Virus record (IMG/VR): IMGVR_UViG_3300030097_000283
Span: 1-27,207 of that record
Strand: one strand, 5' to 3'
DNA from: a virus
Taxonomy: Duplodnaviria > Caudoviricetes
Length of the DNA: 27,207 nt
Each line of letters starts with the position of its first letter. Position 1 is the stretch's first letter. The translations under genes were made by a program, and so were the position numbers. Under the pieces are notes generated by a model. That model searched no databases. It saw nothing but the letters and a program-made list of their open reading frames with translations, and was not told the DNA's origin. This document shows, piece after piece, positions 1 through 27,207 of this stretch.

Positions 1-48
1 GTCTTTCTCCTTTGTTTGGTTTCTTCAATTCATTCCATGGCTACGCCA

Positions 49-71
49 CCGCTCATTTAGTTTCGTTATGC
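49..71 (+). other. Right half (L'-spacer-R') of an attC-like site; left half would lie outside the window
   Basis: CCGCTCATTT-AGTTTC-GTTATGC; R'-like GTTATGC at 65-71 overlaps the stop codon of ORF 66..266; shares TCATTT with the site at 207-315. Confidence 0.55.
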
Positions 72-266
72 TTTTATGAATATTAAATGTGTGTTTTTGT
101 CTGGCGAGCAATCAGGAGCCTTTTCGCACATCCGATCATCATTATTGAACTCGCAGTTGTAACACCCGTTGAATTTGCGAACCTTTTGCGCCTTGTAACC
201 GTTTTCGCATAACCATGAAATTGAATCTACCTCGTTGCTCGCTGGCGCTTTCGTCTCTGTGCTCAT
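66..266 (-). CDS. Small Cys-rich hypothetical protein (cassette-like gene)
   Basis: 66-aa ORF with AAAGGA RBS; CxxC...C....C pattern; bounded by attC-like sites. Confidence 0.75.
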   Translation of the reverse strand: MSTETKAPASNEVDSISWLCENGYKAQKVRKFNGCYNCEFNNDDRMCEKAPDCSPDKNTHLIFIKA

Positions 267-315
267 AATTTATTCCTTTCCTGTTTTGCTCGGAGAATCA
301 TTTCGGGCATTATGC
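207..315 (+). other. attC-like imperfect inverted repeat (109 bp)
   Basis: GCATAAC-CAT-GAAAT(T)GAATCT(A)CC ... GGAGAATCATTTC-GGGC-ATTATGC: R''/R' pair, unpaired central spacer, two extrahelical bases on the left arm; R' reads ATT instead of GTT. Confidence 0.6.
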
Positions 316-513
316 GCCAAACATATCTTGCGCCCATTGGTCAACATCATCGTCTTCTAGTTGATAATATGATTCAAGAAGTTCCGTAATTCCCAAGATA
401 AAGTTTGGGTTTATGTACTCAAACTCCGCTTTGGCCTTCGATTTAAGCAACTCCATAATCCCAACATGAAGCGCATCATCATTATCATGTTTAATTTCTA
501 TTTCCATCGTCAT
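310..513 (-). CDS. Acidic hypothetical protein
   Basis: 67-aa ORF with GGAGG RBS 8 nt upstream. Confidence 0.75.
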   Translation of the reverse strand: MTMEIEIKHDNDDALHVGIMELLKSKAKAEFEYINPNFILGITELLESYYQLEDDDVDQWAQDMFGA

Positions 514-538
514 GTTGGTTGCCTCCCTCTTAAATGTT

Positions 539-558
539 AAAGGCTCCTTACGGGAGCC
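539..558 (-). terminator. Possible intrinsic terminator after the DUF3127 gene
   Basis: GGCTCC-CGTAA-GGAGCC followed by TTTAACATTT on the minus strand; short U tract. Confidence 0.5.
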
Positions 559-587
559 AGTCGTACTACCTAGCAGGAGAACTAGAC

Positions 588-971
588 CTAAAAAGGGATT
601 TCTGAGTCGATCTGAGGCGTTTCGTTGTTTACCTGACCCAAGGCATCGTTTACAGCTCCAATGAAGTCAGAGGGTGCATTCTGTGGCTCTGAAGGGGCGT
701 CCTGAGCTAGCACGTCGATCTTCCAACAAACTAGATTATTGAAGTGCCGGTCATTGTAAGCGCGGCCTCGGATGTCAAAACTAACATCAACCTCTGTTTC
801 AGGTGCTAGACCGTCCAGCATACCTACCTTGTCCTGCAACGTTTCAAAGATGATATCCTGTGGATATTTGCCATCCTCAACTGTAACGACAAACTCGCGC
901 TTCGTGAATCCACTGCTAAACGTCTGCGCCTCGTTAACCTGCTTAATCTTACCTTTAATTTCGTATACCAT
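588..971 (-). CDS. DUF3127-family OB-fold, probable single-stranded DNA-binding protein
   Basis: GF.KREFVV...KYPQ.I.F...V.VSFDIRGR.YN.R.FNNL.CWKI pattern; acidic tail ending EIPF like SSB; AGGAG RBS. Confidence 0.85.
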   Translation of the reverse strand: MVYEIKGKIKQVNEAQTFSSGFTKREFVVTVEDGKYPQDIIFETLQDKVGMLDGLAPETEVDVSFDIRGRAYNDRHFNNLVCWKIDVLAQDAPSEPQNAPSDFIGAVNDALGQVNNETPQIDSEIPF

Positions 972-986
972 ATCTACTTTACTCCT

Positions 987-1181
987 TTATTTTTTTAAAA
1001 ACATACCTATAGCAACAATAATGACAATAACAAAGATTGCAAGCATAAGCGCAATCCACATTGGTGCCAACACCCACAACCAAGGCCACGCTATAACCCC
1101 AACCAATTTCAACACAATGAAGACAACGGTCAATAAACCGAAAAAACCAATACCCCCTGAACTACTACTTGAACTACTCAT
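987..1181 (-). CDS. Small two-helix membrane protein, common phage family
   Basis: GIGFFGLLTVVFIVLKLVGVIAWPWLWVLAPMW motif; poly-Ser N-terminus. Confidence 0.8.
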   Translation of the reverse strand: MSSSSSSSGGIGFFGLLTVVFIVLKLVGVIAWPWLWVLAPMWIALMLAIFVIVIIVAIGMFLKK

Positions 1182-1184
1182 ATC

Positions 1185-1349
1185 CTAATCCTCCATTTGT
1201 TCGTTGATAATCTTAACCTTCTCGCGCCTTCGTCGACGCCTCATTCTCAATTTGATAGCTGAAGATACACCAGCTCGCTTTAAATAGCAATAATATTTCT
1301 TTGCAAATATTAAGTCAACCTCATCCCCCGTTTTAAGCTTCTGTTTCAT
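1185..1349 (-). CDS. Small basic hypothetical protein (start moved from 1415 to 1349)
   Basis: MKQKLKTGDEVDL...RMRRRRRRE; upstream part of the track ORF overlaps a better-supported ORF (1333..1479). Confidence 0.6.
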   Translation of the reverse strand: MKQKLKTGDEVDLIFAKKYYCYLKRAGVSSAIKLRMRRRRRREKVKIINEQMED

Positions 1350-1479
1350 CTCTAATAAACTCCCAGCATTCCTCATAGGTTCCTGTAAATATCTGCCGGT
1401 TATAAGCCTCACCATTATCTAGTCGGTCAGGCACAACCACCTCGCTCTTATTCTCAAATATCAATTCCTGAATTTTCAT
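1333..1479 (-). CDS. 48-aa hypothetical protein, not in ORF track
   Basis: MKIQELIFENKSEVVVPDRLDNGEAYNRQIFTGTYEECWEFIRDETEA; GGAGGG RBS. Confidence 0.65.
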   Translation of the reverse strand: MKIQELIFENKSEVVVPDRLDNGEAYNRQIFTGTYEECWEFIRDETEA

Positions 1480-1501
1480 CTCAATCCCTCCACTAGAAAT
1501 A

Positions 1502-1532
1502 AATATATACGCCTTTGCGTGTAGCTGTTCAA
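1502..1532 (-). promoter_or_regulatory. Possible sigma70-type promoter
   Basis: TTGAAC-17 nt-TATATA(TT) in an intergenic gap upstream of the 1479 start. Confidence 0.35.
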
Positions 1533-1578
1533 CCTAAAAAGCCGTAGAAGTTTGTGTATAAGTTTTCGCTTGTTCATA

Positions 1579-3294
1579 TTATTCCCACCCATCTTCTGAT
1601 CGTCTATGGACGCCTCGATATCTCATTCGCATATCCATTAAATCCATTTCCACCCAATTCTCCGGTTCTTGTCCGTGTGAATATTTATCACAATTAACCA
1701 GTAGAGTATTATGATCGTTCTCACCGAAGCAACAACATATTGCCTGTTGGCAATTCTGCTCAATGGCTGACGTGTAAATGGCGTCTTCCTTGCTAGGCAT
1801 GTTGTATTTCATCTCCTTTTCAGCAATGCGCCTTGATTGAGTTGTGATAATCCCCATACGCTCTTCCTCGACTAAATACCGCTTAAAGTCGCTACAGTTG
1901 GATATGATGCTATCAGTCATTGACCCCATTCGATTCATCTTTGATATATAATCAATGGCCACAACATCAACCCTGCGCTCCTGGAAGTCCTCTATTCGGT
2001 CAACCTCTGCCTTTAGCTTCTCGATGTTCAATGAAGCAATCTTAGGAAGGAACACATTCTCAATCCGTGGGACAGTCACCTTTGGCACACCGTTGCGGAT
2101 GGCGTTCTCTGCGTGTGTAAAGCTCATTTTGTTATGATAGGCGATACCACGCATGCCAAGCTGATACTCTGACAGCTCAAGATCGAATATGGCAAAGTTT
2201 AGATTCTCATAGAAGAATGGTATGTTTGCAAGCACTCGACTTTTACCAACGCCAGTAGGAGCTATAATCATCATTAAATCGGCAGGACTAACTCGCACAT
2301 CCATTTCACGCCCAAACATTCGAGACAGATTTAGCCCGTCATCGTCGGTCATGTTCTCCGCTTTAATATAGGCACTCTGACAAACGTCTGTCATTACATT
2401 TAAGCTCGCACGGTCTACACCCCTCTCAAGTGATGGTGCTTTGATTATGCTGTCCGTAAGCCAGTTTGTTGACCTATCGACACCACCCTCCGCAAGCATA
2501 TCCGCGAAATCATGCCCGCTATACTGTGGGTACTTCCTCACAAACTCATCCGGAACCGTGACAGTTCTTAATCGCTTGACCTTACCCCTTAAGCCATCGC
2601 TGACGAGTTTGAGCCACTTTTGCCCCCCCTCATCTGCGTCTGGCATTAACACGACATCTTTGTCTGCAAGGTTTTCTGCGTACTGATCCAACCAACCACT
2701 ACTGCCGTTGGTGAATGTGGTTCCAATAAAGCCACACTCGATCAAAGCATCTGCAGTCTTTTCACCCTCACAGAAGCAGATGAAATCTAACCCGCTCTTT
2801 GTAATGGCAGGAAGATTATACATCACGCGAACATCACTAGGCAAAGAATGACTCCCATTTGGCAACTCAGGAATACACTCCTTACGCACTTTATCACCAT
2901 TACTCTTGTCAATCCGCTTAATCGTGTAAGCTAAACCACCGTCTGCCTTGTAATACTTATGTTCAATAGGCTCTCCCACCTGAGTATAAGGCTTTTCAAC
3001 CTTTTTAACTGGTACATCATCATTGAGATTATACCAATCCTTCAGCATGATAAACGCCTCTTGTACGCCAACGCCCTCCTTAAGAGCTACAAAGTCAATG
3101 ACACTCGAGCCTTTGCCGCAGCCTCTTGTGTGGCACGTCCACTTGCGCCCCTGGTCATGCACAGCGAATGAAGCCTTATTATCTCCTCCGTGAATAGGGC
3201 AGGCCATTCTTGAGCCCTTGGTTAGTTGATGCCCATAACGCTCAATTACTTTTGACAATGGAACTCTTTGTTTTACGTCTTCGTATGAAATCAT
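1579..3294 (-). CDS. Fused DNA primase-helicase (CHC2 zinc finger + TOPRIM + SF4/DnaB-like helicase)
   Basis: CPIHGGDN...W.CH..GC zinc finger; CEGEK.AD and PDADEGG TOPRIM motifs; Walker A APTGVGKS, DLE, IDY, SQ-like and IEQ motifs. Confidence 0.92.
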   Translation of the reverse strand: MISYEDVKQRVPLSKVIERYGHQLTKGSRMACPIHGGDNKASFAVHDQGRKWTCHTRGCGKGSSVIDFVALKEGVGVQEAFIMLKDWYNLNDDVPVKKVEKPYTQVGEPIEHKYYKADGGLAYTIKRIDKSNGDKVRKECIPELPNGSHSLPSDVRVMYNLPAITKSGLDFICFCEGEKTADALIECGFIGTTFTNGSSGWLDQYAENLADKDVVLMPDADEGGQKWLKLVSDGLRGKVKRLRTVTVPDEFVRKYPQYSGHDFADMLAEGGVDRSTNWLTDSIIKAPSLERGVDRASLNVMTDVCQSAYIKAENMTDDDGLNLSRMFGREMDVRVSPADLMMIIAPTGVGKSRVLANIPFFYENLNFAIFDLELSEYQLGMRGIAYHNKMSFTHAENAIRNGVPKVTVPRIENVFLPKIASLNIEKLKAEVDRIEDFQERRVDVVAIDYISKMNRMGSMTDSIISNCSDFKRYLVEEERMGIITTQSRRIAEKEMKYNMPSKEDAIYTSAIEQNCQQAICCCFGENDHNTLLVNCDKYSHGQEPENWVEMDLMDMRMRYRGVHRRSEDGWE

Positions 3295-3983
3295 TTTCGC
3301 TTCCCTTCGTTTGTTTTTGCGATCTCACCGTTAGTTATTGCGTAACCAATCCAAGTCCTCAAGTCTAATTTCCAGTTTTTTACCTTCTTGCCGTTAGCTT
3401 TAATCCATTCAGCCTCTGTTCTAGATATTAGATAACGCTCAGAATAAGCTAACCCTCTTGTGGGAGTAACCCTTAAACCTTTCGATTTTAAAATTAATTT
3501 CAACTGATCTTGTATTTCCTCCTCACTTGGTGGAATGAATGGCTTTTCGTCTTCTATCTTCTTTTCTTTCTTATCTGTCTTAACTGTCTTAACCTTCTTC
3601 TTAGTGGTTGCTTGTTGGTTGCTCGTTGGTTGTTCGTTGGTTGTTTGTTGGTTAGTCGTTGGTTGTTTACCCCCTTTGAATACGTCATAAACACTTGAAT
3701 CACAAAGGGTTGCGGTGGTTCCCTTGGTGGTTGATTTGGTGGTTACATACTGGTTAGCCTTGAGCCAGTTGAGTGCGGTTCTGTGTTGCTGTCTAGTTAA
3801 ACCACAAGATCTATAGTCTCCAATGTACGCCTGACCCTGGGTTAATCCTGTAATTTTACAAGAGTCTTCACTCCATCTAGCACGAATGGCGATGAGCGTT
3901 AACAACATAAAAGCGTTTGGCCTTCTAACTATCATATTTTCAAGGTCTGCGCACCGATTTAACTTTATATAGCCGCTACTCAT
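3291..3983 (-). CDS. Phage replication initiator protein (lambda O-like HTH)
   Basis: N-terminal SGYIKLNR, HTH region, low-complexity T/N/Q linker, C-terminal W....G..VKNWK...RTW motif; ATGA overlaps on both sides; directly upstream of the helicase. Confidence 0.78.
   Translation of the reverse strand: MSSGYIKLNRCADLENMIVRRPNAFMLLTLIAIRARWSEDSCKITGLTQGQAYIGDYRSCGLTRQQHRTALNWLKANQYVTTKSTTKGTTATLCDSSVYDVFKGGKQPTTNQQTTNEQPTSNQQATTKKKVKTVKTDKKEKKIEDEKPFIPPSEEEIQDQLKLILKSKGLRVTPTRGLAYSERYLISRTEAEWIKANGKKVKNWKLDLRTWIGYAITNGEIAKTNEGKRK
3604..3667. repeat. 12-bp-period GTTGGTT repeats inside the initiator gene (candidate origin iterons)
   Basis: gttggttgctc / gttggttgttc / gttggttgttt / gttggttagtc / gttggttgttt. 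Confidence 0.6.
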
Positions 3984-4372
3984 CGGTAACACCCCCCTGA
4001 TACGCCCCAAGAGTCACTCCATCCTTGATGATTTATATTTATAGTAGGCTTCTCTTTAGTTTTACCCGTTATATTTTTCTTTGGGTTCAGCGTACATATT
4101 AAATAAATTTCAAGTATATGTGCGTCAGATATATTAGCGGGTATGTACTTCATGGAGATTGAAGATGTGGAGGTTTCGTAGCGTTGTTTATAGCTAGTTT
4201 TTATCCTAGATCCTAAGTTGCCACTAACACCTATATACTCAAGTTTTGAGCCTCGCCAGAATGAGTAAACACCAGATACGCCCTTTAATCTCTCAACTTC
4301 TAAGGAAAAGCAGTATTTAAAATTATATTTATCTACTTTATCGATTGAATCTGTCTGGGTCTTGTGTGTCAT
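3980..4372 (-). CDS. GIY-YIG family nuclease
   Basis: SGVY.F.......YIGVSGNL..RI, later conserved E (ILEIYLI) and P..N. Confidence 0.82.
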   Translation of the reverse strand: MTHKTQTDSIDKVDKYNFKYCFSLEVERLKGVSGVYSFWRGSKLEYIGVSGNLGSRIKTSYKQRYETSTSSISMKYIPANISDAHILEIYLICTLNPKKNITGKTKEKPTININHQGWSDSWGVSGGCYR

Positions 4373-4529
4373 TTTGTGTTCCTTCTGTTACGTATGTGTT
4401 TATGTCTTCCTCAAGAAAACGAAAAGATCGTTTAATTGAAGCGATTTGAACAGGTGCAATAGTGTCGCCTAATTGAGATAGAGCTTTTGCAATATGCCTA
4501 TTAAATAACCTTTTAATACCTGCGTCCAT
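4338..4529 (-). CDS. Hypothetical protein (likely start MDAGIK at 4529; 4565 possible)
   Basis: AGAAGGA RBS before 4529; predicted promoter covers the 4565 ATG. Confidence 0.65.
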   Translation of the reverse strand: MDAGIKRLFNRHIAKALSQLGDTIAPVQIASIKRSFRFLEEDINTYVTEGTQNDTQDPDRFNR

Positions 4530-4555
4530 TTGTGTTCCTTCTGTAATGTTCAAGC

Positions 4556-4591
4556 ATTGTTTCATGTATCCCCTTTCTAGTCTAGTATGAT
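4556..4591 (-). promoter_or_regulatory. Promoter with ATCATACTAGAC motif, copy 1 (replication genes)
   Basis: ATCATAC-TAGACT-17 nt-AACAAT, directly after a terminator. Confidence 0.65.
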
Positions 4592-4622
4592 AAAAAGCAT
4601 CCTCCCCTTTCGAGGAGGTGCT
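4592..4622 (-). terminator. Intrinsic terminator after the exonuclease gene
   Basis: AGCACCTCCTC-GAAA-GGGGAGGATGCT-TTTT. Confidence 0.8.
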
Positions 4623-4631
4623 GTCAATGGT

Positions 4632-5588
4632 TTAGTTTGTAATGTTTAGATGTAACAGCTTACGGTCATCCTTATCAATCAGATTAACGCGCCCACGTGT
4701 CTCAGCTCCACAATCACCGCACCGATACTTCTGGAACTTGCTAACCTGAGTGTAAGCAAACCCCTTCTTGCGGATGTTAGTAGACCCACACCGGCACACA
4801 TGACCAAGTTTGGGATCTGTGTATAGATTGAAGTTAACATGTTTATCATCCCAAGGAGCAATGATCGTATAAAGCTCCTCAAGCGACAGGACATCATCAC
4901 GGTTATACTCCTCCATCTCCTTCCAGGCTTCAATGTTATCGGCCAGACATTCTTTCCAAAGCTCAAAGCCTGAAAAGTTGGCATGCTTAGTCTTCTTGTA
5001 TTTCTTGCACAATTTATCGGTCATGTATTCGAGCTTGTTTGACGTAAAGGCAAAGGCTCGTTTTGCAATCCGAAGCGTGTCGATGTGCTTGTATCCTGAT
5101 GGCGGTTGATAGCCATTGATCACGAAACGAGCATTTAGCTTCTTTGAATCGAAGTTAATACCGTTCTGTGTGATAACAACATCAGCCTGATCGAGAAGCT
5201 CCCAGATGCCCTGCAGAAGCCCCTCATCACGAAAGCCCTTGCTAGTGTCATCTATCACCCCCCGGAGATCTTCATACATAACCTCGTCCTCTCCTAGCCA
5301 CTTAGCAGCATAAGATAAGATGAACCAATCCTCTTTGATCATGTTAAGACTTACGTTCTGTTTCCATAGAGACCAGACGCGGGCAAGGATGGGAGATGTT
5401 TCGATATCAAACACAAGCACTTTAGGCAGATGAGCGTTTTTATCGATAATCACATCAACCTCCCCATACTTACGATTGATTCTTTTAACTGTTTCGAGAC
5501 TCTTGCCTAGCATTCGAGCGGCACTATTAACCCCATATTTCTCAGTCAATTCCCTCACGTCTTTTATTGTTTTCTTACTGTACGCCAT
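4632..5588 (-). CDS. RNase H-fold DEDD 3'-5' exonuclease with N-terminal HTH-like segment and C-terminal Zn ribbon
   Basis: FDIETS, NG..FD, HIDTL, YNRDDV motifs; CRCGS...YRCGDCG. Confidence 0.85.
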   Translation of the reverse strand: MAYSKKTIKDVRELTEKYGVNSAARMLGKSLETVKRINRKYGEVDVIIDKNAHLPKVLVFDIETSPILARVWSLWKQNVSLNMIKEDWFILSYAAKWLGEDEVMYEDLRGVIDDTSKGFRDEGLLQGIWELLDQADVVITQNGINFDSKKLNARFVINGYQPPSGYKHIDTLRIAKRAFAFTSNKLEYMTDKLCKKYKKTKHANFSGFELWKECLADNIEAWKEMEEYNRDDVLSLEELYTIIAPWDDKHVNFNLYTDPKLGHVCRCGSTNIRKKGFAYTQVSKFQKYRCGDCGAETRGRVNLIDKDDRKLLHLNITN

Positions 5589-5590
5589 AA

Positions 5591-6022
5591 TTATTCTCCT
5601 TCTTTCTTGTTATTGTATTCTGCAATAGTCTCTGCAGCGGTTTCTTTGTACACCATAACGACTCCTTTTCCTAGCTTATTAACGCTATATTCAGCCCGTG
5701 GTATAGATTGAAATATCTTTGCATAAGCAAATTCCCCCCACGAACCTGCATCGTCACCAGGCATCAATCGGAAACTGCCCATATACTCAACGACAAACCG
5801 AGCCTTCTTTGCTCGCCTGATTCGCCCATAGTTTCGGTGATACTCTCTCCGGCTCTCTTTGTTGTCAGAAAACCACTTGTCATGTTTTGCTTTTCGCTCT
5901 TCTGGCGTCTTGGTTACTGGTCGGCCTAGTTTTGGCTTTGATTCACGCTCACCCCAACAGGTACAGCACAGGCCATCAGACTCAGCGAATATAAGTTTTT
6001 GACACGCCTTGCATTGTTTCAT
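5591..6022 (-). CDS. Hypothetical protein, N-terminal CxxC...CxxC and basic region
   Basis: 143-aa ORF abutting both neighbours; GGAG RBS. Confidence 0.7.
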   Translation of the reverse strand: MKQCKACQKLIFAESDGLCCTCWGERESKPKLGRPVTKTPEERKAKHDKWFSDNKESRREYHRNYGRIRRAKKARFVVEYMGSFRLMPGDDAGSWGEFAYAKIFQSIPRAEYSVNKLGKGVVMVYKETAAETIAEYNNKKEGE

Positions 6023-6307
6023 TTACTCCGCCTCCAACGGTTCGACACCGTATAGAGCAAGACTCCACTCACGCACAATCTTTTCAGCCTCTGCGTAGGT
6101 GGCATGGTTTGCCGTTTCATGGAAGTGGGCATTTGCATATCCAATCTTCATGGTTAATGTGCCATAGTATTCGTCGCCCATTGTGCATACTTTGTACTCT
6201 GGGTATTCGGTGGCACATGATCCGCAGATATTCATATCCGCGCTGACTCTGCTTGTGTCTGGGTCGCGAATTTCATCGCAGTCTTTTACATCACATTCGT
6301 TGCTCAT
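6023..6307 (-). CDS. Cys-rich hypothetical protein (start MSNECD at 6307)
   Basis: GAGGAG RBS; ATG 1 nt after the upstream stop; the longer track ORF overlaps the pentapeptide gene. Confidence 0.7.
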   Translation of the reverse strand: MSNECDVKDCDEIRDPDTSRVSADMNICGSCATEYPEYKVCTMGDEYYGTLTMKIGYANAHFHETANHATYAEAEKIVREWSLALYGVEPLEAE

Positions 6308-6308
6308 A

Positions 6309-6986
6309 TTAATACTCCTCCGCTTCTCGTTTTGTAATAAAGAAATGAACGCCCTTCGTACACTCGACTCGTATATCATCGTCGTACCCGTCCGGCCTGT
6401 AAACTTCCCCCTTGATGTACTTTCCACCCCTTGAACTAACCCCGCCTTCACTGAGAACTTTTACGTATTCAGCCCTGCATTTTCTGCCAATGAGAGACGA
6501 AGTACGCTTTGCTTTTGCTGGTATCTGTAGCTTGACAATAACCCCGCCTTTTAATTTCTTCCATCCAATAAACGCCCCCTGATCCGGCACGATTTGGAAG
6601 TGTGGGAGGATTGCTCCGTCGAGATTTGCTCCGTCGAGATTTGCTCCTTCGAGATTTGCTCCTTCGAGATTTGCTCCCGTGAGATTTGCTCTTCTGAGAT
6701 TTGCTCCCGTGAGATTTGCTCTTCTGAGATTTGCTTCTTCGAGATTTGCTCCCGTGAGATTTGCTCCCGTGAGATTTGCTCTTCTGAGATTTGCTTCTTT
6801 GAGATTTGCTCCTTTGAGATTTGCTCCGTCGAGATTTGCTTCAAAGAGATTTGCTCCGTAAAGATATGCTCCGTCGAGATCTGCTCCCATGAGATTTGCT
6901 CTTTCTCCTCCTTTTTCGCCCCTCAACCATAGACGGTGTTTGTCGATCGCTTCGTTTATTTTTCTTTGGTTCATTGGCTGGTTCAT
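6309..6986 (-). CDS. Pentapeptide-repeat protein with DUF5758-like C-terminal domain
   Basis: About 19-20 A(N/D)LxG-type repeats; C-terminal FIGWKK...IP..AKR.S..GRKCRAE...EC..G.HFFIT..EA..Y. Confidence 0.9.
   Translation of the reverse strand: MNQPMNQRKINEAIDKHRLWLRGEKGGERANLMGADLDGAYLYGANLFEANLDGANLKGANLKEANLRRANLTGANLTGANLEEANLRRANLTGANLRRANLTGANLEGANLEGANLDGANLDGAILPHFQIVPDQGAFIGWKKLKGGVIVKLQIPAKAKRTSSLIGRKCRAEYVKVLSEGGVSSRGGKYIKGEVYRPDGYDDDIRVECTKGVHFFITKREAEEY
6611..6900. repeat. 15-bp tandem repeat (GAGATTTGCTCC...) encoding the pentapeptides
   Basis: Near-perfect 15-nt periodicity visible directly. Confidence 0.95.
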
Positions 6987-7375
6987 CGTTTGCACTCCTT
7001 TTCTGCATCATCCAGCACGTTTCTAATTAATCTTAATGTGTCCTTGAATCTAGTGCCCTCTTCATCTGACCCTATCTCCTTGAGGGACAGCTTTAGGGTT
7101 TTCAGTAGATCAAAGTTCGCCCCGCAATCGGCATACTCTAAGGGGAATACGGTAATGGTGAGGCCCGTGGACTTCCTTTCCCCCGCCAGATGCCCTTCTA
7201 TTTCGTCACGTATCATGATATGCGTCTCTTCTACAACATTCTCAATCGCATCCCACGATACGTCATTCACAAGTCGTCGTAAGTTATTGTTAAAGGTGCT
7301 TAGTTCGTCGCCTGGCGACCATCCCATGTCCCTATCCCTCTCATTAAACCATCCATTTGTGCCTATCTTTTTCAT
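6983..7375 (-). CDS. Hypothetical protein
   Basis: 130 aa; AAGGAG RBS; ATGA overlaps. Confidence 0.75.
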   Translation of the reverse strand: MKKIGTNGWFNERDRDMGWSPGDELSTFNNNLRRLVNDVSWDAIENVVEETHIMIRDEIEGHLAGERKSTGLTITVFPLEYADCGANFDLLKTLKLSLKEIGSDEEGTRFKDTLRLIRNVLDDAEKECKR

Positions 7376-7515
7376 TGATTGCGCTCCTTTTCAAATGTGC
7401 TTATCACCTCTTGATACTCGCTCGCTGAGATGACGCCCGCCTCTTTATAAAGCTCTTTGATTTTTTTGTCATGGTTGCGAATTGCTTGCGCTAAGTTTTC
7501 TAATTGCTTCTTCAT
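7372..7515 (-). CDS. 47-aa hypothetical protein, first gene of the leftward operon
   Basis: AAGGAG RBS before MKKQLENL; the longer track ORF runs through the promoter. Confidence 0.7.
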   Translation of the reverse strand: MKKQLENLAQAIRNHDKKIKELYKEAGVISASEYQEVISTFEKERNQ

Positions 7516-7550
7516 TTCGTCGTTCTCCTTTTGCTGTTTGAATTGAGTGG

Positions 7551-7579
7551 ATATTAGCAGGTTGAGAGAGAGAGTCAAC
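7551..7579 (-). promoter_or_regulatory. Leftward sigma70-type promoter
   Basis: TTGACT-16 nt-TAATAT with extended TGn; AT-rich upstream; GTTGA-N9-TCAAC inverted repeat over the -35. Confidence 0.7.
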
Positions 7580-7613
7580 AGGAATAAGTGAAATAATTTA
7601 TAAAAGATTTTGG

Positions 7614-7642
7614 TAGACATTCCTTAAAGGATTCTTTAATGT
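7614..7642 (+). promoter_or_regulatory. Rightward promoter with a palindrome in the spacer
   Basis: TAGACA-17 nt-TAATGT; TCCTT-A-AAGGA at 7621-7631. Confidence 0.55.
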
Positions 7643-7670
7643 TTTTAGTAACGAAACCAAAGGAGAATAA

Positions 7671-7835
7671 ATGAGTGAGAAGCAAATAACTGTCTGTGTA
7701 CGTATTCCGAACGACTGGAATGAGACACTAAAAAGGCATGTAAAGACGATTCAACCTAGCATGTCGAAAGAAGCGTTGATCTATCGGCAGATTGCGGTGC
7801 TGGTCAAGAAGGTTCGCAAGATGGAGAGTGTGTAA
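7671..7835 (+). CDS. Ribbon-helix-helix (Arc/CopG-like) DNA-binding protein, not in ORF track
   Basis: MSEKQITVCVRIPNDWNETLKRHVKTIQPSMSKEALIYRQIAVLVKKVRKMESV; alternating beta strand then two helices; AAGGAG RBS; TAATG overlap with the next gene. Confidence 0.7.
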   Translation: MSEKQITVCVRIPNDWNETLKRHVKTIQPSMSKEALIYRQIAVLVKKVRKMESV

Positions 7836-8545
7836 TGATAAAAGTAGAAAGCCCAAAATATTACTGGGAATTAGAGCAGAATACACCGGAATGGCTAAAA
7901 GCTCGTCTAGGCATCATCACTGCGAGCGAGGTCAATAGTATTGTAACACCAAAAGGCGCGATAAAAACCGGAAAAGGTGTCGATACATATAGGAATCAGA
8001 AGGTTTCTGAGATTGTCACAGGTCGAATTGCTGATCATTTCGAGTCATATGCCATGATGAAAGGGCATATCGGGGAGGTATACGCCATTGAAAGCTACTC
8101 CGAGAACTACGCTCCCACTCAATCTTGCGGGTTCATCACGCGAGAAATTGAAGGTGTAACGATTGGCGCATCACCTGACGCCATTGTCGGAGAGGATGGA
8201 GGTTGTGAGGTTAAAACCCTGATGCCTCATCTTCATGTCCAGACGATACTAGCTGATGCTGTACCAGAGGATCATATAAACCAAATACAGACGACCCTCT
8301 TAGTTTCAGGCCGTAAATGGTGGGACTATATTCAGTTCCAACCAGGCATGAGCTTATTTGTTAAAAGAGTGTTACCTGATCCAGTGCGTCAAGAGTTAAT
8401 TATAAAGGCGGTAAAAGAATTGAATGTTTCCATTGACGCCTCGGTGAAAAAATATAATAGTTTGGCAAGTAAGTTAGTTCCTACTGAATTTGTTGACATG
8501 AATATCGGTACCGAAAAAGAAATACAAATAGGAGAACAAGAATGA
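7835..8545 (+). CDS. YqaJ / lambda-exonuclease family recombination nuclease
   Basis: EQNTPEWLKARLGIITASE, GASPDA, EVK, QIQ, WWDYI motifs. Confidence 0.92.
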   Translation: MIKVESPKYYWELEQNTPEWLKARLGIITASEVNSIVTPKGAIKTGKGVDTYRNQKVSEIVTGRIADHFESYAMMKGHIGEVYAIESYSENYAPTQSCGFITREIEGVTIGASPDAIVGEDGGCEVKTLMPHLHVQTILADAVPEDHINQIQTTLLVSGRKWWDYIQFQPGMSLFVKRVLPDPVRQELIIKAVKELNVSIDASVKKYNSLASKLVPTEFVDMNIGTEKEIQIGEQE

Positions 8546-9135
8546 ATGAAGAAATTATCGACCTCTCAGAAACTATCGAGGCAAACAGCAATCAGCTTAA
8601 CGCCATCGACCTGGTTGCATCACCTAGAACAATCACAATCACCGGAGTAAAGAAGGGTGCTGCGGATCAGCCCGTATCAATTAGCTTTGAAGGTGACAAT
8701 GGTAAGCCGTGGATGCCATGTCTCGGAATGCGTCGAGTATTGGCTAAGGTCTGGGGATTAGACGGGCGCAAATACATTGGGCAGAAGGTTACGTTATTCA
8801 ATAACCCTACTGTTCGATGGGCGGGAAAAGAGATTGGCGGGATTCAGGTATCACACGCAACCGGCATAACCAAAGAAATCTCTATACCGCTCACCCTTTC
8901 ACGTGGGCAGTTTTCCACGATCAAGGTTAAACCCATCATCGCCAAGCCAAAAAACGCACTATCAGATGAGCAATTCGTTTCAATTAATCAGATGATTGTA
9001 GACGCTCAGAATATGGCAGAGCTTTCTGTGGTGGCTAAGACGATCAGCGAGGGGTATTACGACGATGAGGGTAAGGCTAAATTGCTGGAAGTATACCAGG
9101 CAAGATCAACCGCAATAAGAGGGGAAGCATCATGA
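8542..9135 (+). CDS. Exonuclease-partner protein of unknown function (candidate ssDNA-binding/annealing protein)
   Basis: Coupled to the exonuclease by ATGA; SNQLNA.DL...QPVSI.FEGDNGKPW.P...MRRVL...WG...GGI.VSH pattern. Confidence 0.7.
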   Translation: MNEEIIDLSETIEANSNQLNAIDLVASPRTITITGVKKGAADQPVSISFEGDNGKPWMPCLGMRRVLAKVWGLDGRKYIGQKVTLFNNPTVRWAGKEIGGIQVSHATGITKEISIPLTLSRGQFSTIKVKPIIAKPKNALSDEQFVSINQMIVDAQNMAELSVVAKTISEGYYDDEGKAKLLEVYQARSTAIRGEAS

Positions 9136-9353
9136 GCGTTTATATTGAAGAGTTAGAATGGCTTAGAGATAAAAACAACAGCGTCAGAGCCACGCGGGTT
9201 ATCAAGGTGGCACGCAATAAGGAGTTACACCGTTTAAGCCTTCAGAGTGACGCGGAGGCAGTTTTAGAGGGTGAAGAGGCAATACACGCTGAGTGGGAGG
9301 AGTTACTTGATAATGATTCCTTTATAGATGACGAAGATGGGGAGGGAATGTAA
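9132..9353 (+). CDS. Hypothetical protein, acidic C-terminus
   Basis: Stop/start overlaps on both sides. Confidence 0.7.
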   Translation: MSVYIEELEWLRDKNNSVRATRVIKVARNKELHRLSLQSDAEAVLEGEEAIHAEWEELLDNDSFIDDEDGEGM

Positions 9354-9877
9354 TGAAAGAAGAAGCACGAAAAAGAAAAGACACGCCTGTATATTCTGGC
9401 TTTATGAAGTACTTTCCGCTGGCTATGCAGGAGGTGGCTCGATGCTCGAAGGCAGGAAACGATCAGCACAATCCAGACATGCCTCTCCATTGGGATAGAA
9501 GCAAGAGCGGGGATGAGCTTGATGCTTTGTCTCGGCACTTGTTAGATGCGGGGACAATAGACACGGATGGTATTCGGCACAGCGCAAAAATAGCTTGGAG
9601 ATCAATGGCCAATCTAGAGAAGGAGCTGGAAACCGCCGAGGTGAGGGAACCCAATATCAGAAGGTTTATCGACCGCGTATCTGGGGAGACCTTTGTATGC
9701 TCTGGTGGGGGCGAACAGCTAGAGGCTTGTCTTAAAAGCTTAGCTAGAGGTAATTGTTTTGAGGTGAATGAGGAGGAGCATGATGTTTCTTACTGGTTCA
9801 ATCCTAATGACGGGGAGTGCTTCCGAGTGAATGTTGATGGGAGTGTTTCGCCGAGTCGCATCGAAGTCTTGATGTGA
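9353..9877 (+). CDS. DUF5664-like (dATP/dGTP diphosphohydrolase N-terminal-type) domain protein
   Basis: YFP.A..EVA..S..GN.QH...W.......DAL.RHL......D.DG..H.A..AWR..A.L pattern. Confidence 0.72.
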   Translation: MKEEARKRKDTPVYSGFMKYFPLAMQEVARCSKAGNDQHNPDMPLHWDRSKSGDELDALSRHLLDAGTIDTDGIRHSAKIAWRSMANLEKELETAEVREPNIRRFIDRVSGETFVCSGGGEQLEACLKSLARGNCFEVNEEEHDVSYWFNPNDGECFRVNVDGSVSPSRIEVLM

Positions 9878-9905
9878 TGTTTGGCTACAGATGGGGGAAA
9901 ACAAA

Positions 9906-10118
9906 ATGAGTCAGTCAAGGAAGGGCTCGCTGTTTGAGGCTTTGGTTAATATAGCAATAGGCTACACAATTAATCTCGGTGCTCAGATGGTTATACTTCC
10001 TTTGTTCGGTGTTATGGTAGAGTTTAAGACGAATATAGGGATTAGTTTGTGCTTCACTGCCATTAGCCTGGTTAGAAGCTATTGCATAAGAAGGTTATTT
10101 GATAAAGGAGAAGAATGA
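9906..10118 (+). CDS. Small two-TM membrane protein (DUF7220-like)
   Basis: SQSR..SL.EA..N..IGY......Q....PLFG...S..RSY..RRLF. Confidence 0.72.
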   Translation: MSQSRKGSLFEALVNIAIGYTINLGAQMVILPLFGVMVEFKTNIGISLCFTAISLVRSYCIRRLFDKGEE

Positions 10119-10189
10119 TGGGTTGGATGATTATAGGTTTATTGTTGTTGTTTATTGGGTTTGGTTTGTTTTTTTGGCGGGAGGGGTAG
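10115..10189 (+). CDS. 24-aa single-TM micro-protein
   Basis: MMGWMIIGLLLLFIGFGLFFWREG; AAGGAG RBS; ATGA overlap. Confidence 0.55.
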   Translation: MMGWMIIGLLLLFIGFGLFFWREG

Positions 10190-10192
10190 AAT

Positions 10193-10288
10193 ATGGGCTA
10201 TGAAATAGAACGCTGCCCTTATTGTCATCAACAAATATTCCACACGGAGGCATGCATTAAAAAGAAGGAAGAGGAGAAAACGAAATGA
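10193..10288 (+). CDS. 31-aa CxxC/H/C micro-protein
   Basis: MGYEIERCPYCHQQIFHTEACIKKKEEEKTK; GGAGG RBS; ATGA overlap with the next gene. Confidence 0.55.
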   Translation: MGYEIERCPYCHQQIFHTEACIKKKEEEKTK

Positions 10289-10491
10289 AACAACCAAAAA
10301 ACTCGCTAAGGGTTATAAAAGAGGCTGGGGAGTATTGGATAGACGTTGAGGCTGACGATGGGGCAATGTGGAGTGCGGCTATATCCAGAGGTCTCTCGAA
10401 GGGTGTTGCATTGAGTCAGGCTCAGCGCAGACTTAAGAGGCTTCTAAGGGAGGTTGATAGGAAAATAAAGGAAAAAGAAAATGGAATATAG
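10285..10491 (+). CDS. Hypothetical protein
   Basis: 68 aa; GAGGAG RBS. Confidence 0.7.
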   Translation: MKQPKNSLRVIKEAGEYWIDVEADDGAMWSAAISRGLSKGVALSQAQRRLKRLLREVDRKIKEKENGI

Positions 10492-10503
10492 TCTATAACA
10501 CAG

Positions 10504-10537
10504 AGCCCCTTGCCTTAATTGGTGAGGGGTTTTTTTT
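10504..10537 (+). terminator. Intrinsic terminator of the rightward operon
   Basis: AGCCCCTTGCC-TTAATT-GGTGAGGGGTT followed by a T run. Confidence 0.85.
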
Positions 10538-10574
10538 GTCATGTATATGTAGACTAATGCTTCGCTATTCTATG

Positions 10575-10608
10575 AAAAAACAAACCCGTGACGTAGATTG
10601 TGTTACGG
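10575..10608 (-). terminator. Possible terminator of the late operon
   Basis: CCGTAAC-N9-GTCACGG (one mismatch) followed by GTTTGTTTTTT. Confidence 0.5.
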
Positions 10609-10758
10609 CTGGCTCAATGCATTATTAGCCTTAGACGACTCATTACACACCTTAACCCTTGAAAGTGGCTCAGATTGGCTACGTCTGGCTCTGTCACGCT
10701 CCTGCTCTTCCTTCTTACGCTCAGCTCTTGCTCGTTCGTCGTAGATTAAATCCCTCAA
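10603..10758 (-). CDS. 51-aa charged hypothetical protein (TTG start)
   Basis: TTGA overlap with the upstream stop; MRDLIYDERARAERKKEEQERDRARR... Confidence 0.4.
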   Translation of the reverse strand: MRDLIYDERARAERKKEEQERDRARRSQSEPLSRVKVCNESSKANNALSQP

Positions 10759-10973
10759 CTCAACACCGTGACGCCTTCAATGCAACTACGAAGCAGGCAA
10801 AACGTTTCAACGTTGTGATCGTTCTCTAAATTATCCGTGTTCGCCCAAGTCTGGATCACCACGTAATGCTTGTTAATCTTAGAGACTCGCCCCCATACAT
10901 AAAAACGCATAGGCTCCGTTGCTCCCTTGCAATGATCCCAGAACTCAACTTGAACCGTATTGCCTAGCTTCAT
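10755..10973 (-). CDS. Small beta-barrel-like hypothetical protein
   Basis: 72 aa; V.VEFWDH...V.G.V pattern; ATGA overlap; GGAGG RBS. Confidence 0.7.
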   Translation of the reverse strand: MKLGNTVQVEFWDHCKGATEPMRFYVWGRVSKINKHYVVIQTWANTDNLENDHNVETFCLLRSCIEGVTVLS

Positions 10974-11443
10974 GCTGCGCCCTCCTCTGATACTGCCTCA
11001 AGTAGTTGAAGGCTTTGGAGTACGCTTGCAGGGTTCTCCATAAACGGCTTGCGTCTGCTTAAAGGATAGGCCACCTTCCACAGCACGTATGACACAAGCT
11101 CGGCGCATTGCCATTTATCGAGGCTGTGTTTTTTTCTGTGTGCAACAAAAGAGCGTATCGCTTTCCAATCATAGTCCGTACCCACTAGAGACAACGCTAA
11201 TTCGTGCGCCTCCATGATCTGTTCGAAATTTAAAGGAACTTCATATTCCACAAAGGACATTTTGCCTTCGGTGTGTGGTGGATGAGCAATCACCCCTTTG
11301 CGCTGGATGGCCTCCACCTCCTCAACGCGCCCGCCACCTGTGTCAAACACTAATGACACATGACTAAACTCTGATCGAGTAAACCATTTGATAATTGGTG
11401 AACCTAAACCCTGCCCTCTATAACCTCTTACTTTTACATACAT
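10970..11443 (-). CDS. Permuted papain-like NlpC/P60 amidase (YiiX/YaeF-like)
   Basis: FSHVSL (His) precedes G..YD and KWQCAELV (Cys): permuted catalytic order. Confidence 0.82.
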   Translation of the reverse strand: MYVKVRGYRGQGLGSPIIKWFTRSEFSHVSLVFDTGGGRVEEVEAIQRKGVIAHPPHTEGKMSFVEYEVPLNFEQIMEAHELALSLVGTDYDWKAIRSFVAHRKKHSLDKWQCAELVSYVLWKVAYPLSRRKPFMENPASVLQSLQLLEAVSEEGAA

Positions 11444-11445
11444 GA

Positions 11446-11613
11446 TTAACCCTCGCCTTCTTTAAGGCTAATATGCTTACCTTTCAACTCAATGTCAACA
11501 TCCTTACGCTTTAAATAGCCCGTAAGACGCTCCAGGCATATAATGATGGTGACGCACCTTATGAGGGTTTGAACGGTTGTGGCATTCGTTAGGATGGCTG
11601 CAAAGTCTATCAT
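11446..11613 (-). CDS. 55-aa protein, hydrophobic N-half and charged C-half (possibly holin-like)
   Basis: MIDFAAILTNATTVQTLIRCVTIIICLERLTGYLKRKDVDIELKGKHISLKEGEG; fills the gap with 2-3 nt spacers. Confidence 0.55.
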   Translation of the reverse strand: MIDFAAILTNATTVQTLIRCVTIIICLERLTGYLKRKDVDIELKGKHISLKEGEG

Positions 11614-11616
11614 GGC

Positions 11617-11727
11617 TTATTTATATTTAACTCTAATTGGTTTTGGCTTCCTGAGCTTAACTTTTATTTTTGATGGTTTTTTTAAGCCTACTTTAATTTT
11701 TGGTGCTTTGTTGATTCGTACCTTCAT
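11617..11727 (-). CDS. 36-aa highly cationic peptide
   Basis: MKVRINKAPKIKVGLKKPSKIKVKLRKPKPIRVKYK; ATGA overlap; GGAG upstream. Confidence 0.6.
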   Translation of the reverse strand: MKVRINKAPKIKVGLKKPSKIKVKLRKPKPIRVKYK

Positions 11728-12077
11728 TGCGCTGTGATCTCCAGTTTTTTGACAAATAGCATTAGCTCGTCGTGGTTGTTTTGTTGTGATTGTTTAACGT
11801 CTGCAATCTCGCCCATAATAATTTGCTGACGAATCTCTGTTTTTGCGTTCTCTGCTTTTAATTCGTGGTACTGCTCTCGGCTTCGATGGAAAAGCTCAGC
11901 GTCTTTTTCTGAGTCTTCCTTAAACTCTGTACGTAATTCAAGATAGCCCGCCTCATTTCTAACAGACCTATCATCTGTGGCTTGATAAGAAGCCGAAGCC
12001 CCCCACACAACGCCAATGCTACCGAGGACGCCTATAGCAAACCTCACCCACATTTGTCTATTCAGCTCCTTCGTCAT
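11724..12077 (-). CDS. N-terminal TM + coiled-coil protein (holin/antiholin/spanin-like position)
   Basis: Hydrophobic FAIGVLGSIGVVWGA followed by a heptad-rich helix. Confidence 0.65.
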   Translation of the reverse strand: MTKELNRQMWVRFAIGVLGSIGVVWGASASYQATDDRSVRNEAGYLELRTEFKEDSEKDAELFHRSREQYHELKAENAKTEIRQQIIMGEIADVKQSQQNNHDELMLFVKKLEITAQ

Positions 12078-12081
12078 GACA

Positions 12082-12543
12082 CTAAATCTCCTCTACCGGA
12101 ATGCGCTCTTGGCATTCGTCTGCTGTTAAAAAATCTGCTTCTGTAATATTGAATACAGCCAAATAAGGAACCCATGCCATAACGTTCGATGCGGTTGTCC
12201 ATAAGTGTCTTGAGCGTCGGTTAAGCTTCTCATTAGAGGAAAGCTCTATGATGGCTGTCTCCCCTAAGTCCGCAACGCTCATTGTGAAGTCGCCAAGAGA
12301 CAGGCCGACAACGTTAGGGAGTCCGTCCTCATCCACCCCATGCTTTTTGTCGATTTCTTCTTGGGGAATGGGCATCAAAAGAAGCTCCTTCTCCACCTCA
12401 ATATAAGCCCTGCACGTTAGCGCGTTGATGATGTCTCCGCCCACTCTTGCTTTGATGGGTGTTATATAGTCAATGAGCGTCACCTCGTCCTCGCTCAGCT
12501 CACGGCCCGCATGCGTCTCTAAATGTTCTTGCGTGTATGTCAT
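12082..12543 (-). CDS. Acidic hypothetical protein, possible fibre chaperone
   Basis: 153 aa directly after the fibre/spike gene. Confidence 0.65.
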   Translation of the reverse strand: MTYTQEHLETHAGRELSEDEVTLIDYITPIKARVGGDIINALTCRAYIEVEKELLLMPIPQEEIDKKHGVDEDGLPNVVGLSLGDFTMSVADLGETAIIELSSNEKLNRRSRHLWTTASNVMAWVPYLAVFNITEADFLTADECQERIPVEEI

Positions 12544-12546
12544 GGC

Positions 12547-13788
12547 TTACCTTGTCTCTACTGTGTAAAAGCTATCCAGCTCTGCTGTGATATTCCCTGT
12601 TCCGGTCGCGTTTGCCACCTGCAACTTTACATAATCATTTTGATTTAAAAGGATATTATCAATCACGGTAAAGTAAGCGATATCTCTACCTCCCGCCTGC
12701 CTATCTATCACCCGTCTTGTGGTCTTCCCGTCTACAAATGACGATGTGGCATCTCTCCACACAACAACCTTTACATCAACCTCGCTACTTTGAACGCATT
12801 CAATTACCAATTGCCCCATAATCCTGTATTCAATGGGGGTTTTCCCTAAATGCCTCAGTTGTCCGGCTGACGGGCTGTCAAAATGCTGAAGCCCAGTGGT
12901 TCCAAATCCTCCCGCTAGGTCATAGAATGTTGACTGCACGGAAACTGCTGTTGCAGCCTCGCTTGTTACGTGCGTGGCTCCTCCAATAAACGTGTTCCCG
13001 ATGCCGTTGTTCCCGCTCCAGTCACAACTGAGATTGCTTGCCTCGATGTTCGGTGTTAGGTTTGCGTCCTCTATGTCAAACACCCCTTCTCTCGTTATAA
13101 TGCAACCCTGTATTTGTAGGGTTGAGGGATTTGCGAAGTTTGAACTTGAGAAGTCAAAGAACGAAGCAGATGCTGGAAGGTCAATATTCTGGTTGCTTCT
13201 GAAGCGTGATGACATAGCGAACCCCGCCCCCGCTGTGTACAGGTTGCCACTCCAGTCATTAAGGCTTCTCACAATGGACGTGTCAATAAACCATCCACCC
13301 GCCCAATCTCCTTTCAAGGTTAACTCTGGTGTACCTCCAAATCTGCCTGTGCCGTCCTCTAATCCCTGCCTATAATTATCGATAGTTCCTAGAGATGTGC
13401 AGTCGATGAAGTTGACCATGTTCATTTCGATGGCATCAAGGCCCGTATCGCTTACTAGGTCGAACACCTCAGAGGATGCGCCGGAGGCTTCTAAGGCCAC
13501 ATTGCTAAGATGGATATTCCCAGATCCACCCACCGGAGAGGTGAACATTGTATAACTAGAACTTGAGCTAACGAGCTGAGACACGTCATATGTGAACCCC
13601 TGAATGGAGATGCCACCCGAAGGAACCTCAATGGATGTCGCCCCCATATCAATGATTCCGTCAATGACATAAATCTTTGTGCTGTCAATAGTCCCAAAGT
13701 CGCTCGCCTGCTTCACTGTGATAACTGTATTTGGGTCATTGTCTAAAATAACCTGAAGCTCTGCTGTCGTCTGTGTGAGTTGTCCCAT
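12547..13788 (-). CDS. Virion fibre/spike protein (beta-rich, C1q/TNF-like C-terminus)
   Basis: G/S/T-rich; C-terminal ILLNQNDYVKLQVAN motif; ACGGAG RBS supports the MGQLTQ start. Confidence 0.65.
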   Translation of the reverse strand: MGQLTQTTAELQVILDNDPNTVITVKQASDFGTIDSTKIYVIDGIIDMGATSIEVPSGGISIQGFTYDVSQLVSSSSSYTMFTSPVGGSGNIHLSNVALEASGASSEVFDLVSDTGLDAIEMNMVNFIDCTSLGTIDNYRQGLEDGTGRFGGTPELTLKGDWAGGWFIDTSIVRSLNDWSGNLYTAGAGFAMSSRFRSNQNIDLPASASFFDFSSSNFANPSTLQIQGCIITREGVFDIEDANLTPNIEASNLSCDWSGNNGIGNTFIGGATHVTSEAATAVSVQSTFYDLAGGFGTTGLQHFDSPSAGQLRHLGKTPIEYRIMGQLVIECVQSSEVDVKVVVWRDATSSFVDGKTTRRVIDRQAGGRDIAYFTVIDNILLNQNDYVKLQVANATGTGNITAELDSFYTVETR

Positions 13789-13958
13789 TTTCAAATCTCC
13801 GTTGTCGTTAATTAACTGTCTGCGCCATCTATTAGTGATGAGGTGAGGCTGTTAGCCTTTTAATTTATGGTGCTGTGAATATAATATACCCGTCTCAGTT
13901 TAGTATGTAATCCCCATTGCCGTCTAAGATGAAATCCCCATTGCCGTCTCTAAGAGCA

Positions 13959-16676
13959 TCAAAAGGGAGCTGTGTCTTCTCCACACCCTGCACCTCCTTT
14001 CCATGACACCATCGAACTATGAGCGGATGCGTCCGCCGCAATATCGATGATGATGCTGTCTGATAGGTAGCAACGACCACCCACCTCAGCAAATTTAAGC
14101 CATGTATAATCGTCAGAATAAGACGACCACGCCAGAATGTCAGACCAATCCACAAGGTTTGCGGATCCGTTCGTGTAGAAGAGGTCGCTGTCCAGCAGGC
14201 CAGCTACAGCTGTTGCGGGTGTTAGTAGCCCAAGCCCAACAACATCATCCGATACGTCAGCTAGTGCAGGATAGCTAATCACCTCTATATTAGTAAGCGT
14301 TCCGTCAGCATTCGTTGAATTGTTAGAGATGGTTGTTCCTGAGATGTTTTCCTCTGAGAATCTGAAGTCATCCACCAGCCCTGTTGTGTCGTCGGCTTCA
14401 ATGCCTCCGCTGAACAATGCAGTAACTCGCGTTTGATCGAGAACCTCATCCCAGTTTCGCACCCTGTATATTTCCCCGTCAAAATAGGTTATTCCGATTT
14501 CCGTGGCTCTACCTATTCGAGCAGTGGTCATTCCTGACGGGTCGTAAGGGGCGCCGCCTCCTACACTAAGAGCTGAATCCACTCCATCAATGTAGCATTT
14601 TGCCACAGACGACCCATCCCATGTAACTACGACATGAACAAGGTTTCCTTTGCTGTATAGCGAGGTTCCGGTTTTGTAATAGTTCCCACCATCCCCCATC
14701 TCGATATGAACCTTGCCCGATCCACCAACCATAAACACTCCCCAATTGTCCTCGGACGCCTGCCCTGAGTGGTAGACGGGGTCATCATTACAACTGGGCC
14801 CGCAGACCATCCATGCGTCCATGCTCAAGGTTCCGCCAGCACTAGGGGTTAGGCCCGTCACCCTAGAGGTGATGCCGTTAAACACTCCCTCTCCTGAGTA
14901 TCCGTTAGTAACTGTCCAGTGAGGCCCAGTGGTTGTTGTTGCGGCCCAGAATGTCGAGGTGGTCCCAGTTAAGGTTAAATGATTGGCATTACCTGACACG
15001 TCGTAAATAGTGGAGCCCCCGCTCTCAATGAATGTGTAGGAGCTTCCTATGGTGGTTCCTGCATCGCTATACACGGAGGCTTCAGTCATGTTGCCCGTGA
15101 AAAGCTGAACAGGCGTAGTGGTGATGTTAGCTCCTACAGATGTATTCGTGGGTGTAAAGAACGTGGTGCTATCTGATGTATTTTCAGCAACCTTGGCTAA
15201 GTTATTCCATGTAGTGCCAATCCATAGCTCATGATTTGTGGGTGAAATGAATCGACCCTCTACGCAATAGAAAGCCCCATCGTCATAGCTTGCAGGGGAG
15301 GTTACAGAGTAGGCTGTGCCGTTCCTGCAAACTAGCTCAATTTTCCCAGCAGATGTCGTTCCTATGTGGAAGTACTTATCAACCACCGCCGTGTCTGACA
15401 GTGATACGGCGGACGCTACCGCTACCGAGCTGGTGAATGAGAGGCCGCTCCTTAATCTGAAGGGGTATCCCGTAACGCCAGAGCCGTCAACCACAGTGGC
15501 GTGATGGACAGTTGCAAAGACAGCCGCTGATCTTGTAATCACATCCTGCTGGATATCAAAGGAGCCGTTATTGTGAATATACCCACCTTTATTCCGTATC
15601 CCAAGCCCTGCAACATCGTCTGTCCCGTCAGCTAAGGCGGGGTAATAGACGATATCCGCATCGGTTAGAACTCCATCATTGCCGTTTCCAGATAAGTCAG
15701 GCGCAGTCGTCCCGTAGGAGCTAGCACCACTATATTCAAAGAACCCATCTGCGGATATGTGAGATAGATGATACGCGCCCCCTCCTGCTGTTGCTCCTAA
15801 TACATAATCAACAGTTGCTGTGTTTGAGTTTGACGGCGTGTGATCAAACGTAGCTGTGTCTGGTGTGTCGTTGTCAATCTGAATGTTGCTTGTTACCCCG
15901 TCCGTACTCCAAACCCGTATTGTATGCAGTCCGGTTGTTATTGCTGGCCCTCCTGAATGAGTCAGGGCTCTTGTTCCGGTTGCATCGTAGATTAACACAA
16001 AAACCAAACTTCCCGAATCAAGCCCTATGCGAATGCCGTTAGCGGTGATCGGGTTTGGGGGGAATGCTGTGCCGCCTAACTCCACGGAGGTGATGTCATC
16101 AAATACGCATGTCATAGTAATGTCGTATATACCTGTCTGATGGATGGCGTTGCATTCGGCGGGTGACTGCAATATGCTACTTGCCCCATCAAAAGCAATA
16201 ACCTTAGACCCACCATCAAAAGCGAAGGGGTGAGACACGTCTTGGGTTCCTGCTCTGATAACAGAGACCGTGCCGCCGTTTATCGTCCCTGTGTATCCGT
16301 TCACCGTGTCATACACACTACTGCCGGATTCCTCTTGAAGGGGGTATACAGAGCCATTGGACAGCACTAAGTCCCAGCACGTTCCAGATGTGAAGTCAAT
16401 TTGACCCGCCGAGATGGATGGGGTTGAAGTTCCGCCGGATGACACAACTGTTTCAGAGCCAACCAGCTCAGTCACCAATATGCCGGCCACTCCATCCCAC
16501 ACCGTAGCGGGACTCCCAACGTAATTAGCATCAATTAGGTTGGTGCTCTTGTCGTCCACCTCGTCAGGCTCTGTTTGTGAGAATAGCCATTGACGCGGGT
16601 TAAGGGAGGCAGGAGAAAATAACCCGCCTATATATCCTATAATTGTTTGTGCATAACCAATCGCTTTTAAGCCCAT
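13959..16676 (-). CDS. Large multi-LamG/ConA-like virion fibre or spike protein
   Basis: HVVVTWDG....YIDG, FDGEIY.VR.W...L, D.SGN.N.G.L motifs; internal duplication YPALAD..DDV.GLG. Confidence 0.8.
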   Translation of the reverse strand: MGLKAIGYAQTIIGYIGGLFSPASLNPRQWLFSQTEPDEVDDKSTNLIDANYVGSPATVWDGVAGILVTELVGSETVVSSGGTSTPSISAGQIDFTSGTCWDLVLSNGSVYPLQEESGSSVYDTVNGYTGTINGGTVSVIRAGTQDVSHPFAFDGGSKVIAFDGASSILQSPAECNAIHQTGIYDITMTCVFDDITSVELGGTAFPPNPITANGIRIGLDSGSLVFVLIYDATGTRALTHSGGPAITTGLHTIRVWSTDGVTSNIQIDNDTPDTATFDHTPSNSNTATVDYVLGATAGGGAYHLSHISADGFFEYSGASSYGTTAPDLSGNGNDGVLTDADIVYYPALADGTDDVAGLGIRNKGGYIHNNGSFDIQQDVITRSAAVFATVHHATVVDGSGVTGYPFRLRSGLSFTSSVAVASAVSLSDTAVVDKYFHIGTTSAGKIELVCRNGTAYSVTSPASYDDGAFYCVEGRFISPTNHELWIGTTWNNLAKVAENTSDSTTFFTPTNTSVGANITTTPVQLFTGNMTEASVYSDAGTTIGSSYTFIESGGSTIYDVSGNANHLTLTGTTSTFWAATTTTGPHWTVTNGYSGEGVFNGITSRVTGLTPSAGGTLSMDAWMVCGPSCNDDPVYHSGQASEDNWGVFMVGGSGKVHIEMGDGGNYYKTGTSLYSKGNLVHVVVTWDGSSVAKCYIDGVDSALSVGGGAPYDPSGMTTARIGRATEIGITYFDGEIYRVRNWDEVLDQTRVTALFSGGIEADDTTGLVDDFRFSEENISGTTISNNSTNADGTLTNIEVISYPALADVSDDVVGLGLLTPATAVAGLLDSDLFYTNGSANLVDWSDILAWSSYSDDYTWLKFAEVGGRCYLSDSIIIDIAADASAHSSMVSWKGGAGCGEDTAPF

Positions 16677-16700
16677 GATAAAGCCCTCCAGTTAGATTGA

Positions 16701-16994
16701 TTAATATGCAGCGAGGTTGACGTCTGAAGTGCTTGACGCGGTTCGATATACAACACTCTTGATGTTTGATGTGCGGTCACCGTAGAAGGCCACTGGAATC
16801 CCCTGACGCACCTTAATGGCTTTCCCTGCAGCGTATGCCGTGTCAAAGTCCTCTGTTGAAATGTTAACAAGGCAAAATACAGCCTCTGCCTCCTCAACAT
16901 CTACGCTTAAAGAGTTCGCACCCGTTTTATCAAACGTAATCAGCGTACTTGTAGTAGTCGCCGTTACCTGTCTTCCCTCGCCATTTGTTAACAT
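16701..16994 (-). CDS. Small beta-sandwich protein, possible spike base
   Basis: 97 aa; GGAGG RBS; first gene after its own promoter, directly before the LamG protein. Confidence 0.65.
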   Translation of the reverse strand: MLTNGEGRQVTATTTSTLITFDKTGANSLSVDVEEAEAVFCLVNISTEDFDTAYAAGKAIKVRQGIPVAFYGDRTSNIKSVVYRTASSTSDVNLAAY

Positions 16995-17017
16995 TGTTTT
17001 TCCTCCGTTGAATATAT

Positions 17018-17053
17018 AATTTAAAACATCTTGCTTTTATAGTCTAGTATGAT
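17018..17053 (-). promoter_or_regulatory. Promoter with ATCATACTAGAC motif, copy 2 (fibre/spike module)
   Basis: ATCATAC-TAGACT-17 nt-TAAATT. Confidence 0.75.
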
Positions 17054-17061
17054 ACAGGGAG

Positions 17062-17211
17062 TTATTCAAACACAATAGTCAGGCTATCTTCTGCCCCTTC
17101 AATATCGCCCTTTTGCGTCATTCCCTCAAGTCGTGCGCTCGCAATAGCCACTTGAGCCATTAGCGTAGTTTCTGCAAGCCCTTTCATATAGCCGTAACCC
17201 TCGCCTATCAT
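17062..17211 (-). CDS. 49-aa hypothetical protein, not in ORF track
   Basis: MIGEGYGYMKGLAETTLMAQVAIASARLEGMTQKGDIEGAEDSLTIVFE; ATGA overlap. Confidence 0.55.
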   Translation of the reverse strand: MIGEGYGYMKGLAETTLMAQVAIASARLEGMTQKGDIEGAEDSLTIVFE

Positions 17212-17543
17212 ACCGCCGACACCGTAACGTTGATGGTTAAGTATCCGTTGACAACAGAAAGGCTATAACTATCGAAGGCCACGCTGTCGGATGCTGCGGG
17301 GTTTGCCTGGGTTGCTGCATCCAGTAGATTCCACTTGACATTGGTCGGCGAAAACACTTGTGCGTCCTTCATATCTAAAATAAGTGCGCCATCCTGAATC
17401 GAAAACGTGGGAATTTCTCCCTTGTACCCTCCAGGCATTTGAACGCTCGCCTCATTTAATGCTTTGAACACGGCATTCCATTGATCCGTTACAGCCTTCA
17501 TTGAACCGTGACCTTTGTAATTATCTTTTAATTTATCAGCCAT
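17208..17543 (-). CDS. Putative tail-tip protein
   Basis: TAATG overlap supports the MADKLK start; position after tape measure. Confidence 0.6.
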   Translation of the reverse strand: MADKLKDNYKGHGSMKAVTDQWNAVFKALNEASVQMPGGYKGEIPTFSIQDGALILDMKDAQVFSPTNVKWNLLDAATQANPAASDSVAFDSYSLSVVNGYLTINVTVSAV

Positions 17544-18325
17544 TAGTACCCCGTAGGAATTTCCCGCCAAGTTTGCGTTTGCTTATACCAATCTACGCCT
17601 TGTTGCGGATAAGATTGCGTGTCTGCTATACACTCAAAGTCTATTGTGCGTGTGGCCAAATCGAAATCTGAGTTGCCTGACCAATCCCTATCAAGCGAGT
17701 CGCCATCAGGAACCGCCATAGCGGAGAAGTAGGTCGGTGTGAATGTTGCCCCGTCTAGCGTTGTGCTGGTTGTTTTCGCTCCATTAACTATGATTATATT
17801 TGTTCCTCTTGGAATGTAGTAATCTAAATTTGGACCGACTCCCCCGCTCGTGTCATCTAGCAGAAAATGAGTTGGCAGTGCGCCTAGATCAGAAGGAGCA
17901 ACCGCACAGCACCACCAGTTAGTTGATTCATAAGCAAGGGTTGAGTAATCAGAGACCGTTGCGTAGAAGATTACGTCAACCAAAGCCTGATCATATTTTG
18001 AATAGTTAGTTTGTGTATAGGTCGGTTTCCCATTATGACCGCCAGACTGGATCCAGTTTGAGGAGGTGCTTACCCAGTTCTCAGAGTCATCAAAACGCCC
18101 CACATCTGCAAGAGTACCGGCAGAGATAGTCTCTGTAACGCCCCCGTTTTCTCCACTTAGTGAGGATGATGTATCCCCTTCCTCACTTGAATAAGCCTCG
18201 TCACTCCACCGGAAGCGTTGTACTACTTGCGGGGTTTTCTCGTTCCATACGCCACCACCAAAGGACGTGTTAAAGTTCCTCGCTAGTGATACCCATTCCC
18301 AGTTTGATGTAAAAGGTGATGCCAT
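17543..18325 (-). CDS. Putative distal tail / hub protein
   Basis: First gene after the tape measure; beta-rich; ACGGAG RBS. Confidence 0.6.
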   Translation of the reverse strand: MASPFTSNWEWVSLARNFNTSFGGGVWNEKTPQVVQRFRWSDEAYSSEEGDTSSSLSGENGGVTETISAGTLADVGRFDDSENWVSTSSNWIQSGGHNGKPTYTQTNYSKYDQALVDVIFYATVSDYSTLAYESTNWWCCAVAPSDLGALPTHFLLDDTSGGVGPNLDYYIPRGTNIIIVNGAKTTSTTLDGATFTPTYFSAMAVPDGDSLDRDWSGNSDFDLATRTIDFECIADTQSYPQQGVDWYKQTQTWREIPTGY

Positions 18326-18337
18326 AATTCTTCTCCG

Positions 18338-19777
18338 TTATCCTTCCGAAACCCCGCCAATGTTTTTGGAAATTTGTTCTAGTAATTTATTGCGCTCTTC
18401 TGCGAGCTTAGAAATCATCTCTTGCGATTGTTCGCCGACAGATTTAGTTGATTTTGATGCCGATGCTGCGGCCTCAGACACCGAGCGAGGCTGACCAATT
18501 AGGCTCCACGCACCTGATATCCCAGACTGCCCTTTGTACTGACCTCTCCCGCCCTCTCCTGCTGATTCACTCGCTGACGTTAGTTGCTCAGAGATAGCTG
18601 ATGCCCCCGAACTTGAGGCTCTGGCTTTTGATACCTTCGTTTTGCCTGCGTTTGCTAATTTCTTGGCGTCCTCGCCTGCAATACCATCCATCTTCGGATC
18701 TTTGTACCAAGGAACACGATTATTCGTGGCTTCGACTTTCTTTTCGTCAATCTTACGCCATTCAGCCATCGTTTTATCGAAGTCGGCTTGCTCGGCTTTT
18801 TTTTCTTCTTGAAGCGTTTTCGATCGCTCTTTGGATGCCTTGTTGAAATCATCGTCCATCTTTTTTTGGTTACGCTCGGCAGCCTTAGATTGCAAGAGTC
18901 CAGATATTTCAAAGGGATTCTTTGTCTCTTTGAACGCTTCGGATAGGTCTATAAACGTATTAGTCAGCCTCCCGAGGTCTTGAGCTAGTTGTGTTACGCC
19001 CGTTATCCATCTACTAAAAACCTTTGACCCTGCCTCTGCCCATGCTGTCAATGATCCGTCCTCTGTAAGCTCGATGATGGCCTCTTTTGCCATCTTAATC
19101 GCGCCGGTAAACCCAGCATCCCCTACAACCCTACCGGCTTCCTGCATTGCATCGCCTACAACACCCTTAAAAGCTTCCATTTGACCAGACATAGTATCAA
19201 GCTCTGCCTCTGCCATCTTAAAGCCGTTTGCCATTGCGGTTTGTACGATTACTTGCTTCTCTGCCTCTGTGGTCGCCTGTCGTAACGCGGGGATATACCT
19301 TGCAAGCATCTCAAACTCACCCTGCTGAGCCAGTGCAACCATCTTCATGGAAGCGGTCATATCGATACCGAACGCCTTTGAAAGACCTATCGCGCCCTTT
19401 GTGGACTCCTCAAGCTTATCATTAGTAACGCCCATCACCTTTCCAAGTGTCACGAGATTCATTATTTCTTCATCGCCTAATGTGGTTGTGCGCTGAATGG
19501 CGGTGGCAAAAGCTCCCCACCTCTCAACCGCTTGCGCCCCGCTCTCGCCGGCAGCATTAAAAGCGGAGGCAAGCCGGTTGTTTACCGCCTCCTGCTCTGC
19601 AAACGCTTTTCCTAATGCGGCAAGACCCGCGCCAATAGCAGCAAACCCCGCAACCGCTGCGAGTGATACGGCTTTGAAGGAGATGCCAAGTTTCTTTAAA
19701 CCACCACCTATCTTTGATAGGCCGCCTGAAACCTTGTCGTTTAAGCTAATTACTAAATTTACTTTTTTACTGGTCAT
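18338..19777 (-). CDS. Tail tape measure protein (short, 479 aa)
   Basis: N-terminal LVISLND.VS..L..I, Ala/Gly-rich helical, IQRTTTLGDEEI motif; synteny. Confidence 0.85.
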   Translation of the reverse strand: MTSKKVNLVISLNDKVSGGLSKIGGGLKKLGISFKAVSLAAVAGFAAIGAGLAALGKAFAEQEAVNNRLASAFNAAGESGAQAVERWGAFATAIQRTTTLGDEEIMNLVTLGKVMGVTNDKLEESTKGAIGLSKAFGIDMTASMKMVALAQQGEFEMLARYIPALRQATTEAEKQVIVQTAMANGFKMAEAELDTMSGQMEAFKGVVGDAMQEAGRVVGDAGFTGAIKMAKEAIIELTEDGSLTAWAEAGSKVFSRWITGVTQLAQDLGRLTNTFIDLSEAFKETKNPFEISGLLQSKAAERNQKKMDDDFNKASKERSKTLQEEKKAEQADFDKTMAEWRKIDEKKVEATNNRVPWYKDPKMDGIAGEDAKKLANAGKTKVSKARASSSGASAISEQLTSASESAGEGGRGQYKGQSGISGAWSLIGQPRSVSEAAASASKSTKSVGEQSQEMISKLAEERNKLLEQISKNIGGVSEG

Positions 19778-20495
19778 CTTCTAAGCTCCATTTTTCTTCA
19801 ATCTTTCGAGCCATCGCCTGGAAGTCACCCAATGATCGCACCTTATGCGTCACATTTTGAGCCTTTGCCTTGCCACCTTTAACAGACTTGACCTTGCTCG
19901 CGTTTTCTTCCTGCGAGACTCTGGCTATGATCTGAGCGTAAAGGACGTGGATTTTCTCGATGGGTGTTTCGTATAGCCAGTAATCAGGAGATTGCCCAAA
20001 CTCACGAATTAGACAGGCAACCATCCCGCCAAAATTAGCACTATCGGATGATGATTCTGTCTCTGTGTCTCCTGAAACGTCACCAATGCACCTTGAACAC
20101 ACCTCATTAATTTCCGCGTGTGTGAAGTGCATCTTCTTAGCCATCTTTCGCATTGCACGATCAACGCTCTTATATGTCTCGTATTGATCAAGGGCATCTG
20201 TCTTGATTGGTACAGTTAGCACCCAGAACATAAGTGCATCCGTCAAACTGTCGTCTATATCCCATTCTTTGACCTTCTCCGTGAACCATAAAGATTTGGC
20301 CACGGTGAGGGGGTAGAAAAGGATACCACCAAGTTCAAACGGTGAGTTTAGGAGTCGGCGTTCTATTTTAGAAACGCCAGTTACTGAGTTGGCTAATTTA
20401 TCAAGAGCTTCAATGTCGTCAAAATCATTTACATGCACGACATGTTTTGTTTTTAACAGGAGCTTCTGAATCGTTTGTTTCGTTAGTTCCTGCAT
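19767..20495 (-). CDS. Tail assembly chaperone (by synteny)
   Basis: Between tail tube and tape measure genes; helical; FG.SPDYWLY motif. Confidence 0.6.
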   Translation of the reverse strand: MQELTKQTIQKLLLKTKHVVHVNDFDDIEALDKLANSVTGVSKIERRLLNSPFELGGILFYPLTVAKSLWFTEKVKEWDIDDSLTDALMFWVLTVPIKTDALDQYETYKSVDRAMRKMAKKMHFTHAEINEVCSRCIGDVSGDTETESSSDSANFGGMVACLIREFGQSPDYWLYETPIEKIHVLYAQIIARVSQEENASKVKSVKGGKAKAQNVTHKVRSLGDFQAMARKIEEKWSLEDDQ

Positions 20496-20592
20496 CTGGC
20501 TCTTCCTTTACTGGCTCGATCAATGGCTCTTGGTCAGACGCGCTCATTACAACGCGCCGACCGTCAACCCCTATAGTACGTTTCGCACCCAT
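20425..20592 (-). CDS. 55-aa hypothetical protein, not in ORF track
   Basis: TAATG overlap with the tail tube stop; MGAKRTIGVDGRRVVM...TCRACK; overlaps the next gene by 71 nt. Confidence 0.45.
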   Translation of the reverse strand: MGAKRTIGVDGRRVVMSASDQEPLIEPVKEEPDAGTNETNDSEAPVKNKTCRACK

Positions 20593-21344
20593 TAGACAGT
20601 CGCCAAGTCTGTGTTAGCGTGTGCCGTGAAAGCAAACGTATCAAAGTCGCTGTTGCTGTCGTTGGTGTCTGTGTTATCAACCAGAGGGACGAGCATGTCG
20701 TTTGTGTTTGCGTCAAAGTCGGTTTCTAGTAAGGTCGCCGTGTTCGAAGTTGGGATTCCGATAGTATCAAAGGAAAGCTCACACCGAGGAGTAATGTTCT
20801 TACCAACTAAATGCGATCCTGTCTCGTCTGCCTGGTCAACGTGGTTCATACTAAAGGTTGCCGTTGCGCTTGATGGAGAAGCGTCTGCGCCTAGAGTAAT
20901 CCCGAAATCAGGAACCCCGAACCCGTTCCAAGCGTTAAAGGCTTCTGCTACTTCATGCGGTAGGAAATCCGATACGTCAGCATATCCAAGAGCTAATCCC
21001 GCTTCATGTGGGTTTGCATCGTGCTGATGGCCTGTGATGTCAATAGTGACGTAGTTTCCTGCGCTCATGTTGATTGTTAAGCCGGTTACAACTCCGATAG
21101 TCTGGAAGTTTCCGAACTCAGTCAAGAAGGTTCCTATATCAGCCATGAAATCAGAGCCACAATAGGAAGCGTTCTGGGTGTAATTTGTGATGTCGGTAAT
21201 ATTCACCTGACATTCAACGTTGCCCATCTCATCATTCACCGCAACATTTGTTTCAACAACATTCGTCGTGCTTGCTGACGTGTTGAAGTTTGCGTGTAAT
21301 CCGAATAAGTTTGTTGCGACTAAATCTACTGCTGCATCTGCCAT
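20592..21344 (-). CDS. Major tail (tube) protein
   Basis: Acidic, T/D/N-rich beta protein after the neck genes with its own promoter; synteny. Confidence 0.65.
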   Translation of the reverse strand: MADAAVDLVATNLFGLHANFNTSASTTNVVETNVAVNDEMGNVECQVNITDITNYTQNASYCGSDFMADIGTFLTEFGNFQTIGVVTGLTINMSAGNYVTIDITGHQHDANPHEAGLALGYADVSDFLPHEVAEAFNAWNGFGVPDFGITLGADASPSSATATFSMNHVDQADETGSHLVGKNITPRCELSFDTIGIPTSNTATLLETDFDANTNDMLVPLVDNTDTNDSNSDFDTFAFTAHANTDLATV

Positions 21345-21369
21345 TTTATTTCTCCGTTAATTCTTGATT

Positions 21370-21405
21370 AATGTAATTTAATATGCCCTTAGCGTCTAGT
21401 ATGAT
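21370..21405 (-). promoter_or_regulatory. Promoter with ATCATACTAGAC motif, copy 3 (tail tube operon)
   Basis: ATCATAC-TAGACG-17 nt-TACATT. Confidence 0.75.
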
Positions 21406-22448
21406 TAAAACTCGCCTGATGTTAGATAGAGAATCTGCAGGGGTATAGTCACACTCCACGATACTTTTTTAACCCCTACAACCGGCTCTGGTGGCTGTGG
21501 GAGGTCTGTTAACATGCACCAATTCACATTGGAACCGCTCACCGTCTTAAGGTTGTCTGTGTGCTTCAACCATGCGAGAACGGTGGAGGCAAAGTTCATC
21601 GCCACAACTCGACTGCCAAAGTATCCCTCTATCTCGGCATCTACCATCAAACTACACCAGTTGCCGTTATCGCCATACGTTCTCTCTGAATCAAAGGCAC
21701 TTGCAGCACCACCGGAATTAATTTTCCAGACGTTACGCCACTTTATCTCACCATCTTTATTCGTTGGAAAGCGTCCTCTAAAAGCGTTAACTCGATCAGT
21801 ACCGCCCACAAAATCCATTAATGAGTCAAACACCGCCCGCTCTGCCCTGTTCCATGCTTCCTGAATGGTTGCTTGACTGAGCGTTAAGATGCCCACGTAT
21901 GTTCCATGCCCCGTCAATGATCCATCAAGGCCGCCGTGTACTCCGGTTGGAACGGGATTAATAGCCATCGAGCCCGACGGCACATACGCTGCGATTGTCC
22001 ATCCAGATACAGGAGGTGTGATTGAATCCGTGGTGATGTTTTCATAACCGCCCTGAACAGGAGGTGAGCCGCCGCCTATATAAAGCATCGACCATCTATC
22101 AGTTACATAACGAAGCTCCCAGACATCTTCCATCTTCTCGAAAGCACCGTCCGGTTGCCTTTCATATAAACCATTAAATAAGGTTGTTCCCGCGCCGGAT
22201 AATGTGATGGACGACACTAATCCACCAAAGTAATTAACACCTGGCTCACCCACAAGAGCTATGATAGATATCATCCAATCGGTTCCATCATTCCAATATG
22301 CGTAGGTATCAGAGGCGTCATAATACACTATCTCGCTGTTCTCCTCCGTCCCTGAATCGTACCAATAAACCGACCCTTGCAATGCTGTCGGTGTGGCATC
22401 ATCTGAAGTCGTTACTAGCTCAAATTCATATACTGGTTTTTTGCTCAT
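21405..22448 (-). CDS. Putative tail terminator with N-terminal accessory domains
   Basis: Position before the tail tube gene; C-terminal about 150 aa terminator-sized; N-terminal aromatic beta domains. Confidence 0.55.
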   Translation of the reverse strand: MSKKPVYEFELVTTSDDATPTALQGSVYWYDSGTEENSEIVYYDASDTYAYWNDGTDWMISIIALVGEPGVNYFGGLVSSITLSGAGTTLFNGLYERQPDGAFEKMEDVWELRYVTDRWSMLYIGGGSPPVQGGYENITTDSITPPVSGWTIAAYVPSGSMAINPVPTGVHGGLDGSLTGHGTYVGILTLSQATIQEAWNRAERAVFDSLMDFVGGTDRVNAFRGRFPTNKDGEIKWRNVWKINSGGAASAFDSERTYGDNGNWCSLMVDAEIEGYFGSRVVAMNFASTVLAWLKHTDNLKTVSGSNVNWCMLTDLPQPPEPVVGVKKVSWSVTIPLQILYLTSGEF

Positions 22449-22924
22449 TTGAATATTCCTTTGATTACTTCATCGAGCATATGATTAAGCTCTTTGTTTA
22501 TCTCGCTCTTCGAATCGTCGTATGCCTTAAAAATGTACTTATCGGTGGCCTTGTTCGTATTCTGATCGCCTAGCTTCTGCCACGTCTTGCCCTTCTCGTC
22601 GTGCATCTTCTCGGCATACTTACCACCAGGAGCATTGATAGGCACACCGATTTCCACGCTGTTCTTCTTCTGTTCAAGCGTAATTGACTTCTTCAGGTTT
22701 CCGACTGTAAATGAGGAGGTTTTGCGCTTCGTTTTGCCCCCCTTCAGCGTTCTTATATACTCGCCCTTTGTCTTTGATCGAGGAGCATACTTTTCAGCCT
22801 TACCTTGAATAATGACGCCCACCTTTTTGAGCATCTTTGAAATAATCTTAGGATTCTTCTTGCCCACTCGCTCAATCTTCTTCATTAGGGAGATAAGCTC
22901 TTTATCGTTAATCGTCACAGACAT
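22445..22924 (-). CDS. HK97 gp10-like neck / tail completion protein (start MSVTIN)
   Basis: A...AP....GNLKKSI.......IGV.......YA...H...YI.KA pattern; basic. Confidence 0.78.
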   Translation of the reverse strand: MSVTINDKELISLMKKIERVGKKNPKIISKMLKKVGVIIQGKAEKYAPRSKTKGEYIRTLKGGKTKRKTSSFTVGNLKKSITLEQKKNSVEIGVPINAPGGKYAEKMHDEKGKTWQKLGDQNTNKATDKYIFKAYDDSKSEINKELNHMLDEVIKGIFK

Positions 22925-23075
22925 CAGCCAAATCCCCGTTATACCTATCCCACGACATACCGCCAAATAGACCACACCCAACGCACTCACAGAAGCCATC
23001 ACCGCGCAGGATGTACGAAGCGCACCCACATGAGCATATCATCGCTCTCTGGTTATCTGGGATTAAGTCGTTCAT
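22908..23075 (-). CDS. 55-aa Zn-ribbon-like protein, not in ORF track
   Basis: MNDLIPDNQRAMICSCGCASYILRGDGFCECVGCGLFGG...; TAATG overlap. Confidence 0.6.
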   Translation of the reverse strand: MNDLIPDNQRAMICSCGCASYILRGDGFCECVGCGLFGGMSWDRYNGDLADVCDD

Positions 23076-24031
23076 TAGAATTTAGCCGGTTTTAGTCCTG
23101 CTTCCTTTCGCTCTTTCTGAATCTTAGCTCTATCCTTTGCGCCCTCGACTGCTTCCTGCTTCTCTTCCTTCTTGGCTTCTGGTAATGAGGAGGGTGTCAC
23201 TACTGAGAGACTGTGGACGCAATTCGGGTGGAATAGCCCGTCTGCAGTAGCCTCTGCAACCGTTGGGTATCCCTTAGTTGCACCTGTAGCCGATAGAATC
23301 TTTCCCGCCCATCGTGAGCAAGGGTCGTTAGGTTCAAGGCTTCCCGCTGTAATCCCGCCCTCCACCTGTCTTAAATCATAACCGGCGTCAGTAGCCGTTT
23401 CGTTGTATGTCTCGCGGGCAACGTTTGCCGTGACGGTTCTGTTTAACATTGCAAAATAAGCGTCTGTCTGCATCCTGCGCCCGTTCTTGTCTCTGATGAT
23501 GAGGGAAGGTTTTATGGCTCCTACTGCCTTTTTCATCTCCTCGGCCATCTGTGGGGTCGTGAGACCCGTTAAAGCCCCCTTCCTGAGTGTGTCTGTAACA
23601 GCTACCCGAACAGCGTCAATATCACTCTTTGCCATTGAGCCTATTCGGGGATTTAAAAGGACGCGCTTGTCAACGTTTGAAGGGCTGACGTTTTGCGTGA
23701 TTGTGTCTAAGTGCTTTTTAGAGAATGCGCCGAACGTACCGCCCTCTCCTTTTGGTAAATCATCAACCGCTAACGTGTGCCAGGCTTTCGCCGTCTTCTT
23801 GGTCTGACCCTCTACCCATCCATCAAGGTTCTTATTAAGCCTGACGTATTCGGAAACTATGCCGGTATATAAGCCATTTCGAACGGACGCAGCGGTTGCA
23901 AAGTTGCCTTTGTCAAGAGCTTTCTTTATTTTACCTTCGACCTCTTTCTTAGACTGCTCAACAATCCTTAAAAGGTCCTTCTCTCCATCCTTGATCTGCT
24001 TGCGGAGGATTTTAGAAGCGTTTTTAGCCAT
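23075..24031 (-). CDS. Minor capsid / head morphogenesis protein (MuF/gp7-related)
   Basis: RDKNGRR...D.Y..M..RT, C..W.GKI.S, GLFHPNC.H motifs. Confidence 0.85.
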   Translation of the reverse strand: MAKNASKILRKQIKDGEKDLLRIVEQSKKEVEGKIKKALDKGNFATAASVRNGLYTGIVSEYVRLNKNLDGWVEGQTKKTAKAWHTLAVDDLPKGEGGTFGAFSKKHLDTITQNVSPSNVDKRVLLNPRIGSMAKSDIDAVRVAVTDTLRKGALTGLTTPQMAEEMKKAVGAIKPSLIIRDKNGRRMQTDAYFAMLNRTVTANVARETYNETATDAGYDLRQVEGGITAGSLEPNDPCSRWAGKILSATGATKGYPTVAEATADGLFHPNCVHSLSVVTPSSLPEAKKEEKQEAVEGAKDRAKIQKERKEAGLKPAKF

Positions 24032-24038
24032 TGGTGGA

Positions 24039-24416
24039 TTACCCTTTGACTATACGAACGCGGGGAATTGCCATGTATCGATTCGCCATTGGTGAAATTG
24101 TAACGCCGTAATACTTATCGCGTTGTTCTGTGTCTGCTGTCTCGACTAATTCGGCGTCGGTTTCTGATGCGCGTTGCCTGACGTTGTTCTCAAGTATAAA
24201 AAGGATCTGCTCAAAATGTGCGTAATCATCTCTATACCTCGATGTTCCGCTTGGGTCTGACAATTCACGTCGAAGCATCACCTCAAGCTCGCGTAAAGCC
24301 TGTGCAAACCCTCCTGTGCGCTCTTCAAGGGTAAACTGAAGCCAATCGAAACTACTCGTATGATTATCAGCCTCAAAGTATGTATTCGCGTCTGTGATTG
24401 TCTTTGTGTATGCCAT
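24039..24416 (-). CDS. Head-tail adaptor (connector) protein
   Basis: T...ANTYF N-terminal motif; helical, 125 aa; follows capsid gene. Confidence 0.65.
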   Translation of the reverse strand: MAYTKTITDANTYFEADNHTSSFDWLQFTLEERTGGFAQALRELEVMLRRELSDPSGTSRYRDDYAHFEQILFILENNVRQRASETDAELVETADTEQRDKYYGVTISPMANRYMAIPRVRIVKG

Positions 24417-24418
24417 GA

Positions 24419-24583
24419 TTAAACCTTTTTACTGGTTGCTTTCTTCTTGGTGGTCTTTTTCTTAGTCGTCTTCTTCTTTACTACCACCGGCTTGGCTTCT
24501 TTCACTACTGGCTCAACCTTGATCGGCTCAACCACTACTTTAATCGGCTCAACTGGTCGTACTGTGTTCGGTGTGTAATCCAT
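24419..24583 (-). CDS. 54-aa Pro/Val/Lys-rich protein, not in ORF track
   Basis: MDYTPNTVRPVEPIKVVVEPIKVEPVVKEAKPVVVKKKTTKKKTTKKKATSKKV; AAGGAG RBS. Confidence 0.7.
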   Translation of the reverse strand: MDYTPNTVRPVEPIKVVVEPIKVEPVVKEAKPVVVKKKTTKKKTTKKKATSKKV

Positions 24584-24593
24584 AATGCTCCTT

Positions 24594-24622
24594 AAAAGCG
24601 GGGAGGTGGTCGTCCCTCCCCT
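24594..24622 (-). terminator. Intrinsic terminator after the major capsid gene
   Basis: GGGGAGG-N8-CCTCCCC-GC-TTTT. Confidence 0.75.
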
Positions 24623-24628
24623 TCACTA

Positions 24629-25486
24629 TTAGCTAGTTGCGATAGTTACTTCGTTCAAGTTAACGTCGATGCTGATTTCAGGACGATAGGTTTTGAACCC
24701 ACCGATTCCAAGCATACGATAACCGTCTGCGATACGTCCTTCAAGACGGATACCTTCATCCGTGATGATGTCAGTAGCCATTGCGATGGAGGTTCCTTCG
24801 ACACCGGCTAAACCGTGATCAGTTGCAGTCTCATTTACGCAGTTGTTAGAGACATACAGATTGACTCCGAAGAAGTTCCCGATTAGCCCGTTAGTTACAA
24901 CCTGATCAGCTTTATCAGATGCAAGTTTTCCACCGTAGTAGAGAAGGGTTGCTTCTTCAACTTCTGGCGTTCCGATTACGAACTGTTGACCGGCAGGAGC
25001 GTTTGCACCTTTTAGCTGACGACGAATAGAAGCATAGAACGCAGGAATGTTTGCTGCGGTGTCTGCTGTAAACTGCCAATCAGTTGTTCCGGTTTCGTAA
25101 GAGTCAAGCCCTGCGTTTGCATACTCAGCCATTCCTCGCTGATCGAAGTAGTCACCAATCTGGTAACCGGCATCAATCAAAAGCTCGGATAAATAGTTAA
25201 CGTCAGACGTTGCTTTAACAGAGTCTTCGTTCTTGAATGCTACATAACGATCAAGATTAATCAACAGGTCGCTAGTTGCGTCTGAAGGATCTTCGTAGGT
25301 GATGCTGCCGGCAGCATAATCCTGCGCTGTTAGATTACCGAGCGAGAGAATGTGCAAGGTGTCACCCTGCCCCCATACTTCTTCACGGAACCGTGTGTTT
25401 GCTACTTTCATGAATGGAAGGTCTTTGCGGAGACCAGCCAAAACTGTTTTACGCCATACTTCTGGGATTACATTTGCGAGTGCCAT
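24629..25486 (-). CDS. Major capsid protein (HK97 fold, P22-coat-like)
   Basis: IPEVW...L...., GDTLHI, L..ANAP......V..P, G.IG.FFG...YVSNN, G.K..RPE motifs. Confidence 0.9.
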   Translation of the reverse strand: MALANVIPEVWRKTVLAGLRKDLPFMKVANTRFREEVWGQGDTLHILSLGNLTAQDYAAGSITYEDPSDATSDLLINLDRYVAFKNEDSVKATSDVNYLSELLIDAGYQIGDYFDQRGMAEYANAGLDSYETGTTDWQFTADTAANIPAFYASIRRQLKGANAPAGQQFVIGTPEVEEATLLYYGGKLASDKADQVVTNGLIGNFFGVNLYVSNNCVNETATDHGLAGVEGTSIAMATDIITDEGIRLEGRIADGYRMLGIGGFKTYRPEISIDVNLNEVTIATS

Positions 25487-25515
25487 AATTTACTACTTTC
25501 TTTTTATTGTTATTG

Positions 25516-26181
25516 TTATTGGTTGTTTGCTTCTGTTGCTGCCTTCAAGTAACCTGCAGGATCGTTTAAGATGTCAGCGTCCGAAGTCGCTAAAATCCTG
25601 TCCATTCCTGTGGCGGTTCCCTGTTGGCCTTGTGTTGCGTTGCCAGGTCGTGAGCTTGTCCCGTTTGGAACCTTTGCAGCTAACTGCCCTGCGTACTTTT
25701 CAGACATGGATTTAACGCGATCAGCGACTAAAACATCATTACCTAAATCAATGCCTTCAAATTCCTTTGCAAGAATGATCGAGCGCATATCTTCTGGCAC
25801 TGATGGCATCCAATCAAAGCCTGAACCAATCTTATTAAGCGAGTGCATTTGCTTCTCACCGTTGTAAGTCGTTTCTAACTCTGAATATTTACCATTCGCT
25901 GCATCGAGCTGAGACTGCAACCGCGTCATATCAAGTTTAAGCTTTTCGACCTCACCGAGATCTTTGCTTTCTAACTCATCAATTCGCACCTGTAACGCCT
26001 CTGCTTTGTCTTGTGCTTTCTTTTTAGCCGTATTGATGCCGGCTGACTTTCCCTCAGACGCTACTAATTGAGCCTCTAGTGCTGTTAGTCTAGCTGCGGT
26101 TCCATCGTCCTTTGATAGTGAGGTAATTACTTCCTCGCTAACTCCGGCTGCCTTCAATACTTCTAGTGTTTTATCGTCCAT
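25516..26181 (-). CDS. Capsid scaffolding protein
   Basis: Coiled coil then G/T-rich linker and short C-terminal helix; between portal and capsid genes. Confidence 0.8.
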   Translation of the reverse strand: MDDKTLEVLKAAGVSEEVITSLSKDDGTAARLTALEAQLVASEGKSAGINTAKKKAQDKAEALQVRIDELESKDLGEVEKLKLDMTRLQSQLDAANGKYSELETTYNGEKQMHSLNKIGSGFDWMPSVPEDMRSIILAKEFEGIDLGNDVLVADRVKSMSEKYAGQLAAKVPNGTSSRPGNATQGQQGTATGMDRILATSDADILNDPAGYLKAATEANNQ

Positions 26182-26195
26182 GTATTCTTACTCCT

Positions 26196-26249
26196 ACGCT
26201 CTTAATGGTCGCGCCAACCAATAACACAATCAATGGCCTGTGTTCGCCA
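26196..26249 (-). promoter_or_regulatory. Tandem H-type RNA pseudoknots in the scaffold gene leader
   Basis: TGGC/GCCA + AACACA/TGTGTT; TGGTT/GACCA + GCGC/GCGT; directly followed by AGGAG. Confidence 0.6.
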
Positions 26250-26273
26250 AAAAGCCCGCTTTCGGTGCAGGTT
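26249..26273 (-). terminator. Possible weak terminator after the portal gene
   Basis: AACCTGC-ACCGAAA-GCGGGCT-TTTT. Confidence 0.45.
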
Positions 26274-27207
26274 ATACCGTTAAATTCTCAAGCTCTGGAA
26301 TGCCCATTACTGTCGGGTTAAACTCCTTAATAGCGTCAACCACAATTTGACGTGTCTCGTCATCCAGGCCAGACCCTACACGCTCAACACGGTTTAAGAT
26401 CTTCTCAAGGATGACGCGGGACATCTCAACCGGCATAGGGGCATTCACCGTCATGATTAAAGCATTTAGCTCTTCGCTAAAGTCGCCTATATCAAAGTCT
26501 CGATTATAGATGGGAGTCCACTCGGACATGGAGGGATCAAACTCGGCTGTAATCTTTGCAGCGCGTGTTTCGGCTTCTTCTAATGTCTGCGCTCGTCCCT
26601 TCATGACCTGAGCCACATCTAGGAAGTCCCACGCCTTAGACTCTGCGCTTGCAACCTGCTTTGATTCGCTCTGAAGCATAAGCCCTACAGAGTCGAACAT
26701 GTTGTATTTTAAAGCCTGTATTTCTTCACGTGGAGCCTTCAAAGCACCTGAGTCTGGCATTAAGTAAAACGGGTTTATATCTCCCTCTGAGATTAGAATA
26801 GGGGAGTTCTGACCAAACACTAATGAAGTTGCACCGGCCACGTCTGTGGCGTAAGCGTCTGCCACGTTCTGCAGTACAGAGGCGGGTAATACAATCTGCG
26901 GATAGGATGAACGGAAGAAGTTTGCACGATTAACGCTCTCTAAGTCCATGATAGTGCGGTTGATTGACTCAATATCATCAAAGCTATAACCGCCTGCAAT
27001 AATCTTACCCACTAGAACGAACGGAACACCATCATAATTAAATGAAGTGGTTACGCGGGAAACCTCAACCCATTTGCCGTCTTCGTCCATCCCCTGCTTA
27101 ATCACTTCAACTTCGCCGGAAGACCAGATGCGCCGAACCTTAAGCGTTTGAGGTGCTTCTTTAGGGCTGCCGGCTGAGTATTCAACGCCTTCTGTGATAA
27201 GCCATTC
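26272..27207 (-). CDS. Portal protein, 5'-truncated by the window edge
   Basis: Frame is open to position 27207; VASAESKAWDF and I.Y.RDFD motifs of portal C-halves; upstream of scaffold and capsid. Confidence 0.8.
   Translation of the reverse strand, partial: EWLITEGVEYSAGSPKEAPQTLKVRRIWSSGEVEVIKQGMDEDGKWVEVSRVTTSFNYDGVPFVLVGKIIAGGYSFDDIESINRTIMDLESVNRANFFRSSYPQIVLPASVLQNVADAYATDVAGATSLVFGQNSPILISEGDINPFYLMPDSGALKAPREEIQALKYNMFDSVGLMLQSESKQVASAESKAWDFLDVAQVMKGRAQTLEEAETRAAKITAEFDPSMSEWTPIYNRDFDIGDFSEELNALIMTVNAPMPVEMSRVILEKILNRVERVGSGLDDETRQIVVDAIKEFNPTVMGIPELENLTV

Follow-up and report, generated by a model that had tools for sequence, protein, structure and literature searches.

Integrons are known as anti-phage gene banks of bacteria, and mosaics of accessory genes in phages are usually ascribed to illegitimate or short-homology recombination. 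CALINs, i.e. at least two attC sites close together without an integron integrase, have been described also in phages: the main-text portion of Qi et al. (2023, PMC9892861) reports 17 of them and recombination by IntI1 of five out of six phage attC sites tested. In the phage CALINs TJE1, PH101 and P12002L, attC sites of one orientation lie between small phage genes, with no intI on the phage. The phage studied here presents a similar picture. Its DNA, a stretch of 27,207 nucleotides referred to below as the window, is the entire contig of a tailed phage with a primase-helicase, an initiator-like gene, exonucleases, and head, portal and tail genes.

There are also differences from these phages. 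The TJE1 cassettes are sense (2/2), whereas those of this phage are antisense and two of them start inside their site. In PH101 three annotated genes between the sites run antisense to the tested sites, but they start outside the sites; this arrangement is absent from the main-text portion of PMC9892861 and may be shown in its figures and Supplementary File 1. Natural exchange of cassettes in populations was seen for this phage, unlike TJE1, PH101 and P12002L. Phage attC clusters are already published; antisense cargo that starts inside the site appears to be the new part, and a literature search of sources other than subscription journals found no report of antisense phage cassettes or of starts inside attC. 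A preprint on Xanthomonas (10.1101/2025.06.18.660453) mentions single cassette genes facing the opposite way. In locus L195, 920-3010 (Pseudoalteromonas phage H101, KR534323, 75.9-78.0 kb), four attC-like sites were seen on the plus and, between them, three annotated genes on the minus strand, and two of the cassettes hold, in addition, unannotated sense ORFs behind a repeated leader.

The sedentary integrons of Pontiellaceae, which consist of IntI and attC sites of 87-90 nt, share with this phage the geometry of the boxes, the spacers, and the R'/R'' match within the own cassette. A model based on Pontiellaceae sites detected two sites of this phage and many of related phages. These integrons differ in that their genes are sense (30/31) and intI is adjacent, while the sites of this phage are 57-109 nt long and more divergent. 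Insertion by IntI at short GWT motifs outside att sites (attG; Loot et al., bioRxiv 10.1101/2022.09.11.507474), as that preprint describes it for bacterial chromosomes and without orientation bias, can be linked to this phage by analogy.

We propose, with a probability of roughly 0.7, that positions 36-315 of the window are the right end of a phage attC-type cassette array with inverted genes, whose units are likely moved in trans by the IntI of the host, probably one of the Pontiellaceae. The array itself is real: attC cassettes with inverted cargo, no integrase found, and two sites in the window that have decayed more than the others. The case draws its strength from the flanking sites and from natural recombinants; that IntI is the catalyst at the phage sites we infer.

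Two sites at the left edge of the window

The features of the window that bear on the array are the following.

1-71, plus strand: site A; tip 36-48, right arm 49-64, R' GTTATGC 65-71, left arm decayed
7-11, minus strand: RBS of the next gene leftward, within the site A stretch; its ATG lies just left of base 1
65-68, plus strand: crossover point G/TT of site A, to the left and right of which natural alleles differ
66-266, minus strand: ORF of 66 aa, running antisense to the site and ending with a TAA formed by the TTA (66-68) of site A R'
66-309, plus strand: cassette B, 244 bp; begins with TTATGC, ends in its own site B, the R'' of which complements the R' at the cassette start
207-315, plus strand: site B, 109 nt, attC-like; R''-spacer-L''-long loop-L'-spacer-R', two unpaired bases in the left arm, ATT in place of GTT
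272-283, minus strand: likely RBS of ORF 66-266, purine-rich, within the 25-nt unpaired loop of site B
310-513, minus strand: gene Y, 67 aa; stop in TTA 310-312, leading gene as counted from the promoter side, lacks its own site

A sequence-only reading of this DNA had described an attC-like fold at 207-315, and all its letters and coordinates (R'', spacer, L box, extrahelical bases, R') are present. R'' (207-213) is followed by a 4-nt spacer (214-217) and an L box in which 218-221 pair with 300-303 and 223-224 with 298-299; further pairs (226-228/294-296 and 230-231/292-293), separated from the box by an A.A mismatch (225/297), bring the L stem to 11 pairs. The unpaired bases are T222, the ninth after AAC, and, 7 nt further on, A229. 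In Pontiellaceae host sites T is likewise the most frequent first unpaired base (18/35); these 18 sites, like site B, have A on the bottom strand instead of the usual G. A 5-nt spacer (304-308) leads to R' (309-315, ATTATGC). Bouvier (2009, PMC2727003) presents as site features a central spacer that is unpaired and extrahelical bases on the R''-L'' arm; site B has both, its spacers being 4 and 5 nt long. Of the RYYYAAC/GTTRRRY boxes it has the AAC, but ATT stands at 309-311, so that the bottom strand has a T.G wobble. A GTT box is carried by a sister allele of site B that has a loose end after 304.

The hairpin of site B was no more stable than those of shuffled sequences (z -0.11 to +0.70). 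The drawn fold is not the predicted minimum of the bottom strand, and the recombinogenic fold had a predicted probability of about 0.001, compared with 0.008-0.15 for the three host sites tested. The arm-pairing score was matched in 3 of 1000 shuffles of window 1-600, and a shuffled whole window is expected to give 0.25 hits at this score (40 shuffles). From the window alone site B is suggestive of an attC and not proven to be one. The shuffle-like stability and the 0.25 expected hits, together with the stop codon contained in both boxes of the window, would agree with a chance resemblance in which the boxes are just TAA stops read backwards and differences between strains fall at gene ends since no exchange other than that of a whole gene survives; in view of the sites described in the next section this is very improbable.

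An Rfam search of the window returned nothing relevant. Two covariance models were built: R1 from 40 bacterial attC sites (35 of the 53 sites of Pontiellaceae integron loci, four cyanobacterial sites and the dfrA14 site), and R2 from the same sites plus those of the phage contigs L122 and L125, with the window sites left out, so that R2 was trained partly on other sites of this phage. R2 found 207-315 end to end as its sole match in the window (17.6 bits, E 0.01), but R1, made of bacterial sites only, missed site B and neither model detected site A. A sign of low sensitivity is that both models found nothing in PH101, whose sites are validated. R1 also missed three TJE1 sites and the dfrA7 site. 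Among 21 mostly phage sites, compensatory changes were kept in 13 of 17 pairs, in an alignment fitted to the model and therefore leaning towards it.

A half-site with an R' complementary to the R'' at 207 had been claimed as well, and R' 65-71 is indeed its exact complement. The unit 66-309 is what is expected of an integron cassette: it is bounded by G/TT, its own R'' complements the R' at its start, and it is mobile as a unit, being absent from the overlapping contig L122 (see below) and joined to a different left site in the public runs X4 and X5. ORF 66-266 starts in the loop of 207-315, as had been stated, and codons 1 to 19 come from the loop and the left arm of site B. The 66-aa protein had no Pfam match and one weak PHROG match; a search among proteins of 36-116 aa found only itself, and its look-alikes in the Atlas are unnamed viral clusters. 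Locus L001, which a search of viral contigs offered as a relative, turned out to be spurious.

Gene Y is replaced in other alleles by gene Z, with the first seven codons alone in common (loose end before 492 in 4/4 runs); no attC-like site is present at this swap (window 492-513; L122 6196-6643). Nearby, L122 carries a 40-bp duplication (about 6203 and 6443) giving two genes with the same C-terminal stretch, and a contig of run X9 skips L122 6230-6567. A scan for promoters and terminators gave no clear signal for the array; a GC-rich hairpin at 542-558 on the minus strand, directly upstream of the gene Y RBS, was not called by the terminator scan.

The array beyond the left edge and its natural variants

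L122, an overlapping metagenome contig of another strain, was found by a 24-nt pattern; its base 6131 corresponds to window base 1. It holds three further sites.

L122 5446-5502, same strand as the window sites: site 0; GTT box, R1 8.6 bits (not significant)
L122 5673-5731, same strand as the window sites: site 1; GTT box, R1 31.8 bits
L122 5817-5925, same strand as the window sites: site 2; GTT box, R1 31.6 bits

The sequence-only reading had predicted more sites past the left edge, and with these three the array comprises five sites (0, 1, 2, A and B) of one orientation in about 1 kb. Its prediction of a covariance score was borne out by sites 1 and 2, both scored by R1, which contains bacterial attC only; these two have the boxes, the unpaired base and 9/9 core pairs of attC. 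With filters off, R1 gave a partial match of 20.8 bits to site 2. Sites 0, 1 and 2 are the only arm-pairing hits of score 9 in L122; in 5401-6300 three sites stand against 0.009 expected, a number reached in 0/1000 shuffles of this 900-bp stretch. In the four intervals of this phage, R'' matches the R' at the start of its own cassette in 4, 4, 3 and 4 of the outer four bases; at least three of four matched in 4/4 intervals of this phage, 15/17 phage intervals and 25/31 host intervals. No attI was seen by eye to the left of site 0. With several attC sites close together and no integron integrase found, the locus is a CALIN, about 0.5 kb of the genome being unseen. A chance origin of the boxes is contradicted by these three additional sites within the next 700 bp, two of them at about 32 bits with an independent model.

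L122 also contains the sequence left of position 1, where the matching arm of site A was expected. A decayed arm was found there, but not an intact one: the best left-arm candidate, L122 6100-6120, which falls in codons 4-10 of the next gene, reads ATC instead of AAC, was equalled by 2.1% of shuffles, and has a fold probability of 2e-6. Over 46 nt, the tip and right arm of site A share about 80% identity with a complete 56-nt site of phage L182, and a site of phage L198 matches too. Since these phages hold matching complete sites, site A can be regarded as a decayed member of a real site family, and this homology argues again against chance. Both site A and site B in its ATT form have probably decayed or become semi-fixed. 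The 23-nt half-site of site A, used as query, retrieved no viral loci, and the 120 loci matching a 15-nt left-arm pattern, none similar to the window, were all judged chance hits.

The runs containing window DNA are marine (X1-X11). Assembled contigs, not reads, of seven public runs were compared, X1, X3, X4 and X5 with the window and X1, X3, X6 and X9 with L122. Runs with a share below 0.2 (X12-X21) were left out, and uncovered parts in X3, X4 and X5 were not scored as deletions. Window 1-68 was identical in 4/4 runs. Past 68 a different continuation was found in 4/4 runs, before 64 a different left neighbour in X4 and X5, and in X9 a different left neighbour ahead of the R' box of site A. 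All four distinct loose-end places in window 1-315 are at boxes (64, 68, 210, 304), and two lie outside (492 and a joint at 1005-1060). The latter, from one X1 contig, is a 54-nt skip within a small membrane-protein gene (987-1181).

In L122, site A GTTA leads directly into gene Z and cassette 66-309 is missing. Moreover, the left site can be A or C, a different, hairpin-bearing site, and the right part cassette B or gene Z; all four combinations occur, with CGTTA alone in common (C with B by a single contig of depth 2.3 found in X4 and in X5, two runs that are possibly one data set; X1 is possibly the source of the window itself). Site 0 has four different continuations directly after GTTA, and in X1 a different site is joined exactly at the G of site 1, the box being all that the two share. 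In X6 site 2 is joined to cassette 1, either as a reordering or in a 423-bp circle. The prediction that related phages gain or lose genes at G/TT thus held for the most part: sister strains gain, lose and reorder units mostly there. Breakpoints follow GTT even in cases of a stop codon 8 or 32 nt off or of a gene that reads through, and chance resemblance, on which breakpoints in L122 at a GTT without a stop codon would not be expected, is already largely refuted by the breakpoints, the shuffle counts and the R1 scores.

A very short unit (about 24 nt from G/TT to the next R''-like box), probably an empty cassette, was seen in X1 after site 0 (L122 5500 on) and after an allele of site B (window 304 on). 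A weak observation is a copy of the site B left arm, diverged at 12 of 84 nt, after a different gene body, with the same frame open for the 10 visible codons.

Among the 20 loose ends and joints listed, out of 25 in the L122 comparison, 10 are inside the array and 10 outside. Seven of the 10 inside lie within 5 nt of G/TT (four boxes, about 6% of the stretch), for which a binomial test gives 2e-7, an indicative value only, as it assumes an independence that related strains do not have. The remaining three comprise two inside an L' arm (the X1 joint 5709-6179 and the X6 loose end 5710), off G/TT and with 7 shared bases, and one at 5665. Because 13 of the 20 listed breakpoints are off the R' boxes (10 outside the array, two in the L' arm, one at 5665), the region around the array is mosaic in general, and the joints inside L' arms suggest a second, homology-driven route besides exchange at G/TT.

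These joints speak for an explanation that does without integrase, in which the attC-derived relics serve as short-homology linkers and genes are swapped by replication slippage or by recombination functions of the phage, such as the YqaJ-type exonuclease (7835-8545, YqaJ domain detected) with its neighbour gene. The 7 bases shared at the joint of site 2 and cassette 1, the 10 of 20 listed breakpoints outside the array, and the decay or poor folding of sites A and B would agree with it, and Loot et al. (2017, PMC5371416) describe how small cassettes were lost without integrase between sites of 83% identity. It does not account well for the four-way reassortment of A and C with five shared bases only, for the X1 joint at site 1 with nothing shared beyond the box, for four continuations of site 0 right past GTTA, or for the compensatory changes in 13/17 pairs mentioned above. 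As the general cause of the exchanges we consider it unlikely, though it has to be reckoned with.

Gene orientation, integrase and likely host

To assign orientation, the longest ORF between neighbouring sites was used, and host gaps above 1300 nt were skipped. The phage count covered this phage, L125, L182 and L187; the duplicates L184-L186 and the single-site phage L183 were left out, and L198 was not counted. Antisense ORFs were found in 15/17 phage intervals (4/4 in this phage and 11/13 in L125, L182 and L187, two of the L125 intervals not being clean cassettes) as against 1/31 in the host. The claim that the ORFs run opposite to the site strand was therefore correct for all four intervals, and the cassettes depart in this from integron cassettes with sense genes (30/31 in the host). 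The array genes in L122 (49, 52 and 59 aa), also on the minus strand, had no PHROG match.

Two other statements on the genes hold in part. The gene stops were said to be the TTA of each R', which is true for ORF 66-266 and ORF 310-513, but in L122 the second gene reads through the R' of site 1 and the other two stop 8 and 32 nt from G/TT. Starts inside the site loop were found for ORF 66-266 and for the second gene of L122, which starts inside site 2, but not for every gene.

Other phage arrays with attC sites of the Pontiellaceae type and antisense genes were seen in L182 (1884-2820), L187 (114-1974), L198 (923-2937) and L125 (14887-17560). L198 has five sites on the plus strand, one ending in ATT, and genes on the minus strand; one of these has its start inside a site, whose left arm it reads in the frame that ORF 66-266 uses. 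Near-identical attC sites are common to L125, L182, L187 and L198, and host arrays, in turn, have site families nearly identical to those of L125, L182, L183, L187 and L198.

A tblastn search with a host IntI as query, which found the class 1 control at 4e-93, gave no IntI-like match in the window and L122, in agreement with the earlier statement for the window. About 0.5 kb is unseen; L122, which holds terminases, seems to begin in the portal gene where the window ends, and the unseen part probably lies within this gene. The array is flanked by phage genes, on the left by a PHROG-503 gene and the small terminase and on the right by the gene for a single-strand-binding protein; with these flanks and no IntI-like match it is not a complete integron.

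The likely host was sought through the primase-helicase. Its closest named relatives are in Pontiella sulfatireligans (43%) and Pontiellaceae B1224 (35%), and for this reason the host is likely a member of Kiritimatiellota, family Pontiellaceae, an assignment based on prophage proteins of 35-43% identity. A search for intI in the host had been suggested, and 23 of 54 genomes of the Pontiella family, some incomplete, have an IntI above the TIGR02249 cut-off. DNA of the array was absent from 201 genomes of the host class. Among cultured phages there was no relative of window 1-1500 except for one membrane-protein gene, and the DUF3127 protein and P0004, used as queries, retrieved zero viral loci.

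Site-specific recombination at G/TT could also be due to a non-classical enzyme, either another tyrosine recombinase of the host or one from a co-infecting or resident phage. The related prophage-like loci L123 and L124 have weak tyrosine-recombinase matches (23% to IntI), about half of the genomes of the family, which are incomplete, showed no IntI, and the host is so far a candidate. No array was found within 10 kb of L123 or L124. The anatomy of the sites, i.e. R and L boxes, two unpaired bases on R''-L'' and 4- and 5-nt spacers, is that of the sites beside host intI, and the site families shared by host arrays and five phages likewise speak for the classical enzyme. Another recombinase is accordingly regarded as improbable.

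Some features elsewhere in the contig were recorded. Three copies of the 12-mer GTCTAGTATGAT lie in the window (4580-4591, 17042-17053 and 21394-21405; 0.18 expected, 0/100 shuffles), each directly upstream of a minus-strand gene, and one copy in L122 (about 100-111) ahead of the portal start; the 12-mer is possibly a phage promoter or operator. The initiator-like gene (3291-4010) holds six 11-bp direct repeats (3594-3668), a possible replication origin; GC skew follows the coding strand, and no origin position can be derived from it. In 6551-6961, 15-bp tandem repeats encode a pentapeptide-repeat protein with DUF5758, and another frame is open for 97 codons too.

How the cassettes may move, and what this would mean

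In the proposed action of host IntI, the minus strand would fold while single-stranded; it is mRNA-like and at the same time the bottom strand that recombines. IntI would bind the folded strand, cut at G/TT and excise the cassette, which could then be re-inserted at another site or at a bare GTT. Inverted in this way, the cassettes would have their genes read from the phage's own leftward transcription. The short sites 0 and 1 look fully competent, while the long sites 2 and B appear to have taken the RBS and start codon into their loop and to fold poorly. Insertion at bare GWT motifs could account for the exchange at the decayed site A and for the start of the array without an attI, and short-homology recombination between similar arms may contribute some of the joints. 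Should the origin lie inside the initiator gene (3291-4010), the lagging-strand template would be the minus strand. Loot et al. (2017, PMC5371416) describe higher excision for a bottom strand that serves as the lagging-strand template, and a site that was still active at a fold probability of 1e-5.

The weakness of site B (missed by R1, z about 0, fold probability about 0.001, ATT at the crossover) and the lack of an intact left arm in site A count against the action of IntI as proposed here; alleles diverge at the GTT of site A despite this lack.

A wider idea, which we put forward tentatively and hold to be possible rather than probable, is that phages of integron-bearing hosts have domesticated the host integron. 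Their cassettes would be mirror images, so that one strand both codes and recombines and is probably also the template for the lagging strand, IntI would be hijacked during infection to reshuffle accessory genes, and the attC hairpin would serve as a portable RBS, start codon and N-terminal leader for unrelated gene bodies in frame. The same cassettes would be silent if captured by the host integron.

Wild strains of this phage reassort whole mini-genes at the integron crossover, and no integrase was found on the phage. Tools that search for attC will under-call such arrays, because scores are poor for sites into which a gene start has been taken up. With sites 0, 1, 2, A and B, a candidate host family and a standard assay at hand, the question is directly testable. 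If host IntI does act here, integrons would also serve phages, with a built-in inversion of the strand.
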